64,000 nucleotides of DNA from the sequence record PX880102.1; one strand, written 5' to 3'. Both the position numbers and the translations under genes were made by a program. The notes beneath the pieces are model-generated. The model was not told where the DNA came from. It worked only from the letters and a program-made list of their open reading frames with translations, and ran no database searches. Positions 1 through 64,000 of the stretch are shown piece after piece (positions within the stretch are counted from its first letter, which is position 1; each line of letters opens with the position of its first letter). This DNA is from a phage.

Positions 1-105
1 TTTTTGAGCTCGGAATTCTGGATTGCATCTAAAAAATTGATTTACGTGACCGTAATCACGTGTAGTATTACCTTCATTTTCATAAATAGTGTGAACAACA
101 AACAT
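1..105 (-). CDS. 5' end of a minus-strand gene running off the window edge (hypothetical, 30.x-cluster position)
   Basis: ATG at 103-105 overlaps the upstream stop (TAATG); 35 open codons to position 1. Confidence 0.35.
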   Translation of the reverse strand, partial: MFVVHTIYENEGNTTRDYGHVNQFFRCNPEFRAQK

Positions 106-941
106 TAGAATGCTCCTTGGAAAATATTATCACCACTAGTAGGTCTATTATACAAATACTCTATGCCACCGGGTTTAATATAGTTCCATGTCTGAAATGG
201 ATGTGTCTGATATGGATGATATAGATTATAAGGATTAAATCCAGGAGTTCTCCAGGTAGTGTTCCAAGGAAAAGAATCGTTTTTAACCATCTTCTCAATT
301 ACATCTTTTATAGCTTTTTCACTATCAAAACTTTCTTTATTTTCCTTCGGTGAAAAAAGCTTATTCTCTACATCATTCCATGTATAAACTCGCTGAGCAG
401 TTTTTGGAATATTGTCACGTTCCCCTCGAGCCATCCAATAAACAGGAACACTTAATATTTCACTCGCATGATCGCAGTGATGAGCGAGATCGTCGATATA
501 ACAAATTACGTTATATTTCTCTTTTGCCTTTTTGAACAACTCTTCTTTTGAAGAATCATGACCACACATCATTACTTCCGAGAAGGCACCAGGAAAAAGA
601 GCATTCAAATTAAATTGACGATTCAGCAGAGCGTCAATAGAATCACCCAATGCTGTAACAGCAACAAAATTATAATCTTCTTTTAATTTGTTAATTACAC
701 ACAGAGCATCTTTATACGGAGACAAGTAACGAATAAAATCTGAACGATTGTATTTTTCAATTAACTTGACACCAAGTTCTTCATCACAATTAAAGAGTTT
801 ACCAGGAGAAATAAATTTCTCATCCTGGATCATTTTTAAAATATGTTCTAACGGAAGATTATATTTCTGAGCAAAATAAGGAAGGCCTGATTGCCAGCTT
901 AAACATACTCCATCAATATCAGTTAAAATAGTAGGCTTCAT
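105..941 (-). CDS. hypothetical protein, possible HAD-like hydrolase (278 aa)
   Basis: ORF track; N-terminal DIDGV motif; ATGA coupling to neighbour. Confidence 0.6.
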   Translation of the reverse strand: MKPTILTDIDGVCLSWQSGLPYFAQKYNLPLEHILKMIQDEKFISPGKLFNCDEELGVKLIEKYNRSDFIRYLSPYKDALCVINKLKEDYNFVAVTALGDSIDALLNRQFNLNALFPGAFSEVMMCGHDSSKEELFKKAKEKYNVICYIDDLAHHCDHASEILSVPVYWMARGERDNIPKTAQRVYTWNDVENKLFSPKENKESFDSEKAIKDVIEKMVKNDSFPWNTTWRTPGFNPYNLYHPYQTHPFQTWNYIKPGGIEYLYNRPTSGDNIFQGAF

Positions 942-1402
942 AAAGAGTCTCTTAATAGGTTTAACACATCAATAAATTCAGCTTCGGTTAGTATTGTATC
1001 ATCTTTTGTTAGACCACTAGCCATGCTATGCTTCAAAACTTTTCCTTTCGAGGCTTGTAATGCATCACGAAAGCCCTTGTTTTGGATCGCTGCTTCAAAA
1101 TATGCATTTGTGTATAATTCTTTCCACGCCGGGGAGTATCTTGAAAATGGAACTCCAAGCCAGAAGAGGGTCCCACGGTCCTGAGCTCTAGCATAAGACC
1201 TTCCAGCTTGTTGGGCGGCAAGCCCGGATAACCCAAATATACGACGTTGTTGTTCAACGTTTTTCACCTTGCACCCTTGGAGGAATCCTTCAAGACCTCC
1301 AAATTGAATACCATCCATAACGAAAGGCCAATGGGCGAAATTACTTAATGCACATGATGGCCACCTAAAATTACTTCTAATCTCTAACTCAGACATTTTC
1401 AA
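938..1402 (-). CDS. YbiA/NADAR-like (DUF1768-like) protein, 154 aa
   Basis: SNFAHWPF...DG motif pattern recalled for YbiA-type domains; overlapping stop/start with flanking genes. Confidence 0.55.
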   Translation of the reverse strand: MKMSELEIRSNFRWPSCALSNFAHWPFVMDGIQFGGLEGFLQGCKVKNVEQQRRIFGLSGLAAQQAGRSYARAQDRGTLFWLGVPFSRYSPAWKELYTNAYFEAAIQNKGFRDALQASKGKVLKHSMASGLTKDDTILTEAEFIDVLNLLRDSL

Positions 1403-1595
1403 TGCTTATAATTTCAACATCAGCCCAATGACCATAGTTTGGTAGACGAAATTCAACTGGCCAGTCACTGCCTTTTTCTAATATAATAGACTTAACTTGT
1501 GGTTCTTCGTGTTCATCAGTATACGGATTTTTATCTGTTACTTTATATGTGACCTTAATGTACTGAATTCCAAAAATCTTATTAATTATATTCAT
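1389..1595 (-). CDS. hypothetical protein (68 aa)
   Basis: ORF track; translationally coupled in minus-strand operon. Confidence 0.5.
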   Translation of the reverse strand: MNIINKIFGIQYIKVTYKVTDKNPYTDEHEEPQVKSIILEKGSDWPVEFRLPNYGHWADVEIISIENV

Positions 1596-1789
1596 ACTAT
1601 TTCCTTTAATCCGTAGATAGGAGATAATTCATCGCCCATACGAAGGTCTTCATTTCCATCTACCCAAGAAACAATATAAGCCTTTTTTACTTGAACATCT
1701 CCCAATTTAAATGCGGGTAAAACCTTAGAAATTAATCCAGGTATACCAACTCCCTTTAATTCAACAGTTTGGCCTAAAAAGAATTTCAT
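1592..1789 (-). CDS. hypothetical protein (65 aa)
   Basis: ORF track; ATGA overlap. Confidence 0.5.
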   Translation of the reverse strand: MKFFLGQTVELKGVGIPGLISKVLPAFKLGDVQVKKAYIVSWVDGNEDLRMGDELSPIYGLKEIV

Positions 1790-2076
1790 TAGAACCTCAT
1801 CTGAAAACCATGTGATTTAACATTACCACCATTAATATCAGAACTATTAATTTCACGTGCAATTGAGGGATCAATGTCAATTTCGCCATTAAGTTTAATG
1901 ATAGACAAAGTATCACGCCCATTTACTGTGCGGAACTCTAAAGGACAAACCACATCAACGTAGTTTTTAATCGATTCACTGGTAGGCTGCAAATGAGCAG
2001 GAAGGTCTTTAGGTGCCTTTGAGAAAACCACTTCACAGAAATTTTTACGAGTATCAAAATAAGTAGTCATAAACAT
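1789..2076 (-). CDS. hypothetical protein (about 95 aa; start taken at the internal ATG after GAGGAAA)
   Basis: ORF track 1789..2127; longer start would read through an intergenic hairpin. Confidence 0.5.
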   Translation of the reverse strand: MFMTTYFDTRKNFCEVVFSKAPKDLPAHLQPTSESIKNYVDVVCPLEFRTVNGRDTLSIIKLNGEIDIDPSIAREINSSDINGGNVKSHGFQMRF

Positions 2077-2093
2077 AATATTTTCCTCAGTAA

Positions 2094-2107
2094 GGGGCCG
2101 AAGCCCC
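2094..2107 (-). other. intergenic GC hairpin immediately 5' of an RBS
   Basis: GGGGCTTCGGCCCC; no U-run on the minus strand. Confidence 0.4.
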
Positions 2108-2116
2108 TGTTTTATT

Positions 2117-2482
2117 TTAAATATCAAATTCGTTAAGAACTACATCAAAGATTGCTTCAAGATGCTCAGGTTTAGCTTTGTTAATCAGAATATGACGAAT
2201 CCAAGTTTTAACCAGAAGCTTGCGATTAGCACCATTCCAGCAAGGATGAGTCCCTAAATCGCGTCGACGGAAATCATCATCTAGAGCGACTTTAAAGTTG
2301 GAACCTTCCATCGTGATTGAAACCGTGATACCGTTTTCAAATCGCATATAAACGTAGTTAGGAGTCATATACTGTTCAATTTCGCATACTGATCCATTTT
2401 GATGTTTCCAAAGGCAAATAGTATCAATAGAACCTGCAATACCGTTAGAAACATATTTACGTTCAAAGTTGATGTAGTTCAT
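2117..2482 (-). CDS. hypothetical protein (121 aa)
   Basis: ORF track 2117..2548 trimmed; the first 22 codons are the early promoter/leader; GGAGAATAAAATG RBS. Confidence 0.55.
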   Translation of the reverse strand: MNYINFERKYVSNGIAGSIDTICLWKHQNGSVCEIEQYMTPNYVYMRFENGITVSITMEGSNFKVALDDDFRRRDLGTHPCWNGANRKLLVKTWIRHILINKAKPEHLEAIFDVVLNEFDI

Positions 2483-2514
2483 TTTATTCTCCAGATGTTT
2501 AATTGCGGTACAGG

Positions 2515-2548
2515 TATATAATATCATATCCTGTACCAAAGTAAACAA
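2515..2548 (-). promoter_or_regulatory. T4-type early promoter (GTTTAC -35, 17-18 nt, TATTAT -10)
   Basis: gtaaac at 2541-2546 on plus strand; -10 near 2518-2523. Confidence 0.5.
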
Positions 2549-2881
2549 TTATTTTACTACTTTCCAGTGCTGCATGTCAAGTTTACCAACTTTTTTCATC
2601 TTCTCAATTAAGCGTTCGGCGCGTTGGCGAGCTGTAACATAATACCATTCACCCAATTCATTTTGTTCAATTTTTCCAACGATTACTGTGTTCAATTCAT
2701 AAATCCAACCAGTAAAGAAATTATGAACTTGAATTGTAAAGGTGAAATCTGTTCCCATACCTTCTGTTGTTTCTACTTCAATAATATCACCTTCAACTGC
2801 CATTAAGAACCACATAGTTTCATCATATTTACCGTTGAAGCATTTAGTTTTAACTGCAGCGTTCAGATTAATCGTTTTCAT
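2549..2881 (-). CDS. hypothetical protein (110 aa)
   Basis: ORF track; early promoter and terminator immediately upstream. Confidence 0.55.
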   Translation of the reverse strand: MKTINLNAAVKTKCFNGKYDETMWFLMAVEGDIIEVETTEGMGTDFTFTIQVHNFFTGWIYELNTVIVGKIEQNELGEWYYVTARQRAERLIEKMKKVGKLDMQHWKVVK

Positions 2882-2904
2882 TTTATTCTCCTTTGTTTGT
2901 GTAA

Positions 2905-2940
2905 GATAATACTATCACAAAGGAACCATACTGTAAACAA
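2905..2940 (-). promoter_or_regulatory. T4-type early promoter
   Basis: GTTTAC (2933-2938 rc) and TAGTAT -10; directly after terminator. Confidence 0.5.
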
Positions 2941-2961
2941 CTTTGTGCAATCTTTGGAAAA

Positions 2962-2986
2962 TAAAAAAGGACTCCCGAAGGAGTCC
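2962..2986 (-). terminator. intrinsic terminator (GGACUCC-UUCG-GGAGUCC then U6)
   Basis: 7 bp GC-rich stem, tetraloop, T-run at 2963-2968. Confidence 0.7.
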
Positions 2987-2991
2987 TCAAC

Positions 2992-3168
2992 TTATGCTTT
3001 CTGCTTACCAAAACGAGAAGCATCATCTCGAAGAACCGCACGTGCTCGGCGCATGATCTTCTCAACAGTTTGATTGATACGAGAGTTCGACCCACGCTTG
3101 TAGCCAGCGCGTTTAGAATCACCAACTTTCTTTTCAACTGCTTTCTTTGCTTTAGCTTGTTTTGCCAT
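2992..3168 (-). CDS. small highly basic protein (58 aa, Lys/Arg-rich)
   Basis: ORF track 2992..3210 trimmed to ATG at 3166-3168. Confidence 0.45.
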   Translation of the reverse strand: MAKQAKAKKAVEKKVGDSKRAGYKRGSNSRINQTVEKIMRRARAVLRDDASRFGKQKA

Positions 3169-3456
3169 TATAAATTCTCTTTTAAATGAAAATGCAGGAC
3201 TTATTGGCATTGCCTGCGCAAGCCCTCAAGGGGAACATAGGTTTTTGAATATTTAACGACCAGGATAACCATAAACCCGTCATCATACACCAAGACTTAC
3301 ACAGATAACACTTTTCTGACGTATGATAGTAACATTCAAGAGGTACACCATAAAACTGCCGGGGTCTTAAAACTATAATGATTCGCAAATCATTAATCAG
3401 ACAGTTCGATGGCTCCTCGATTTTAGCTCACACTAAGGCAGTGAATCTCCAATAAA

Positions 3457-3705
3457 TTACTTCAGTGTTACCACAAAGTGACGAACTGCTTTTCGTGCAG
3501 CAGAAGCCAAAGGCTTAGCATATTTAAGTTCATCTTTTTCCTGAAGCTCAGCAGCTAATGCAGTTTGAGCAGGATTCAGATGTTTGAAATAACGCAGGAT
3601 TTCAAGAGCTTCGGCTTCAACATCAATAGATGCGCCATAGTTTTCGTGACCATTATTCCATGCGTTTCGTTGCAGTTCAAGAGCGTGTTGTAATTGTTTA
3701 ATCAT
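3457..3705 (-). CDS. rIII: lysis inhibition accessory protein rIII (82 aa)
   Basis: 82 aa; sequence and position next to gene 31 match T4 rIII. Confidence 0.8.
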   Translation of the reverse strand: MIKQLQHALELQRNAWNNGHENYGASIDVEAEALEILRYFKHLNPAQTALAAELQEKDELKYAKPLASAARKAVRHFVVTLK

Positions 3706-3844
3706 TTAAAAATTCTCGTTAGAGATTAAAACTCGGTAGTCACGTTCTTCTGAATTTCATCTTCTTTCGACAGATCTCTCAGTTGTAGACTACCACATAG
3801 AATTGTTCGGTTAACTTATTATTCCGACACCCAATTCATATTAT

Positions 3845-3852
3845 TATTTATA
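3845..3852 (-). promoter_or_regulatory. candidate late promoter TATAAATA (upstream of rIII)
   Basis: exact TATAAATA on minus strand immediately after gene 31 stop. Confidence 0.35.
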
Positions 3853-4188
3853 TCACTTATAAAGACACGGAATAGCTTTATAGTGACAAGTGACGAATTT
3901 TTGTTTAATTTCTTTTGGCTGCTTAAGACCCAGAGCTACAAAAGGATGCGGAACGTTTCGAATTTGACCAACTGGAAGAGAAGTCAAATCACCAACTTCG
4001 CAGAAACCTTCAGGAACATCAGGACCAACAGAGTGAACTACACACAGTTCAGGAACTTCACCTTGAACACGTTTACCGATAATAAGTCCTGATTCTGTAA
4101 CTTCTTCATCACCGGCTTGTGCAGGTTCAGAAACTAAAATAACATATTCACCGACAGCACGAATTGGTAGCTGTTGTACTTCAGACAT
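3853..4188 (-). CDS. 31: gp31 capsid-folding co-chaperonin (GroES analogue), 111 aa
   Basis: 111 aa, [21 protein letters not shown]... matches T4 gp31; position between rIII and cd. Confidence 0.85.
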
Positions 4189-4212
4189 CGTTTTTCCTTT
4201 TTGTTAACAGAT

Positions 4213-4245
4213 GAATTAATAATAACAAATAATTCTTAAAGCATT
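4213..4245 (-). promoter_or_regulatory. candidate MotA-dependent middle promoter for gene 31
   Basis: AATGCTTTA MotA-box-like element about 11 nt upstream of an AT-rich -10. Confidence 0.35.
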
Positions 4246-4553
4246 TATTTACCAATAAATTGGAGCAAATGCTCAACTTTCATACCATTAACGGAAATCA
4301 ATTTGTCAATAGAAAAACCTCGCCATGCACCAAGCTCAACATCAAATACTGGAATCATGTCAGTAGATTCTTTCCGAGTAGATTCAGTCAATTTACCAGT
4401 TTGCATGGTTGGCATAAAGTCCGCATCACGAGTGCCTTTCATAGTACGAATAGTACCATCAGACTTTTCAAAAACTACGTTTGAAACCCCCATGGACAAT
4501 TTAGTTTTCAAAATTTCACGAATTGCTACTTTTTGTTCAGTCGTCAGTTTCAT
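4245..4553 (-). CDS. hypothetical protein (102 aa)
   Basis: ORF track; synteny with T4 31.x. Confidence 0.55.
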   Translation of the reverse strand: MKLTTEQKVAIREILKTKLSMGVSNVVFEKSDGTIRTMKGTRDADFMPTMQTGKLTESTRKESTDMIPVFDVELGAWRGFSIDKLISVNGMKVEHLLQFIGK

Positions 4554-4790
4554 TTATTTACCTATTACAGTTTTAATATGAGTTGTTCCACGTTCTTTAA
4601 GAGTGGAAAGCAATTTTTGGCATTTTTCTAAATCAGATTTCCAACTATACGGCCTATCAATACTAGTCCAATCAGTTTTATAATACTGTTTCCATTTAGA
4701 GAAAAAATATTTCTTATACTCTACAGCAAATGAGATGTTCTCGTTGGAATAAGAACTAATTGCTGTGAGCTGTACCAAACGAAATTTCAT
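4554..4790 (-). CDS. hypothetical protein (78 aa)
   Basis: ORF track; abuts cd. Confidence 0.5.
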   Translation of the reverse strand: MKFRLVQLTAISSYSNENISFAVEYKKYFFSKWKQYYKTDWTSIDRPYSWKSDLEKCQKLLSTLKERGTTHIKTVIGK

Positions 4791-5371
4791 TATTCACCAC
4801 AGAATTCGTTGATATTTTCCCAGTTTAACTTATTCAAGTTTTTCTTAGGAACATTAAACACTTCAATACCTGCATTTCGCAGAATATCATCCCAGCCAGG
4901 TTTATTTTTATCGTATGTTTCGCAATAAACCAGCTTTTTAATTCCAGATTGAGCTATCGCTTTTGCACAATCTGGGCAAGGAGAAAGTGTTACATACATA
5001 GTAGCACCTTCAATTGAAGAACCGTTTCGTGCAGCAAACAAAATCGCATTTAGTTCAGCATGAATTTCATTTTTAGACGACCATTCAGAGTGAGCGCTAC
5101 GGTGTTCTTTCGCTAAGACAAAACGATCAGTTGAACCAAATGATACACATTCAGGCTTATGACCTTGAATGATAGTATGTTTAGGCTTATTCAGCAACCA
5201 TCCTTGCTCAGCAGCATAATCACAACAGTTCACACCCCCTGCGGGTGAACCATTATACCCAGTAGAAATAATACGTCCATTCTTTTCAATTACTGCTCCT
5301 ACCTTCCAGGAGCAACATTTTGATTCTTGTGATACTAAATATGCAATTTGAAGTACTGTACTCGCTTTCAT
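4790..5371 (-). CDS. cd: dCMP deaminase (193 aa)
   Basis: HAELNAI...SPCPDC zinc-deaminase motifs; size identical to T4 Cd. Confidence 0.9.
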   Translation of the reverse strand: MKASTVLQIAYLVSQESKCCSWKVGAVIEKNGRIISTGYNGSPAGGVNCCDYAAEQGWLLNKPKHTIIQGHKPECVSFGSTDRFVLAKEHRSAHSEWSSKNEIHAELNAILFAARNGSSIEGATMYVTLSPCPDCAKAIAQSGIKKLVYCETYDKNKPGWDDILRNAGIEVFNVPKKNLNKLNWENINEFCGE

Positions 5372-5706
5372 TTCATAATCACCAGATAAGCAGATTTAGC
5401 AGTTTCAACACGATAAATTTCGTGACGAAGTTTAGTTATACTTTTAATAACAGAACTAATTATATTCTGCCCATCTTTAAAGCGGTTTTTCTTGTCAATA
5501 AAAATTGCGCCAATCATCTTTTTGTGAAGCTCAACTGGATACTTCGTCACAATAATAGCATCATATACAGAAGGATGAATACTATTTACTAGAGTGTCAT
5601 TCATTAAAGTTATTCTAATGAACTGTGCCGTTTCAGAGTCAAGCGCTCTATGATCGCCAGTATCATTTTCAAGACAATTATCAATTATATCAGTTAAATT
5701 CATCAT
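5368..5706 (-). CDS. hypothetical protein (112 aa)
   Basis: ORF track; ATGA overlap with cd. Confidence 0.55.
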   Translation of the reverse strand: MMNLTDIIDNCLENDTGDHRALDSETAQFIRITLMNDTLVNSIHPSVYDAIIVTKYPVELHKKMIGAIFIDKKNRFKDGQNIISSVIKSITKLRHEIYRVETAKSAYLVIMK

Positions 5707-5939
5707 AGTACGCCATACACCCTTTGTGCTTCAACTAATCCATCAAAATCCAATTTGAGATGTGTTATTTGGTCACCATCACCTGGATTCACAATTACTA
5801 ATACTGAACGAGGAGTTTCGGTAATAACACGAACCGATGTTTCAGGAAATCGTTCAGAAACCTTATTTACCAATTCCTGAGCAAATAGTTTAACTTTTTC
5901 TTGGAATTCTTTGACAGTAATTGGTTTTTCACTTAGCAT
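5703..5939 (-). CDS. hypothetical protein (78 aa)
   Basis: ORF track. Confidence 0.5.
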   Translation of the reverse strand: MLSEKPITVKEFQEKVKLFAQELVNKVSERFPETSVRVITETPRSVLVIVNPGDGDQITHLKLDFDGLVEAQRVYGVL

Positions 5940-6463
5940 GTTGATCCCAGCTCCTTACTTTCAACGTTTTTGACTAATTTAACAGAAACTAATTCAGCAT
6001 CTTGTGTAATCATTACCGGGCCTTCTTCATACTCTTCAAGATATTCTAGAGCTTTCTTTTTAGCTTCTTCCTTCGTGTCAGTTTGAGCATAGATATAAAA
6101 CATGCAACCACCAGTAATACCTACTACTTTCCACTTAATTTCTTTATCAGTTTTAATTTCAAATTTACTGACAGAATCATCTTTTTGAACTTCTTCGAAA
6201 AAAGAATATTCTAACATATAAGCAATTGAAAATAGCGGGCTAACTTTATAGGATTCGCCCATTACATCAACAGCTTTATACCAGCGGTCATCAATTTCGC
6301 GTTTAATGCTAATAACATTTTTCGCAGGATCTATTTTTACTTTAAATGAATTTTCCCCAATAAACTGGGCAATTCGTTTATTAGCCCCGCAAGTTTCATT
6401 AAAAATATCTTTATATCCAGCTTTAAAGCGATAAACCTTATCTTCTTCAAACCATTCGCTCAT
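5933..6463 (-). CDS. hypothetical protein (176 aa)
   Basis: ORF track; early promoter upstream. Confidence 0.55.
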   Translation of the reverse strand: MSEWFEEDKVYRFKAGYKDIFNETCGANKRIAQFIGENSFKVKIDPAKNVISIKREIDDRWYKAVDVMGESYKVSPLFSIAYMLEYSFFEEVQKDDSVSKFEIKTDKEIKWKVVGITGGCMFYIYAQTDTKEEAKKKALEYLEEYEEGPVMITQDAELVSVKLVKNVESKELGSTC

Positions 6464-6492
6464 TTCAATTTCCTCATTTGTTTTGGTAGAGC

Positions 6493-6525
6493 TATAATAT
6501 CACAACTCTACCGTAAAGTAAACTA
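6493..6525 (-). promoter_or_regulatory. T4-type early promoter
   Basis: GTTTAC (6518-6523 rc), 17 nt, TATTAT. Confidence 0.5.
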
Positions 6526-6807
6526 TTAAATTGCTTTGAATTCTGCTGTCTGTGATTTAAAGCGAATATCGCCTTTGATGACTAGCTCAGCATCAAGACC
6601 GAATACGACAATGATATGCGCGGAACCTGGATACAGCGTAATTGCAATAGAATCCACTTGGTCTGGAAGCAAAGCGTTCAATACATGAGTCACTTGAGCG
6701 TGGATTCGAAGTTCAGCTGCATTATCAAGCTTTTCAAACATGTTATTAGCGATAATTTGGCTAAACACTACTTCTACGATTTTAGAATAAGTCGGAAACA
6801 TACTCAC
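6526..6807 (-). CDS. hypothetical protein (93 aa)
   Basis: ORF track. Confidence 0.5.
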   Translation of the reverse strand: MSMFPTYSKIVEVVFSQIIANNMFEKLDNAAELRIHAQVTHVLNALLPDQVDSIAITLYPGSAHIIVVFGLDAELVIKGDIRFKSQTAEFKAI

Positions 6808-6996
6808 CCCACATAATTTTCTTCAAGCCAATTAATAACATCCAACGCATTATCAAAAGTTGAACCATCTACTATGTCTTCTGTTTCATAATCAAGAATA
6901 TCTAAGTCTATTCTTCCATCAACAATAGGCCATAAACAAAATAGATATTTCTTTTCTTTTTCAATTTTATCGCAAAGTTGATAAATCTTTTCTATG

Positions 6997-7004
<8 letters not shown>
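6804..7004 (-). CDS. hypothetical protein (66 aa)
   Basis: ORF track; ATGA overlap. Confidence 0.5.
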
Positions 7005-8416
<1,412 letters not shown>

Positions 8417-8644
8417 TTATTTTTTCTCAACCAATGATTGAATATAATCATGGAGGTCTTTAGATGCTTTACCCCACTTATTTTGGTATTCATTTTTAAG
8501 ATTAGCACGTGATTGAGCTAATAAAACATCATTAGTTGGAGGTAAAGATTCTAATCGCTGAATCTGGCGTCCATAAATCATTGCAGCCATCTCGGATTCA
8601 TAAATCAATCCTTTGAGATGTTCAAATTGATGCCATGAAATCAT
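8417..8644 (-). CDS. hypothetical protein (75 aa)
   Basis: ORF track. Confidence 0.5.
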   Translation of the reverse strand: MISWHQFEHLKGLIYESEMAAMIYGRQIQRLESLPPTNDVLLAQSRANLKNEYQNKWGKASKDLHDYIQSLVEKK

Positions 8645-8940
8645 TTACATTTATCCTCTTTTAACTCTTGACGATAATAACATATCATAGTTTTCTGATC
8701 ATGTACATATCGTTTTACATCATTAAGCCAAATACGAAATTCCTGAGAATCTTCAAATGGCATACCGACCCAAGCTTTACCATCGATAACTTTAACTTGC
8801 CAAGATAGTTTAGCTTCGTCATATGACTTTATTTGTACAGGCCAATTAGGATGAACTGTTTCTTTCTTTACTTCTAGAGGCTTTGTCGAACAACCAACTA
8901 GAAGACCAATAGATAATATTACTGCTGATAGTTTAATCAT
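8641..8940 (-). CDS. putative lipoprotein (99 aa)
   Basis: signal peptide with lipobox LLVGC|S. Confidence 0.55.
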   Translation of the reverse strand: MIKLSAVILSIGLLVGCSTKPLEVKKETVHPNWPVQIKSYDEAKLSWQVKVIDGKAWVGMPFEDSQEFRIWLNDVKRYVHDQKTMICYYRQELKEDKCK

Positions 8941-9290
8941 TTAGAAAGGTCCTGGATGTCTTCTGCGAACTTGTTGAAGGAGTTGTTGATTTGTTTTTCA
9001 ACCAATCCTGGCTTATGAGCCACCACATCCGCCTTCTTTGCGTCTTTGCGCAGTTTTTCATTTTCACGCTCAATAGCAGCAATTGCCTCACGATTTTTAT
9101 TATTCATCGCATCAATATAATTATACTGAATTCGCAAATTATTTAATGCTAAGGCGTTTTCATTGGCTGTTTTTGTAATTTCAGTAACTGATGTTTCTAA
9201 TCTTTCTACCTTATTTTTTAAAATAATAGATGTTCCGCCAAATGCTATTACAAGTAATAGCAATCCAGCTGTAAAATTACTTACATGCAT
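8937..9290 (-). CDS. hypothetical membrane-anchored coiled-coil protein (117 aa)
   Basis: N-terminal hydrophobic helix then charged heptad-like region. Confidence 0.5.
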   Translation of the reverse strand: MHVSNFTAGLLLLVIAFGGTSIILKNKVERLETSVTEITKTANENALALNNLRIQYNYIDAMNNKNREAIAAIERENEKLRKDAKKADVVAHKPGLVEKQINNSFNKFAEDIQDLSK

Positions 9291-9787
9291 AAAGTTTTAA
9301 TAACCTCTATAATATCGTCTTGAGAAAGACCGTTAATTAAAATATGATGTTCCGCCGGAGATTTAGAAATTTTAAAGCATGCCGCAACATCTTCTGCCAT
9401 ATCCGATGCGCTACGATTTGGATTACTAATTCCAAGACGATGTTTTCCCGTTAAAGGATTAACGATGATATAGCATTTACAGTTGTTAATATGAACATTA
9501 GGTTGAGTCTGATTAATGAACACATCGCAATCATATTTCGCAAGCTGATTTTCTAAAAAGACTTTCATCTCCTCAACTGCATCAGGAAGCATATCACGGG
9601 CTTGCTCAAGACGACGATTTCGATATTCTTTAATGGTCGTTTTCCGCTTGACTTGTTTAGCTAAATCTTTCTTAAGATCGGTGATATATCCAACTCGACG
9701 ATTTCCTTTAAATACAGAAATCCCATCTGTAGTATCACCATATGCTTCAACGACCATCTCAGTAGTAATAAGCTGCAAATCCATCAT
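9281..9787 (-). CDS. alc: probable Alc (host transcription shutoff) by size and position
   Basis: about 167 aa, directly downstream of rnlA as in T4; no motif-level proof. Confidence 0.55.
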   Translation of the reverse strand: MMDLQLITTEMVVEAYGDTTDGISVFKGNRRVGYITDLKKDLAKQVKRKTTIKEYRNRRLEQARDMLPDAVEEMKVFLENQLAKYDCDVFINQTQPNVHINNCKCYIIVNPLTGKHRLGISNPNRSASDMAEDVAACFKISKSPAEHHILINGLSQDDIIEVIKTLCM

Positions 9788-9848
9788 AAAGTCCTCATGT
9801 TATGTCAGTAAGACTACTGTAACACAACACAAGGGACTTGTAAACAGC

Positions 9849-11436
<1,588 letters not shown>

Positions 11437-11463
11437 AATAAAATGGGCCTTGCGGCCCACTCC

Positions 11464-12642
11464 TTAAAAATATTTTTTAAAACTCATCATAACTTTATCA
11501 TCAACGTCATTATCAATCTGTGCTACAAGATAAGATGACAGTTCTACTTCTTGTGGCGCGGATTGAACATTATCAGAATTAAGATATTCACGAATCCAAG
11601 GATACGGATGTTTAACCGGAGCATCGGTAATTGGGCATGGAAGACCGCACTGTTTCATACGAGATACAGTTAAGTAATCAATAAAGCTCCACATGCTATT
11701 TGTATTTAATCCAGGAACATCGCCATCTTTAAATAAATGAACTGCCCAGTCTTTTTCTTGGCGGTTAACTTCCATGAAAATATCAACTGCTTCTTGTTCA
11801 CACTCTTGGGCGATTTTAACCCATTCATCACCATCAGTACCAAGTTGAAGTTGACGAATAATATATTGGGTGCCTTTAAGGTGAAGCTGCTCATCACGTG
11901 CAATGAACTTCATAATCTTAGCATTACCTTCCATGATTTCCATGTTCTTATGGAAGTTAAAGGTACATGCGAAAGATACATAAAAACGAATAGCTTCCAA
12001 TGCGTTGATTACGTGCAGGCAGAGGTAAAGAGATTTCATTAGCTCACGCTTCCAATATGTCTCATGCTCAATAGCATCTTCAATAACGTCTTCGTCTGCA
12101 TTAATTTCTTTTTGGTATTCGATATCAGCTTTAGCGTTTTCCCAATAACGAGTTTTAATCAGAACATCATCATAATAACGTCCAATGGATTCAGCACGTT
12201 TCATAATAGCTTCATCTAATACAATTTCATCAAATACCTTCGATGGATCAGTATAAAGATTTCGCATGATATGCGTATATGAACGGCTGTGAATAGTTTC
12301 ACTAAAAGTCCACGTAGCAACCCATGTATCAAGGCTTGGGTCTGAAATTAATGACATAAGTACAGCAGACGGCGCACGACCCTGAATGCTATCCAAAAGT
12401 GATTGATATTTCAGATTATTAGTAAAAATATTTTGCTGATACTGAGGAAGCTTATTAAACTGTGCAGCATCCATCATCAAGTTTACTTCTTCAGGACGCC
12501 AGAAAAATGATAATTGCTTTTCGGTCAAATCTTCAAAAACTTTATGGCGGTGAATATCATAACGCGCAATACCAAGACCTGAACCAAAAAACATAGGTTC
12601 TTTTAAAACATCAACTGGATTTGTATTAAAAACTGTGCTCAT
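11464..12642 (-). CDS. nrdB: ribonucleotide reductase small subunit (392 aa), uninterrupted
   Basis: diiron ligands (FSETIHSRSYTHI); continuous ORF, no intron. Confidence 0.9.
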   Translation of the reverse strand: MSTVFNTNPVDVLKEPMFFGSGLGIARYDIHRHKVFEDLTEKQLSFFWRPEEVNLMMDAAQFNKLPQYQQNIFTNNLKYQSLLDSIQGRAPSAVLMSLISDPSLDTWVATWTFSETIHSRSYTHIMRNLYTDPSKVFDEIVLDEAIMKRAESIGRYYDDVLIKTRYWENAKADIEYQKEINADEDVIEDAIEHETYWKRELMKSLYLCLHVINALEAIRFYVSFACTFNFHKNMEIMEGNAKIMKFIARDEQLHLKGTQYIIRQLQLGTDGDEWVKIAQECEQEAVDIFMEVNRQEKDWAVHLFKDGDVPGLNTNSMWSFIDYLTVSRMKQCGLPCPITDAPVKHPYPWIREYLNSDNVQSAPQEVELSSYLVAQIDNDVDDKVMMSFKKYF

Positions 12643-12693
12643 AAATTTTCCACTTAGTTAATAGATAGTGACTCGTCCATGAGTCAAATTATA

Positions 12694-14958
12694 TCATAAT
12701 TTACAGGATGAACAATCTTCAGCTTTTGGAGTTTCTATTTCATAATCATCAGTACCAGAACCATCACGGGTATTATGATAATAGAAATTTTTAATGCCAT
12801 AATACCATCCGTATAGCATGTCATCAATCATTATTGACATTGGAACCTTTCCTTTTGGAAAAATCTGCGGGTCATAGTATGTATTTGCTGAAGCTGATTG
12901 ACATACCCATTTCAGCATAATAGCTACCTGCGTAAGATAAGGTTTATTACCTTTCTTAGCTAATTTCCACGTATAATCATATAGGTCTATGTTATGCTCA
13001 ATATTGGGCACGACTTGATTAAAGGAACCCTCTTTTGATTCTTTAACAGAGACTGGTCCACGTGGAGGCTCGATACCGTTTGTACTGTTAGAAACTTGGG
13101 AAGATGACTCACATGGCATAAGTGCTGATAATGTGCTATTACGGATGCCAAAGAGCTTAAGGTCTTCCCGCAGCGCCGACCAGTCACAAACGTATTTTGG
13201 AGCTGCGATTTGGTCAATCTTTTTATTGTACCAGTCGATAGGTAATTCGCCTCGAGACCAACGAGTGTCTGAATAATATTCGCAAGGTCCTTTTTCTTTG
13301 GCGAGCTTAATGGATGCTTTAATGAGTCCATACTGTAATCTCTCAAATAGTTCATGTGTTAAATCGTTAGCATCTTCATAAGAAGCAAAGTTACTTGCCA
13401 GCCAAGCTGCATAGTTAGTAACACCTACGCCAAGGTTACGACGCTTTTTAGCTTTTTCTGCTTCAGGAACTGGATATCCTTGGTAATCCAAAAGATTATC
13501 AAGAGCACGAACTTGAACTTCTGCCAATTCATTAATTTTATCTTGGTCTTGCCAGTCAAAATTATCTAATACGAATGCAGAGAGAGTACACAATCCAATT
13601 TCAGCATCAGGACTATTCACATCATTTGTTGGAATAGCAATTTCACAGCACAAGTTACTCTGACGAATAGGTGCCTTTTCACGAATAAACGGAGTGTAGT
13701 TATTCGTATTATCAATGAACTGCACATAAATCCTTGCTGTTCCTGAACGTTCAGTCATGAGCAATTCAAATAGTTCACGAGCTTTAATACGCTTTTTACG
13801 AATATTAGGGTCTTTTTCTGCTGCTTCGTATAATTCACGGAAACGGTCTTGGTCTTTAAAATAAGAATAATAAAGCTCTCCACCCATTTCATGTGGACTG
13901 AACAAAGTAATGTAATCATTCTTTCCAAAACGTTCCATCATCAAATCATTCAGCTGAACACCATAATCCATATGACGAATGCGGTTTTCTTCTACGCCTT
14001 TGTTATTTTTCAAAACGAGAAGATTTTCAACTTCCAAATGCCAAATAGGATAATAAGCAGTAGCAGCGCCGCCACGAATTCCACCCTGTGAGCATGATTT
14101 AACTGCAGTCTGAAAATGTTTCCAAAAAGGAATAACACCGGTATGGCGTACTTCACCCATGCCAATCTTAGAACCTTCAGCACGAATCATACCAACGTTA
14201 ATACCAATTCCAGCGCGTTTAGAGATATATTCAACAATTGAAGCAGAAGCCTTATTGATAGACTTCAGTGAATCGCCTGCCTCAATAACAACACATGAAC
14301 TAAACTGTCGAGTCGGAGTACGACAACCAGCCATAATAGGAGTTGGCAATGAAATCTGTCGAGTAGATACTGCTTCATAAAAACGAATAACATGTTTTAA
14401 TCTATCAACAGGTTCATCTTGATGCAATGCCATTCCAATAGTCATAAATGCAAACTGTGGAGTTTCATAAATTTGACCAGTGGTTTTATCTTTAACTAGA
14501 TATTTTTCTTTTAATTGCATCGCCCCGGAATAAGTAAATTCCATATCCCGCTCGTGCTTAATTTTTGATTCTAAAAATGTAATTTCTTCTGCTGAATATT
14601 TTGACAGCAGTTCAGGGTCATATTTACCTTCATTTACACAGTAAGAAATATGGTCAATAAATGAACGTGGTTCATATTGTCCGTAAACATGCTTACGAAG
14701 AGCAAACATTAAACAGCGAGCGGCTACGTATTGATAATCAGGCTCTTCAACTGAAATAGAATTCGCAGCAGCCTTAATTACAATGGTTTGAATGTCATCA
14801 GTGGTCATTCCATCACGGAGATAAGATTTAATATTTTCATATAATTCATAAGGATCTACAGATGTTCCTTCAGCTGCCCAAGATAAAACTTTAATAATTT
14901 TTTGTGGGTCAAAGCTCTGAGAAACACCACTACTTTTGATAACATTAATTAATTGCAT
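12694..14958 (-). CDS. nrdA: ribonucleotide reductase large subunit (754 aa)
   Basis: 754 aa; active-site NLCCEI; C-terminal CSSCKL cysteine pair. Confidence 0.95.
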   Translation of the reverse strand: MQLINVIKSSGVSQSFDPQKIIKVLSWAAEGTSVDPYELYENIKSYLRDGMTTDDIQTIVIKAAANSISVEEPDYQYVAARCLMFALRKHVYGQYEPRSFIDHISYCVNEGKYDPELLSKYSAEEITFLESKIKHERDMEFTYSGAMQLKEKYLVKDKTTGQIYETPQFAFMTIGMALHQDEPVDRLKHVIRFYEAVSTRQISLPTPIMAGCRTPTRQFSSCVVIEAGDSLKSINKASASIVEYISKRAGIGINVGMIRAEGSKIGMGEVRHTGVIPFWKHFQTAVKSCSQGGIRGGAATAYYPIWHLEVENLLVLKNNKGVEENRIRHMDYGVQLNDLMMERFGKNDYITLFSPHEMGGELYYSYFKDQDRFRELYEAAEKDPNIRKKRIKARELFELLMTERSGTARIYVQFIDNTNNYTPFIREKAPIRQSNLCCEIAIPTNDVNSPDAEIGLCTLSAFVLDNFDWQDQDKINELAEVQVRALDNLLDYQGYPVPEAEKAKKRRNLGVGVTNYAAWLASNFASYEDANDLTHELFERLQYGLIKASIKLAKEKGPCEYYSDTRWSRGELPIDWYNKKIDQIAAPKYVCDWSALREDLKLFGIRNSTLSALMPCESSSQVSNSTNGIEPPRGPVSVKESKEGSFNQVVPNIEHNIDLYDYTWKLAKKGNKPYLTQVAIMLKWVCQSASANTYYDPQIFPKGKVPMSIMIDDMLYGWYYGIKNFYYHNTRDGSGTDDYEIETPKAEDCSSCKL

Positions 14959-15275
14959 AAGTCCTCAACTTGAAAATCGTCTTTAAACAATCGGTTAACT
15001 ATATGAGCTATTATATCACCATGACACGGCTTTGGTTTACATGTGCATCCTAGCCTCATTCCACGTAAAGGCTCTAAATGTGCTTTAGTTATTTCTCCGG
15101 ATTTAATTCGACGTATAAAATCTTTTTTGAATAATTCAATGGCAGCCTCCCGGCTGCCAGCATCTTTACCGACGTAATTTCCCCAAAATGTACCACGGTG
15201 AATATTAACATCAAAGTCGGATTTATATTTATTCACTACTCGGCATATACGGCCTGCGCGGTTGTAAGTGTTCAT
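14949..15275 (-). CDS. hypothetical protein with [12 protein letters not shown] motif (108 aa)
   Basis: ORF track; synteny with T4 nrdA.x. Confidence 0.5.
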
Positions 15276-15504
15276 ATTGTTCTTCCGTTAAAACAGTAAT
15301 ATCGTAGTAACAGTCAGAAGAAGTTTTAACTGTGGAAATTTTATTATCAAAATACTCACGAGTCATTTTATGAGTATAATATTTTTTGCCATAAATGATA
15401 ATAGGCTGATTTGGTCCTGGAACTTCTAACTCGCTTGGGTTAGGAAGTGTAAAAAGAACGGCACCAAAAGTATCTTTAAATCGTAAAATCATATATCCTC
15501 TCAA
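15229..15504 (-). CDS. hypothetical protein (91 aa)
   Basis: ORF track. Confidence 0.5.
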
Positions 15505-15515
15505 TTAAATTAAAA

Positions 15516-16376
15516 TTATACCGCCATCTTTCCTTTAATTGACGGATGAGATACATAGTTGTTAAGAACAAAATTATGAGGCTTTGCAAATTGACTCAAC
15601 CAAAATACCTGCGATTCTGTGTCCCATTCATCAAATTCATCTGGAAATTTTAATTGTAATTCGCATAAATCCATAGGTTCACGACGTAAAATTTCTTTAC
15701 ATTGTTCTACGTGATTCATATAGATATGAGTATTACCACCAGAAAATATCAAATCTCCAGGAATAAGATTACACATTTTAGCTACAATATGAACTAACGT
15801 AGCATATGATGCAATATTAAATGGAAGACCGAGGAAAACATCTACCGAACGTTGATACCACTGCAAATCTAAATAGCCATTACGCACATTAAACTGATAG
15901 AACATATGGCAAGGCGGTAATGCCATATATTTAAGTTCAGCTGGATTCCATGCAGAAACAATTTGACGCCTATCATTTGGCAATTTTTTAATACGATCAA
16001 CAACTTCTATAATTTGGTCTACACCGCCAAAATCACGCCATTGTTTTCCATAAATTGGACCAAGTTCACCGCTATGGTATCCTAAATCTTTTGCTTGATT
16101 TTCGTAATTTTCATCCCAAACTGTTTTGCCTTGGATTAACGAATCATGTTGAATTAATCGTAAATCATTGACATTTGTGCTTCCTGATAAAAACCATATT
16201 AGCTCAGCAATGCATGCATTCCAGGCGAGCTTTTTAGTTGTTACTGCAGGAAAGCCTTTAGTTAAATCCCAACGCAATTTAGTACCGAACAGAGCAATTG
16301 TTCCTGTGCCCGTTCGGTCATCGGTTTCATAGCCATTTTCAAAAATGTCTTTAATTAAATCTTGGTATTGTTTCAT
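15516..16376 (-). CDS. td: thymidylate synthase (286 aa), uninterrupted
   Basis: ThyA active site PPCHMFYQF; full-length continuous ORF. Confidence 0.95.
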   Translation of the reverse strand: MKQYQDLIKDIFENGYETDDRTGTGTIALFGTKLRWDLTKGFPAVTTKKLAWNACIAELIWFLSGSTNVNDLRLIQHDSLIQGKTVWDENYENQAKDLGYHSGELGPIYGKQWRDFGGVDQIIEVVDRIKKLPNDRRQIVSAWNPAELKYMALPPCHMFYQFNVRNGYLDLQWYQRSVDVFLGLPFNIASYATLVHIVAKMCNLIPGDLIFSGGNTHIYMNHVEQCKEILRREPMDLCELQLKFPDEFDEWDTESQVFWLSQFAKPHNFVLNNYVSHPSIKGKMAV

Positions 16377-16421
16377 TTAGTACCTTATATAAATTATAAT
16401 ACATTTTATGAAGCTAAATAA

Positions 16422-16769
16422 TCAATACGGTTTAGCATCAAATTTTCTCTCAATTTCAGGCGTGAAATATAATTCTTTACCACGTTTGGAAAAGCGACCA
16501 ATAATATGATAATTATTCTCATCAAACGTGATATTACCAATATCCATAGCTTTCAACCAAATATCAATATTTCTATCCAGTTTTATGTCAAAATTCCAAT
16601 ACGGAGAACTATTACCGAAAATACTGCAAGCGGATTCAGTGAAACAACTGCTATAAATCTTGTCTTTAGGAACTACTAATTGATAGACACCTTTAATAAA
16701 CTGAGGACCCTGCCACTTTGGCTGTTTCTCGTCTTTTTCTAATAGAATAGGGTAATAATTAAAATTCAT
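16422..16769 (-). CDS. hypothetical protein (115 aa) lying between frd and td
   Basis: ORF track; own short intergenic spacers on both sides. Confidence 0.55.
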   Translation of the reverse strand: MNFNYYPILLEKDEKQPKWQGPQFIKGVYQLVVPKDKIYSSCFTESACSIFGNSSPYWNFDIKLDRNIDIWLKAMDIGNITFDENNYHIIGRFSKRGKELYFTPEIERKFDAKPY

Positions 16770-16788
16770 ATTTCCGCCACGTGTTATT

Positions 16789-17611
<823 letters not shown>

Positions 17612-17627
<16 letters not shown>

Positions 17628-17971
17628 TGAAAAGGGTCATGAGCATATCCGCTAGCGTCAATCATTTTAACTAAAGTTACCATTCCTTTGTTAACTGCTT
17701 GTGCGATTTCATCAAAAACTTCGTCACTATCGTCGTAAAGGTCATTAAAAAATTCTAATACGTTCTTCTGAACTTTTAATTTACGGCCGACAATTTCGCC
17801 TACAGTAAATTCGTTTCCGCCAAATCCAGCGTAAAATGTAATTACACCCATTAACTGGCTTTCACGGGAATCTATGTCGTGTGATAAATTAATAAAAGCC
17901 GTCCCAGGCGCGGTTTTAAGTTGGCAACGAATTTTTACTTGGGTAATTCCAGTTATATGAATGTTAGACAT
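17612..17971 (-). CDS. hypothetical protein (119 aa)
   Basis: ORF track. Confidence 0.5.
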
Positions 17972-17981
17972 AATATTTTTC

Positions 17982-18224
17982 TCAAACAGACTTTTTCACA
18001 ATTTTCCAATCAGCTTTAAACTGATCAACATCAGAATGATAAATCCAGAATCCTGCGCTTTCTCCATCCTCATAAAGAGGGCATCTATCACATTCATCTT
18101 CCCATCCCATATCACGCAAAAGATGTTCAGCTTTTTCAACAAGTTCAGAATCTTTACCGATGATATTAAAATACCATTTACCTCTAACTTCTGAATCTTT
18201 AATACTCTGACGTTGTAATCTCAT
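17982..18224 (-). CDS. hypothetical protein (80 aa)
   Basis: ORF track; early promoter and leader upstream. Confidence 0.5.
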   Translation of the reverse strand: MRLQRQSIKDSEVRGKWYFNIIGKDSELVEKAEHLLRDMGWEDECDRCPLYEDGESAGFWIYHSDVDQFKADWKIVKKSV

Positions 18225-18247
18225 TTTATTCTCCTTAGTTGATAGGG

Positions 18248-18281
18248 TAATAGTATCACACTACTACCCTTCTGTAAACTA
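18248..18281 (-). promoter_or_regulatory. T4-type early promoter
   Basis: GTTTAC (18274-18279 rc), 18 nt, TACTAT. Confidence 0.5.
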
Positions 18282-18644
18282 CTTTTTGAAAGTTTTTCGC
18301 AAAAGTTCAATGATTTCGTCTACATTGTTTTCGTCAACAATGCAATGAATTTTTGTTACGCCAGAAACCTTGTCTTTGACTTCATCTTCTTCAGAAGTCG
18401 GTTCTTTATACTCACGAAAACAATGAAATTCGTCTTCGCAAACGTTAAAGTAAAAATGCTTTCCATTTGCGCATTCAATATGTTTTATTACTCTAAATCC
18501 ATCAGCAAAGAAAGCTTCTTTAACTTCAAACCATCCGCCATTTTCTTGAATAATTTTAACTATTGATGAATTAGAACGTGGGCGATAATTAATAAATGTA
18601 TCAATAAGTCTTGGAACAAGTTCATACTTTTTGCCAATATACAT
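18279..18644 (-). CDS. hypothetical protein (121 aa)
   Basis: ORF track. Confidence 0.5.
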   Translation of the reverse strand: MYIGKKYELVPRLIDTFINYRPRSNSSIVKIIQENGGWFEVKEAFFADGFRVIKHIECANGKHFYFNVCEDEFHCFREYKEPTSEEDEVKDKVSGVTKIHCIVDENNVDEIIELLRKTFKK

Positions 18645-18687
18645 TACGTTTTCCTCATTTTAACGGGCTGTAATAGCCCCTTGATAA

Positions 18688-18915
18688 TTATTGTTCAATC
18701 AATCCCATGTAAAATTCTGCGTCTTCAGAATCCATACCATCACAATATTCATTAGCCATAAAGCGGGTAAGGTCTTCAAGAGGACCTTCAATAACGATTT
18801 GAATACTCCAAAACTTAGAATCTTGCACACTTGTGATACTAAGTTCAGGATAACGATTACGAATAATTTCTTCAATGTATTCAAAATCAACGATGTCAAT
18901 ATCAACTTTAGCCAT
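18688..18915 (-). CDS. hypothetical acidic protein (75 aa)
   Basis: ORF track; first gene after the gene 32 terminator and promoter. Confidence 0.5.
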
Positions 18916-18954
18916 ATCATTTTCCTCTTTAATCGTCAGCAGTATTGCTGATAG

Positions 18955-18990
18955 TTGTATAGTACCACAGTTCTTATAGTATGTAAACCG
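18955..18990 (-). promoter_or_regulatory. T4-type early promoter
   Basis: full conserved module AAAATTTTTTCACAAAACGGTTTACAT...GTGGTACTATACAAC. Confidence 0.55.
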
Positions 18991-19011
18991 TTTTGTGAAA
19001 AAATTTTTAAA

Positions 19012-19038
19012 ATAAAAAAGGGGACCTCTAGGGTCCCC
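19012..19038 (-). terminator. intrinsic terminator downstream of gene 32
   Basis: GGGGACC/GGTCCCC stem plus U-run. Confidence 0.7.
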
Positions 19039-19060
19039 AATTAATTAGTAATATAATCTA

Positions 19061-19969
19061 TTAAAGGTCATTCAAAAGGTCATCCAGGTCCGTGTCATCA
19101 GCACTAGATGAACTGCCAGAGCTTGAGCTCATAAAATCATCTTCAGTTTTTGTATTGAAGTCATCAACATTGAATGCATCCAAATCATCAGCAACTTTAT
19201 CAGCTTTCTTAGCGGCAGTCGCTGCAGCACCACCCATAGCAGCAGTTCCCATAACTTGACTGAACTTAGTGCTCAGCTCTTCAAACGATTTGAATTTATC
19301 TTTAGAAGTCATTTCAGAAAGGTCAACCATTTGTTCGAACAGTTCTTTTTGGAAAGATTCATCGTCAATGTTTGGAATCGCAGATTGATTCAGGAATTTA
19401 GATTCGTCGTAGTTACTAAAACCAGAAACTTGTTTAACTTTCAGTACAAAGTTAGCACCTTCCCACGGACAAGTTACATCAACCGGAGTTTCACCCATTT
19501 CAACATCAACTGCAATCATTGCATTGATTTTATCCAAGATTTTCTTACCGAAACGGTATTTAAATACTTTACCTTCATTTTCTGGAGCAGCTGGGTCTTT
19601 TACTACAAGAATGTTAGCCCAGTAAGAAGTTTTACGTTTAACAAGACCATACTCTTTATTGTCAGTGTTGTACAAATCATTTTTACTGATGTACTGACAT
19701 ACTGGGCAAGAATCGTAATCACCGTGGGTAGATGAACAGTTTTCAATATACCATTTACCATTTTTCTTGAAACCGTGATTTACAAGAATTGCGAATGGTG
19801 CTTGTTCATCATTTTTAGACGGAAGAAAACGAATTACTGCTTGACCGTTACCCGCATTGTCGAGTTTCAGTTTCCACTCGCCTTTATCTTCAGAAGAAAA
19901 ACCACCTTTATTTCCAGCCAGTTTAGCCATTTGTGCAGCGAGTTCAGCAGTAGATTTACGTTTAAACAT
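19061..19969 (-). CDS. 32: gp32 single-stranded DNA binding protein (302 aa)
   Basis: near-identical to T4 gp32 as recalled: zinc site H..C..C..C, acidic Ser/Asp-rich C-terminal tail. Confidence 0.95.
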
Positions 19970-20045
19970 TTTTATTTCCTTTTTAATTTAATTAACAGTT
20001 GGTGCTATGACGATGTATGACCTCATAGCTGGTCAGTGAGATAAT
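19970..20045 (-). promoter_or_regulatory. gene 32 autoregulatory translational operator (pseudoknot plus unstructured A/U-rich gp32 binding tract)
   Basis: leader ...GCTATGAGGTCATACATCGTCATAGC...TTAATTAAATTAAAAAGGAAATAAAAATG matches the T4 operator as recalled. Confidence 0.7.
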
Positions 20046-20052
20046 TATAATC

Positions 20053-20060
20053 TATTTATA
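20053..20060 (-). promoter_or_regulatory. late promoter TATAAATA upstream of gene 32
   Basis: exact TATAAATA on minus strand. Confidence 0.5.
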
Positions 20061-20068
20061 ATAAGCAA

Positions 20069-20722
20069 TTAATACTTGCAAGATTTCACAGTTTCAATGA
20101 AAACACTTTTAGCTTTCTGCGAATCAATATTTAAAATTTTTCTATAAGCCTTTAACTTTATAGAATAATTATTCCAGACTAAATTATCAGTCTGTTCATC
20201 ATGTTTATCAATTATATTTAAAAACGAATCAAGCAAGATAAACGTCTCAAACGAAATTATATTCGATTGAAGTAGTTTAAAAATATAACTTGATTGAACT
20301 TTTGGATTATACTCAAAGATTTCTTTAAAAGCAGAAACTTCAACTTTTTTACTAAAATAATAAATGTTGCGAATATCTTCTTCAAACTTAAATTTAATTT
20401 GCTTTAAGCGTCCGATATATTCACGATAAAACACAAGTGCATCAGCGTCAGAGATGTCACCAATCCAAGCATCTTGGTTAGCAACCAGATTGCTTATAAA
20501 GATTAAAGCAAGTTCCTTTAATTTATATTTTTCTGATAACTTCTGGAAAAAATACTTATCCCTTCGCTTTTGATAAGCGGCATCAGACACCCGCATGCAC
20601 CAATTATACTTAATTACATCATACTTTCCATTCATATGCTGTTTTATCATTAAGTATAATTTATAAACTGATTTACCATCAATATATCTTTCACCACCAG
20701 CAGGCATGCGGAGTTTAATCAT
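20069..20722 (-). CDS. 59: gp59 helicase loader (217 aa)
   Basis: 217 aa; position between 32 and 33. Confidence 0.8.
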   Translation of the reverse strand: MIKLRMPAGGERYIDGKSVYKLYLMIKQHMNGKYDVIKYNWCMRVSDAAYQKRRDKYFFQKLSEKYKLKELALIFISNLVANQDAWIGDISDADALVFYREYIGRLKQIKFKFEEDIRNIYYFSKKVEVSAFKEIFEYNPKVQSSYIFKLLQSNIISFETFILLDSFLNIIDKHDEQTDNLVWNNYSIKLKAYRKILNIDSQKAKSVFIETVKSCKY

Positions 20723-21057
20723 AGTAGAAAATCTAATGTATTAGTTTTTTCACAACGAACAACAGAAGGACGTAAAAGATTTTCGTCAATAGCTTCTGAC
20801 TGAATTTTTTCAATTATACCCGAAGGAATAAATTTAGCAAATTGAGTTTCAGGAATAGAATTTTCTTCCAAGAATGCTGTTGTAGCTTCAAGATAACTCA
20901 TTCCAAACTCTTCTACCATTTTTTCAATAATAAATCCATTTTCTTGACGGTCAAGAAGCTTTGCAATTTCATCCTTTTCTTTCTTAATTGAAAGTTCTTT
21001 TTCTGAAAGACCGGTCTCATCGACCGGACGAATATCATTTAGAGAAAACTGTGTCAT
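20719..21057 (-). CDS. 33: gp33 late transcription co-activator (112 aa from MTQFS)
   Basis: size and position; ORF track 20719..21066 trimmed. Confidence 0.75.
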   Translation of the reverse strand: MTQFSLNDIRPVDETGLSEKELSIKKEKDEIAKLLDRQENGFIIEKMVEEFGMSYLEATTAFLEENSIPETQFAKFIPSGIIEKIQSEAIDENLLRPSVVRCEKTNTLDFLL

Positions 21058-21304
21058 AAAGTTCAACTACCTCTTCAGTTTCAGCTTCAAACACATCACG
21101 GTTATCTTTATGATACAAAGCTAACAGACGATTAAACATCTTGCCATCAACACCAAGTTCATCTTTGGCACGAATTCGAATATCTTTAATCAATTCATTA
21201 TAACCAGAAATTTTCAGTTTATGATCAGATGCTTCTTTAATAAATTTAGCCAAATCTTCGCCATGGATAGCTTCATCAAATTCAACCATTTCTTTTTTAG
21301 CCAT
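21035..21304 (-). CDS. dsbA: dsDNA-binding protein DsbA (89 aa)
   Basis: 89 aa; position between 33 and rnh. Confidence 0.75.
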   Translation of the reverse strand: MAKKEMVEFDEAIHGEDLAKFIKEASDHKLKISGYNELIKDIRIRAKDELGVDGKMFNRLLALYHKDNRDVFEAETEEVVELYDTVFSK

Positions 21305-21312
21305 TATTCACC

Positions 21313-22230
21313 TCAAAATTCATTAATGCTATTAGTTAATTTAGAAAGACCCGCTTTTACAAAATATGAATAAATTTTGCCACGCGGTGGTAATTTATAT
21401 GAATTATAATAATTCACAATGTTTGAAGCAATATTATCAGGAATATAATCAAAATCAATTAGAACTAAATTTTCTTTATAACGATTATATTCAGATTCTG
21501 TGAGAAGCACCTTAGCTTGATCACGGTCATTAGCAATAGCTTCGACAATAGATGTTTTCATTGAAGGAGTTCGTTCACCTTCAACTCTGGTAAACCAAAA
21601 GTCAGATCGTACTTTAACTGAAGCAACGTTATCCTTTTTGTCACCTTTAAGGATTTTAGTCATACAGTCAATTTCAGCAGAACCGCTTTTAATTTTAACC
21701 CATTTCTTGTGCATCGGTGACCATTGCTTAACATTTGGGTATTTATGAAGTTGAGTAAAGTCACCATCCGATGAAATGATTAAAATCTTATGTCCTTCTA
21801 AAGAGAACTTTTTAACAAGAACAGCAATATGGTCATCTGCTTCATACTTATCAATATCCATAACGATGTATGGCATATAAGCTTTCAGTTCATCTATAAC
21901 TTTATGACTGGATTCAAAATAACCTTCCCAGTCCCAAGTAGATTCTTCTCGTGCTTTTCCACGGTTTTTCTTATAATAATAAGCAAAATCACGACGCCAG
22001 TATCCAGATTTCGCGTTATCAATACACAGTACAATTTTAGTGTATCCAAGAGTTTTTGCTTTTTTGACATTAAACTTAATTGAGTTCAATATCAAATGAC
22101 GAACCATTGATAAATTAATTTTTTCTTTATCTGGAAAGTTTACCAAAGCAGTTGAAAGCGCAATCTGACTAAAGTCAATTAAGCAGATTCCTTCTTTGTA
22201 ATCTTCATCCAGCATCATTTCTAAATCCAT
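21313..22230 (-). CDS. rnh: RNase H, 5'-3' exonuclease (305 aa from MDLEMM)
   Basis: FEN-family acidic clusters; ORF track 21313..22245 trimmed. Confidence 0.9.
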   Translation of the reverse strand: MDLEMMLDEDYKEGICLIDFSQIALSTALVNFPDKEKINLSMVRHLILNSIKFNVKKAKTLGYTKIVLCIDNAKSGYWRRDFAYYYKKNRGKAREESTWDWEGYFESSHKVIDELKAYMPYIVMDIDKYEADDHIAVLVKKFSLEGHKILIISSDGDFTQLHKYPNVKQWSPMHKKWVKIKSGSAEIDCMTKILKGDKKDNVASVKVRSDFWFTRVEGERTPSMKTSIVEAIANDRDQAKVLLTESEYNRYKENLVLIDFDYIPDNIASNIVNYYNSYKLPPRGKIYSYFVKAGLSKLTNSINEF

Positions 22231-22259
22231 ATGAACCTCGTTCAATTAGTGAGATTTCT

Positions 22260-22289
22260 ATTATATACTATCAAAATCTTAAAGTAAAC
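22260..22289 (-). promoter_or_regulatory. early promoter for rnh
   Basis: GTTTAC (22284-22289 rc), 18 nt, TATAAT (22260-22265 rc). Confidence 0.5.
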
Positions 22290-22292
22290 AAG

Positions 22293-22300
22293 TATAAATA
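22293..22300 (+). promoter_or_regulatory. late promoter TATAAATA for gene 34
   Basis: exact TATAAATA 35 nt upstream of the gene 34 ATG; AGGAG RBS. Confidence 0.65.
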
Positions 22301-22334
22301 CTTATTATTGAAAACACAATAGGAGCCCGGGAGA

Positions 22335-25300
22335 ATGGCCGAGATTAAAAGAAAGTTCAGAGCAGAAGATGGTCTGGACGCAGGTGGCGATAAAATAATC
22401 AACGTAGCTTTAGCTGATCGTGCCGTAGGAACTGACGGTGTTAACGTTGATTACCTAATTCAAGAAAACACAGTTCAACAATACGATCCAACTCGTGGAT
22501 ATTTAAAAGATTTTGTAATCATTTATGATAACCGTTTTTGGGCTGCTATAAATGATATTCCAAAACCAGCGGGAGCTTTTAATAGCGTACGCTGGAGAGC
22601 ATTACGTACTGATGCTAATTGGACAACTGTTTCATCAGGACCTTATCAATTAAAGTCAGGTGAATCAATTTCAGTTAATACTGCAGCAGGAAATGATATC
22701 ACATTTACTTTGCCAACTTCTCCAATTGATGGAGATACTATCGTTCTTCAAGATATTGGTGGAAAACCCGGAGTTAACCAAGTTTTAATTGTAGCTCCAG
22801 TGCAAAGTATTGTAAACTTTAGAGGCGAACAAGTACGATCAGTACTAATGACCCATCCAAAATCACAGATAGTTTTAATTTTTAGTAATCGTCTGTGGCA
22901 AATGTATGTGGCTGATTATAGCAGAGAAGCGGTAGTTGTGACGCCAGCAAGTCTCTACCAGGCGCAGTCAAACGATTTTATCGTGCGCAGATTTACTTCT
23001 GCTGCACCGATAAATATTAAACTTCCAAGATTTGCTAATCATGGCGATATTATTAATTTCGTTGATTTAGATAAATTAAATCCTCTTTATCATACAATTG
23101 TTACTACATATGATGAAACTACATCAGTACAAGAAGATGGAACTCATTCCATTGAAGGCCGTACATCTATTGATGGTTTCTTGATGTATGATGATAATGA
23201 GAAATTATGGAGATTATTTGACGGGGATAGTAAAGCACGTTTACGCATTATAACAACTAATTCTAATATTCGTCCAAACGAAGAAGTTATGGTATTTGGT
23301 GCGAATAATGGAACAACCCAAACAATTGAACTTCAGCTTCCGACTGATATTTCTGTTGGTGATACTGTCAAAATTTCCATGAATTACATGAGAAAAGGAC
23401 AAACAGTTAAAATCAAAGCTGCAGGTGAAGATAAAATTGCTTCTTCAGTTCAATTGCTGCAATTCCCAAAACGTTCAGAATATCCACCTGAAGCTGAATG
23501 GGTGACTGTTCAAGAATTAGTTTTTAACGGTGAAACTAATTATGTTCCAGTTTTACAACTTGCTTATATCGAAGATTCTGACGGAAAATACTGGGTTGTA
23601 CAGCAAAACGTTCCAACTGTAGAAAGAGTTGATTCTTTAAATGATTCTACTAGAGCAAGATTAGGCGTGATTGCTTTAGCTACACAAGCTCAAGCTAACG
23701 TCGATTTAGAAAATTCTCCACAAAAAGAATTAGCAATTACTCCAGAAACATTAGCTAACCGTACTGCTACAGAAACTCGTAGAGGTATCGCAAGAATAGC
23801 AACCACTGCTCAAGTGAACCAGGACACTACATTCTCTTTTGCTGATGATATTATCATCACTCCTAAAAAGCTGAATGAAAGAACAGCTACTGAAACTCGC
23901 AGAGGTGTTGCTGAAATTGCTACGCAGCAAGAAACTAATGCAGGAACCGATGATACTACAATCATCACTCCTAAAAAGCTTCAAGCTCGCCAAGGTTCTG
24001 AATCATTATCTGGTATTGTAACTTTTGTATCTACTGCAGGTGCTACTCCAGCTTCTAGCCGTGAATTAAATGGTACGAATGTTTATAATAAAAACACCAA
24101 TAATTTAGTTGTTTCACCTAAAGCTTTAGATCAGTATAAAGCTACTCCAACACAGCAAGGTGCGGTAATTTTAGCAGTTGAAAGTGAAGTAATTGCTGGA
24201 CAAAGTCAGGAAGGATGGGCAAATGCTGTTGTAACGCCAGAAACGTTACATAAAAAGACATCAACTGATGGAAGAATTGGTTTAATTGAAATTGCTACGC
24301 AAAGTGAAGTTAATACAGGAACTGATTATACACGTGCAGTCACTCCTAAAACTTTAAATGACCGTAGAGCAACTGAAAGTTTAAGTGGTATAGCTGAAAT
24401 TGCTACACAAGTTGAATTCGACGCAGGCGTCGACGATACTCGTATCTCTACACCATTAAAAATTAAAACTAGATTTAATAGTACTGATCGTACTTCTGTT
24501 GTTGCTCTATCTGGATTAGTTGAATCAGGAACTCTCTGGGACCATTATACCCTTAATATTCTTGAAGCAAATGAGACACAGCGTGGTACACTTCGTGTAG
24601 CTACACAGGTTGAAGCTGCTGCAGGAACATTAGATAATGTTTTAATAACTCCTAAAAAGCTTTTAGGTACTAAATCTACTGAAGCGCAAGAAGGTGTTAT
24701 TAAAGTTGCAACTCAGTCTGAAACTGTGGCTGGAACGTCAGCAAATACTGCTGTATCTCCAAAAAATTTAAAATGGATTGTGCAGAGTGAACCTACCTGG
24801 GCAGCTACTACTACAGTAAGAGGCTTTGTTAAAACTTCATCTGGTTCAATTACATTTGTCGGTAATGATACAGTCGGTTCTACCCAAGATTTAGAACTGT
24901 ATGAGAAAAATAGCTATGCAGTATCACCATACGAATTAAACCGTGTATTAGCAAATTATTTACCGTTAAAAGCAAAAGCTGCTGATAGTAATTTATTGGA
25001 TAGTCTAGATTCATCTCAGTTCATTCGTAGGGACATTGCGCAGACGGTTAATGGTTCACTAACCTTAACCCAACAAACGAATCTGAGTGCCCCTCTTGTA
25101 TCATCTAGTACTGCTACGTTTGGTGGATCAGTTTCGGCAAATAGTACACTAACTATTTCTAATACTGATAGAACAGCAACTCGTCTGATTTTTGAGAAAG
25201 GATCTCAAACTGGAACGAACCCGGCTCAAACGATGACAGTCAGCGTGTGGGGGAATCAATTTAGTGGGGAATCAAACACAACACGTTCTACCGTATTTGA

Positions 25301-26207
25301 AGTTAGTGATGAAACATCTTATCACTTTTATTCTCAACGCGATAAAGATGGTAATATAGCATTTAGCATTAATGGTACTGTAATGCCAATAAATGTGAAT
25401 GCTTTAGGAACATTGAATGCAAATGGTGTAGCAACATTTGGTAATTCAGTCACTGCAAGTGGTGAAATTATTTCTCGAAGCGCAAATGCTTTCCGTGCTA
25501 TTAACGGAAATTATGGTTTTATTGTTCGCAATGACGGGTCAGTAACGAATTTTATGCTTACTGCATCGGGCGATCAGACTGGTGGATTTAATGGATTACG
25601 TCCATTAACTATTAATAATGCATCTGGTCAAGTAACGATTGGTGAAAGCTTAATCATTGCCAAAGGTGCTACTATAAATTCAGGCGGTTTAACTGTTAAC
25701 TCGAGAATTCGTTCTCAGGGCACTAAAACATCTGACTTATATACCCGTGTGCCGACATCTGATACTGTAGGATTCTGGTCAATTGACATTAATGATTCAG
25801 CTACTTATAACCAGTTCCCGGGTTATTTTGAAATGGTTGAAAAAACTAATGAAGTGACTGGACTTCCATACTTAGAACGTGGCGAAGAGGTTAAATCTCC
25901 TGGTACATTGACTCAGTTTGGTAACACACTTGATTCGCTTTACCAAGATTGGATTACTTATCCAACTACCCCAGAAGCTCGCACCACTCGCTGGACACGC
26001 ACATGGCAGAAAACCAAAAATTCTTGGTCAAGTTTTGTTCAGGTATTTGATGGAGGTAACCCTCCTCAGCCATCTGATATTGGTGCTTTACCATCTGATA
26101 ATGCTATAATGGGGAATCTTACTATTCGTGATTTCTTACGAATTGGTAATGTTCGCATTATTCCTGACCCAGTGAATAAAACGGTTAAATTTGAATGGGT
26201 TGAATAA
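22335..26207 (+). CDS. 34: gp34 long tail fibre proximal subunit (1290 aa)
   Basis: size; repeated ITPKKL...ATETRRG fibre motifs; late promoter upstream. Confidence 0.9.
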   Translation: MAEIKRKFRAEDGLDAGGDKIINVALADRAVGTDGVNVDYLIQENTVQQYDPTRGYLKDFVIIYDNRFWAAINDIPKPAGAFNSVRWRALRTDANWTTVSSGPYQLKSGESISVNTAAGNDITFTLPTSPIDGDTIVLQDIGGKPGVNQVLIVAPVQSIVNFRGEQVRSVLMTHPKSQIVLIFSNRLWQMYVADYSREAVVVTPASLYQAQSNDFIVRRFTSAAPINIKLPRFANHGDIINFVDLDKLNPLYHTIVTTYDETTSVQEDGTHSIEGRTSIDGFLMYDDNEKLWRLFDGDSKARLRIITTNSNIRPNEEVMVFGANNGTTQTIELQLPTDISVGDTVKISMNYMRKGQTVKIKAAGEDKIASSVQLLQFPKRSEYPPEAEWVTVQELVFNGETNYVPVLQLAYIEDSDGKYWVVQQNVPTVERVDSLNDSTRARLGVIALATQAQANVDLENSPQKELAITPETLANRTATETRRGIARIATTAQVNQDTTFSFADDIIITPKKLNERTATETRRGVAEIATQQETNAGTDDTTIITPKKLQARQGSESLSGIVTFVSTAGATPASSRELNGTNVYNKNTNNLVVSPKALDQYKATPTQQGAVILAVESEVIAGQSQEGWANAVVTPETLHKKTSTDGRIGLIEIATQSEVNTGTDYTRAVTPKTLNDRRATESLSGIAEIATQVEFDAGVDDTRISTPLKIKTRFNSTDRTSVVALSGLVESGTLWDHYTLNILEANETQRGTLRVATQVEAAAGTLDNVLITPKKLLGTKSTEAQEGVIKVATQSETVAGTSANTAVSPKNLKWIVQSEPTWAATTTVRGFVKTSSGSITFVGNDTVGSTQDLELYEKNSYAVSPYELNRVLANYLPLKAKAADSNLLDSLDSSQFIRRDIAQTVNGSLTLTQQTNLSAPLVSSSTATFGGSVSANSTLTISNTDRTATRLIFEKGSQTGTNPAQTMTVSVWGNQFSGESNTTRSTVFEVSDETSYHFYSQRDKDGNIAFSINGTVMPINVNALGTLNANGVATFGNSVTASGEIISRSANAFRAINGNYGFIVRNDGSVTNFMLTASGDQTGGFNGLRPLTINNASGQVTIGESLIIAKGATINSGGLTVNSRIRSQGTKTSDLYTRVPTSDTVGFWSIDINDSATYNQFPGYFEMVEKTNEVTGLPYLERGEEVKSPGTLTQFGNTLDSLYQDWITYPTTPEARTTRWTRTWQKTKNSWSSFVQVFDGGNPPQPSDIGALPSDNAIMGNLTIRDFLRIGNVRIIPDPVNKTVKFEWVE

Positions 26208-26215
26208 GAGGTATT

Positions 26216-27331
26216 ATGGAAAAATTTATGGCAGAGTTTGGACAAGGATATGTCCAAACGCCATTTTTATCGGAAAGTAATTCAGTAAGATATAAAATAA
26301 GTATAGCGGGTTCTTGCCCGCTTTCTACTGCAGGACCATACGTCAAATTTCAGGATAATCTTGTTGGAAGCCAAACATTTAGCGCAGGTCTTCATTTAAG
26401 AGTTTTTGACCCTTCTACAGGAGCATTAGTTGATAGTAAGTCATATGCTTTTTCAACTTCAAATGATACTACATCAGCTGCTTTTGTTAGTTTCATGAAT
26501 TCTTTGGCGAATAACAGACTTGTTGCTATATTAACTAGCGGAAAGGTTAATTTTCCTCCTGAAGTAGTATCTTGGTTAAGAGCAGCAGGAACGTCTGCTT
26601 TTCCATCTGATTCTTTATTGTCAAGATTTGACGTATCATATGCTGCCTTTTATACTTCTTCCAAAGGAGCTATTGCATTAGAACATGTTAAACTAAGTAA
26701 TAGAAAAAGCACAGATGACTATCAAACTATTTTAGATGTTGTATTTGACAGTTTAGAAGACGTTGGAGCTACGGGATTTCCTAAAAGAACATATGAAAGC
26801 GTGGAGCAATTTATGTCAGCAGTCGGTGGAACTAATAACGAAATTGCACGTTTACCAACTTCATCCGCAATAAGTAAACTCTCTGATTATAATTTAATTC
26901 CTGGCGATGTTCTTTATCTTAAAGCGCAGTTATATGCTGATGCAGATTTACTTGCGCTTGGAACTACAAATATATCTATCCGTTTTTATGATGAATCGAA
27001 TGGATATATTTCTTCAACACATGCCGAGTTTACTGGTCAAGCTGGGTCATGGGAATTAAAGGAAGACTATGTAGTTATTCCAGAAAATGCAGTAGGATTT
27101 ACGATATATGCACAAAGAACTGCGCAAGCAGGTCAAGGTGGCATGAGAAATTTAAGCTTTTCTGAAGTATCAAGAAATGGAGGAATTTCAAAACCTGCTG
27201 AATTTGGCGTCAATGGTATTCGAGTTAATTATGTCTGTGAATCTGCTTCACCTCCGGATATAATGGTACTTCCTACACAAGCATCGTCTAAAACTGGTAA
27301 AGTGTTTGGACAAGAATTTAGAGAAGTTTAA
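26216..27331 (+). CDS. 35: gp35 long tail fibre hinge protein (371 aa)
   Basis: size and order 34-35-36-37. Confidence 0.85.
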   Translation: MEKFMAEFGQGYVQTPFLSESNSVRYKISIAGSCPLSTAGPYVKFQDNLVGSQTFSAGLHLRVFDPSTGALVDSKSYAFSTSNDTTSAAFVSFMNSLANNRLVAILTSGKVNFPPEVVSWLRAAGTSAFPSDSLLSRFDVSYAAFYTSSKGAIALEHVKLSNRKSTDDYQTILDVVFDSLEDVGATGFPKRTYESVEQFMSAVGGTNNEIARLPTSSAISKLSDYNLIPGDVLYLKAQLYADADLLALGTTNISIRFYDESNGYISSTHAEFTGQAGSWELKEDYVVIPENAVGFTIYAQRTAQAGQGGMRNLSFSEVSRNGGISKPAEFGVNGIRVNYVCESASPPDIMVLPTQASSKTGKVFGQEFREV

Positions 27332-27336
27332 ATTGA

Positions 27337-27359
27337 GGGAGCCTTCGGGTTCCCTTTTT
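27337..27359 (+). terminator. intrinsic terminator after gene 35
   Basis: GGGAGCC-UUCG-GGUUCCC hairpin plus UUUUU. Confidence 0.65.
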
Positions 27360-27362
27360 CTT

Positions 27363-27370
27363 TATAAATA
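27363..27370 (+). promoter_or_regulatory. late promoter TATAAATA for genes 36-37-38
   Basis: exact TATAAATA 24 nt upstream of the gene 36 ATG. Confidence 0.65.
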
Positions 27371-27393
27371 CTATTAAAATAAAGGGGCATACA

Positions 27394-28050
27394 ATGGCTG
27401 ATTTAAAAGTAGGTTCAACAACTGGAGGCTCTGTCATTTGGCATCAAGGAAATTTTCCATTGAATCCAGCCGGTGACGATGTACTCTATAAATCATTTAA
27501 AATATATTCAGAATATAATAAGCCACAAGCTGCCGATAACGATTTCGTTTCTAAAGCTAATGGCGGTACGTATTTAAATAAAGTAATTTTTAATAAAGGA
27601 ATGACTGTTCCTGGCGCAGGGTCAGGTGATAATGGTATTTTTGCTGGTCCTGGTGATAGTGCCACGTATGATACTACAAATATGGATATTGTTTCGTGGT
27701 ATGGTATTGGTTTTAAATCATCACAAGGAACAGCAGGTAGAACTGTAGTAATTAACACGCGAAATGGAGATATTAGCTCAAAGGGTGTAATTGAAGCATC
27801 ACAAATCCGTGTAACTTCGTTATCACCAGTAAATAATTATGACCTTACGCGGAAAGATTATGTTGATGGAGCAATAAATATTGTTACAGCAAACGCAAAC
27901 TCTAGGGTATTACGCTCTGGAGACACTATGACAGGAAATTTAACTGCGCCAAACCTTTTTTCACAGAATCCTGCATCTCAACCCTCGCATGTTCCACGAT
28001 TTGACCAAATTGTTATTAAGGATTCTGTTCAAGATTTCGGCTATTATTAA
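27394..28050 (+). CDS. 36: gp36 long tail fibre distal connector (218 aa)
   Basis: size and order; own late promoter. Confidence 0.85.
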   Translation: MADLKVGSTTGGSVIWHQGNFPLNPAGDDVLYKSFKIYSEYNKPQAADNDFVSKANGGTYLNKVIFNKGMTVPGAGSGDNGIFAGPGDSATYDTTNMDIVSWYGIGFKSSQGTAGRTVVINTRNGDISSKGVIEASQIRVTSLSPVNNYDLTRKDYVDGAINIVTANANSRVLRSGDTMTGNLTAPNLFSQNPASQPSHVPRFDQIVIKDSVQDFGYY

Positions 28051-28058
28051 GAGGACTT

Positions 28059-31000
28059 ATGGCTACTTTAAAACAAATACAATTTAAAAGAAGCAAAACT
28101 GCAGGAGCACGTCCTGCCGCTTCAGTATTAGCCGAAGGTGAATTGGCTATAAACTTAAAAGACCGTGTACTTTTTACTAAAGATGACCAAGGAAATATTA
28201 TTGATCTGGGTTTTGCTAAAGGCGGTAGTATTGACGGGAATGTTATTCATACAGGCAATTATAACCAAACTGGCGATTATACTTTAAATGGTGTCTTCAC
28301 TCAGACTGGTAATTTTAATTTAACTGGTATTGCTCGAGTAACTCGCGATATTATTGCCGCTGGGCAGATTATGACTGAAGGCGGAGAACTTATTACAAAA
28401 AGTTCAGGTACAGCGCATGTTCGTTTTTTCGATAACAATAGTCGCGAACGCGGAATCATTTATGCCCCGGCTAATGATGGTTTAACTACACAAGTACTTA
28501 ATATCAGGGTTCAAGACTACGCCGCTGGTAGCGAAAGCACTTATGCATTTTCAGGCAGTGGACTATTTACTTCACCTGAAGTATCAGCATGGAAATCTAT
28601 TTCGTCTCCACAAATTCTAACCAACAAAGTCATTACTAATAATAAATCTACGGGTGATTATGACATCTATTCGATGGCAGACAATGTTCCATTGTCTGAA
28701 AGCACTACTGCTATTAATCATCTTCGTGTCATGCGTAATGCCGTTGGTTCTAGTATTTTCCATGAAGTTAAAGATAATGATGGAATAACTTGGTATGCAG
28801 GTGATGGACTTGACACCTATCTTTGGTCATTTACTTGGAGCGGCGGAATTAAATCGAGTCACTCAATTTCTATTGGTTTAACACCTGGTAATAAAGATTA
28901 TTCAATATTAGGACCATCTAGTATTGCTTTAGGAGATAATGATACTGGATTTAAATGGCATCAAGATGGATATTATTTTAGCGTTAATAATGGAACAAAA
29001 ACGTTTTTATTTAGTCCTAGCGAAACAACTAGCCTAAGAAAATTTGTAGCTGGATATTCTACTAACGGAACCGATTTAACTACTCCTCCAACTGAAAACT
29101 ATGCATTAGCCACTGTTGTTACTTACCATGATAATAACGCATACGGCGACGGTCAAACTCTTTTAGGATATTATCAAGGCGGTAACTATCATCATTATTT
29201 CCGCGGTAAAGGTACTACAAACATTAATACTCACGGCGGTTTGTTAGTTACTCCTGGTAATATTGACGTTATTGGTGGTTCTGTTAATATCGATGGTAGA
29301 AATAATAATTCAATTTTAATGTTTAAAGGCTATACCATGGGTCAAAGCTCCGTTGATAACATGTATATAGCTGTTTGGGGAAATACTTTTACTAATCCAA
29401 GTGAAGGCACCCGTAAAAATGTCATGGAAATTTCTGATGATATTGGATGGATGCATTATATTCAACGAACAACTGCAGGTAAAGTCGAATCGGTTCTAAA
29501 CGGCACCCAGATTGTTAATGAAAACTTGACCGTAGTAAAAAATGCTACATTTGATGGTACAATCAGCGCAGCAGGTGAAATTTCATCTGGGGCTGTGAAT
29601 GCGCTTCGTATTTGGAACGCAGATTATGGAGCTATTTTTAGACGTTCAGAAGGCAGTCTTCATATTATTCCAACTGCTTACGGTGAAGGTAAATATGGCG
29701 ATATCGGTCCACTTCGCCCGTTTAGTATGGCTTTAGATACCGGTAAAGTTACTATTCCAGATTTACAATCAAGTTACAATACGTTTGCTGCTAACGGCTA
29801 TATTAAATTTGTTGGTCATGGAGCGGGTGCCGGCGGTTATGACATTCAATATGCTCAAGCGGCTCCTATTTTCCAGGAAATTGATGATGATGCTGTAAGC
29901 AAATATTATCCTATTGTTAAACAGAAGTTTTTAAATGGTAAAGCCGTTTGGTCTTTAGGTACTGAAATTAATTCGGGTACATTCGTTATTCATCATCTGA
30001 AAGAAGATGGTTCACAAGGCCATACGTCTCGTTTTAATCAAGACGGTACTGTTAACTTCCCAGATAACGTTTCTGTCGGCGGCGGTGAAGCTACTATTGC
30101 TCGCAATGGTAATATCTGGTCTGATATCTGGAAAACGTTTACTTTAGCAGGCGACGTAACTAATATTCGCGATGCAATAGCTACTCGTGTTGCTAAAGAA
30201 GGTGATACGATGACCGGTAGGTTGACTTTATCTGCTGGAAATGATGCCCTTGTTTTAACTGCAGGCACGGGCGCTTCATCGCACATCCGTAGTGATGTAG
30301 GTGGTACAAATAATTGGTTTATAGGCAAAGGCGGCGGCGACAATGGTCTAAGTTTTTACAGTTACATTACACAAGGCGGTGTGAACATAACAAATAACGG
30401 CGAAATAGCGCTTTCTCCTCAAGGACAAGGAGCGTTTAATTTTAATAGAGACCGCCTTCATATAAACGGTACACAATGGACCGCACACCAGGCTGGCGAT
30501 TGGGGAAATCAATGGCGCCAGGAAGCTCCTGTATTTGTGGATTTTGGTAATGTCGGTAATGATAGTTATTATCCTATTATTAAAGGAAAATCTGGTATTA
30601 CTAATGAAGGGTATATATCTGGTGTAGATTTTGGTATGCGACGCATTCCTAATAACTGGGCACAAGGTATTATTCGTGTAGGTAATCAGGAAAACGGTTC
30701 CGACCCACAAGCTATCTTCGAATTCCACCATAATGGAAACATGTGCGTTCCTGACATGGTTAAAGCTGGAGTAAGAATATCAGCCGGTGGAGGTGACCCT
30801 GTATGGACAGGCGCATGTGTTGTTATTGGTGATAATGACACCGGATTAGTTCATGGTGGTGACGGCCGAATCAATATGGTTGCCAATGGTATACATATTG
30901 CAAACTGGGGAGCAGGCTATCAATCTCATCCTGGGCTTTGGGATTCAACCGGTGCTTTTTGGACAGAAGTTGGAAGAGCTATCGTTTCTCATGGGCATCT

Positions 31001-31388
31001 CGTTCAGGCAAATGATAGTTATTCAACGTTTGTCCGTGATGTTTATGTCCGTTCTGATATTCGTGTTAAAAAAGACCTTGTTAAATTTGAAAATGCTTCT
31101 GAGAAGCTTTCAAAAATTAATGGTTACACTTATATGCAGAAGCGAGGCCTAGATGAAGAAGGTAATCAAAAATGGGAACCTAATGCCGGTTTAATTGCCC
31201 AAGAAGTTCAAGCTATTTTACCTGAATTAGTTGAAGGCGATCAGGATAGTGAAGCTTTACTTCGTTTGAACTATAACGGTGTAATTGGTTTAAATACAGC
31301 TGCAATCAATGAGCATACTGCAGAAATTGCAGAACTTAAATCAGAAATTGAAGAACTTAAAGCATTAGTTAAATCATTGTTAAAATAA
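28059..31388 (+). CDS. 37: gp37 long tail fibre distal subunit (1109 aa) with C-terminal intramolecular chaperone domain
   Basis: size and order; C-terminal SDIRVKKD motif followed by a coiled-coil tail. Confidence 0.9.
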
Positions 31389-31393
31389 TAAGA

Positions 31394-31407
31394 GGGGCTT
31401 CGGCCCC
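31394..31407 (+). other. GC stem-loop between genes 37 and 38
   Basis: GGGGC-UUCG-GCCCC hairpin directly before the gp38 RBS; no U-run. Confidence 0.5.
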
Positions 31408-31419
31408 TTGGAGGTTTAT

Positions 31420-32196
31420 ATGGCAGTAACAGGACCGTGGGTAGGATCGTCTGCAGTAGTTAATACAGGACAAAATTGGATGGGTGGTGCCGCGCAGAGA
31501 TTGAGAATGGGAATTCCGTTTTGGATGAGTAATATGATAGGTAGATCTGTTGAAATAATTCACACGCTTGGAGCAGACCATAACTTCAATGGTCAATGGT
31601 TCCGAGATAGATGTTTTGAGGCAGGTAGTGCACCTATAGTGTTTAATATCACTGGAGATTTAGTATCATATTCTAAAGATGTTCCTTTATTCTTCATGTA
31701 TGGAGATACACCGAATGAATATGTTCAGTTGAATATACACGGCGTAACGATGTATGGACGTGGCGGTAATGGCGGTAGCAATAGTCCTGGTTCAGCTGGA
31801 GGTCATTGTATTCAAAACGATATTGGTGGGAGACTAAGAATTAATAATGGCGGAGCTATTGCTGGAGGTGGCGGCGGTGGCGGTGGCGGATATTATTCTC
31901 CTTTTTCACAAATGAGATTGACTTTTGGAGGTGGCGGCGGGCGTCCGTTTGGCGCACCGGGCGGATCTATTGATATGCAATCAGGAGCAACTGCTGGTAC
32001 TATTTCTGCGCCTGGCGCAGGGTCCGTGAACGGTATCTATAGCGGCGGTGGCGGTGGCGAAGTTGGCTCCGCAGGAGGTAGATGTAATATTCGTGGTCAA
32101 GGATATGAATACGATGGCGGAGCTGCTGGTTATGCCGTCATAGGGTCTACACCGACATGGCAAAACGTTGGAGCAATATATGGTCCAAGAGTATAA
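31420..32196 (+). CDS. 38: gp38 T2-type receptor-recognising adhesin with glycine-rich motifs (258 aa)
   Basis: MAVTGPW start 5 nt after GGAGG; poly-Gly blocks separated by variable segments; ORF track start 31408 rejected. Confidence 0.9.
31864..31890 (+). repeat. GGN codon simple repeat (poly-Gly block) inside gene 38
   Basis: ggtggcggcggtggcggtggcgga. Confidence 0.6.
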
Positions 32197-32226
32197 TTTG
32201 AATAAATATCCTTAAAAGGAGGGTCT

Positions 32227-32883
32227 ATGGCAGCACCTAGAATATCATTTTCGCCCTCTGATATTCTGTTGGGTGTTCTAGATCGCTTGTTCAAAGATAA
32301 CGCTACCGGGAAAGTTCTTGCTTCCCGGGTAGCTGTCGTAATTCTTTTATTTATGATGGCGATTGTTTGGTATAGGGGAGATAGTTTCTTTGAGTACTAT
32401 AAGCAATCAAAGTATGAAACATACAGTGAAATTATTGAAAAGGAAAGAAATGCACGCTTTGAATCTGTCGCCCTGGAACAACTCCAGATAGTTCATATAT
32501 CATCTGAGGCAGACTTTAGTGCGGTGTATTCTTTCCGCCCTAAAAACTTAAACTATTTTGTCGATATTATAGCATACGAAGGAAGATTACCTTCGACAAT
32601 AACAGAAAAATCACTTGGAGGATATCCTGTTGATAAAACTATGGATGAATATGCAGTTCATTTAAATGGACGTCATTATTATTCTGACTCAAAATTTGCT
32701 TTTTTACCAACTAAAAAGCCTACTCCCGAAATAAACTACATGTACAGTTGTCCATATTTCAATTTGGATAATATCTATGCTGGAACGATAACCATGTACT
32801 GGTATAGAAATGATCATATAAGTAATGACCGCCTTGAATCAATATGTGCTCAGGCGGCCAGAATATTAGGAAGGGCTAAATAA
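32227..32883 (+). CDS. t: holin T (218 aa)
   Basis: 218 aa; single N-terminal TM segment and large periplasmic domain; position after gene 38. Confidence 0.85.
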   Translation: MAAPRISFSPSDILLGVLDRLFKDNATGKVLASRVAVVILLFMMAIVWYRGDSFFEYYKQSKYETYSEIIEKERNARFESVALEQLQIVHISSEADFSAVYSFRPKNLNYFVDIIAYEGRLPSTITEKSLGGYPVDKTMDEYAVHLNGRHYYSDSKFAFLPTKKPTPEINYMYSCPYFNLDNIYAGTITMYWYRNDHISNDRLESICAQAARILGRAK

Positions 32884-33156
32884 TTATTTGTTCGTATACA
32901 TCTCTAGATATCGATATACACCCTCAAAACCCTCGTTGAATTCGTCGATGAGGGTTTTCTTATCTTCTTGAGTTAATTCAGAAACAATTTTACGGAATGA
33001 ATTCTGATTTAATTTTCTACCTTCATGCGTTACTCCAATCTCATTCAGAAATGCAATAAAATTAGCACGATTCTCAACAATATCTTCTCTGGAAAATTTA
33101 ATCAAAATAGACGCAACAGTAATAATTTCACGAACTGTATCAATATTTTTATTCAT
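32884..33156 (-). CDS. asiA: anti-sigma70 factor AsiA (90 aa)
   Basis: MNKNIDTVREIITVASILIKFSREDIVENRANF... matches T4 AsiA. Confidence 0.9.
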   Translation of the reverse strand: MNKNIDTVREIITVASILIKFSREDIVENRANFIAFLNEIGVTHEGRKLNQNSFRKIVSELTQEDKKTLIDEFNEGFEGVYRYLEMYTNK

Positions 33157-33185
33157 TAACTATACCACTCAATTAGTTGACTTTA

Positions 33186-33219
33186 CTATAATATCATCAG
33201 ACGTTTGATTTGTAAACTG
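33186..33219 (-). promoter_or_regulatory. early promoter for asiA
   Basis: GTTTAC (33212-33217 rc), 18 nt, TATTAT. Confidence 0.5.
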
Positions 33220-33317
33220 GTCTGTGGTATTTTCTTCAAAAATTTTTTCTACGAATTCCTTGAACGACTTACGTTCCTGAGCTGCATTATGCTCGATTAC
33301 TTTTTCAAGATTATGAC

Positions 33318-33596
33318 TCATTCGAAATAATCTTCAATTTCATAATCATGGACATAAATCATTATAGTTTTTAATACATCATCAATACTTTTTCCTGGAG
33401 CTGGAATTACGTAAAAATATCCCGCCTTTGAATTATCTTTATAAGTTCCAACCAAGAAATCATTATTCTCGAGATGTAGTTCTTCAACTAATTCATTAAC
33501 AATTGAGTGGTATAAATTTGGTAGTAACTTGTATAGCTTTTCTAGAATATCAATTTTGATTGTGTATTGAACCACAGACTGAGAATCAATAATCAT
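33318..33596 (-). CDS. arn: probable Arn anti-restriction (McrBC inhibitor) protein (92 aa)
   Basis: 92 aa acidic protein directly upstream of asiA as in T4. Confidence 0.65.
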   Translation of the reverse strand: MIIDSQSVVQYTIKIDILEKLYKLLPNLYHSIVNELVEELHLENNDFLVGTYKDNSKAGYFYVIPAPGKSIDDVLKTIMIYVHDYEIEDYFE

Positions 33597-33679
33597 AGAC
33601 CTTCCCCTTATGTTTCTGTTTGCGATTAGATTCTTTAAACGCTTTCTTCTTATCTTTATGGACAGAAGCTTTATTAAAA

Positions 33680-33898
33680 TTATGTTTTGCGACTAAATTG
33701 TTCATAGTGCTGAATTACCTCTCTCAAACATTTGCATGTGAATGAAAACTTTTTAGCTACACCACATTCAAATATATGTTCTCTTAAATCACATGTGTCA
33801 GTATATCCCATCTCAACAATAAAATGCCGTATTAGATTTTTATCTTTATCATTGAGAGAATTAAAATAATCGGATTTTGAATTAATTTCCCTGGCCAA
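33680..33898 (-). CDS. hypothetical Cys-containing protein (72 aa)
   Basis: ORF track. Confidence 0.45.
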   Translation of the reverse strand: MAREINSKSDYFNSLNDKDKNLIRHFIVEMGYTDTCDLREHIFECGVAKKFSFTCKCLREVIQHYEQFSRKT

Positions 33899-34178
33899 AT
33901 TGAATCACCTTCAGTTGACGTTTTAGTTCTTTTATCATTTCTTCGTTCATCGCAATATAAAGATCTCGTAAAGCAGGTTTTAACATTCCATTTACTGGAG
34001 AACTAAATGGACATACATAATCTTTTCCTACGAGCTTTTTGGTGAATTCCATATTACAGAACTGAAATGCCGGTTCATTGGCATAAATTCCCCAATTAGT
34101 TGACATCATTTTATTGGCATATTCCAGTGCCTGGATTTGATTCATAATTCCATCAATTTGAAACTTTTTAATATTCAT
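33882..34178 (-). CDS. hypothetical protein (98 aa)
   Basis: ORF track. Confidence 0.5.
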   Translation of the reverse strand: MNIKKFQIDGIMNQIQALEYANKMMSTNWGIYANEPAFQFCNMEFTKKLVGKDYVCPFSSPVNGMLKPALRDLYIAMNEEMIKELKRQLKVIQFGQGN

Positions 34179-34639
34179 TAGTAAAGGTCCTCAGAGTAAA
34201 GTTCTTTTTCACTACCACCGCGTTCAATACGTACTTGACCAGCGTAAGTTGCAATAATCATTGCTTCTTCACGTGTCCAATAATTACTATATTGGTCAAT
34301 AAACCCTTGGTCATCATCACAAACTTGTTGAGTAACTAATTGAGGTTTAACTACATCTAAAACTTCTGCCATATCTTTAGAATAATGACGAGCACCCGTA
34401 ATAACAAGAGTTCGTCCATCTTTTAATTTAAAACGATTAGCTGCGCAAACAATTCGTCGTTGATATTTTTGGTTTTCGTCCCAATACGCAGTCTGCCAAC
34501 AGATTTCAGGAACTTCTGCAAGAATATCTTCTTCTGTGCATTTATAACCATGCGCTTTAAATTTTTCAACAAGACTTTCTGGAGTTTCACGAGATAAAGG
34601 CACATTCAGCATTTTTAAACGATTAATAAATGGGTTCAT
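34178..34639 (-). CDS. hypothetical protein (153 aa)
   Basis: ORF track; ATGA coupling. Confidence 0.55.
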
Positions 34640-34965
34640 TTAAACCATCCTTTAATACGCTGCCACAAAGTTTTCTGTTGAGCTTTATTAACACCAATTG
34701 AACGAATAACTGGTTGAGATTCCTGGAATTCTTTATAATCGGCAAGGTAAATTTCGTAAGCTGCATCAGTAAATGAACTTATCGCTGCCATAAAATTATT
34801 GCGAATACCTACTGGAGCATCTTTACTTTCACGAATAATCATGTATTTACCAGTCTTAATCTTTACGATAGTTCCAAGATAAGCTCCGTGGTACCAAATA
34901 TCCCAACCCTCTTGAGTAGGTTCTGCGCAACGACGAAGTTCATTAACAATTTCTAACTTGTTCAT
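34636..34965 (-). CDS. hypothetical protein (109 aa)
   Basis: ORF track. Confidence 0.5.
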
Positions 34966-34975
34966 TATTTATTCC

Positions 34976-35611
34976 TCACAGTTCAGATGCTACAGTGATT
35001 ACTGCTTCAATGTTTTCTGCCGAACGTTTAATGTCAAGATACACATTACCGTTTTTAGCGATTTTACATGACATTCCGATGTCAGTAAATTTCTGAATAT
35101 GATGTTCCATCATTTTGTATCCAAAAATTCGCATATTTCCATTGTTGTTAATTTCAAAATTGCGAATTCCGTGAGTGCGTTTTTCTAAAATAGCGAGATA
35201 GTTACTGCGATAAGTTTCAACCTTTTTAAGAACAAATCCATTTTCATCTAAAAGTTTTAACATGAGGTCTTTATCTTCTTCCATATCGGAAGTAATCTCA
35301 CGAGCTTTACGAGTTGCTCGTTTTTTCAGTAGTTCCGGAGCATTTTCCTGTGCGTATAAAGTTGCTGCATTTGAAATAATATCCTGAGCTTCACCTGTAA
35401 TGATTAACCCATCACCAGATTTCTCCACTAGGCCTTTTTTGATCAATACCCCAATATTACTATTAACTACTGCGTTACCTAAATCTGGATGCACCTCACG
35501 AACTTCTGCAGCTGTAATGAAATCTTTCTTAGCAATGGTAATTAAAATCGCAGCAGTTTTTTCATTCAGAACATCGTTAGAAGCTTTGATGATGTAAGTT
35601 ACTTTAGACAT
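34976..35611 (-). CDS. motA: middle transcription activator MotA (211 aa)
   Basis: 211 aa; position next to gene 52; early promoter and terminator upstream. Confidence 0.85.
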   Translation of the reverse strand: MSKVTYIIKASNDVLNEKTAAILITIAKKDFITAAEVREVHPDLGNAVVNSNIGVLIKKGLVEKSGDGLIITGEAQDIISNAATLYAQENAPELLKKRATRKAREITSDMEEDKDLMLKLLDENGFVLKKVETYRSNYLAILEKRTHGIRNFEINNNGNMRIFGYKMMEHHIQKFTDIGMSCKIAKNGNVYLDIKRSAENIEAVITVASEL

Positions 35612-35649
35612 TTTCTAATCTCCGTAATTCTGTATCAGTAGTTGATAGT

Positions 35650-35685
35650 TGTATAATACCACAGTATGCTTTGGTTGTAAACCGT
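35650..35685 (-). promoter_or_regulatory. early promoter for motA
   Basis: full conserved module with GTTTAC (35677-35682 rc) and GGTATTATAC. Confidence 0.55.
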
Positions 35686-35701
35686 TTTGTGAAAAAATTT
35701 T

Positions 35702-35732
35702 AAAATAAAAAAGGGAGAGCCTCGGCTCTCCC
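35702..35732 (-). terminator. intrinsic terminator
   Basis: GGGAGAGCC-GAG-GCUCUCCC hairpin plus U-run. Confidence 0.7.
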
Positions 35733-35737
35733 TAAAA

Positions 35738-35887
35738 TTACTGCATGACTGTGATAACTGTCATGATAACACGTTGAATTCCAAACGCAAGAAGACCTCC
35801 TGCTACGGCTGGAACAACACCTAAACCCGCCAGTAAAATGCTACCGGATACTAATGCAGCGCTTGTAATACCTATGAATGGACTCAT
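35738..35887 (-). CDS. small hydrophobic membrane peptide (49 aa)
   Basis: found by manual translation (under 60 aa); ATGA overlap with gene 52 stop; MSPFIGITSAALVSGSILLAGLGVV... Confidence 0.45.
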   Translation of the reverse strand: MSPFIGITSAALVSGSILLAGLGVVPAVAGGLLAFGIQRVIMTVITVMQ

Positions 35888-37212
35888 TTGATTTCCTCTA
35901 AATCTTTGGTGTATTCTGTAACTACATCAGTAGTTTTCCAATATTCGTTTTCTTCTTTCTTAGCTTTAGCTTCTTCAGCAAGTTTCTTTGCTTCATCAGA
36001 AGTCATATGAAAAATATTCATACCAACTAGTTTATCAACATAAGAAGAATACATATCAATTTTAGAAAGTTCTTCAGTCAGTTCTTTACGAGTTTTACCC
36101 TGCACGACGATTTCACCTGAAATTACTTTCTTAATGAAATGCGCCTTGGCAAAGGCTAAACGAAAAGCTGATTCAGTTTCTTTGATTTTGTTGTCAATTC
36201 GTTTTTGGACATAAGTTTTACGAACTTCAACAAAGTCTTTAATTAAATCAACTACGTTATCGTAAACTTGTAGTTTTCCTTTCTCATTAATAACCGTAAT
36301 ATTCTGAGAACGACGCTCAATCAACCCGAAGTCTTTCATAATTTTCGCGTGACGTTCTTCTTCGTTATCGCTCAAAGCGTATTCTTTGCGGAATTTAACT
36401 TTAAAGCCAAAACCATGCTCACCACAAGCATCATCCCATGTAATGAAGCCTTTATCTTCAAGTGGGTCTAAGATTTTACTCACATAAGTTTCACGATCAT
36501 ACTTATACGGAATCTCAGTGATATGCATTTGAGTTCGTGAAGTAAACTTATATGTTCCACGAATTTCATATTGCCCATCAATTTCAACGACTTCACCACG
36601 AAATTCTGGGAATTCTACCTTTGGTTTAGTTACTTTCTTTCCTTGAAGAGCTTGCAGTACAGCTTTCTTAACAGAAGAAACGCTATGAGGAAGAATGTAA
36701 GTTGCATAACCAGTTGCAATACCGGAAACGCCATTAAGAAGAACAGTAGGAATAATAGGCAAATAGAAAGCAGGCGGAATGTGTTCTTTATCTTGATGTA
36801 CTGGAGCATATTCAGTATCTTTATATACGTTATAGAAATTTTTACTTACACGAGCAAAAATATAACGACTTGCCGCTGCCTTTTGGACAGTACGAGAACC
36901 AAAGTTTCCTTGACCATCTAACAAAGGAAAGTTATTATTCCAAGTGTTAGCCATCAAAGCCCCCGCATCTTGTGCAGAGTTTTCGCCATGGTGATATCCA
37001 AGGTCAGCTACACCACCTGCAATAGAAGCAAGTTTGTGAAACTTATCTTTATTTCCTCGTGCCAAATCAAGAGCTCGAGCAATAACAAATCGTTGGACTG
37101 GCTTAAATCCGTCAATCATATTTGGGATAGCACGATTTTCAACCGTGTACATAGCATAAGCCAATGCTTCATTATCAATGATACTTTTTAAATCGCGATT
37201 ATTCAGTTGCAT
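35884..37212 (-). CDS. 52: gp52 DNA topoisomerase II medium subunit (442 aa)
   Basis: 442 aa; GyrA-like breakage-reunion domain; position. Confidence 0.9.
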   Translation of the reverse strand: MQLNNRDLKSIIDNEALAYAMYTVENRAIPNMIDGFKPVQRFVIARALDLARGNKDKFHKLASIAGGVADLGYHHGENSAQDAGALMANTWNNNFPLLDGQGNFGSRTVQKAAASRYIFARVSKNFYNVYKDTEYAPVHQDKEHIPPAFYLPIIPTVLLNGVSGIATGYATYILPHSVSSVKKAVLQALQGKKVTKPKVEFPEFRGEVVEIDGQYEIRGTYKFTSRTQMHITEIPYKYDRETYVSKILDPLEDKGFITWDDACGEHGFGFKVKFRKEYALSDNEEERHAKIMKDFGLIERRSQNITVINEKGKLQVYDNVVDLIKDFVEVRKTYVQKRIDNKIKETESAFRLAFAKAHFIKKVISGEIVVQGKTRKELTEELSKIDMYSSYVDKLVGMNIFHMTSDEAKKLAEEAKAKKEENEYWKTTDVVTEYTKDLEEIK

Positions 37213-37216
37213 AAAT

Positions 37217-37357
37217 TTACCATACTAGTGAATGTAGTGCCATAATAACATCAGAAATGAAAAGCACGACTTGAATTAATCCGAACATTACTCCATAATA
37301 TAGTGCTACCAATAAAGTAGCAAGGGCTAATGAATAGCCCAAGATTTTCTTAATCAT
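37217..37357 (-). CDS. small membrane peptide (46 aa)
   Basis: manual translation; overlaps ac stop; T4 52.1 position. Confidence 0.4.
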   Translation of the reverse strand: MIKKILGYSLALATLLVALYYGVMFGLIQVVLFISDVIMALHSLVW

Positions 37358-37508
37358 TAGTAGATAACAACACAAATGTTAAATATGCACACATACCCTG
37401 AGCTAAAGCTTGCGAAAACACACTGCTGGCATCAATACAGATAGTTAAAACACATGCTACTATCCAACAAATAAATGAAATAACTCCTAATAATTTTGCG
37501 ATATTCAT
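37350..37508 (-). CDS. ac: probable Ac (acriflavine sensitivity) small membrane protein (52 aa)
   Basis: manual translation; size and position between 52 and stp. Confidence 0.5.
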   Translation of the reverse strand: MNIAKLLGVISFICWIVACVLTICIDASSVFSQALAQGMCAYLTFVLLSTND

Positions 37509-37515
37509 ATTTTCC

Positions 37516-37596
37516 TCACTGGCGTCCGAAGACGCCTTTGATTTTAAGATTGTTACGATAAAACTGCATCACATGTTCGTTATGGAAATTACTCAT
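37516..37596 (-). CDS. stp: Stp peptide (26 aa)
   Basis: manual translation [26 protein letters not shown]; start overlaps ndd stop (TAATG). Confidence 0.85.
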
Positions 37597-38054
37597 TAAT
37601 ATGCCTGTAAAACAAATTTAAAGTTATCAGCCAACATACGGTTCATTTCTTCAAGCGTTTGATACTCAGAATGATGGTTACGAGTAAACGCTAAAGCTAA
37701 CTGTCCTTTTCCAAATCCTGTCGTCAGAGGTTTCATCTTAGAAGCAGGCAGATAAAATACTGTGTATGGAACATTATTATTTGCAATAGTACGCGCAAGT
37801 TGAGACCGGCGTTGACGAATATGACTTAGAACTGCGCTGAATCCTTGCTTAGAACGTTGATTACCTACATAAAATCGTGCAGACACGCATGGATTACTAA
37901 ATGGACGACCATCTAATTTACTCACTAAAAAGTAAAATCCAGGTTTAGATAAAATGTCTTTATGTGGAGTTCCCAAAAACCACTCACCGCCCTTGATTGT
38001 ACCAATAACAGTAGCGCCCGCATTATTCAGATCAGTAACAGTCATATATTTCAT
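37596..38054 (-). CDS. ndd: nucleoid disruption protein Ndd (about 152 aa from MKYMTVTDL)
   Basis: ORF track 37596..38102 trimmed; size and position. Confidence 0.75.
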
Positions 38055-38114
38055 ATTAATTTCCTCTAAATTATTTTCTACTCCAAGGCCGCATGAATAC
38101 ACGCGGCCATTAAA

Positions 38115-38330
38115 TTAATCGTCGCAGTCGACGCTCAATTCCCAAAACTCTTCTACGGTATAAGTTTCAGTATCATTTTCAATACAGAAACGTTCATTAC
38201 TGTTATTTGCTAAAGTAGCGTTAACTGTCATTTTCTCGCTGGTGCTCTTAAGAGGTGAAATACGAATTAACTGATCACCGTTATCTAAACAGAAAATTTC
38301 ACCAACTTTTACATCTTTAAAGATTTTCAT
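38115..38330 (-). CDS. hypothetical protein (71 aa)
   Basis: ORF track; GAGGTGA RBS. Confidence 0.5.
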   Translation of the reverse strand: MKIFKDVKVGEIFCLDNGDQLIRISPLKSTSEKMTVNATLANNSNERFCIENDTETYTVEEFWELSVDCDD

Positions 38331-38338
38331 AATTCACC

Positions 38339-38449
38339 TCAAGGAGTATAAAATCCGAATGCAGTTGTTGACCATCCCATCCAATATGGGAAATTTGCAC
38401 CAATGTAAAACATAAGAATATAAAACCAACCGCTCAGTAAATTCATCAT
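38339..38449 (-). CDS. hydrophobic micro-protein (36 aa)
   Basis: manual translation; ATGA overlap with upstream gene. Confidence 0.35.
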   Translation of the reverse strand: MMNLLSGWFYILMFYIGANFPYWMGWSTTAFGFYTP

Positions 38450-38664
38450 TTTACACCATTCCAAATTGTTTCAACTACGGATTTTAAACCATTTTGATGA
38501 ATATCCATTCCGACTACCGCCATCAAATAGATTCCAACTACAACTGAACCTAAGGCAAAAATCAGCATGAAAATGAATAAAGCCGGAAAAATATTATCGA
38601 AAAACCATTCAATAAATGTAAAAGCACTGCGTTTACGCTTCATATTTTCCTCACATAAATCCAA
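38446..38664 (-). CDS. small membrane protein (72 aa)
   Basis: ORF track; hydrophobic core. Confidence 0.5.
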   Translation of the reverse strand: MDLCEENMKRKRSAFTFIEWFFDNIFPALFIFMLIFALGSVVVGIYLMAVVGMDIHQNGLKSVVETIWNGVK

Positions 38665-38764
38665 AGTAAACGTTTAATACATCAATCATTAAAACGATTG
38701 GGAATATACTCAAAACTATTAGTATTATAACTACATTCCATATAGCTTTAATAATCTTTTTCAT
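38651..38764 (-). CDS. hydrophobic micro-protein (37 aa)
   Basis: ORF track 38651..38860 trimmed; upstream codons are promoter leader. Confidence 0.4.
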   Translation of the reverse strand: MKKIIKAIWNVVIILIVLSIFPIVLMIDVLNVYFGFM

Positions 38765-38789
38765 TTTCTGTTCCTCCGTAGTTGATAGA

Positions 38790-38825
38790 GTAATAATACC
38801 ACAGAGGAACAGTCTTGTAAACAAC
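38790..38825 (-). promoter_or_regulatory. T4-type early promoter
   Basis: GTTTAC (38817-38822 rc), 18 nt, TATTAT; conserved CAACTACGGAGG leader. Confidence 0.5.
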
Positions 38826-38828
38826 TTT

Positions 38829-38927
38829 TTAAAAATATTCGTAATAAATGTGAATACCAATCACTACTGCCGAAACTTGTGCAACCCACCACGCACAAGC
38901 AATAAGTACAGAATTAAAAATTTTCAT
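38829..38927 (-). CDS. hydrophobic micro-protein (32 aa)
   Basis: manual translation; ATGA overlap with upstream micro-ORF. Confidence 0.35.
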   Translation of the reverse strand: MKIFNSVLIACAWWVAQVSAVVIGIHIYYEYF

Positions 38928-39010
38928 AATAACCTCATCACAAAAGTAAATGTTAAACAAATTACTGGAATACTAATTAACCAAACAAAACACCACCATA
39001 GTGAACTCAT
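38924..39010 (-). CDS. hydrophobic micro-protein (28 aa)
   Basis: manual translation; ATGA overlaps at both ends. Confidence 0.35.
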   Translation of the reverse strand: MSSLWWCFVWLISIPVICLTFTFVMRLL

Positions 39011-39270
39011 AGCTCAATCTCAGCGATTTTCATTTCATTACTATTAATAGCCGCTTTAAGACTATCTGAAAGAATTACATTCCAATGGTCATTCATATGA
39101 CCACTAACTAAGTGTGTAATTTCTTCAGGAGTTGAAAAATAAGGCGTATCAGACTCCCAATGCGATAGTCCCAAGCGAGTATAAATCATACCTTCATCAT
39201 CGCTAGAATATTCAACTGACACAAACTCATCAGTTATTTTATGTTTAGCATAATAAAATTTAAATTTCAT
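39007..39270 (-). CDS. hypothetical protein (87 aa)
   Basis: ORF track 39007..39363 trimmed to ATG after GGAGG leader. Confidence 0.5.
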   Translation of the reverse strand: MKFKFYYAKHKITDEFVSVEYSSDDEGMIYTRLGLSHWESDTPYFSTPEEITHLVSGHMNDHWNVILSDSLKAAINSNEMKIAEIEL

Positions 39271-39295
39271 TTTCTGTTCCTCCGTAGTTGATAGT

Positions 39296-39330
39296 TGTAT
39301 AGTACCACGGTCCTTGTGGTATGTAAACCG
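39296..39330 (-). promoter_or_regulatory. T4-type early promoter
   Basis: GTTTAC (39323-39328 rc), 18 nt, TACTAT; conserved leader. Confidence 0.5.
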
Positions 39331-39344
39331 TTTTGTGAAAATTT

Positions 39345-39902
39345 TTAAATGGAAAGATACCATCCGTTGTAGTTGCTTTTTCTTACAACCTTACGAAGGT
39401 CTTCTCTATCACCGATGAACTTCGGAGTGTACTGGATGACACCTGGATGAATTTCTTTAGTGTTGAATATAATTATACAGTCCGCGACTTGATGATTTAG
39501 AATGGGCCCTAGATTTATTCCAGAACCATATGGATACTCTCCGCTGCATCCCGTTGTTACCGAAATCCAACGCGAGTCAGTTTGATGTGTCTTAACTTCT
39601 ACACGGAGCCCACAGTATTTTGGATGTGCTAAAACATCCCATGCATACGTGTACGGATCATCGACATCTTCTTGGCCTTTATTGACATATCCGCTTAGCC
39701 AATCTGCCACCACATACTCGGCATACACTGCGATACGGCATCTTTCGATAACTTCTGCCTTATCCTGATTTGGGTTTTGTTTTAAAGAGTATCTCGCAGT
39801 ATCAGCAATTTTGACCTTCATTTCACTGGTCAAATCACTGTTCGATAGGGTAAATGTCGGAATCTGAAATAGTCTCTGTAACCCCGGATTCGTTTTCTGC
39901 AT
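39345..39902 (-). CDS. denB: probable endonuclease IV (185 aa)
   Basis: 185 aa as T4 DenB; position upstream of the ndd-side micro-ORFs. Confidence 0.55.
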   Translation of the reverse strand: MQKTNPGLQRLFQIPTFTLSNSDLTSEMKVKIADTARYSLKQNPNQDKAEVIERCRIAVYAEYVVADWLSGYVNKGQEDVDDPYTYAWDVLAHPKYCGLRVEVKTHQTDSRWISVTTGCSGEYPYGSGINLGPILNHQVADCIIIFNTKEIHPGVIQYTPKFIGDREDLRKVVRKSNYNGWYLSI

Positions 39903-40164
39903 TTAGACTTTCCTTTTTACCGCTGAGATAAGCGTTATATACTTTAAGAGTACCATAATAAATTCGGTCATTTTCATCTAAAGACTCGAGGTCAAGTTCA
40001 TCGAGCTCCTTTTTATCCATGACTATAACATCATTACAGTAAAGAAACCCAAGTTTTTCGTGACCAAACTCAAATTTATTACAGTACACAATATTAGCGT
40101 GATGATTTCCGTGCAGTTTAATCTCTTTTATGTCGGAATCGCCGATATTCATACAATAAATCAT
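39835..40164 (-). CDS. hypothetical acidic protein (109 aa)
   Basis: ORF track; 68 nt overlap with denB start leaves one of the two starts uncertain. Confidence 0.45.
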   Translation of the reverse strand: MIYCMNIGDSDIKEIKLHGNHHANIVYCNKFEFGHEKLGFLYCNDVIVMDKKELDELDLESLDENDRIYYGTLKVYNAYLSGKKESLNAENESGVTETISDSDIYPIEQ

Positions 40165-40171
40165 AATTTTT

Positions 40172-40196
40172 CCTTAAAACAAAAGGGCCGAAGCCC
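40172..40196 (-). terminator. intrinsic terminator
   Basis: GGGCUUCGGCCC hairpin plus UUUUGUUUU. Confidence 0.55.
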
Positions 40197-40202
40197 TTTA
40201 TT

Positions 40203-40397
40203 TTACTTGAATTGTGCAATTCTTTTCTCTAGACATTCAGCATAAGATTTCATTGAGATGAACTGTGAAAGCAGCAGTTCTTGCTCAACTGTACTAACCG
40301 TTAGAAACTTCGTGCTTTCTAAAAATTTGCTCAGTGCATTAATTTTGAGCATTAATTGATCGTATTCTTCTTTTACTCGTGCTTGATAACCTAACAT
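40203..40397 (-). CDS. hypothetical protein (64 aa)
   Basis: ORF track; AAGGAAAATTATG RBS. Confidence 0.5.
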   Translation of the reverse strand: MLGYQARVKEEYDQLMLKINALSKFLESTKFLTVSTVEQELLLSQFISMKSYAECLEKRIAQFK

Positions 40398-40425
40398 AAT
40401 TTTCCTTAGTTAAGGGCCGAAGCCC

Positions 40426-41364
40426 TTATTTAAATTGTTCAGTAACGTCTTCAACTACTTCATATTGACAGGTACGCATTTTAGCATCGTTGTAATCAAT
40501 CGGAATTGATACTACATCACGCGGATGCACTTTAACTTTTACAACTCTACTGGTTGAACTACCAAAGTGACGAATATAAGATTTAGAACACACATGCAGA
40601 CCACGAGAACAAGTTTGTGTATCATCGTCATTCACACGAGTACGTGGCATTTTAACTACTTTACCAGGACTGTTATCAAAAGTATTTGAATGGCAGTCAA
40701 AGTAATTGCTGCGAACTACTTTCCAAGCATAGAAGTAGCCATCTTCTGTAATTTCAATATCGTTTGCTACCAAGAAATCAAAGAGTCGAGATACCGCTTT
40801 CTGGCTTGGGTTTTCCAGCAGATTTTCCAAGAACGGAAAATAAAATTCAAAGTTTTCGCCTTTTTCCATCGAATCAAGAATACGATCAACCAAACCAGAC
40901 CGCAATTCAATATTTTGATAGAACAAGCTTCCACCTTCAATTCGAACATCGCCGGAAATATATTTTTCAACAGCGCGACGAACATTAATTTTTTGTGCCG
41001 CTTCTTCTAACTTATCTGCTACGAGCAGATTAAGAATTTCCTGGAAGTTTGAATGAGTATTAGGTGTTGCATTATAAGTTACACCATCAACAGTAATCGA
41101 AATGAATTTTTTAGATGCATTCCAAATAATGTCAGATTTAGCAACTGGAGCAATAACTGCATCGCTATTAACTTTAACTGTAATATCACCGCTAATAGTA
41201 ATTTTAGAGTGTTTAGCTTCTTCAGCATTTTTCAAAACACGACGGATTGTATCAACCGATACACCTTGCCAATCAGCCAATTCCTGCTGAGTATAATTAC
41301 CGCTTGAATACAGTTTAACAATTTCAGCTTGTTCGTTTTTGGTCAGGCATTTAATATTGTACAT
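40426..41364 (-). CDS. rIIB: rIIB protein (312 aa)
   Basis: 312 aa; directly downstream of rIIA. Confidence 0.85.
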   Translation of the reverse strand: MYNIKCLTKNEQAEIVKLYSSGNYTQQELADWQGVSVDTIRRVLKNAEEAKHSKITISGDITVKVNSDAVIAPVAKSDIIWNASKKFISITVDGVTYNATPNTHSNFQEILNLLVADKLEEAAQKINVRRAVEKYISGDVRIEGGSLFYQNIELRSGLVDRILDSMEKGENFEFYFPFLENLLENPSQKAVSRLFDFLVANDIEITEDGYFYAWKVVRSNYFDCHSNTFDNSPGKVVKMPRTRVNDDDTQTCSRGLHVCSKSYIRHFGSSTSRVVKVKVHPRDVVSIPIDYNDAKMRTCQYEVVEDVTEQFK

Positions 41365-41375
41365 AATTTTCCTTA

Positions 41376-43553
41376 TTAGGCCGCAAGGGCCTTCATAGTT
41401 TTAGCGATTTGGGAGACTTCATCATCGCTTAAAGAGCTGCGATAACCGATGAAGTCGGAAACAATACGGAATTTCTTGGTAAACTCAGCAACCATTTTAT
41501 CACTGTTTTTTGAAGCATTATTTGATAATACATCAAAAAGATTAGTTACTGTCCAGATGTCATGACCGATGGTATCTTTTCCACCATTAAAATATACACC
41601 ACGCAGTGAACTAACTATATTAGCGAGTCGTGTATATTCTTCAGAAACTTCATCGGTACTGAAGTACTTCATCATAAAATCTAGTTCAGGATGCTTGATA
41701 ATTTTATCAATATATCGTTGAGCTGAACTTGAATAACCTACATACTTATCATAATCTACAGCATCAAAAGCATCTACATATAAATCACGCAAAGCTTCAA
41801 AAATACATTGGCACTGACCAAGCTCTTTTACCTTTTTCTGCAAAAGCGGACGAATAACATAAAATTCATTAATGCCAATAAGATTAGCCATACGAATCAA
41901 AATATTCATAGATGGATGACAAAGCGATGTAGTACCATCCATAGAGAAAATATCAGAACGATGCATGTACGCTACATAACCAGTAATTTCATCTGCTTCT
42001 GATGTAAGTGTAAATAGTTCCTCTTTTTCCCATCGCCCATCTTTAATTTCAAACTTAAATGCTGTAGCAGCTTTAGGACGAGGAGCTTTACTTTTAACTG
42101 CCTTCGGAATATAACTTTTAACTAAAGCTTCAATTTCTGACAAATAATGAATGTTAACTTCATCACTTTCAAACATTGCCATAATATCAGGGAGTAAATC
42201 AATCTGCGATTCTACTTCCGGATTAATAAACAAAAGACGCTCATTATGATGAATATTCAAAGTGTTATTAAATTCTTTATCATCTAACGCATGCGCTAAT
42301 CCACGGACAATATTAACGCGATTTTTAATATTATCAATAACGATATTAATTTTTGTTGTATTAATACCGAACAGACGATAACTTGATGCAACGGCTGAAG
42401 TTTCATGACTTTGCTTAATGCGTTTCAGTCGAGGGTCAAGATTTACTTCATACACAACTCCTGCATTGCATAGCTTACTATCTGGTTCAAACATGCTTTG
42501 CATCTTCTTATATGACAGATTTTTAGTCGTAAATTTGACTGAATTACTAATCATATAATCTCGAGCAGAATATCCCATCTTCATCAATTCACGGTATGTA
42601 TGACGAGGAGATGTAGATTCTTTAAATCGTTTTACATCTTCATTGAATGCCTTCTCACTAAGCTCTTTAACACGCTCAATAATATTTTTACGAGTACGAT
42701 CATCTAGTGAAAGAGCTTCGCGTGATGGAGCAATATCAAGTGAACCCATTGGAAACTTAATGTAATTCACTTCATTACGGATGCTTAACCAGTTACGGTC
42801 TCTAATAACACCATCGATAGGATAAACAATACCACCGTAGATAGCATATAATCCACCACGATCTGGCCAGTATCTTTCTGGATTTACACCGTAATAATCA
42901 TCAAAATCCGGAAAATAATCAATTTCGCGGTCAAGACCATTAATGATAGCTAAATCTTTGAATGGTCGCATGATATAAGAAACTTCATAAGCAAAGTTTC
43001 TAAAGTCTTTTTCTTCAACTGGAACTACGATTTCAATACCAGTTTTATCATCTGGACCCATTTCTTTCACGAATGTAGGTTTAATTTGTGGACCATCGCC
43101 ATCCATGTAAGCTACATAACCACGAATTTCACCTTTATGATACGAAGTAATACTAAATGTATCAGTATAACTAAACGGAGATTTAGAACCTAAACCAAAT
43201 CCGCCAATGAAATCGTTAGATTCGGCTTTAGATGAACTGAAATATGAATTATACAAACCAGAAGAATTATCATCACCTTGAATATCAAAATCACTCATAC
43301 CCGGACCAAAATCTCGGCAAACAAATCGTGGATCTAAACGTCCAGGAACTTGAATGATAAATTTTTCAGGATTTCCATTGAGAGCATGGGCATCAATCAT
43401 GTTGGTAATCAATTCACGGACTACTGCGCGAATCTTGTTTGTGTACAAATCAGATGATAGAATTTTAAATACTTTAGGAGATGCTGTGATGCTAAATGCT
43501 TTTGATTTAGAACCATTACCAAGAATTGTTTCTTTTTCAGTGGTGATAATCAT
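41376..43553 (-). CDS. rIIA: rIIA protein (725 aa), GHKL-type ATPase fold at N-terminus
   Basis: 725 aa; N-terminal [10 protein letters not shown] Bergerat-fold motif. Confidence 0.9.
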
Positions 43554-43563
43554 AATTTCCTCA

Positions 43564-43767
43564 TTAATTCATATTACGCTTAATAACTTCAGCAACTTCT
43601 AGTAGTTCGTCTTTAGTTGCGGTGTCGGATTGAATTTTATCTCTAATATCTTTAAAGCGGTTTTTAAATTCTTCGGCTTCTCCCATATCGAAAAAGCGTT
43701 GAATGATTCTATATTCTCGATGAACTGCTTTATCAAAAAGTTCTAAATTTACTTTATATGATTTCAT
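43564..43767 (-). CDS. hypothetical protein (67 aa)
   Basis: ORF track; early promoter with perfect TATAAT upstream. Confidence 0.55.
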
Positions 43768-43789
43768 TCCAATATCCTCATTTGCCCAA

Positions 43790-43824
43790 TTAATTATACC
43801 ACATCCTTGTGGTAAAGTAAACTA
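43790..43824 (-). promoter_or_regulatory. T4-type early promoter with consensus TATAAT
   Basis: GTTTAC (43817-43822 rc), 18 nt, TATAAT (43793-43798 rc). Confidence 0.55.
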
Positions 43825-45642
43825 CTGGCTCATCCATTCTTTACGAAGGTCAGCATTATCTCCCATGAGCATTTCAAAAAGCTCTTTCCAGTTCTCAGGA
43901 AGTTTAACAACATCATATACTGGGTTTTGAATCATCTCACGATATTCAGATTTTTCCAAAGAGCCAAGTCCCTTAATATAACGGATGCTATGTTTAGGTA
44001 GAGCATCTTTGGCACTCTCATATTCAGCGACTGTATAAAACCATTCTTGTTTTTTACCGACCTGAGCGATGATTACAGGAGTTTTGACAAAGCGAATTCT
44101 TCCTTGTTCAAACAGTTCTGGCCAATTACTAAAAAATCCGAGCAGAGAAGGATAAATGCTTCCTAAACCATCATGGTCAGCATCAGTCATAATAGCAATA
44201 TTATGATAATTCAAGTTTTCGGCTTTTTCACCGAGAACTAATCCCGTGATTGCGCAAATATCAAACAGTTCTTTGTTTTTAAGCATATCAGCATATGACA
44301 TACCCCAACTGTTGAGAACTTTACCACGCAATGGATAACCACCGTGAAGTTCTTTATCACGAACATCAATAAGATATCCGATAGCAGAATCACCCTCAGT
44401 CAAGAAAAGAGTAGTGTCAGCATCTTTACCACAAAGATTCGCTTTGATATGTTTATGAACCTTAGCTTTAGAAGCCTTTTTAGCTGCTTTAGTTTCTGCT
44501 GCTTTTTCTGCCGCTAATTTACGGGCCAAAGCAGCTTCAATAATCGGCATTAAAATTGCTTCATTATTTAGAATAGCGCGTGAAATCTTTTTAGCATCAA
44601 GCTGAATATGACTACGAATTTCACCAAAAGGAGAAGTAAGTCGTTCTTTAGTTTGAGAATCAAATCGCATGTTTTTCATATCACGAACAAACATAACGAT
44701 AGTCAAACATTCTTTGACACGTGCTTTAGTTACATCAATTTTGAACTTACGTTTGATTTGTGGAATAAGGTCTTCACAAATATCATCCATAACACAGTCA
44801 ATGTGATGGCCACCATTCTTAGTGTGAATGTTATTCACATAAGTTAATTGACGAAATCCATCCGGTGAACGACCAACAGCAATAGAACAATTTTCTTGTT
44901 CTTGAACAATAGCATGTTCATCATACTGTCGTGCATATTTCTTAAAATTGCCCTGAACCTTTTTACCATTAAAGGTAAATTGAATATCAGGATAAACAAC
45001 AGCAAGTGTCTGGAGACGATCTAGTGTAATGTCAAGATAAACTTGGGACAGCTCATTAGTTTCAAATGACATAAAATCTGGAATGAAAGTAACACGAGTT
45101 CCTTTCCATTTTCCAGGAATAGTTTCCCAGGATTTATTTTCCATGCCATTTGAACAACGAACTACAATATTATTTTGACCATCGCCAGTTTCACCGACAA
45201 ACATCACAGAAAAAATGTTAGTTAAACTAGAACCAACACCATTCATACCACCGGTGACACGTTCTTTATCATCACCGAAGTTACCACCTGCTTTTGGAAT
45301 AGTCCAGGCGGCAACAGGACCAGGAATTTCTTCACCAGTAGGTGTTTTAACCATCGCTTGTGGAATACCGCGACCGTTATCTTCAACTGTTACTTGATTG
45401 TTTTTAATAGTAACATTAATTTTATTCGCGAATTTAAACTTAGTACGAATACCTTCATCTACTGAGTTATCGATAATTTCATCAATAAGCTTAACAAGAC
45501 CAGGTACATACTGAACACTTTCCCATTTACCAAACAGAAAGCGCTCATGCATTTCATTAGCAGAAGAACCAATGTACATGCCGCTACGCTTTTTGATATG
45601 TTCAATATCGCTCAGAATTTTAATTTCATTCTTAATCATCAC
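43822..45642 (-). CDS. 39: gp39 DNA topoisomerase II large (ATPase) subunit, unsplit 606 aa form
   Basis: GyrB-like ATPase plus TOPRIM in a single ORF. Confidence 0.9.
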   Translation of the reverse strand: MMIKNEIKILSDIEHIKKRSGMYIGSSANEMHERFLFGKWESVQYVPGLVKLIDEIIDNSVDEGIRTKFKFANKINVTIKNNQVTVEDNGRGIPQAMVKTPTGEEIPGPVAAWTIPKAGGNFGDDKERVTGGMNGVGSSLTNIFSVMFVGETGDGQNNIVVRCSNGMENKSWETIPGKWKGTRVTFIPDFMSFETNELSQVYLDITLDRLQTLAVVYPDIQFTFNGKKVQGNFKKYARQYDEHAIVQEQENCSIAVGRSPDGFRQLTYVNNIHTKNGGHHIDCVMDDICEDLIPQIKRKFKIDVTKARVKECLTIVMFVRDMKNMRFDSQTKERLTSPFGEIRSHIQLDAKKISRAILNNEAILMPIIEAALARKLAAEKAAETKAAKKASKAKVHKHIKANLCGKDADTTLFLTEGDSAIGYLIDVRDKELHGGYPLRGKVLNSWGMSYADMLKNKELFDICAITGLVLGEKAENLNYHNIAIMTDADHDGLGSIYPSLLGFFSNWPELFEQGRIRFVKTPVIIAQVGKKQEWFYTVAEYESAKDALPKHSIRYIKGLGSLEKSEYREMIQNPVYDVVKLPENWKELFEMLMGDNADLRKEWMSQ

Positions 45643-45691
45643 TTATCCTCGTTTGGTTTCGGGAATATTATACTCCGGCATTCATAAAGCT

Positions 45692-45709
45692 AAAGGCCCG
45701 AAGGCCTTT
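45692..45709 (-). other. GC hairpin between lipoprotein gene and gene 39
   Basis: AAAGGCCTTCGGGCCTTT palindrome. Confidence 0.4.
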
Positions 45710-45978
45710 TATTTAAAACGAATAGTTGAATCCTTAAAGAACAGCCCAGAACATACTGTTCCTTCTACTTTCTGCCCGGTAGGTCCAACAGCACGAAATC
45801 CAGTATGTTGGAAATCATTTTCAGAGCAACCGAACCAGTTATATCCAGTGATTTCAATATTCGTAAAACCACTTGATGATAAAATTTTAGTTGCATTATC
45901 AGCATCAGTACATCCTACTAAAGATACTGCTAATACTAATGCTGCGATAGAACGATTAACATATTTCATAATTTTCAC
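45709..45978 (-). CDS. putative lipoprotein (89 aa)
   Basis: signal peptide with lipobox SLVGC|T. Confidence 0.55.
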   Translation of the reverse strand: MKIMKYVNRSIAALVLAVSLVGCTDADNATKILSSSGFTNIEITGYNWFGCSENDFQHTGFRAVGPTGQKVEGTVCSGLFFKDSTIRFK

Positions 45979-46349
45979 TTAAATTTAATGGCTTGAAGGA
46001 GACTAATAATTCTCAAACGGCTTCTTTCATCTTTAACTGTAAAAGAAAGAGGGTCGCCAGATTTCATGGTAATAGTGCATTCAAAATCAAAATCTTCAGT
46101 GACTTCTTCGAAGAAGTCAAATTCTTCATCATAAATTAGAACACTACTTTGCAGACTGTGAAGAGTTTTTCCAGCATTTCTGCTAACTGCTGTACTAATC
46201 ATTGTAACATTATGACCTTTCATATCTTCAACGATAAATTCACTAGTCAATATTACAGCATTAATAGAACTATTCCTATTACTAGCAGAAAGTAGAAATT
46301 TCTTTTCTTCGCCTTCGCGAATACGATACTTCTTACCAATTTTAAACAT
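45975..46349 (-). CDS. hypothetical protein (124 aa)
   Basis: ORF track; ATGA coupling. Confidence 0.5.
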   Translation of the reverse strand: MFKIGKKYRIREGEEKKFLLSASNRNSSINAVILTSEFIVEDMKGHNVTMISTAVSRNAGKTLHSLQSSVLIYDEEFDFFEEVTEDFDFECTITMKSGDPLSFTVKDERSRLRIISLLQAIKFK

Positions 46350-46351
46350 AA

Positions 46352-46528
46352 TTACCCTTTAAGTAAATCGTAAAATCCACCATTCACATGCTTAGGAGCA
46401 GAAGGCCGACGAGTAGACAAACGATGACATTTAGGACAAACATCATTTTCTCGTTCAGAAATCTTTTTAATTTTTTCATATTCATGCCCGCAATCTTCGG
46501 ATTGGCATGTATAATCATACATTGGCAT
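46352..46528 (-). CDS. FmdB-like zinc-ribbon protein (58 aa)
   Basis: manual translation MPMYDYTCQSEDCGHEYE...CPKCH; two CxxC pairs. Confidence 0.55.
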   Translation of the reverse strand: MPMYDYTCQSEDCGHEYEKIKKISERENDVCPKCHRLSTRRPSAPKHVNGGFYDLLKG

Positions 46529-46530
46529 AA

Positions 46531-46956
46531 TTATTCCTTAAAATGGGCTTTCAGCATCTGATACAAAGACCACGCCTGTTCATTATTTTCAATAGTAACT
46601 TTCATGACCGGGAATTCTGTGAAATCTTCTATCTGTTCTTGCTCTTTCTCTTCCTGCTCTTGCTCTTCGGCTGCCTGGTATGGATTTTCCACTTCATCAA
46701 AGAACACAGCTTCGCTCGTTGAAAGCCAGATAAAATCTTCATCCAAAATATCTTTACCAGAAGATAACGCCAATTTTCCACTAGATGTCACAAGTTTAGT
46801 AGGACGACCAAGATAGTCAATATCTGTAACTCTAAAAGGTTCCATACCAAGACGACGTGCATAAATTCCGTTTTCAGTATGGTCCTTGATAAAATCTTCT
46901 TGAGCTTGTTTATTTTTAAATTGATACCATTTATTAACTTCAAATTTAATAGCCAT
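46531..46956 (-). CDS. hypothetical acidic protein (141 aa; possibly the T4 goF equivalent)
   Basis: ORF track; Glu/Gln-rich linker. Confidence 0.5.
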
Positions 46957-47171
46957 TAATAAGTTTCCTTCCAGTAAGTTGTGCCATCTTCAGTAATTTC
47001 ACGAAACACACCATAAATTGGTTGTTTATCACCAACCTTTTCATACACATAAACCGAAGTCAAGTGAGTAAACTTAACAGTATGTTCCTTTTGAACTACT
47101 ACCAAATCTGGATCGAATAATACATCTTCAAATTCGTCATTAGTGCAGTTCTGAACAATTTTACGTTTCAT
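46956..47171 (-). CDS. hypothetical protein (71 aa; possibly the T4 cef equivalent)
   Basis: ORF track. Confidence 0.45.
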
Positions 47172-47184
47172 TACAATTTCCTCA

Positions 47185-47466
47185 TTAATTGAACAGTGGA
47201 GCGATGCGTTTCAGAAGAGTAGCAGCACCTTTGGCGAATTTTACATCATGAAAAACAGTTTCTTCTTCTGTTACAACACGAGCTTTAATGTTTTCACAAT
47301 CCCAATTTTTGCGAACAATCTTCAAAAGCTGCAGTAAATCTTTACATTCAGCAATATCGATAACACATCCACGAGAATCTTCCATTATCGCACGATAACC
47401 GTAAGCCATACCATAATCGTTGAAAGATTGTTCGATGATAATTAAGTTTTCCATTTTATTCTCCAA
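47185..47466 (-). CDS. hypothetical protein (93 aa)
   Basis: ORF track. Confidence 0.5.
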   Translation of the reverse strand: MENKMENLIIIEQSFNDYGMAYGYRAIMEDSRGCVIDIAECKDLLQLLKIVRKNWDCENIKARVVTEEETVFHDVKFAKGAATLLKRIAPLFN

Positions 47467-47480
47467 GTTGTTTTCTGTAT

Positions 47481-47519
47481 CAGTAGTTGATATTGATATA
47501 GTACCATAATCAACTACTG
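47481..47519 (-). promoter_or_regulatory. variant early-promoter region carrying an 11 bp perfect inverted repeat around the -10
   Basis: cagtagttgat (47481-47491) and atcaactactg (47509-47519) flank GGTACTATAT. Confidence 0.4.
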
Positions 47520-47551
47520 ATGTATATAGTTTTATGAAAAAATTTTAAACT

Positions 47552-48040
47552 TTATGCATAAAGAGCTTTGCTATAGTGTTTAATCCAGCTTTCAGGAATG
47601 ACTTTGTATGTTCCTAAAAATACCACATTATACAGCTTAACACCGTCTTCTACCCACTGATCGGTAATGTATGCGCACATAGCACGAGTATAAACAGCCA
47701 CACCATCATCTTTGATAAATTTAAATTCACAAGGAGCAATGAACTTAATAGCCTGACCGAGTTTCCACTTAAAGTCTACACCTACATGCGAAGTATCAAT
47801 CGTTTCAATTCCTTTAGCAGGAACAGCTTTCAAAAACGCAGACTCAAGAAATTTCGCACGAACATAGCCAAACTGAGGTTTAGACTTTCCATCTTTAGGA
47901 ATGATACGCACTTTTACTTCAGAATCTTCATCTTTAACGCCATGTTTAAGCTGAATGCTTACAATTTCAACCAATTTTCCTGCTGCTTTAGAGCGGGATT
48001 TATCAGATACACGAGCTAATTCACCAATATTAATAATCAT
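47552..48040 (-). CDS. motB: probable MotB (162 aa)
   Basis: size and position as T4 MotB; C-terminus shares a motif with the next gene. Confidence 0.5.
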   Translation of the reverse strand: MIINIGELARVSDKSRSKAAGKLVEIVSIQLKHGVKDEDSEVKVRIIPKDGKSKPQFGYVRAKFLESAFLKAVPAKGIETIDTSHVGVDFKWKLGQAIKFIAPCEFKFIKDDGVAVYTRAMCAYITDQWVEDGVKLYNVVFLGTYKVIPESWIKHYSKALYA

Positions 48041-48116
48041 AGTTATCTCTCACTTGTTAAAAAGATTTTATACTCCACAGGACCATTATACTCTGGTCCC
48101 AAGAGTTTGTAAACTA

Positions 48117-48659
48117 TTAATTCAAAATAGCTACCACTGCACTACGAGGTACTACACTAAAATCACCCGCATGAACAACGTTCAGAAGTTCAACACCATC
48201 TTCAATCCACTGGTCTGTTACCCAACCACAGACCGAAATAAATGGGGTCTTGATAGCTACAGCACGAGTTAGAAGGTCAGTAGGATCGCATTCTTGGAAG
48301 AGGATAAGCTCTGCTTCAAAGACTATAGTTTTAATTACTTCATCATTATCTAAGCGTTGTGCTCGAATCACGTAAGCTTTATTCTTATCATGCCAATTAC
48401 TTTTTGAAAAACTTTTAACCACAAACTCGCCTTCACCCAAAACACTGGTCAATGCTTTATAACCCAAACTTAGTTCAGTAGTTTTAATTTCAGTTTCAAC
48501 CAGTTTGTAGGTTTTGCCAATTTCGATGGTCCGAGCAGTCATAAAAGTTTCCTTAATTTCTAATGGTTTAACAAGAGTGCCGTACATGCTTGCTATATCC
48601 ATATCAAATATTTTATCTATAGGATTTGGGGTGTATTCAGGATTATAATTAAATTTCAT
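48117..48659 (-). CDS. MotB-paralogous hypothetical protein (180 aa)
   Basis: C-terminal VTDQWIEDGVELLNVV resembles ITDQWVEDGVKLYNVV in 47552..48040. Confidence 0.5.
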   Translation of the reverse strand: MKFNYNPEYTPNPIDKIFDMDIASMYGTLVKPLEIKETFMTARTIEIGKTYKLVETEIKTTELSLGYKALTSVLGEGEFVVKSFSKSNWHDKNKAYVIRAQRLDNDEVIKTIVFEAELILFQECDPTDLLTRAVAIKTPFISVCGWVTDQWIEDGVELLNVVHAGDFSVVPRSAVVAILN

Positions 48660-48661
48660 AA

Positions 48662-49165
48662 TTATCTCATTTCAATAAAATCTACAAGTTCAGCATGGGA
48701 TTTGCGGAACATTACTTGATGCCCGCCAATGATAACTTGGTCATCTGGCACTTCGTATACAGCAAGATAAAATCCTTTAGAAGATAATTCTTCACGCTCT
48801 TCTCGTGTGAACCATCTCATCATATCATATTCACTAGCGAAAGCAAAATGATACAATGCAATAAACCATCCTGGAATATGATATTCTACGCCTACATATT
48901 CTTCTTTCTCAAATTTAGTATTAATTGCTATATTAGCATTTTTAACTAATAATTTGTCTTCGCGTGGAAGAGGAATTCTTTTGTTATCATTACTATGATG
49001 CATAAAATTAGGTCTATCATAACCTACGTGTAATAACCACTCTTCGCTCCATGAATCTATTATACTCCTGTATGGCGTTATTTGAACACAAAGATTTCGA
49101 CGTATTGTTATAGCATCTTCACAATTAAGAATACTAAAAGATGATTCAACACGATAAATTTTCAT
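48662..49165 (-). CDS. hypothetical protein (167 aa from MKIYRV)
   Basis: ORF track 48662..49204 trimmed; upstream codons are promoter leader. Confidence 0.5.
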   Translation of the reverse strand: MKIYRVESSFSILNCEDAITIRRNLCVQITPYRSIIDSWSEEWLLHVGYDRPNFMHHSNDNKRIPLPREDKLLVKNANIAINTKFEKEEYVGVEYHIPGWFIALYHFAFASEYDMMRWFTREEREELSSKGFYLAVYEVPDDQVIIGGHQVMFRKSHAELVDFIEMR

Positions 49166-49189
49166 TTTATTATCCTCAGTAGCTATGGT

Positions 49190-49225
49190 GTTATAGTACC
49201 ACAACTAACCGAGGAAGTAAACAAC
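49190..49225 (-). promoter_or_regulatory. T4-type early promoter
   Basis: GTTTAC (49217-49222 rc), 18 nt, TACTAT. Confidence 0.5.
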
Positions 49226-49228
49226 TTT

Positions 49229-49912
49229 TTATCGTTTGGTTGGAAGAGATAGAGGATCGCACTCTTCCTCTGACGGAGCATCTTCAAGACCCATAGCATA
49301 TCGCAAAGCATACTTCATCATCAGGATGTCTTTCGCACAATCATGAATAGAATCATGCGCAACGAATCCGTCTAAAGTTCCCTTTGGAAGAGGACATGTG
49401 GTCATATCACGAACAAGCAGAAGTGCTTCAATTCTGGTACGAATATCACGCTGATTCCAGAATTTACATGGTTCTAACTTAAATGTATCAAGCTCATTCT
49501 CAGAAACGCCGTTAAAACGTTGAATATCGCGAATGAGATCAACTAAAATTGGAAAATCAAACGACATTCCACGGCACCAGCCTTGAGATTTCCAAGGATC
49601 GATGTTATGTGCATTGATGTAATCATTAAATTTTGCAATACCATCGATAGTGCTTACATCTTCATCCGATGGTGCAATATTTTTTCGAGCTTCAGGAGAT
49701 TGATTTTTCCACCATTCGATAGTGCTTTTAGTAAAAAGACGATGTCCTTTTTGGCTTTTTAAATCAAACTTGATTTTAATGCCGCGTGAAACTAATTCAT
49801 CAAATGTTTCAACTACTTCTGGATTAGGGTCAAAGGCAATAACAGCCAAATCAATAACAGCTGCCTTTTCACCGCTTCCCATTGTTTCAAAATCTATAAT
49901 AAAATCAAACAT
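49229..49912 (-). CDS. dexA: exonuclease A, DEDD-family 3'-5' exonuclease (227 aa)
   Basis: 227 aa; N-terminal DFETMG acidic motif. Confidence 0.85.
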   Translation of the reverse strand: MFDFIIDFETMGSGEKAAVIDLAVIAFDPNPEVVETFDELVSRGIKIKFDLKSQKGHRLFTKSTIEWWKNQSPEARKNIAPSDEDVSTIDGIAKFNDYINAHNIDPWKSQGWCRGMSFDFPILVDLIRDIQRFNGVSENELDTFKLEPCKFWNQRDIRTRIEALLLVRDMTTCPLPKGTLDGFVAHDSIHDCAKDILMMKYALRYAMGLEDAPSEEECDPLSLPTKR

Positions 49913-50187
49913 TAAATTTTCCTCGCTAAATCGCGAATTTGACCTACAGTATAATCTTGGATATAAACTTTATTAATGGGCTCATCAATAAATTTTGCCA
50001 TAGATTCAATATCTTTTTGTATCTCTTCAAGACTGTATACTATCTTTAAAGCTTTTTCGCGAATAGTAACATTATCAGGTCCTGGATTTTCTTGAATGAC
50101 AGCTTTAACATTTGTCATAAGAGATTTAAACTGCTGCAAACTTAATTCAATCATTAATAACCGCCTTATAAAGATGGCTAATTTCAC
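49912..50187 (-). CDS. hypothetical protein (91 aa)
   Basis: ORF track; paralogous pattern with neighbours. Confidence 0.45.
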   Translation of the reverse strand: MKLAIFIRRLLMIELSLQQFKSLMTNVKAVIQENPGPDNVTIREKALKIVYSLEEIQKDIESMAKFIDEPINKVYIQDYTVGQIRDLARKI

Positions 50188-50407
50188 CTAAAACATAATC
50201 ACTGATTGTAACAGTTTTCACTTCACCGCAAAAGAATTCTAATGCAATCAAATCTCGTTCAATTTCTTCCAATTGAAGCATTAACTTGCCTGATTCAATT
50301 TTCACGTTTTTGCGATTTTTACTATAAGCTATTTCATAAATTTCGCTCACTTTATCTTGAAGCAGATAAAACTGGTCTTTAGTTATTTCCACGAATAGCT
50401 TCCTCAA
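50147..50407 (-). CDS. hypothetical protein (86 aa)
   Basis: ORF track. Confidence 0.45.
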   Translation of the reverse strand: MRKLFVEITKDQFYLLQDKVSEIYEIAYSKNRKNVKIESGKLMLQLEEIERDLIALEFFCGEVKTVTISDYVLGEISHLYKAVIND

Positions 50408-50639
50408 ATTTAATCAGCAGCTTACAGACACTTTCATCTAGCGTAATTACCGTGTCTGTATTACTGTGATATGATTGTTTTTCAATTCGTTTAATTGCTA
50501 GTATAGTATCACTTATAAGATTAAGCTTATAAAGGAGCTCAGCTCCTGTTACCATAACACTGAGGTTATCTTGCTTATCAGTATGCTTCTTTATACCATC
50601 TATTAGACGATTTAAATATTTTGAATTGATGTTAATCAT
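50379..50639 (-). CDS. hypothetical protein (86 aa)
   Basis: ORF track. Confidence 0.45.
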   Translation of the reverse strand: MININSKYLNRLIDGIKKHTDKQDNLSVMVTGAELLYKLNLISDTILAIKRIEKQSYHSNTDTVITLDESVCKLLIKFEEAIRGNN

Positions 50640-50645
50640 ATATCC

Positions 50646-51965
50646 TCACACATAAAACACATCATAACGACCACGAGTGACACCAACATAAAGAAGCTGC
50701 TGAGCCAATTCAGCATCTGCATAATGAATACAAGGCGTATAGATGAAAGCACGGTCTACAGACATGCCCTGAGCTTTATGGAATGTTGATGCAGGAAGTG
50801 CTTTCACTTTACTAAACTGTGATTTAGCATCCCAAAAATCACTCCACGGAGCTTTTCCACCTTTATTCCAATTTTTATACGTTTCTGCCGTTTTACCTAA
50901 AAATAAGTTAAACTTATACAGCTCTTCATCAGATGAAATTATTTTAATCTTTTCACGATAATATTCATCATCGCCGTAAGTTTCTACTGTTAAATCCCAA
51001 TGACGAATTAGATATTCTCCAGAAACACCACGAGCTTTAACAAATGTTGATGTATACTCTGCTTCTATAATACGAACTAATTGTCCATTATTAAAAATAA
51101 TTTCTGACACAGGCTTTCCATCAATTTTATATGTTTTAATTAATGGTTCCTGCATTACAATAATTTCACCAACGATAAAATCTTTATCAGTTTCAAAAAT
51201 CTTTTTGCGAATAATGCTATTTAACTTGTCGACAGATTTATTCGTAAATGCCATTACGCGATTTTCAAACAAATCATCTAATGATTTTACGATTGAAAAA
51301 TAATTTACCATAAAATCGCGTAAAGCGGTATCACCAGTAAATCCACGTACTCCGTGCCCGTCAACAACTTTATCATAAATCCACTTACCGTTGCGAACAT
51401 CAGTAGCTACATCAATAATAGGAGCATTACTGCGTTTAACTTCAGTGAGTTCACACTGATAAAAATCTTTATGCGTAAAGAATGGACTGATATAAGCAGT
51501 GTTTTCTCCTGGGTCAACAGGTCTAATTTGCTTATTATCGCCTATTCCAATTATAGTACACCACGGCGGGATAGTTGAAAGCAGAATTTTAAATAGCTTT
51601 CTATCATACATTGACACTTCGTCGCAGATTAATACTCTGCATTTAGCTAAATCCGGTACTTCTTTTTGTTCAAAAAGAACGTTTTCTTCATATGTTACCG
51701 GGTTAATTTTGAGAATACTGTGAATAGTACTCGCTTCTTTCCCTGACAGTTTAGAAAGAATCTTTTTAGCTGCATGTGTAGGAGCTGCCAAAATGATACC
51801 AGTTTCGCCCGTAGATATTAAAGCTTCAATGATGAACTTAGTAAGAGTAGTCTTACCAGTACCAGCAGGTCCATTAATAGTTACATGATGTTTCTTTTCT
51901 TTAATAGCCCTCATAACGATGTTAAAGGCATTTTTTTGACCTTCGGTCAAATCATCAAATGTCAT
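50646..51965 (-). CDS. dda: Dda DNA helicase, SF1 (439 aa)
   Basis: Walker A GPAGTGKTT; 439 aa. Confidence 0.9.
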   Translation of the reverse strand: MTFDDLTEGQKNAFNIVMRAIKEKKHHVTINGPAGTGKTTLTKFIIEALISTGETGIILAAPTHAAKKILSKLSGKEASTIHSILKINPVTYEENVLFEQKEVPDLAKCRVLICDEVSMYDRKLFKILLSTIPPWCTIIGIGDNKQIRPVDPGENTAYISPFFTHKDFYQCELTEVKRSNAPIIDVATDVRNGKWIYDKVVDGHGVRGFTGDTALRDFMVNYFSIVKSLDDLFENRVMAFTNKSVDKLNSIIRKKIFETDKDFIVGEIIVMQEPLIKTYKIDGKPVSEIIFNNGQLVRIIEAEYTSTFVKARGVSGEYLIRHWDLTVETYGDDEYYREKIKIISSDEELYKFNLFLGKTAETYKNWNKGGKAPWSDFWDAKSQFSKVKALPASTFHKAQGMSVDRAFIYTPCIHYADAELAQQLLYVGVTRGRYDVFYV

Positions 51966-52273
51966 CGTAAATTCCCTGCAATTGGTATACTAACAATACG
52001 CCCAGTATCTAAAATTCGCCGATATAATCTTTGTGTGTCTACATCAGGCTTAACGTGTTTAACTTCTATTTTATTAAACCAAAACTTGCGTGGAGTTTCA
52101 ACTAATCTTGGAATTCCCATACCTAAAGCTAGTCGATACTGCTCTTTAAGAGTGGTAAATACTCTATCAGCAATCTCCCTTTCAAAAAATACAGCAGGAC
52201 GATGTTCATCAAGAGGAACAGGCACCGCAAATCCATCTTTATCTCTATACACTATCGCATATACATAAACCAT
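51962..52273 (-). CDS. hypothetical protein (103 aa)
   Basis: ORF track; ATGA overlap with dda. Confidence 0.5.
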   Translation of the reverse strand: MVYVYAIVYRDKDGFAVPVPLDEHRPAVFFEREIADRVFTTLKEQYRLALGMGIPRLVETPRKFWFNKIEVKHVKPDVDTQRLYRRILDTGRIVSIPIAGNLR

Positions 52274-52274
52274 A

Positions 52275-53030
52275 TTATCCTCGGATAAGTTTAAAAATTG
52301 AACAATTCAGCGGGTATCCTCTTTTCAGTTTAAGTTTATCAATAAAAGACAAGTTTTGATACCGCTCTACACCTTGAATAATTTTATCACACATATCATA
52401 TTGCATTTCTGCTTCTGACAACTTTTTCACAATTTTCCAATCCGAGCCTTTAAGAAGAACGTTCAATTTAACAACTTCAGCGCCTTCTGCTATGCGAGAA
52501 CCATCAATACGAGCTTTAAGTGCTATAATCGTTAGCTTAACGTCAGAAGTTTGTTTTGATTTAGAAAGCTGAGAAATGTGCTCAATTCGGTTTTCACGTT
52601 TTTTCTGTATAGCTTTAATTTGATTATAAGTCTTTTTGATTTTAGCCCATTTCTTTTCATCTAAATTTAATTTATGAACTTTTTTCGCAGATGAACGACC
52701 AATTCGCAAAGCAAATAAATCACGCTTTTCAATCAACTCTTCTAAAGTATAATCAGAACGAAATGTATTATACTTTTTCTTTACTGCAATAACGTTCCCT
52801 TTAATGTATCCAACGTTATTATCAAAACGTTCTAATGATAATTTCTCTCCTTCAATACGATTATCAAAAGGTTCTCCTGAATAGGCACAAACTTTTTGAT
52901 CTAAAATGTTCTTAATGTAATTGAAGTCTAAGTTAAAATCTTTAGAACGTCTTTTTGCAGATGCCTGAGTGTGCTCTAAACGACGTTTAATTTTACGAAT
53001 TTGATTATTAGACATATTATGCAGTTTCAT
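52275..53030 (-). CDS. hypothetical basic protein (251 aa; possibly the T4 Srd equivalent)
   Basis: ORF track; early promoter upstream; position between dda and modA. Confidence 0.5.
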   Translation of the reverse strand: MKLHNMSNNQIRKIKRRLEHTQASAKRRSKDFNLDFNYIKNILDQKVCAYSGEPFDNRIEGEKLSLERFDNNVGYIKGNVIAVKKKYNTFRSDYTLEELIEKRDLFALRIGRSSAKKVHKLNLDEKKWAKIKKTYNQIKAIQKKRENRIEHISQLSKSKQTSDVKLTIIALKARIDGSRIAEGAEVVKLNVLLKGSDWKIVKKLSEAEMQYDMCDKIIQGVERYQNLSFIDKLKLKRGYPLNCSIFKLIRG

Positions 53031-53062
53031 ATTTTTCTCACATCTTACGGACGGTTGACTAC

Positions 53063-53097
53063 TATACTATAACATTTTTACCTTAGCTTGTAAACAA
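53063..53097 (-). promoter_or_regulatory. T4-type early promoter
   Basis: GTTTAC (53090-53095 rc), 18 nt, TATAGT. Confidence 0.5.
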
Positions 53098-53152
53098 CTT
53101 TATGCAAAAATGCTTTAAAAATTTCATGGTATAATGAATCTAAGTCCTTCCA

Positions 53153-53755
53153 TTATAGATTAAATCCTTCAAAATCAAGAGTATAGATAGTGTATGTTGA
53201 ATACTTTTTATACTCATATCTATCTGCAATTCTAAATACACTTCCAGCTGGTATCATTACTTCTTGTTCATCTGAAACTAATTCCATATTACGATAACGA
53301 TGGCTATCCGGAAACTTAAAGTTTGGATTGTATTCTTTACAGCGTAGAGCTTTTATAGCATACTCCTGGAAATTGAATACCATAGGAGCTTTGAATTCAA
53401 AAATAACCTGTGTGTTATACTCTAAACCAGAAGCAAAATGTAGAGCTATATTTTTATCATATGAAGCTGATACGACTTTATCAAATGTAATAATATCAAT
53501 TCCTTGATTTAACACCTGCTTAGTCTCAGCTGGAACACCTCTCCAAAGAGGTTTATCGTTTGGAACCAAACGAGATTTGATTATTTCATTTAACCAAGTA
53601 TGGTCATCTGGTTTGTTGGTAATACAATGAATTAAAAGTTCAATTTCAGATAAATTAAACCCTTCAGAAAGTAATTCTTCACGAATAGAAGCACGCACCG
53701 ATGCATCCATTGATTTTATTTTAAAATCTTTTAGTTGCATTACTGAGTATTTCAT
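53153..53755 (-). CDS. modA: ADP-ribosyltransferase ModA (200 aa)
   Basis: 200 aa; paralog of adjacent gene; Arg/Ser/Glu-type ART motif pattern (LWRGV...). Confidence 0.75.
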   Translation of the reverse strand: MKYSVMQLKDFKIKSMDASVRASIREELLSEGFNLSEIELLIHCITNKPDDHTWLNEIIKSRLVPNDKPLWRGVPAETKQVLNQGIDIITFDKVVSASYDKNIALHFASGLEYNTQVIFEFKAPMVFNFQEYAIKALRCKEYNPNFKFPDSHRYRNMELVSDEQEVMIPAGSVFRIADRYEYKKYSTYTIYTLDFEGFNL

Positions 53756-54375
53756 TCAACTACCTCAATATCATAAACTTTAAATGTTCCAAATGAATCG
53801 TGTAATTTTTCTTTTGAAATAGAAGTTATTCTATACTTTCCAATTGGAATCATCCATTCTTGTTCACGCACAATCATCATTAAGTTATCAGTACGCTCTG
53901 AATCTAACCCATCAGTATCTTCATATGTATACTTAAACTCAGTATTAGGAGAAGAAAGTATAATATCGCTGATATGGTCAGAGTAATTAAAAGCTTTATC
54001 AGTTTTTAAGCGAAGTATTGTTTCAGTGAAATATTCAGCATAAGAAAAAGAACACGCTGTATGCAAACTAGTAGTAAATGAATCTACCCTGTTCGTTGAA
54101 AACACTTCTCCAACTTGTAAATCTTTAATGAGTTCTTTTGTCGATTTTGATATACCACGATATAATTGATAAGGCGATTTAGTTAAATGCTTTTTAATGA
54201 TTTTATTCAACTGTCTGTGAAGAGCTTCATTCTTTTTGGCTTCCATACATTGCCAAAGAATTGACTGTTCAAAGTCAGTAAATTTTTCACAGACCTTTTT
54301 ATACATATCATATTGAAAATCAACGCTTTCGGCTTTTATAGATAACTGTTCAACATCTGCAAGATTAATAATCAT
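53752..54375 (-). CDS. modB: ADP-ribosyltransferase ModB (207 aa)
   Basis: 207 aa; LYRGIS motif; ATGA overlap with modA. Confidence 0.75.
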   Translation of the reverse strand: MIINLADVEQLSIKAESVDFQYDMYKKVCEKFTDFEQSILWQCMEAKKNEALHRQLNKIIKKHLTKSPYQLYRGISKSTKELIKDLQVGEVFSTNRVDSFTTSLHTACSFSYAEYFTETILRLKTDKAFNYSDHISDIILSSPNTEFKYTYEDTDGLDSERTDNLMMIVREQEWMIPIGKYRITSISKEKLHDSFGTFKVYDIEVVE

Positions 54376-54399
54376 GATAGCCTCCGTATACTTCAGAAG

Positions 54400-54433
54400 C
54401 TATCATATCATCGTTAGAAAGGAAAGTAAACAA
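54400..54433 (-). promoter_or_regulatory. T4-type early promoter upstream of modB
   Basis: GTTTAC (54426-54431 rc), 18 nt, TATGAT. Confidence 0.45.
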
Positions 54434-54442
54434 CTTTTTGAA

Positions 54443-54625
54443 TTATTTTGCCCAGGGAGCCCAAGGCGGAGGGTCAAGATGGTATGAAGCTAGTTCTTCT
54501 AGAAGAGCATCTGGGGCTTCAATTCCATAATTCTGTAATACTATACGGTACTCTTTCTTATAATCACTAGAATCATTCTGGATATTCGTAGAATGATTAT
54601 CTTCTAACATCTCAAATAAATCCAT
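54443..54625 (-). CDS. hypothetical acidic protein (60 aa)
   Basis: ORF track. Confidence 0.4.
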   Translation of the reverse strand: MDLFEMLEDNHSTNIQNDSSDYKKEYRIVLQNYGIEAPDALLEELASYHLDPPPWAPWAK

Positions 54626-54633
54626 ACTAATTC

Positions 54634-55104
54634 CTAGCGATAAAAACCAAATTGACGATTAGCTTCAATAATCTTTCTTTCTTCTTCGGACATTCTCCAG
54701 CGTAGTCCAACATCAAAATGAGCCCAGACCATCTTAACAAATGCATTTATATCCTTAATATCTTCAATAATGAATGTTTTACTTTTAGAAGATTGACTCG
54801 CTAATTTAACTTTATCGTCTTCAAACAGGTCAAAAAGACTATATTCATGAGCTCTTTTATAGCCTTTAATAGTTAAAGCTTCGGAAGAAGAAAACGGCGA
54901 ATCAGTATTCTGCAAAATATCTTCAGTATGCTTTATAATTAGAATAACATTTTCTGGATATTTTCTTTCTTTTATATCTTTAATTAAAATATCCGGATTT
55001 TCTGCTAAAGGAATAATTAATGAGCACTTTTTATCAAGTGTATTTACTGATTTACCTTCTTTAGACATAAATTCTATTGAATAATGTTTTGCTACTTCAA
55101 TCAT
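54634..55104 (-). CDS. hypothetical protein (156 aa)
   Basis: ORF track. Confidence 0.5.
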
Positions 55105-55257
55105 GTGATTTCCTTTTGCCTACTAATGGACCGTCAGGAATTTTATTTTCCTGAATGTATTTCTCATTTTCTTCCATCATTTTACTGCCAATTTTAAGAA
55201 GCAAATCCATTGCTTCATTTGCTTTAGCCTTGGCCTCTTCCAGCGTCATATCTTTGT

Positions 55258-55461
55258 TCATGATTTATCACCATAGATGTCTCTCATCAATTTAAGCGCT
55301 GAGCGTTCTAATTTCTTTTCTTTCTCAGCACTAATCATTGATTTCATCCATTCTTCTGATTCGTTCTGCATTTCTTTATTTGCTTGTTCAACCCAACCAT
55401 CATCAATATACATTGAGTTTGGTCTATTAAACCATTCAAGAATCTTCTTGAGAGCTTTCAT
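55258..55461 (-). CDS. hypothetical protein (67 aa)
   Basis: ORF track. Confidence 0.45.
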
Positions 55462-55933
55462 TTATTTTACCTAAAACAATAGTATGGACACCGTCAAATT
55501 TATGAATTTTTAGCAAATTAGGATTTAAATTATTCCATAAAGAGGTAATAAAATATGATAGCGCACTTTCGTCCGTAATTATAAATTTATTTCCCTTATC
55601 AATTTTCCAGTCATATATTGAATCATATGAATAGAAGGATAACGGTTTATTGTTATAGTATGCTTCAGCAACATCAATATAGTTAGATTTAGTAAATGCT
55701 TGAATTGCCATAAATGGAGAATTTTGTACAGTTTCAATAATTCCGATCTTTTTAAGTTTTATTTCAACATCTTCTGGAACTGGCATTGAAATAAAATCTT
55801 CTACTAGATACATGTTATTGTCATATCTTTTATCAATCATTACTGCTACGGTAATTGGAACATCCTTGACAAACGCCATACTAATACTATTGATAGACAT
55901 TTCAAACAAAATTGCTTCCATAATTTTCCTCAA
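55436..55933 (-). CDS. hypothetical protein (165 aa)
   Basis: ORF track. Confidence 0.5.
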
Positions 55934-56271
55934 TCACAAGATGTAGATGAACAACTAGAATCACAAGAACTTCCACATGAATCACCTGCCCATACATGAA
56001 CAGGAACATTAGTATCATATGAATCAGAACTAGACTGTGTATTCTGTGCATTAGATGATGTAGTAGGTGTTGACCAGCGCCAAGGATTTTTATAATATTC
56101 TTGGGCTTCTTCATAAGTCATAGTAACTGCTTCTACTGTTCCATCTCCCATATAAACATATTCAACTACAGTTAAAGGAAGATAGTCATTTGAAATAGGA
56201 ACTACACCTTCTCCGGGAGTTGTAGAGAAAAAATCTGTAAAGAAATTTTTAAACCAATTAAAGATAAACAT
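55930..56271 (-). CDS. hypothetical protein with C-terminal Cys/Ser-rich tail (113 aa)
   Basis: ORF track; tail [17 protein letters not shown]. Confidence 0.5.
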
Positions 56272-56477
56272 TACAAAAAGCCTCTTTTGAATTCGACTTG
56301 TTTATCGCCATAATCATATCGAATCTCTGCGTTAAATTCAACAGAACCATCTGCGTACATCATAAATGAATGCACAACAACTTCTGTAGACCATGGTTGC
56401 AATTCATATTTCTTCATTACATGCCGTGAAATGATAATATCTAAATCTTCATTTGGTTTAATCCAACGATTTAACAT
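56271..56477 (-). CDS. hypothetical protein (68 aa)
   Basis: ORF track; early promoter upstream. Confidence 0.5.
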   Translation of the reverse strand: MLNRWIKPNEDLDIIISRHVMKKYELQPWSTEVVVHSFMMYADGSVEFNAEIRYDYGDKQVEFKRGFL

Positions 56478-56499
56478 AGTGCTCTCCTCTATAAGATAA

Positions 56500-56535
56500 T
56501 TCTATTATACCATACTCATTTTGGAAAGTAAACCG
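56500..56535 (-). promoter_or_regulatory. T4-type early promoter
   Basis: GTTTAC (56528-56533 rc), 18 nt, TATAAT. Confidence 0.5.
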
Positions 56536-56542
56536 GTAAAAT

Positions 56543-56567
56543 GAAAAAAGGACTCCCGAAGGAGTCC
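56543..56567 (-). terminator. intrinsic terminator downstream of soc
   Basis: hairpin identical to the one at 2962..2986 plus U6. Confidence 0.7.
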
Positions 56568-56575
56568 TTGAATTA

Positions 56576-56812
56576 TTAACCACCTATTTCTGTGGGTGTA
56601 AACATTGCAGCATTCTTAGTTTTCCAGTCAGCTGCATCAGAAACTACAGTAGAATATGCCGCCTTTTCAGAAGGAAAGGTCTGATAATGAGAATCTGCAA
56701 TACGATGCTCGTTAGAATAAATTTCAAACGGAACAGAAACTTCCATACCTTTAACTTCTTTGCCTTCACCTGCTGGATGAGTAAAGGTCTTGATGTTAAC
56801 GAAACCACCCAT
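56576..56812 (-). CDS. soc: small outer capsid protein Soc (78 aa)
   Basis: VNIKTF...HYQTFPSEKAAYSTV matches T4 Soc; TATAAATA late promoter upstream. Confidence 0.8.
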   Translation of the reverse strand: MGGFVNIKTFTHPAGEGKEVKGMEVSVPFEIYSNEHRIADSHYQTFPSEKAAYSTVVSDAADWKTKNAAMFTPTEIGG

Positions 56813-56842
56813 AATAAACTCCTTTATTGTTTAATTACAGGT

Positions 56843-56850
56843 GTATTTAT
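56843..56850 (-). promoter_or_regulatory. late promoter TATAAATA for soc
   Basis: exact TATAAATA on minus strand about 30 nt upstream of the soc ATG. Confidence 0.6.
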
Positions 56851-56993
56851 AACTTACAATTTAGCGGCTTTCCAGAGTTGTTCAATAATCTCTTGGTCTA
56901 TTTCTTTAGTTATTTCATTACGTAATAAAGCAGTAAGGGCTTTCGCCCTTTTCTTATTCAACTTTTTGAGTTGGCGTTTATTTAAACGGGACA

Positions 56994-57512
56994 TTAATAA
57001 CCTCGGTCTTGACGTGCGAAATTTTCAGCATTTTTCAGATAATAAAGTTTAAAGATTTCTTCCGCTGTAAGACCAAGACCCTGGAACATATTCAGAACGA
57101 AATGAAGAATATCAATCATTTCAAATTTAATTTCTAACTGGTCTTGTGGAGACAAATCAGTAATCAGAGTTTCACGACGTTCACCATGCTGCGACTTCCA
57201 AGGTTTCCATACAGCAGATGCGTCTTTTTCACCATTACTCATACCACCAAGAGAAGTCAGAAGTTCACGGAATTCATCGTCAATATAATCTTTCTGATTA
57301 CGCAACCAATCAACAACTTCACCGGCAGTAGCTAAGTCATCAGGATGACGATTATATTCAGGTTTATCTTTAGCTAAACGAACCTGCAAAGATTTCTGCA
57401 TATCAAGCATTACCTGCAGCGGGTCTTTTTCATCGCCGAGAATATCCCAATATTCATTTTGAGCTTTATCAGCGCCTTCAATCAGTTGTGAACATTCGTT
57501 AAAGTAAGCCAT
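56994..57512 (-). CDS. 56: gp56 dCTPase/dUTPase, MazG-like (172 aa from MAYFNE)
   Basis: ORF track 56994..57605 trimmed; MotA-box middle promoter upstream. Confidence 0.8.
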   Translation of the reverse strand: MAYFNECSQLIEGADKAQNEYWDILGDEKDPLQVMLDMQKSLQVRLAKDKPEYNRHPDDLATAGEVVDWLRNQKDYIDDEFRELLTSLGGMSNGEKDASAVWKPWKSQHGERRETLITDLSPQDQLEIKFEMIDILHFVLNMFQGLGLTAEEIFKLYYLKNAENFARQDRGY

Positions 57513-57546
57513 TATTTTTCCTTTCAATTCATGGGTTAGTAGATTA

Positions 57547-57572
57547 ATTATACAATAAATATATAAAGCAAT
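57547..57572 (-). promoter_or_regulatory. MotA-box middle promoter for gene 56
   Basis: ATTGCTTTA box (57564-57572 rc), 11 nt, TATAAT (57547-57552 rc). Confidence 0.5.
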
Positions 57573-57583
57573 AAGGAGGACAT

Positions 57584-57784
57584 ATGGTACAAAAATTAAT
57601 GGCACTTGTTAATGCCATCAAAGGTAATAAGAAACGTATAGCTTTTACTATTTCTGCTATGGTAGGAATTTTACTCTGGAACTTTATTTTATCACCAATT
57701 GCAATTGCGCATGGTGTTAATATTCCAGTAGTTACTCTTGATACATTCGTAGATCTAGCATTTGCTTTAGTTGGGTTGATTTAA
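57584..57784 (+). CDS. possible small membrane protein (66 aa), only plus-strand ORF in this minus block
   Basis: AAGGAGGA 4-5 nt before ATG; two hydrophobic segments; lies in the 56-61 intergenic space; could be chance. Confidence 0.35.
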   Translation: MVQKLMALVNAIKGNKKRIAFTISAMVGILLWNFILSPIAIAHGVNIPVVTLDTFVDLAFALVGLI

Positions 57785-58809
57785 ATCTTAGCATATTTAG
57801 ATAGCCGCATTTTAGCCATCAACCCCTGGGCAATATTATTTTTCATATATTCCATAATTTGTTCAGGGGTTGCACCTTCCTTTCTAATCATATCATTAAC
57901 ATCTTTAGATTTCCAGGGAGATTTATCCCAAAACATAACCCTTTCTCCTGCATCAACTAATTTAGTCATTCGTTTGATAGTGTCAGGGTGACGAGGTTCA
58001 TTATCTAAAACCCACACTCGTCTATCTTTAAATGGAACAATTTCTAGGTCTAATTGACCACCCGTAATAGCTATACCATTTTCAATAAAAAGTGAATCTA
58101 TAGGTCCTTCTAGAACATATACATCGCCATCTTTAACTCGTTCGACTCCATAGATTTTTGTTGCCTCAGGATAAGCTTTAATGGTGATATATTTTTGAGG
58201 AGCATTTTTCTTTAATGCACGCCCTTGAAACGACTCGGCTTTTCCGTTAGCATTATAAATTGGAATAACAAGACGAGGCTCAGGTATTTCCTTTTTATAT
58301 GTTCCCGGTGCTATGCTATTAACCAATTTAGGCCATTCGGTTGTAAACCAAAGATATTTCCATTTATCCTTTGGAATACAACGAGCTTTTACGTATTTTA
58401 TAATTGGATGGTCTTCCGCCAGTTTATCTAATCTAACACATGACGGAAGAGATTTAATTATTTTCTTCTCAGGTTGTTTAGGAAGTTCTTTAGGTTTTTC
58501 TACTGGACGACTTTTACCTTTTTCTTTTCTTATTTCAAAGATATACTCACGATATAAATCAGGTTCAAACTCCTTTAAATATATTCCGATTGGTGCGTGA
58601 TAGTTACAGTTATAACAATGAATATTTCCTTCATTATTATCACCATAATACCATCCACGAGCTTTATTCTGGTCGGTTTTTGAATCTCCACAAACGGGGC
58701 ATCTAAACCGCAATTTAAAAGTTGAACTATTATTTACTTGTGTGAATTTAGGTAAATGAGCCAATGCACGATACGCAAACTCATTATCAATCCAAGGTAT
58801 TGATGACAT
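57781..58809 (-). CDS. 61: gp61 DNA primase (342 aa)
   Basis: N-terminal zinc ribbon CPVCGDSK...CYNC; TOPRIM; 342 aa. Confidence 0.9.
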   Translation of the reverse strand: MSSIPWIDNEFAYRALAHLPKFTQVNNSSTFKLRFRCPVCGDSKTDQNKARGWYYGDNNEGNIHCYNCNYHAPIGIYLKEFEPDLYREYIFEIRKEKGKSRPVEKPKELPKQPEKKIIKSLPSCVRLDKLAEDHPIIKYVKARCIPKDKWKYLWFTTEWPKLVNSIAPGTYKKEIPEPRLVIPIYNANGKAESFQGRALKKNAPQKYITIKAYPEATKIYGVERVKDGDVYVLEGPIDSLFIENGIAITGGQLDLEIVPFKDRRVWVLDNEPRHPDTIKRMTKLVDAGERVMFWDKSPWKSKDVNDMIRKEGATPEQIMEYMKNNIAQGLMAKMRLSKYAKI

Positions 58810-58811
58810 TT

Positions 58812-58976
58812 TTACTCTTCTTTTTCTTTAGATTCCTCTTTTTTCTTTTTAGGAATCTGTTCAGGACCTTTATTTACTACAGCACCTGATGTTGTTCCAG
58901 TAGAGATATTTTCAGGATTACCACCTGAATCTCCAGCAACCATATCTTCTTTAATAAATTCTTTATATGTTTTCAT
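58812..58976 (-). CDS. small Lys/Glu-rich protein (54 aa)
   Basis: manual translation; TAATATG coupling. Confidence 0.35.
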   Translation of the reverse strand: MKTYKEFIKEDMVAGDSGGNPENISTGTTSGAVVNKGPEQIPKKKKEESKEKEE

Positions 58977-59020
58977 ATTAACCTCTATTCATAAAAGCAT
59001 TAAAAATTTGGTCATCAATC
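58974..59020 (-). repeat. direct repeat copy A (about 47 bp, roughly 92 percent identical to copy B)
   Basis: catattaacctctattcataaaagcattaaaaatttggtcatcaatcga. Confidence 0.7.
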
Positions 59021-59334
59021 GATGGAATAGCAACTTTTTCTGCATCATTTAGCAAATCATTAATTTCATCAGATAGCATAACACATGTACCTTTATTTCC
59101 TGTAATTGTTACTGCACAATTACGAACGTTTTCTTTATTAAATTTTAGGTTAATATTTTCGTAATGAAAATCCTTTAATGCTGAATATATTTTTAAAATA
59201 AAATTGTCTTTTACTACAATAAACCCAACCTCACTATTAAAACGTGGTTCATGGAAACTGTAATAAACCTTTTCATCTATAAAATCGTATGAAATTTTTT
59301 CCATTTTTAAATATGAAAATTCAGAACTATACAT
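58978..59334 (-). CDS. hypothetical protein, single-domain paralog of the adjacent 213 aa gene (118 aa)
   Basis: shares the VKDN core and an identical C-terminal IDDQIFNAFMN(R/K)G tail with 59336..59977. Confidence 0.55.
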   Translation of the reverse strand: MYSSEFSYLKMEKISYDFIDEKVYYSFHEPRFNSEVGFIVVKDNFILKIYSALKDFHYENINLKFNKENVRNCAVTITGNKGTCVMLSDEINDLLNDAEKVAIPSIDDQIFNAFMNRG

Positions 59335-59378
59335 ATTAACCTTTATTCATAAAAGCATTAAAAATTTGATCGTCAATA
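59332..59378 (-). repeat. direct repeat copy B
   Basis: catattaacctttattcataaaagcattaaaaatttgatcgtcaataga. Confidence 0.7.
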
Positions 59379-59977
59379 GAAACTTTTACTTTAGGATGTT
59401 CTTCAAACGGTAATTCATATCCACATATTACAATTTTGTGATCGATACCAAAATACACAGAAGCAATATGATTAATATTATTTTCAGTGAAATCTAAATC
59501 AACATCAATATCTTTTTGACTAACGCTCAAAGGATAATTAATACGAATAATTCGATTATCTTTAACAAAGATTCCACCGACATACTCTGTGTTGCGTTTA
59601 AAGTTTACACGTTTCCTAAATGAAAAATATTCAGGTTCTTTATGAGCCCGACTCATAGGACACAATGAGTAGCTAGAATAAGAGATGTCAAATCCTACAC
59701 CTTCAATATGAGCCAACGTGTCATGATTAAACCAATTATAATCATATGCCAAATCCATTATATTGTAATATGTGAAAGGCACCGGATTAACATCATATAT
59801 TGTACCTTTAAAATCTGCCCAGGCAACGATTTCATTATCTTTAACAATTACAAAAATTGTGCCAATAAGATATCCACGGTTATTTTCATCAGGCGTTATA
59901 TTATAACATTGCGCATCAGGAAATTTACCGTATTTAAACGGTGGATTTTTGTGCATATAATAAATCATATTATTCAC
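59336..59977 (-). CDS. hypothetical two-repeat protein (213 aa) at the T4 61.2 position
   Basis: two internal VKDN-core repeats; tail shared with 58978..59334. Confidence 0.55.
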   Translation of the reverse strand: MNNMIYYMHKNPPFKYGKFPDAQCYNITPDENNRGYLIGTIFVIVKDNEIVAWADFKGTIYDVNPVPFTYYNIMDLAYDYNWFNHDTLAHIEGVGFDISYSSYSLCPMSRAHKEPEYFSFRKRVNFKRNTEYVGGIFVKDNRIIRINYPLSVSQKDIDVDLDFTENNINHIASVYFGIDHKIVICGYELPFEEHPKVKVSIDDQIFNAFMNKG

Positions 59978-60263
59978 CTGTGATTTCGGTTACGATATCT
60001 TTGTTATCAAAATTAGGGTCACAATACAAAACATAGTTATACTGCATCACACCACCTGATTTAAGCTGTTTTTGTACTTCAACTTTCATATTGGGACGAT
60101 CACGCTCAACGATATTCATAATATCCGCTTCAATTTGAGTTTCAACTTCAGTCTGATCTGCAGTCATAGACCATTCACACAAATCTTTATCATAACCTGC
60201 CATAGCAGGCTGAGCAGCACAAGAAGCTAAAGCAAAAATTGCAGCAAAGATAAATTTTTTCAT
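59970..60263 (-). CDS. sp: probable Spackle periplasmic superinfection-exclusion protein (97 aa)
   Basis: 97 aa; cleavable signal peptide ...AQPAMA|G; position between 61 and 41. Confidence 0.6.
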   Translation of the reverse strand: MKKFIFAAIFALASCAAQPAMAGYDKDLCEWSMTADQTEVETQIEADIMNIVERDRPNMKVEVQKQLKSGGVMQYNYVLYCDPNFDNKDIVTEITGE

Positions 60264-60323
60264 GATAATCTCCTCAGTAGTTTATGTTTATATAGTATCT
60301 CAATTTCCAACAAAAGTAAACAG

Positions 60324-60635
60324 CTATTTTAAAACTTCTGCATAATCACATGTTACAAACTGTTTCTCTAACTTGACGATTTTACGAAAATACCTTTTAC
60401 ACTGACGAATCTGTCGCTTCGTAGGACGTACAGCAAACTTAATAAATTCCACTCGACCAAATGGAGGACTTTCTTCTGCTGGAATATCTAGCACCAATTC
60501 CCACGTATCTGCAATAAGTGCTTTGAATTGCGTATTTTTCCTGACGTTATACGGAGTAGGTTTAAATAAAACAATATGCATATTATCCTCGGCAATCCAC
60601 TTCGCACACTTTCTTGTCATCAATGAAAGCTTCAA
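60324..60635 (-). CDS. hypothetical basic protein (103 aa)
   Basis: ORF track. Confidence 0.5.
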   Translation of the reverse strand: MKLSLMTRKCAKWIAEDNMHIVLFKPTPYNVRKNTQFKALIADTWELVLDIPAEESPPFGRVEFIKFAVRPTKRQIRQCKRYFRKIVKLEKQFVTCDYAEVLK

Positions 60636-60765
60636 CTAATGCTTTATTAACTTCAGCATATTGAGTAGTAGCCCATTGAACGTCATCTTTCATCATTGTG
60701 GTTTCTTTAGTAAACATGCTTTCATTCTTAAACCACCCCATAAAAACTACCTTTACCAATTCCAT
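60583..60765 (-). CDS. dmd: probable Dmd antitoxin (60 aa)
   Basis: 60 aa; immediately downstream of gene 41 with own early promoter, as in T4. Confidence 0.65.
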   Translation of the reverse strand: MELVKVVFMGWFKNESMFTKETTMMKDDVQWATTQYAEVNKALVEAFIDDKKVCEVDCRG

Positions 60766-60791
60766 AACAATCTCCTCATTTAACCAACAAG

Positions 60792-60826
60792 ACTACTATA
60801 CCATAGTCTTGTCAGCTTGTAAACTA
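60792..60826 (-). promoter_or_regulatory. T4-type early promoter upstream of dmd
   Basis: GTTTAC (60819-60824 rc) overlapping gene 41 stop, 18 nt, TATAGT. Confidence 0.5.
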
Positions 60827-62251
60827 AAATTTTAATTCATTTGCCAAAGCATCTAACTGAGCTCGAGCTGATTCGTTTCTTTGATAGCGATTCTGTTCAG
60901 CCTGAATCTGCTGTGAACCTGCTACTTCACTCACTTCGGTTGGAGTAGAATCTTGTTCAATTTCTACCCATTTTTGATTTCCTTTTTGAACACCCATCAA
61001 AAACTTATTCCACTTATTCTTATCACCATATCGTGATTTGATTTGCTTAATGAGTTGTTGTTCAGCAGCTGCTAGCTCCTCGGTTTCAATGACCGCAAGC
61101 ATAAAATCAGCTGTTGCTGGAAGACCAGCAGATTCTGCAATATCGCTCATGTTAACATCGGAAGAGTCCCAAGCTTGTTTACCGACCTGTGCTGCAGTCC
61201 AAAGAACAGTTTCTGTTTCAACAGCCAGAGCACGTAATTCCTCTGCAATAGCTTTAACAGTTGTGTAACTATTTTCTGAATAAACTCTAATGCGGCAAGA
61301 TTTACAAATACCTAGATAGTCGACAATAATGATTGTTGGAACAAAATTCTTTTTGAGCTTCAATTCATTCAAGAGAGACCTGAATGTGTTAGCGTCTGCT
61401 CCACCAGTAGGATATTGCTTAACGATTAAACGACCGAGAGTAGATTTCTCACGCCATTTTTCCATTTTTCCTTTATACTCGGCATAAGAAATATGTCCAT
61501 CATCAATATCGTCAAGAGAAACATCGAGCATGTTAGCATCAATACGTTTAGCACAGACTTCTTCTGCCATTTCCATGGAGATATAAAGAACGTTATGACC
61601 AAGCTGCAAATAATCTGCTGCTAATGAACAAAGTCCTAATGATTTACCAACGTTAACGCCAGCCATTAAAACGTTCAGTGTTCCAGTCTCAGCTCCGCCT
61701 TTAGTAATTTTGTTTAGAATTCTGAGTTTAAATGGAACCTTACGAGCTTTATTCATATAAGATAGCCAACGCGCTTCATAGTCATCCATCCAATCATGAC
61801 CAACGTAGCTATCAAATGAAATTGATAATGCTTGGCGCATGATGTCAGGAATAGCACCTACATCTGGCATTTTCTTATTTCGTTTTTCCGGAGGAAGCTC
61901 AGCATTAGTTTGAATTTCGATTATTTTAGACGTAGCATTAAACATCGCCCTTTGCTGAACATATTTTTCTGTTTCTTTTACTAACCAGCTGTGGTCTTCT
62001 GGAGAATCAGTCAGTTTTGAAATAAGTGTTTTTACACCAGAATATTCTGTTTCAGTAAATGAACTATTTTCTAATGCAACATTTAACGCATTAATAGATG
62101 GAACGCTATGATACTCGTTGACATGAGATTTAATTAATTTGAATGTATTTTTAGCTGGACCACTTTCAAAATATTCTGAATCCATATATGGCCAAACTTT
62201 TGAAAAATAAGCTTGATCAAATATAAGATGAGAAAGAATAATTTCTACCAC
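60824..62251 (-). CDS. 41: gp41 replicative DNA helicase, DnaB-like (475 aa), GTG start
   Basis: MVEIILSHLIFDQ N-terminus; Walker A GVNVGKS; AAGGAG RBS 5 nt before GTG. Confidence 0.95.
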   Translation of the reverse strand: MVEIILSHLIFDQAYFSKVWPYMDSEYFESGPAKNTFKLIKSHVNEYHSVPSINALNVALENSSFTETEYSGVKTLISKLTDSPEDHSWLVKETEKYVQQRAMFNATSKIIEIQTNAELPPEKRNKKMPDVGAIPDIMRQALSISFDSYVGHDWMDDYEARWLSYMNKARKVPFKLRILNKITKGGAETGTLNVLMAGVNVGKSLGLCSLAADYLQLGHNVLYISMEMAEEVCAKRIDANMLDVSLDDIDDGHISYAEYKGKMEKWREKSTLGRLIVKQYPTGGADANTFRSLLNELKLKKNFVPTIIIVDYLGICKSCRIRVYSENSYTTVKAIAEELRALAVETETVLWTAAQVGKQAWDSSDVNMSDIAESAGLPATADFMLAVIETEELAAAEQQLIKQIKSRYGDKNKWNKFLMGVQKGNQKWVEIEQDSTPTEVSEVAGSQQIQAEQNRYQRNESARAQLDALANELKF

Positions 62252-62260
62252 ACTTACTCC

Positions 62261-62617
62261 TTAAAAGAATTTAAATTTTTTCTTTGACCTTTTATTAAAT
62301 GCATCTTGTAGTTGCATTGTAATACATTTTTCTACATGAGGAGCTAACTCAGCTTTTCTTTCTTGGTCAAGAACAGCAAAGTCCATTACAACCTTTCCAT
62401 TAACCCAATCTAATTTTGTTACATACACAATGTGTGTAGAACCATCTTCTAGTTTAATGACAATCTCCTGGATAACATTTTCCATGGCAGATTTAATTAT
62501 CTTAAGAGATTCATTAAAAAGACGTTCTTTTCTTTCTTCTTCCCCCTCCGAAGAGGGGGATTCATCGATAATTTCTAAATCTAAATCATCTTTACTCATT
62601 AAATTCTTCCATATCAC
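62261..62617 (-). CDS. 40: probable gp40 head assembly factor (118 aa)
   Basis: position between uvsX and 41; size. Confidence 0.55.
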   Translation of the reverse strand: MIWKNLMSKDDLDLEIIDESPSSEGEEERKERLFNESLKIIKSAMENVIQEIVIKLEDGSTHIVYVTKLDWVNGKVVMDFAVLDQERKAELAPHVEKCITMQLQDAFNKRSKKKFKFF

Positions 62618-63773
62618 TTAACTGCTCGAGGTCAGTTTCTAAATCAGCTGCTGATTTACTTTTACTTTCTGGGGATTTAAATTTTTCAACCTTTGAGTTA
62701 ATCAATTCATCAACTTCAGCTTCAACAATTTCATTACTATCAATAGCACCTAACTGATAAGCACGTTTAATAGCATCTCGGAATGGTTGATGCTTAAATA
62801 AAGGACCCCAGAATGTAGTGCAGTTAGTATCTTTTGCACGCCAAGATTTTTCTTCGCGAATCATCTCACCGGTTTCTTCGTCAAGAAATTCACGAGCATA
62901 CCAACCATTTTTAGGTTTTACTACAAATCCTAATTCTAGGGCCATATCTAACAATCCAGAATAAGGATCGATACCACCGTCAAATTTAACATCAATAAAG
63001 AATTTACTTTTTTCTTTAACAGTACGAGATTTTTCTACATTTAGAACAAATTGATACCCCTGAAGATCAGAACCATCTTTAATCTGACGCTTACCGATAA
63101 TGAATACAGTATCAGCCGAATACATTACGCCTGTACCACCTGTCATCACGGTTTTACTAAACATTTCAATTGTTTCAATTGTATGGTTAACCGCAACGCA
63201 TGGAATATTTTTAATGCTAAAGTAAGGAGTAACAATACGGAATAATGACTTCAGCGATTTAGCACGAGTCATATCTGCCACAGATTTTTCATTCAAGGCA
63301 TCTTCCGTTTCTTTCTTAGAAGCCATATTACCGATTGAGTCGATGAATACAATAACTTTTTCACCACGCTCAATAGCTTCAAGCTGGTTCACCATATCAA
63401 TTTTCAGCTGTTCAACTGACTGGATTGGCGTATGAATTACTCGTTCCGGGTCAACTCCCATGGATCGCAAATAAGCTGGAGTAATACCAAATTCGCTATC
63501 ATAGAATAGACAAACCGCGTCAGGATATTTGTTCAAATATGCCGCAACCATAGTCAAAGACATATTTGATTTAAAGTGTTTAGAAGGCCCTGCGAAAATA
63601 GTTAAACCAGACTGCATACCGCCATCAATCGCACCAGAAATAGCAATATTAAGCATTGGGATTTTTGTACGGATTACATCCTTTTCATTAAAGAATTTAG
63701 ATGTAGTCAGTTCAGCAGTCATTTTAGAAGTGGAAGCTTTAATCAAACGGGATTTTAAATCTGCAATAGACAT
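62592..63773 (-). CDS. uvsX: UvsX recombinase, RecA-like (393 aa)
   Basis: RecA fold motifs; size; position. Confidence 0.95.
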   Translation of the reverse strand: MSIADLKSRLIKASTSKMTAELTTSKFFNEKDVIRTKIPMLNIAISGAIDGGMQSGLTIFAGPSKHFKSNMSLTMVAAYLNKYPDAVCLFYDSEFGITPAYLRSMGVDPERVIHTPIQSVEQLKIDMVNQLEAIERGEKVIVFIDSIGNMASKKETEDALNEKSVADMTRAKSLKSLFRIVTPYFSIKNIPCVAVNHTIETIEMFSKTVMTGGTGVMYSADTVFIIGKRQIKDGSDLQGYQFVLNVEKSRTVKEKSKFFIDVKFDGGIDPYSGLLDMALELGFVVKPKNGWYAREFLDEETGEMIREEKSWRAKDTNCTTFWGPLFKHQPFRDAIKRAYQLGAIDSNEIVEAEVDELINSKVEKFKSPESKSKSAADLETDLEQLSDMEEFNE

Positions 63774-63850
63774 TCATTTTTTCCATAGGCATCATTATAT
63801 TTTCCTCACTGGTTAAAGATAGAGTAATTATAACACAATAAATTTAGGCA

Positions 63851-64000
63851 TTAATCAACTGCTATTGGATGAATAGCATTAAACTTATGAAATGCTTCTG
63901 ATTTTTCTTTACGCGAAACGCACATGCGAAGAACCTTTAGTGGTTCATCTTCTTCACCCAACGATTTTCGTTTTTCAATATTAGAAGTTTTCCAACGAGC
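63851..64000 (-). CDS. 3' end of a gene upstream of uvsX running off the window (T4 has a glucosyltransferase here)
   Basis: 50 open codons ending at TAA 63851-63853. Confidence 0.4.
   Translation of the reverse strand, partial: ARWKTSNIEKRKSLGEEDEPLKVLRMCVSRKEKSEAFHKFNAIHPIAVD

Follow-up and report, generated by a model that had tools for sequence, protein, structure and literature searches.

The two tandem genes that lie between sp (61.3) and 61.1 in this phage are probably long-diverged paralogues within the AdfA family. A direct repeat at their 3' ends is where constraints on a shared C-terminal peptide, on the middle promoter P61 and on translational coupling probably overlap, and it would double as a recombination substrate. 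AdfA is among the few characterised phage inhibitors of toxin-antitoxin defence. To this we add that AdfA is built from a repeated module, that roughly 300 sequenced tequatroviruses encode single-module relatives, about 141 of them, including T2, apparently without adfA, and that all C-terminal modules have an invariant tail in common. One short sequence would carry protein, promoter and translational-coupling constraints and also drive a presence/absence polymorphism. The overlap of tail and P61 warns against taking nucleotide conservation at gene ends for recent duplication.

Two AdfA-family genes in the 61-41 region

The DNA that we analysed (the window, 64,000 nucleotides) belongs to a Tequatrovirus of the RB32/RB51/AR1 type. 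The 61-41 region is a variable "anti-TA island" of T-even phages (dmd, tifA/61.4, adfA), and the literature agrees with the preliminary description in placing the locus there. Three genes are relevant here.

58812..58976, minus strand: gene 61.1, 54 aa (PHROG 1823 and annotation), with the P61 start site in its first codons
58978..59334, minus strand: 118-aa single-module AdfA paralogue, RB32ORF033c type, PHROG 4122
59336..59968, minus strand: adfA (T4 gene 61.2, gp61.2), 210 aa plus stop, Pfam PF23813

The interval first described for the tandem genes, 58812-59977, does hold both family genes; it also takes in 61.1 (58812-58976), a gene outside the family. The open reading frames listed for the window are 58978..59334 (minus, 118 aa) and 59336..59977 (minus, 213 aa from GTG). 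The GTG at 59977 is the ORF finder's alternative start, and the ATG at 59968 gives a protein of 210 aa. Because the database homologues of AdfA are 208-216 aa long, ATG 59968 is most likely the true start. One 210-aa database protein is 100% identical, and the spackle stop codon is separated from this ATG by a single base.

The 213-aa frame had been taken for gp61.2, that is AdfA. Both the literature and Pfam PF23813 AdfA confirm this (E = 1.5e-136, 452.9 bits, ORF residues 4-213 on profile positions 1-211), and the product also falls in PHROG 3781. The 118-aa protein passes the same profile at 34.4 bits (curated gathering threshold, 27 bits) over positions 113-211 only, and the full two-module architecture (positions 1-211) is absent from it. 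It matches PHROG 4122 (E = 1.4e-72), and its gene is the same as that of the hypothetical T-even proteins RB32ORF033c/PHROG 4122. A link to gp61.2 is already noted in the GenBank record of RB51, as the annotation remark "similar to gp61.2"; a full-text literature search for "ORF033c" found no mention. Both family genes sit between sp and 61.1, as AdfA does in Tevenvirinae.

An exhaustive profile search of 1.84 billion representatives returned only 7 full-length family clusters and 2 short fragments. The giant proteins P0070 and P0071 were discarded as spurious, with many 2-11-bit matches to T/V-rich adhesin-like repeats. PADLOC gave no match, and a PDB sequence search gave none below E = 0.3.

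AdfA is a tandem of two modules

By internal duplication of one module, AdfA has come to consist of two, each of ~100 residues, in tandem. The 118-aa gene is a free-standing single module, the counterpart of AdfA residues 98-210.

59678..59968, minus strand: AdfA N-module, residues 1-97, with the VKDN hairpin and without the tail
59339..59677, minus strand: AdfA C-module, residues 98-210, with His167 and the tail, placed from alignments
59834-59845 and 59555-59566, minus strand: VKDN codons of the two AdfA copies
59203..59214, minus strand: VKDN hairpin codons of the 118-aa gene

As had been noticed at the outset, the longer frame has two copies of the VKDN core (AdfA residues 42 and 135) and the 118-aa frame has one (residue 41). 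A BLASTP comparison of the 118-aa protein with the AdfA C-half owed its E value of 5e-11 to the tail, and became non-significant once neither sequence had its tail (E = 0.09-0.27). Profile-profile comparison of the same pair without tails gave E = 8.9e-7, with a probability of 91% and a score of 38.9 against 11.1 ± 2.1 for column shuffles. The AdfA N-half matched the short-family body profile in hhalign (E = 2.7e-5, probability 75%, score 31.4), where shuffles scored 10.9 ± 2.3 and 0 of 200 reached 31.4. The exhaustive profile search likewise matched two stretches in AdfA. The clear signal comes from the broader profiles only, hhalign of narrow subfamily profiles without tails being weak (P 0.002-0.05). 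These tail-free comparisons bear out the earlier proposal that the two genes are paralogous, with three module copies in all.

In AlphaFold2 (AF2) models, the module is predicted to be a beta meander of five strands that includes the VKDN hairpin and leads into a helix and then a strand. The model of the 118-aa protein has a confident fold (pLDDT 84). The order of elements in the AdfA N-module (b38-43, b46-51, b57-64, a67-80, b91-94) parallels that model, and VKDN is placed at the turn between the third and fourth strands.

The direct repeat encodes a conserved tail and overlaps P61

The repeat and the promoters predicted within it lie as follows.

59332..59380, minus strand: direct repeat, upstream copy (AdfA tail codons, TAA, T, ATG of the 118-aa gene)
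58974..59022, minus strand: direct repeat, downstream copy (118-aa gene tail codons, TAA, T, ATG of 61.1)
58968..59002, minus strand: predicted P61 middle promoter, MotA box TAATGCTTTT at 59002->58993, 12-nt spacer, -10 TAATAT at 58980->58975
59326..59360, minus strand: predicted second P61-like promoter, MotA box at 59360->59351, 12-nt spacer, -10 at 59338->59333

The spacing of 358 bp between the two copies is as first described, and the length is 49 nt rather than 47; the copies are 92% identical and include a 30-nt identical core. A 46-nt repeat core, searched with up to 3 mismatches, occurs exactly twice in the 64 kb and not once in 100 shuffles, so the repeat is not the common intergenic motif that might have been suspected. 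A six-frame regular-expression search of the window found no tail motif beyond the two copies. Both proteins do share a C-terminal tail, as had been claimed, and end in SIDDQIFNAFMN(K/R)G.

All C-terminal modules of the family finish with an amphipathic helix of invariant sequence, DDQIFNAFM, which is attached through a flexible linker. No locus that we read has a replacement in this peptide, although its codons vary (GAT/GAC, CAA/CAG, ATT/ATA, GCT/GCC/GCA, TTT/TTC), and it is invariant across subfamilies whose bodies are only 22-30% identical. The AF2 model of the 118-aa protein has the tail helix at residues 106-115 behind a low-confidence linker (102-105); the tail itself is given low confidence and is not docked confidently on the module. 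We infer that the tail is a shared functional peptide. A clamp-binding or PIP-like motif was considered for the tail and dropped because the spacing of the hydrophobic residues does not fit.

The same nucleotides match a known phage promoter. Both copies have TAATGCTTTT, which agrees at 9 of 10 positions with the MotA box (a/t)(a/t)(a/t)TGCTTtA expected near -30. The 12-nt spacer that follows leads to TAATAT, in agreement with a -10 of TAnnnT at 12 ± 1 bp from the box. The box lies in the N-A-F codons, and the -10 is the GGT-TAA-T-AT(G) junction. Both copies match TGCTTYN-N11-13-TANNNT, a pattern with 19 matches against 8.2 ± 2.8 expected, and their spacers differ by one A/G. The predicted +1 of the downstream copy is A58968, in the third codon of 61.1, and that of the upstream copy is at about 59326, inside codon 3 of the 118-aa gene.

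In T4, the MotA-dependent P61 start was mapped at 19122 (Marshall, Sharma and Hinton 1999, as listed in Table 1 of PMC2988021). In T4 coordinates 61.1 begins with its ATG at 19130 and the stop codon of 61.2 occupies 19132-19134, so the final 9 codons of 61.2 contain the P61 MotA box and -10. The +1 predicted from the T4 sequence is exactly 19122, the mapped start. From the first tail codon to the P61 start site, the downstream copy in the window is identical to T4, with the same MotA box, 12-nt spacer, -10 and +1. The window differs from T4 in having a second copy 358 bp upstream, in the adfA tail, with a predicted transcript start inside the 118-aa gene. With this element at the end of each cassette, the window would carry two P61-like promoters. 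Both are predicted to fire, the upstream one as judged from the identity of its box and -10 only. In the literature available to us we found no statement that P61 sits inside a conserved coding tail.

Three constraints would then act on the repeat: selection on the tail peptide, the MotA/AsiA-dependent middle promoter P61, which would serve the primase gene, and the signal for the next gene, a Shine-Dalgarno sequence with stop/start coupling. This last signal consists of the final codons, AGA GGT TAA T ATG. The 3' ends would stay alike because a conserved peptide is encoded there and a known phage promoter is embedded in the same nucleotides.

We also considered whether the repeat is kept purely as DNA, for P61 and the ribosome-binding site, with the shared peptide a passive and functionless by-product. 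The exact fit of P61 to the tail, the Shine-Dalgarno and coupling signal in its last codons and the failure of AF2 to dock the tail confidently would all agree with this. However, D-D-Q-I lies upstream of the MotA box and is invariant in amino acids even as its codons change (GAT/GAC, CAA/CAG, ATT/ATA). Gaprivervirus and RB69 retain the MotA box less faithfully (TGCCTTC, TGCATTT): its core has changed synonymously there (GCC TTC, GCA), and the peptide is identical; the promoter therefore cannot explain the family-wide conservation of the peptide. With the peptide also unchanged between subfamilies with such divergent bodies, we regard a DNA-only role as improbable, slightly more so than the recent duplication or conversion weighed below. 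Equally, selection on the peptide may by itself account for most of the conservation seen in the nucleotides.

Age of the duplication

Judged by sequence divergence, the duplication is old rather than recent. Outside the tail, AdfA and the 118-aa protein are about 28% identical, in the twilight zone. The gene bodies are identical at 123 of 282 nt (44%), compared with 38 of 42 nt in the tail, and their synonymous sites look saturated. The 118-aa gene also has orthologues in another genus, the 119-aa genes of Gaprivervirus (46-50% identical, profile E = 1e-22). Because these orthologues are closer to the 118-aa protein than AdfA is (37% identity), the split between the adfA and 118-aa lineages appears to predate the genera.

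The preliminary description had taken the repeat for the mark of a recent duplication or gene conversion. A recent tandem duplication of the adfA 3' half, or a recent conversion tract homogenising the last 45 nt, would account for a difference in codon use: where the two proteins have the same residue, they also share the codon at 9 of 12 positions in the tail, but at 9 of 26 in the body (Fisher p = 0.035). Conversion would also fit several patterns among relatives: paralogues within a genus share states that differ between genera (GCT versus GCC; AGA/AAA versus CGA), both tails of L021 have CAG and TTC where the upstream tail of VR7 has CAA and TTT, and L007 has GAC GAT in its downstream tail and not in its upstream one. 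Recent duplication is nevertheless contradicted by the bodies, with their low nucleotide identity, few shared codons and non-significant tail-free BLASTP, and by the Gaprivervirus orthologues. As for conversion, the nucleotides that are invariant in Tequatrovirus map onto the P61 MotA box and -10. The positions at which the tails differ (the Ser and Asp codons, AAA/AGA and GGT/GAT) lie outside these elements, where 3 of 8 degenerate codons differ, a proportion indistinguishable from that of the body. Since an invariant peptide with synonymous variation and a promoter constraint suffice to explain the repeat, conversion is not needed, and we consider either recent event unlikely. An old duplication with constrained 3' ends is the reading that we follow below.

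Probable recombination between repeat copies

The repeat behaves as a recombination substrate, and a crossover between its copies would delete the 118-aa gene; exact 358-bp deletion junctions and chimeric tails support this. Genomes with adfA only are exact 358-bp deletions relative to the window. T4 and the loci L026 and L027 align to it as 1-932 plus 1242-2483, the overlap being the repeat, and T2 aligns as 1-295 plus 919-2483. L026 and L027 have chimeric tails, in which a window-like adfA end (AAA GTT TCT ATT GAC GAT) is joined to AGA GGT TAA T ATG AAA ACA TAT, the tail of the 118-aa gene and the start of 61.1. Such tails were found in 3 records only among the matches listed. They could in principle reflect two independent synonymous changes rather than a crossover. 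A synthetic query with the K-type tail (GAC GAT..AAA GGT) joined directly to 61.1 had no full-length match above 98.0% identity among the matches listed, the best of which were the GAC GAT..AGA chimeras. The Gaprivervirus locus L016 shows the same kind of loss.

The two copies would offer the T4 recombination system up to 49 nt of homology. A crossover would remove the exact 358-bp unit with the 118-aa gene, or re-insert it from a co-infecting relative. A second indel, from the spackle stop codon to the last 10-14 nt of the tail, would remove adfA. T4 recombines at short homologies in this region, with amplification and deletion (Srikant et al. 2022, PMC9391042). That work concerns the same neighbourhood and the same recombination-driven change in copy number between short direct repeats. 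The repeats there are 6-10 bp chance microhomologies in laboratory-evolved clones, whereas here a natural 49-nt repeat under selection accompanies a standing polymorphism in hundreds of isolates.

The expected outcome is a three-way natural polymorphism. Arrangements were counted by junction-specific megablast, because IMG/VR gave 19 loci only, too few for a population tabulation. The 468 records comprise about 169 with adfA only, about 158 with both genes (adfA|118 junction) and about 141 with the short gene only (sp|118 junction), T2 among the last. At ≥90% identity, the 118-aa gene was found in about 293 genomes.

The arrangement would resemble that of PeSLs, mobile regulatory cassettes reported by Arbiol et al. 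in 2010 from the hyperplastic regions of T4-type phages. These are reportedly intergenic units of an early promoter and a stem-loop, which recur at many loci on either side of small accessory genes and may allow modules to be shuffled. The element here would share with PeSLs the repeated promoter sequence beside small accessory genes, but it belongs to a coding tail, its promoter is of the middle class, and it is found at this locus only.

Function of the 118-aa protein

According to published accounts, AdfA (anti-DarT factor A, T4/RB69 gp61.2) binds DarT1, R164H in RB69 is the determinant of this binding, and direct binding together with neutralisation is reported for RB69 AdfA(R164H) only. 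In the window, AdfA His167 (59468-59470) aligns with RB69 R164 and corresponds to the DarT1-neutralising state. Asn takes this place in the 118-aa paralogue, whose specificity helix, KENVRNCAVTIT, differs from that of AdfA, ENNINHIASVYF. The paralogue shares the module fold and tail of AdfA, but has one module instead of two.

T4 ΔadfA is reported to have no phenotype, and a published survey counts T2 as being without an adfA homologue. We find that T2 carries the 118-aa paralogue only. Deletion of adfN makes T2 sensitive to DarTG1, an indirect indication that the 118-aa protein does not neutralise that DarT1. We infer that it is a toxin-binding inhibitor with a specificity unlike that of AdfA.

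A more speculative idea, which we hold only tentatively and think rather doubtful, is that the invariant DDQIFNAFM helix is a common effector or docking peptide for a rapidly diversifying family of binders built on one module, namely the two modules of AdfA (N and C) and the forms of 118, 119 and 146 aa, with a different toxin or defence protein as the target of each. The helix codons would double as the P61 MotA box, and each cassette would bring its own copy of a replication-gene promoter and its own recombination handle, making the site a self-contained one for cassette exchange.

The 118-aa frame might instead be the decaying leftover of a partial duplication, or only a subunit or regulator of AdfA. 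The replacement of the DarT1-binding His by Asn and the DarTG1 sensitivity of T2 ΔadfN despite its 118-aa gene are what such a protein would predict. However, we judge this the least likely of the alternatives considered, since the gene is intact in about 293 genomes, is predicted to encode a confident fold and occurs without adfA in the short-gene-only genomes, T2 included. In some Gaprivervirus and Dhakavirus genomes, single-module relatives are the sole members of the family. Orthologues of the 118-aa gene are under purifying selection, with dN/dS of 0.05-0.5 overall and 0.05-0.3 in most comparisons.

Gene identities in the 61-41 island

Sequence identity over the segment 58700-60300 places the phage in Tequatrovirus: 99.9% with Escherichia phage vB_EcoM-UFV09 and 97% with RB51, AR1 and wV7. 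The preliminary description had correctly set a paralogue pair in a variable island, and all genes of the locus lie on the minus strand.

Genes of the locus
60824-62251, minus strand, helicase 41
60583-60765, minus strand, dmd
between dmd and spackle, minus strand, 61.4/tifA
59970-60263, minus strand, spackle
between spackle and the 118-aa ORF, minus strand, 213-aa ORF
between the 213-aa ORF and 61.1, minus strand, 118-aa ORF
58812-58976, minus strand, 61.1
57781-58809, minus strand, primase 61

Between genes 56 and 61, a plus-strand ORF of 66 aa (57584-57784), homologous to RB32ORF030w, encodes a hydrophobic membrane-like sequence. T4 has dam at this place, and the window phage lacks dam there.

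The likeliest start of the long ORF is the ATG at 59968, for a protein of 210 aa, because database homologues at 88-100% identity have this length (208-216 aa in the wider AdfA set). The 210-aa protein matches Pfam PF23813 'Anti-DarT factor A' across the whole profile (E=1.5e-136) and is AdfA. T4 gene 61.2 carries the name adfA in the literature (PMC9391042, PMC11257639), so the earlier identification of the 213-aa gene as 61.2/adfA is confirmed. RB69 R164H is the change that enables AdfA binding to DarT1 (PMC11257639); window AdfA has His167 at this position. The RB51 record annotates the 118-aa protein as 'RB32ORF033c, similar to gp61.2', and it is included in PHROG 4122. It exceeds the Pfam AdfA cut-off (34.4 vs 27 bits) at profile positions 113-211 only. 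A full-text literature search for 'ORF033c' found no paper.

The paralogy is old and AdfA contains two modules

BLASTP of the long against the short protein gives E=5e-11, almost wholly from the shared C-terminal peptide (the tail); after removal of both tails, E is 0.09-0.27. Profile-profile comparison of the tail-less bodies yields E=8.9e-7 (probability 91%; score 38.9 vs 11.1±2.1 for column shuffles), which bears out the proposed paralogy. The duplication had been suggested to be recent. Against this, the bodies are 44% identical in DNA and use the same codon at only 9 of 26 identical residues, and the short gene has clear orthologues in Gaprivervirus (VR7 '61.2', 119 aa, 46-50% identity, profile E=1e-22). 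The duplication is old, and because the short gene is closer to these counterparts than to AdfA, it appears to predate these genera.

The long protein has two VKDN motifs and the short one has one. The AdfA N-half (residues 1-97) brings the copies of the module, the unit with the VKDN hairpin, to three, and lacks the tail. Using hhalign and a short-family profile that left out tails and AdfA C-halves, we aligned it over 59 columns with VKDN in register (E=2.7e-5; score 31.4 vs 10.9±2.3 for shuffles, 0/200 of which reached 31.4). In an exhaustive profile search, two stretches of AdfA gave matches.

The AlphaFold2 model of the 118-aa protein (pLDDT 84, core above 90) has strands at 8-17, 22-29, 34-42, 45-51 and 56-64, a helix at 67-78, a strand at 84-87 and a helix at 89-101, followed by a low-confidence linker (102-105) and the tail helix (106-115). 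The less confident AdfA model (pLDDT 67) repeats this order of elements in both halves. The RB69 R164H determinant falls within the helix after the meander, which reads ENNINHIASVYF in AdfA vs KENVRNCAVTIT in the short protein.

Among 1.84 billion representative proteins, the family comprises 7 full-length clusters plus 2 short fragments, and T-even-type phages of enterobacteria are the source of every named or DNA-located member. Sequence and structure searches found no relatives beyond the AdfA family. Two giants rich in T/V/D repeats, P0070 (4165 aa, E=2e-15) and P0071 (3500 aa, E=2e-6), were judged spurious, their scores summing many 2-11-bit VVVTITG-type matches.

AdfA alleles are mosaic (59678-59968 compared with L005, L027 and L028). 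Two deep N-module classes, T4 type and window/RB69 type, share only ~57-62% protein identity and pair with different C-ends, whether or not the 118-aa gene is present; in slur02, for example, a T4-type N-module occurs together with that gene. Within adfA, a 19-nt direct repeat (59550-59568 and 59829-59847) is 89% identical. Both VKDN motifs of adfA use the codons GTT AAA GAT AAT in modules that otherwise barely align, which may reflect chance, codon bias or intragenic exchange.

The shared tail coincides with promoter P61

The shared tail, the 2+1 VKDN modules and the spaced direct repeat described earlier are all present, well above chance. The repeat spans 49 nt (58974-59022 and 59332-59380; 92% identity, spacing 358 bp). 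It is not a common motif: the 64 kb contain just two copies of its 46-nt core, and none appeared in 100 shuffles. The two proteins share the C-terminus SIDDQIFNAFMN(K/R)G. DDQIFNAFM is unchanged in AdfA and in the 116-125-aa and 143-148-aa forms, the bodies of which share only 22-30% identity, and no amino-acid replacement in it was seen among the loci inspected. Its codons vary synonymously between genera (GAT/GAC, CAA/CAG, ATT/ATA, GCT/GCC/GCA, TTT/TTC).

On the coding strand the tail contains TAATGCTTTT, 12 nt, then TAATAT: a near-consensus MotA box at canonical spacing to a -10. Hinton's review (PMC2988021), citing Marshall, Sharma and Hinton 1999, lists 19122 as the start site of the T4 middle promoter 'P61'. 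In T4, 61.1 has its ATG at 19130, the 61.2 stop occupies 19132-19134, and the -10 predicts a +1 at exactly 19122, which is base three of 61.1 codon 3. Because predicted and mapped starts coincide, the repeat is at once AdfA-family tail, promoter P61 and AGAGGT-TAA-T-ATG coupling junction. Two independent constraints on the tail DNA emerge, peptide and promoter.

Since both repeat copies fit the middle-promoter pattern TGCTTYN-N11-13-TANNNT (19 matches across the window vs 8.2±2.8 expected), we infer two P61-like promoters in the window phage, with predicted starts at 58968 and ~59326. A transcript from the upstream copy would begin within the 118-aa gene.

Gene conversion could also account for tails more alike than bodies. 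Codon identity at identical residues is 9/12 in the tail vs 9/26 in the body (p=0.035), and L007, L021 and states common within genera hint at occasional exchange. However, the tail nucleotides that differ (TCT/TCG, GAT/GAC, AAA/AGA, GGT/GAT) all lie outside the MotA box and -10, with which the invariant sites coincide, so the excess can be explained without conversion. 'Recent duplication or gene conversion' is not the best reading.

Another pattern match, TGCTTTATATATTTATTGTATAAT, lies for example at 57547-57570 (minus strand), a short distance upstream of gene 56, near the T4 position of P56/69. The tail copy preceding the short paralogue carries a weaker Shine-Dalgarno variant (59339-59350 vs 58981-58992 in the window): AAAGGT in the window and RB51, AGAGAT in slur02, CGAGAT in VR7 and MN01. 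AGAGGT precedes 61.1 in the window, RB51 and T4, and CGAGGT is in the downstream copy of VR7 and MN01. These variants may tune short-gene translation.

Cassette polymorphism at the repeat

In coding orientation, T4, MZ234013 and phage 132 match the window at 1-932 and 1242-2483, with the 49-nt repeat as the exact overlap between the pieces. These phages have cleanly lost the 358-bp unit, and the repeat is the likely substrate of the recombination. The T4 tail and downstream sequence (GAT GAC ... AGA GGT TAA T ATG AAA ACA) equal the tail of the window 118-aa gene and differ from the window adfA tail. MZ234013 and phage 132 are chimeric, joining a window-like adfA end (AAA GTT TCT ATT GAC GAT) to AGA GGT TAA T ATG AAA ACA TAT, as a crossover within the 30-nt identical core would produce. 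slur02 has both a T4-type adfA allele and the 118-aa gene, and its tail is a third variant (GAT GAC ... AGA GAT). Short-homology amplification and deletion by T4 is known in this region (PMC9391042).

T2 aligns as 1-295 and 919-2483, lacking adfA from the start codon to ~10-14 nt before the stop; 10 of the 12 nt of its spacer TTAGAGGTTAGT agree with the tail end ATAGAGGTTAAT. T2 is said to 'naturally lack[s] an adfA homolog' (PMC11257639); directly after spackle it carries a 118-aa single-module paralogue (L002 2001-2357, PV648364.1) 95% identical to that of the window, an arrangement found in ~141 phage records. Gaprivervirus behaves likewise: in its locus L016, the gene usually found after the 119-aa paralogue is fused directly to the tail of the upstream paralogue.

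Arrangement counts among 50,697 phage records
adfA-118 junction (both genes): 158 records
sp-118 junction (short gene only, T2 type): 141 records
adfA only, within megablast reach: ~169 records (468 - 158 - 141)

The two junction counts (158 + 141 = 299) compare with ~293-299 records with the 118-aa gene by tblastn. The AdfA N-module is found in 487 records, across Tevenvirinae. Members vary among the IMG/VR Gaprivervirus- and Dhakavirus-like loci L013-L021: 157+119 aa, 167+117 aa, or a lone 122-, 145- or 146-aa gene.

Relation to published work and possible function

AdfA and its Pfam family, the RB32ORF033c annotation note, promoter P61 and short-homology recombination in T4 are already known. 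We found no published description of the internal duplication of AdfA, of the single-module paralogue family with its invariant tail, of the tail-P61 coincidence, by which the promoter would be duplicated, or of the three-way cassette polymorphism with its junctions. Our contribution is added anatomy of the AdfA system.

The invariant tail, for which AlphaFold2 gave no confident placement, may serve in docking, inhibition or folding. T4 ∆adfA has no phenotype (PMC11257639). Plating of T2 ∆adfN on DarTG1 drops by four logs, which indicates that the T2 paralogue fails to neutralise this DarT1. The 118-aa gene has an intact reading frame, evolves under purifying selection (dN/dS 0.05-0.5), is part of the operon's translational coupling and can also occur alone. 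By analogy with AdfA, its product, which has a different specificity helix, may bind a toxin or defence protein.

Follow-up and report, generated by a model that had tools for sequence, protein, structure and literature searches.

The 64,000-nucleotide stretch of phage DNA analysed here (sequence record PX880102.1; 'the window') very probably contains, between genes 41 and 61, an anti-toxin-antitoxin (anti-TA) island of the T4 type, in which dmd, tifA and sp would act as they do in T4, together with adfA and further neighbours. The identities of the genes, their boundaries, the promoter sequence and the conservation of all published functional residues are shown here. The biochemical activities are carried over from the literature on T4 proteins that are 89–99% identical, and by analogy the alleles of this phage should behave like those of T4. 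The name 'anti-TA island' has already been published for this region (PMC9391042). Within 59970..60765 the three genes dmd, tifA and sp are all members of characterised families, and these coordinates hold nothing new: the gene that a preliminary description of the sequence had left unassigned encodes the characterised ToxN inhibitor TifA, and the cluster is therefore an ordinary one. The counter-defence role proposed in that description stands. It is not new, as function, mechanism and the island idea were in the literature already; the locus, the three gene functions and the island concept were published from 2012 to 2023, and little is added to them here. The features discussed below are as follows, in the order of transcription:

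60824..62251, minus strand: gene 41, helicase; the upstream flank of the island
60795..60823, minus strand: early (sigma-70 type) promoter of the dmd-tifA operon; TTTACA, 17 nt, TATAGT, with TG before the −10
60583..60765, minus strand: dmd (61.5), antitoxin of 60 aa; assigned by Pfam PF17587, PHROG 2102 and identity to T4
60582..60635, minus strand: 18-codon 'extension' of a 103 aa open reading frame; the 3' end of dmd in another frame, outside tifA
60324..60581, minus strand: tifA (61.4), basic protein of 85 aa; assigned by identity to T4 gp61.4, DUF7279 and PHROG 2375
60292..60321, minus strand: promoter-like site ahead of sp; GTTTAC(T), 17 nt, TACTAT
59970..60263, minus strand: sp (61.3), Spackle precursor of 97 aa; assigned by Pfam PF25676, identity to T4 and PDB 6x6o
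60198..60263, minus strand: predicted signal peptide of Sp, residues 1–22; MKKFIFAAIFALASCAAQPAMA then G, with T8A the one difference from T4
59336..59968, minus strand: adfA (61.2), anti-DarT factor A, 210 aa; assigned by Pfam PF23813 AdfA
58978..59334, minus strand: 118 aa paralogue of the C-terminal half of AdfA (RB32ORF033c); partial match to Pfam AdfA, PHROG 4122
58812..58976, minus strand: 61.1, 54 aa; PHROG 1823 (E=7e-34)
57781..58809, minus strand: gene 61, primase; the downstream flank of the island

Gene annotations and a gene order that match those of RB51, taken with megablast identities over 58700..60900, place the window in Tequatrovirus, in the RB51/AR1/wV7 group. The megablast search with this 2.2 kb locus matched 665 phage records; the best match is to vB_EcoM-UFV09 and its siblings, at 99.9% identity, and AR1, wV7, RB51 and RB68 share 97–98% identity with it. 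All of the real genes between 57.8 and 62.3 kb of the window lie on the minus strand, in the order 41-dmd-tifA-sp-adfA-118 aa ORF-61.1-61. RB51 has the same genes annotated as 41, dmd, 61.4, sp, 61.2, RB32ORF033c ('similar to gp61.2'), 61.1 and 61. T4 keeps this order but lacks the extra 118 aa gene between adfA and 61.1, whereas in RB69 the additional genes imm and imm.1 separate tifA from sp. The sequence is an RB69-like mosaic patch from the 3' end of sp into the 5' end of adfA.

The three open reading frames reported earlier (for sp, for dmd and for the gene between them) are all present on the minus strand, and the profile searches then proposed assign Sp to T4_Spackle, Dmd to Dmd and the middle protein to DUF7279. 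NCBIfam returned no family for any of the six small proteins; TifA, Dmd, Spackle and AdfA are all without a model in that collection. An Rfam scan of 58700..60900 on both strands, with E values up to 1, matched no RNA element, so that no known RNA element is hidden within the interval, and a terminator scan found no intrinsic terminators between the genes.

The island would consist of two minus-strand units of early transcription. In the first, dmd and tifA would form a two-gene operon under a T4 early promoter located just past gene 41; the second would begin with sp and continue through adfA, the short adfA paralogue and 61.1 to the primase gene 61. In T4, dmd and 61.4 are both expressed from an early promoter that lies upstream of dmd (PMC9391042). 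Here the corresponding site is the top site of a consensus promoter scan, with a score of 10/12; it begins immediately past the gene 41 stop codon, and the region between 41 and dmd is identical to that of T4 at 78 of its 79 positions. The 'own early promoter' attributed to dmd in the preliminary description is thus borne out as a feature of the sequence, at 60823..60795, with a TG-extended −10. As tifA lies beside dmd and shares this promoter, co-transcription of the pair is predicted from promoter and layout. The site ahead of sp is weaker: it scores 8/12, which puts it under the threshold of the scan. Its GTTTAC is invariant across four phages (this one, T4, RB69 and JS98), its −10 is partly kept, and it differs from the T4 sequence by 1 nt. 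This sub-threshold match to the consensus may act as a promoter.

The middle gene of the cluster had been described as basic and as having no assignment. The first part is right, with a pI of 9.8; the second is not, since the product is gp61.4, now TifA. It is identical to T4 gp61.4 at 84 of 85 residues (E=4e-64), the sole difference being I83V, and it matches Pfam DUF7279 over its full length (E=2.3e-20; 72.7 bits against a cut-off of 24.5) and PHROG 2375 (E=3.7e-37). The gene is annotated as 61.4, with 85 aa, in both RB51 and T4, and a tblastn search finds a homologue in 676 phage records. Relative to T4, the gene has 14 nt differences, made up of 12 synonymous codon changes, a stop codon changed from TAA to TAG, and I83V; 14 nucleotide changes set against one conservative residue change imply strong purifying selection on the 85 aa frame. 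T4 TifA is equally long, its gene likewise begins one base past the dmd stop, and the early promoter is shared in the same way. A PDB sequence search with TifA, at E values up to 1, found no solved relative.

Gene 61.4 was renamed tifA, for ToxN inhibitory factor A, by Srikant et al. in 2022: five replicate T4 populations had evolved resistance to toxIN through amplification of the dmd-tifA locus, the TifA protein, not its RNA, was found to neutralise the ToxN endoribonuclease, and the homologues from T2, T6 and RB69 did likewise (PMC9391042). Guegler et al. in 2023 showed that TifA binds both ToxN and RNA, as part of a ribonucleoprotein of high molecular weight in which 16S rRNA is enriched (PMC10853763). 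In that work P53-T54 caps a C-terminal basic helix, and these two residues together with K55, R56 and R59 of the helix are needed for RNA binding and for ToxN inhibition; P53A/T54A and K55A/R56A/R59A each abolish function; and position 41 sets potency, F being weak and F41S or F41H stronger (PMC10853763). The TifA of this phage has P53, T54, K55, R56 and R59, and it has F41; the P53-T54 cap, the basic cluster and F41 are shared with T4 TifA. The segment VRPTKRQIRQ (residues 51–60) is invariant in the window, T4, RB69, JS98 and NC-G. A single-sequence AlphaFold2 model is of low confidence, with a mean pLDDT of 44; its most confident part is a helix at 55–72, in weak agreement with a helix that follows P53-T54.

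On the published scheme, TifA would use the segment capped by Pro53-Thr54, with K55, R56 and R59, to bind RNA; TifA and its bound RNA would then bind ToxN. Trapped on abundant RNA such as 16S rRNA, ToxN would spare the phage transcripts once toxI decays after infection. At 99% identity, the TifA of this phage probably binds both ToxN and RNA and neutralises ToxN, and no functional difference from T4 TifA is expected. The same identity to a published ToxN inhibitor (PMC9391042, PMC10853763) upholds the counter-defence role suggested for the middle gene. The weak F41 allele suggests that the phage should overcome toxIN expressed at the chromosomal level and be restricted by plasmid-borne toxIN.

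The 60 aa frame assigned to Dmd was placed exactly, at 60583..60765. It matches Pfam PF17587 Dmd over its full length (E=1.1e-44, positions 1–60 of 60), belongs to PHROG 2102, has the PDB chain 5hy3_B ('Antitoxin Dmd') as its structural match (E=3.7e-36), and is preceded by a GAGGAG Shine-Dalgarno sequence at 60777..60772. With T4 Dmd (gp61.5; PDB 5HY3) it shares 58 of 60 residues, the full-length family match, the position and the promoter; it differs at I22T and K45E. T4 Dmd inhibits the HEPN RNases RnlA and LsoA directly, bound beside the HEPN active site (PMC8266594). The Dmd of this phage would likewise bind RnlA or LsoA in a groove adjoining the active site, sparing phage mRNA from degradation; by analogy with T4 it is thus a probable inhibitor of both toxins.

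The signal-peptide protein noted at the Spackle position, 59970..60263, also proves exact in its coordinates. It matches Pfam PF25676 T4_Spackle at E=2.1e-45 (positions 1–96 of 96) and PDB 6x6o ('Protein spackle') at E=3.4e-56, and it is identical to T4 Sp at 86 of 97 residues. The mature 'Protein spackle' chain in PDB 7cn6 aligns from residue 23. The signal peptide is predicted to be cleavable, which would give a mature protein of 75 aa from G23 with a C29-C81 pair. Both cysteines are present, and in a pairwise alignment the residues that contact the gp5 lysozyme, S32, M33, T34, A35, Q37 and N76, are all as in T4; C29, C81, S32-A35, Q37 and N76 are the published disulfide or gp5-contact residues of Spackle (PMC7677548). 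T4 Spackle (gp61.3; PDB 6X6O, 6XC0 and 7CN6) thus has the same signal peptide except for T8A, the same start at G23, the same C29-C81 pair and the same contacts. The difference lies in 11 substitutions, seven of them within residues 83–95, where the DNA is RB69-like, not T4-like.

Mature T4 Spackle, of 75 aa, binds the gp5 tail lysozyme at a basic patch round its substrate cleft; the allosteric inhibition that results excludes superinfecting phage (PMC7677548). The Sp of this phage would be exported to the periplasm via its 22-residue signal peptide; there, as a disulfide-bonded helical bundle of 75 aa, it would act against superinfecting T-even phages by inhibiting their gp5 tail lysozyme. 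By analogy with T4, it probably inhibits this lysozyme and confers superinfection exclusion.

Downstream of sp, AdfA matches Pfam PF23813 over its full length (E=1.4e-136, positions 1–211 of 211) and is 73% identical to the T4 protein by BLASTP and 84% identical to that of RB69 by alignment. The family is anti-DarT, and a histidine at position 164 marks the allele that neutralises DarT1 (PMC11257639). H167 of the protein in this phage aligns with R164 of RB69 and H165 of T4; like the known AdfA (gp61.2), then, it is full length and has the DarT1-neutralising His allele. With TifA a ToxN inhibitor and the AdfA family anti-DarT, ToxIN and DarTG, two of the four systems named at the outset as ones to test, are published targets of TifA and of the AdfA family, respectively.

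The 118 aa gene is, judged by its sequence, a half-size paralogue of adfA. Its product matches Pfam AdfA at E=1.8e-8 (34.4 bits against a cut-off of 27), at profile positions 113–211 of 211. It is not an AdfA orthologue: it covers only the C-terminal half of the profile, has its own PHROG, 4122, and carries Asn in the His164 column. A 49-nt direct repeat, 92% identical, bounds the gene, and its two copies are the 3' ends of adfA and of the 118 aa gene. The gene occurs in 334 phage records. T4 does not have it, T2 has it as its only 61.2 gene, and RB51, AR1 and RB32 have both it and adfA. As to a possible internal duplication within full-length AdfA, residues 1–105 compared with 106–210 by BLASTP give E=0.089, and the one motif common to the two halves is IG.IFV.KDN.I. 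The 'duplicated genes' earlier reported at 58812..59977 stand as a duplication, of the 210 aa adfA and its 118 aa paralogue, with 61.1 also inside the span. This last gene, annotated as 61.1 in RB51 and T4, matched no Pfam family. Other genes of the region have been flagged as anti-toxin candidates (PMC9391042). It is conceivable, though we hold it doubtful, that the 118 aa paralogue is an independent toxin inhibitor of other specificity (for another DarT variant, for example), with phages swapping or stacking long and short forms by recombination between the 49-nt repeats, and that 61.1 could likewise be an anti-toxin factor.

One way to read the locus differently is to accept the identities and to move the targets: the TifA, Dmd and Sp alleles would act by nature on other ToxN-like or RnlA-like toxins, or on the lysozymes of other phages, in their natural hosts, and the textbook activities would be side activities. 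Several published observations lean this way. T4 TifA rescues ToxN toxicity only partially, and plasmid-borne toxIN restricts T4 (PMC10853763, PMC9391042); TifA homologues are specific, several of them inhibiting none of the ToxN proteins tried, and the authors suggest tuning to the cognate ToxN (PMC10853763, PMC9391042); T4 AdfA has no phenotype against the DarTG1 tested, and its authors consider that it likely neutralises another DarT homologue (PMC11257639). The RB69-like patch across the junction of sp and adfA points in the same direction. The homologues that inhibit none of the ToxN proteins are, however, distant ones (PMC10853763); native T4 tifA is reported to suffice against chromosomally expressed toxIN (PMC9391042); and the TifA proteins of T2, T4 and T6 neutralise four ToxN proteins from different enterobacteria (PMC10853763). 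In the window itself, the single change from T4 TifA, I83V, falls in neither the interface loop nor the basic helix, and Sp keeps every one of its named contact residues. We consider such a shift of targets unlikely, and prefer the reading in which the three proteins have the activities of their T4 counterparts.

A second view concerns Sp, which might act mainly on the envelope of the infected cell itself and on lysis timing (the rIV or 'spackle' phenotype), with exclusion secondary. The annotations of T4 and RB51 speak for it, with the wording 'mutants give rapid lysis and allow survival of lysozyme mutants' and 'rIV'. Spackle, on the other hand, binds the gp5 tail lysozyme stoichiometrically and inhibits it potently, and does not inhibit T4 endolysin (PMC7677548), which makes a primary role in lysis timing quite improbable. 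The two views are, we infer, compatible: gp5 lysozyme blocked in the periplasm would yield both phenotypes, that of lysis timing and that of exclusion. Superinfection exclusion is retained here as the main role.

For tifA, a longer frame had been reported as the gene, 60324..60635, of 103 aa; it would be initiated at a TTG, with its first 18 codons overlapping the end of dmd. The 18 codons ahead of the ATG are indeed free of stops in this phage, in T4 and in RB69, and here they include an ATG at 60620 as well as the TTG at 60635; probably the frame stays open because the conserved coding sequence of dmd overlies it. The ATG at 60581 lies one base past the dmd stop, with a GAGGA Shine-Dalgarno sequence at 60590..60586, 4 nt ahead of it, whereas neither the TTG at 60635 nor the ATG at 60620 is preceded by a Shine-Dalgarno sequence. 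At the position of the TTG, T4 and RB69 both have TTA; in JS98 the codon just before the conserved Met is a stop; and all five homologues aligned (window, T4, RB69, JS98 and NC-G) start at the Met of 60581. The 85-codon gene of T4, recoded and expressed by itself, is functional, and deletion of its ATG abolishes function (PMC9391042). An N-terminally extended TifA can thus, for practical purposes, be dismissed: the 103 aa frame is a mechanical stop-to-stop frame with the wrong start, and the gene is the 85 aa one, from the ATG.

There are two practical points, on annotation and on host range. Many GenBank records of T4-like phages call tifA a 'hypothetical protein', and one calls it 'DNA polymerase'; the name TifA could be extended to several hundred phage records. 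Allele states that bear on host range in phage therapy can be read from the sequence: TifA F41 is the weak state and AdfA His164 the active one, and together they predict sensitivity to strongly expressed toxIN. As for the preliminary description, a reading made from the letters of the sequence recovered a real counter-defence island and named the right target systems.

Open reading frames on the plus strand within the interval are 31–52 aa long and lie antisense to strongly conserved genes.

In the anti-TA island, between genes 41 and 61, the long adfA gene is followed by a second, shorter gene related to part of it:

58978..59334, minus strand: gene for a 118 aa protein paralogous to the C-terminal half of AdfA, between adfA and 61.1
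58974..59022 and 59332..59380: two copies of a direct repeat, flanking the paralogue gene

The repeat consists of the 3' ends of adfA and of the paralogue gene; its copies are 49 nt each, 92% identical, at a spacing of 358. Known relatives carry the two genes in different combinations: T4 has the long adfA only, T2 has the short gene only, and RB51, AR1 and RB32 have both, as does the phage studied here. This pattern of presence suggests that recombination at the repeat has brought about gains and losses. The two proteins differ at the AdfA specificity residue. AdfA itself (59336..59968, minus strand) carries His at residue 167, equivalent to R164 of RB69, and His at this position is the allele reported for binding and neutralisation of DarT1 (PMC11257639); the paralogue has Asn at the same column.

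Recombination may also have shaped the other end of adfA:

about 59750..60065, minus strand: mosaic patch, running from the 3' end of sp through the 5' third of adfA

Identity to T4 within the patch is only 56-81%, as against 84-99% to the Mosigvirus RB69, whereas the 5' part of sp, like dmd and tifA, is T4-like at 96-99%. This juxtaposition points to recombination breakpoints inside sp and inside adfA.

Outside this genus the make-up of the island varies, as seen in RB69 (4012..4690 of its locus) and in JS98 and NC-G (1838..2499 of their loci). In RB69, tifA and sp are separated by an insertion of imm and imm.1, and two additional ORFs lie between 41 and dmd. In JS98 and NC-G an additional ORF precedes dmd, and a 141-nt spacer or ORF stands between dmd and tifA. 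TifA was matched by tblastn at two places each in JS98 and IME08. Differences in the labelling of tifA are annotation gaps rather than biology: the orthologue is still a 'hypothetical protein' in nearly all listed GenBank records (among the matches, OR125554.1 and ON528744.1), the record of phage BW-1 calls it 'DNA polymerase', and Shigella phage ESh34 has it without any annotation.

Two small ORFs lie toward the primase end:

58812..58976, minus strand: 61.1, 54 aa
57584..57784, plus strand: hydrophobic ORF of 66 aa, convergent with primase gene 61

In the PHROG search, residues 8-53 of gp61.1 align to positions 109-154 of 156 in phrog_2086 (E=2.6e-16), that is, to the C-terminal end of a longer family; some phages may therefore have a three-fold longer version of the protein. 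The 66 aa ORF overlaps the 3' end of gene 61 by 4 nt; its positional counterpart in RB51 is RB32ORF030w ('similar to RB69ORF029w'), while the T4 annotation of the region has no counterpart.
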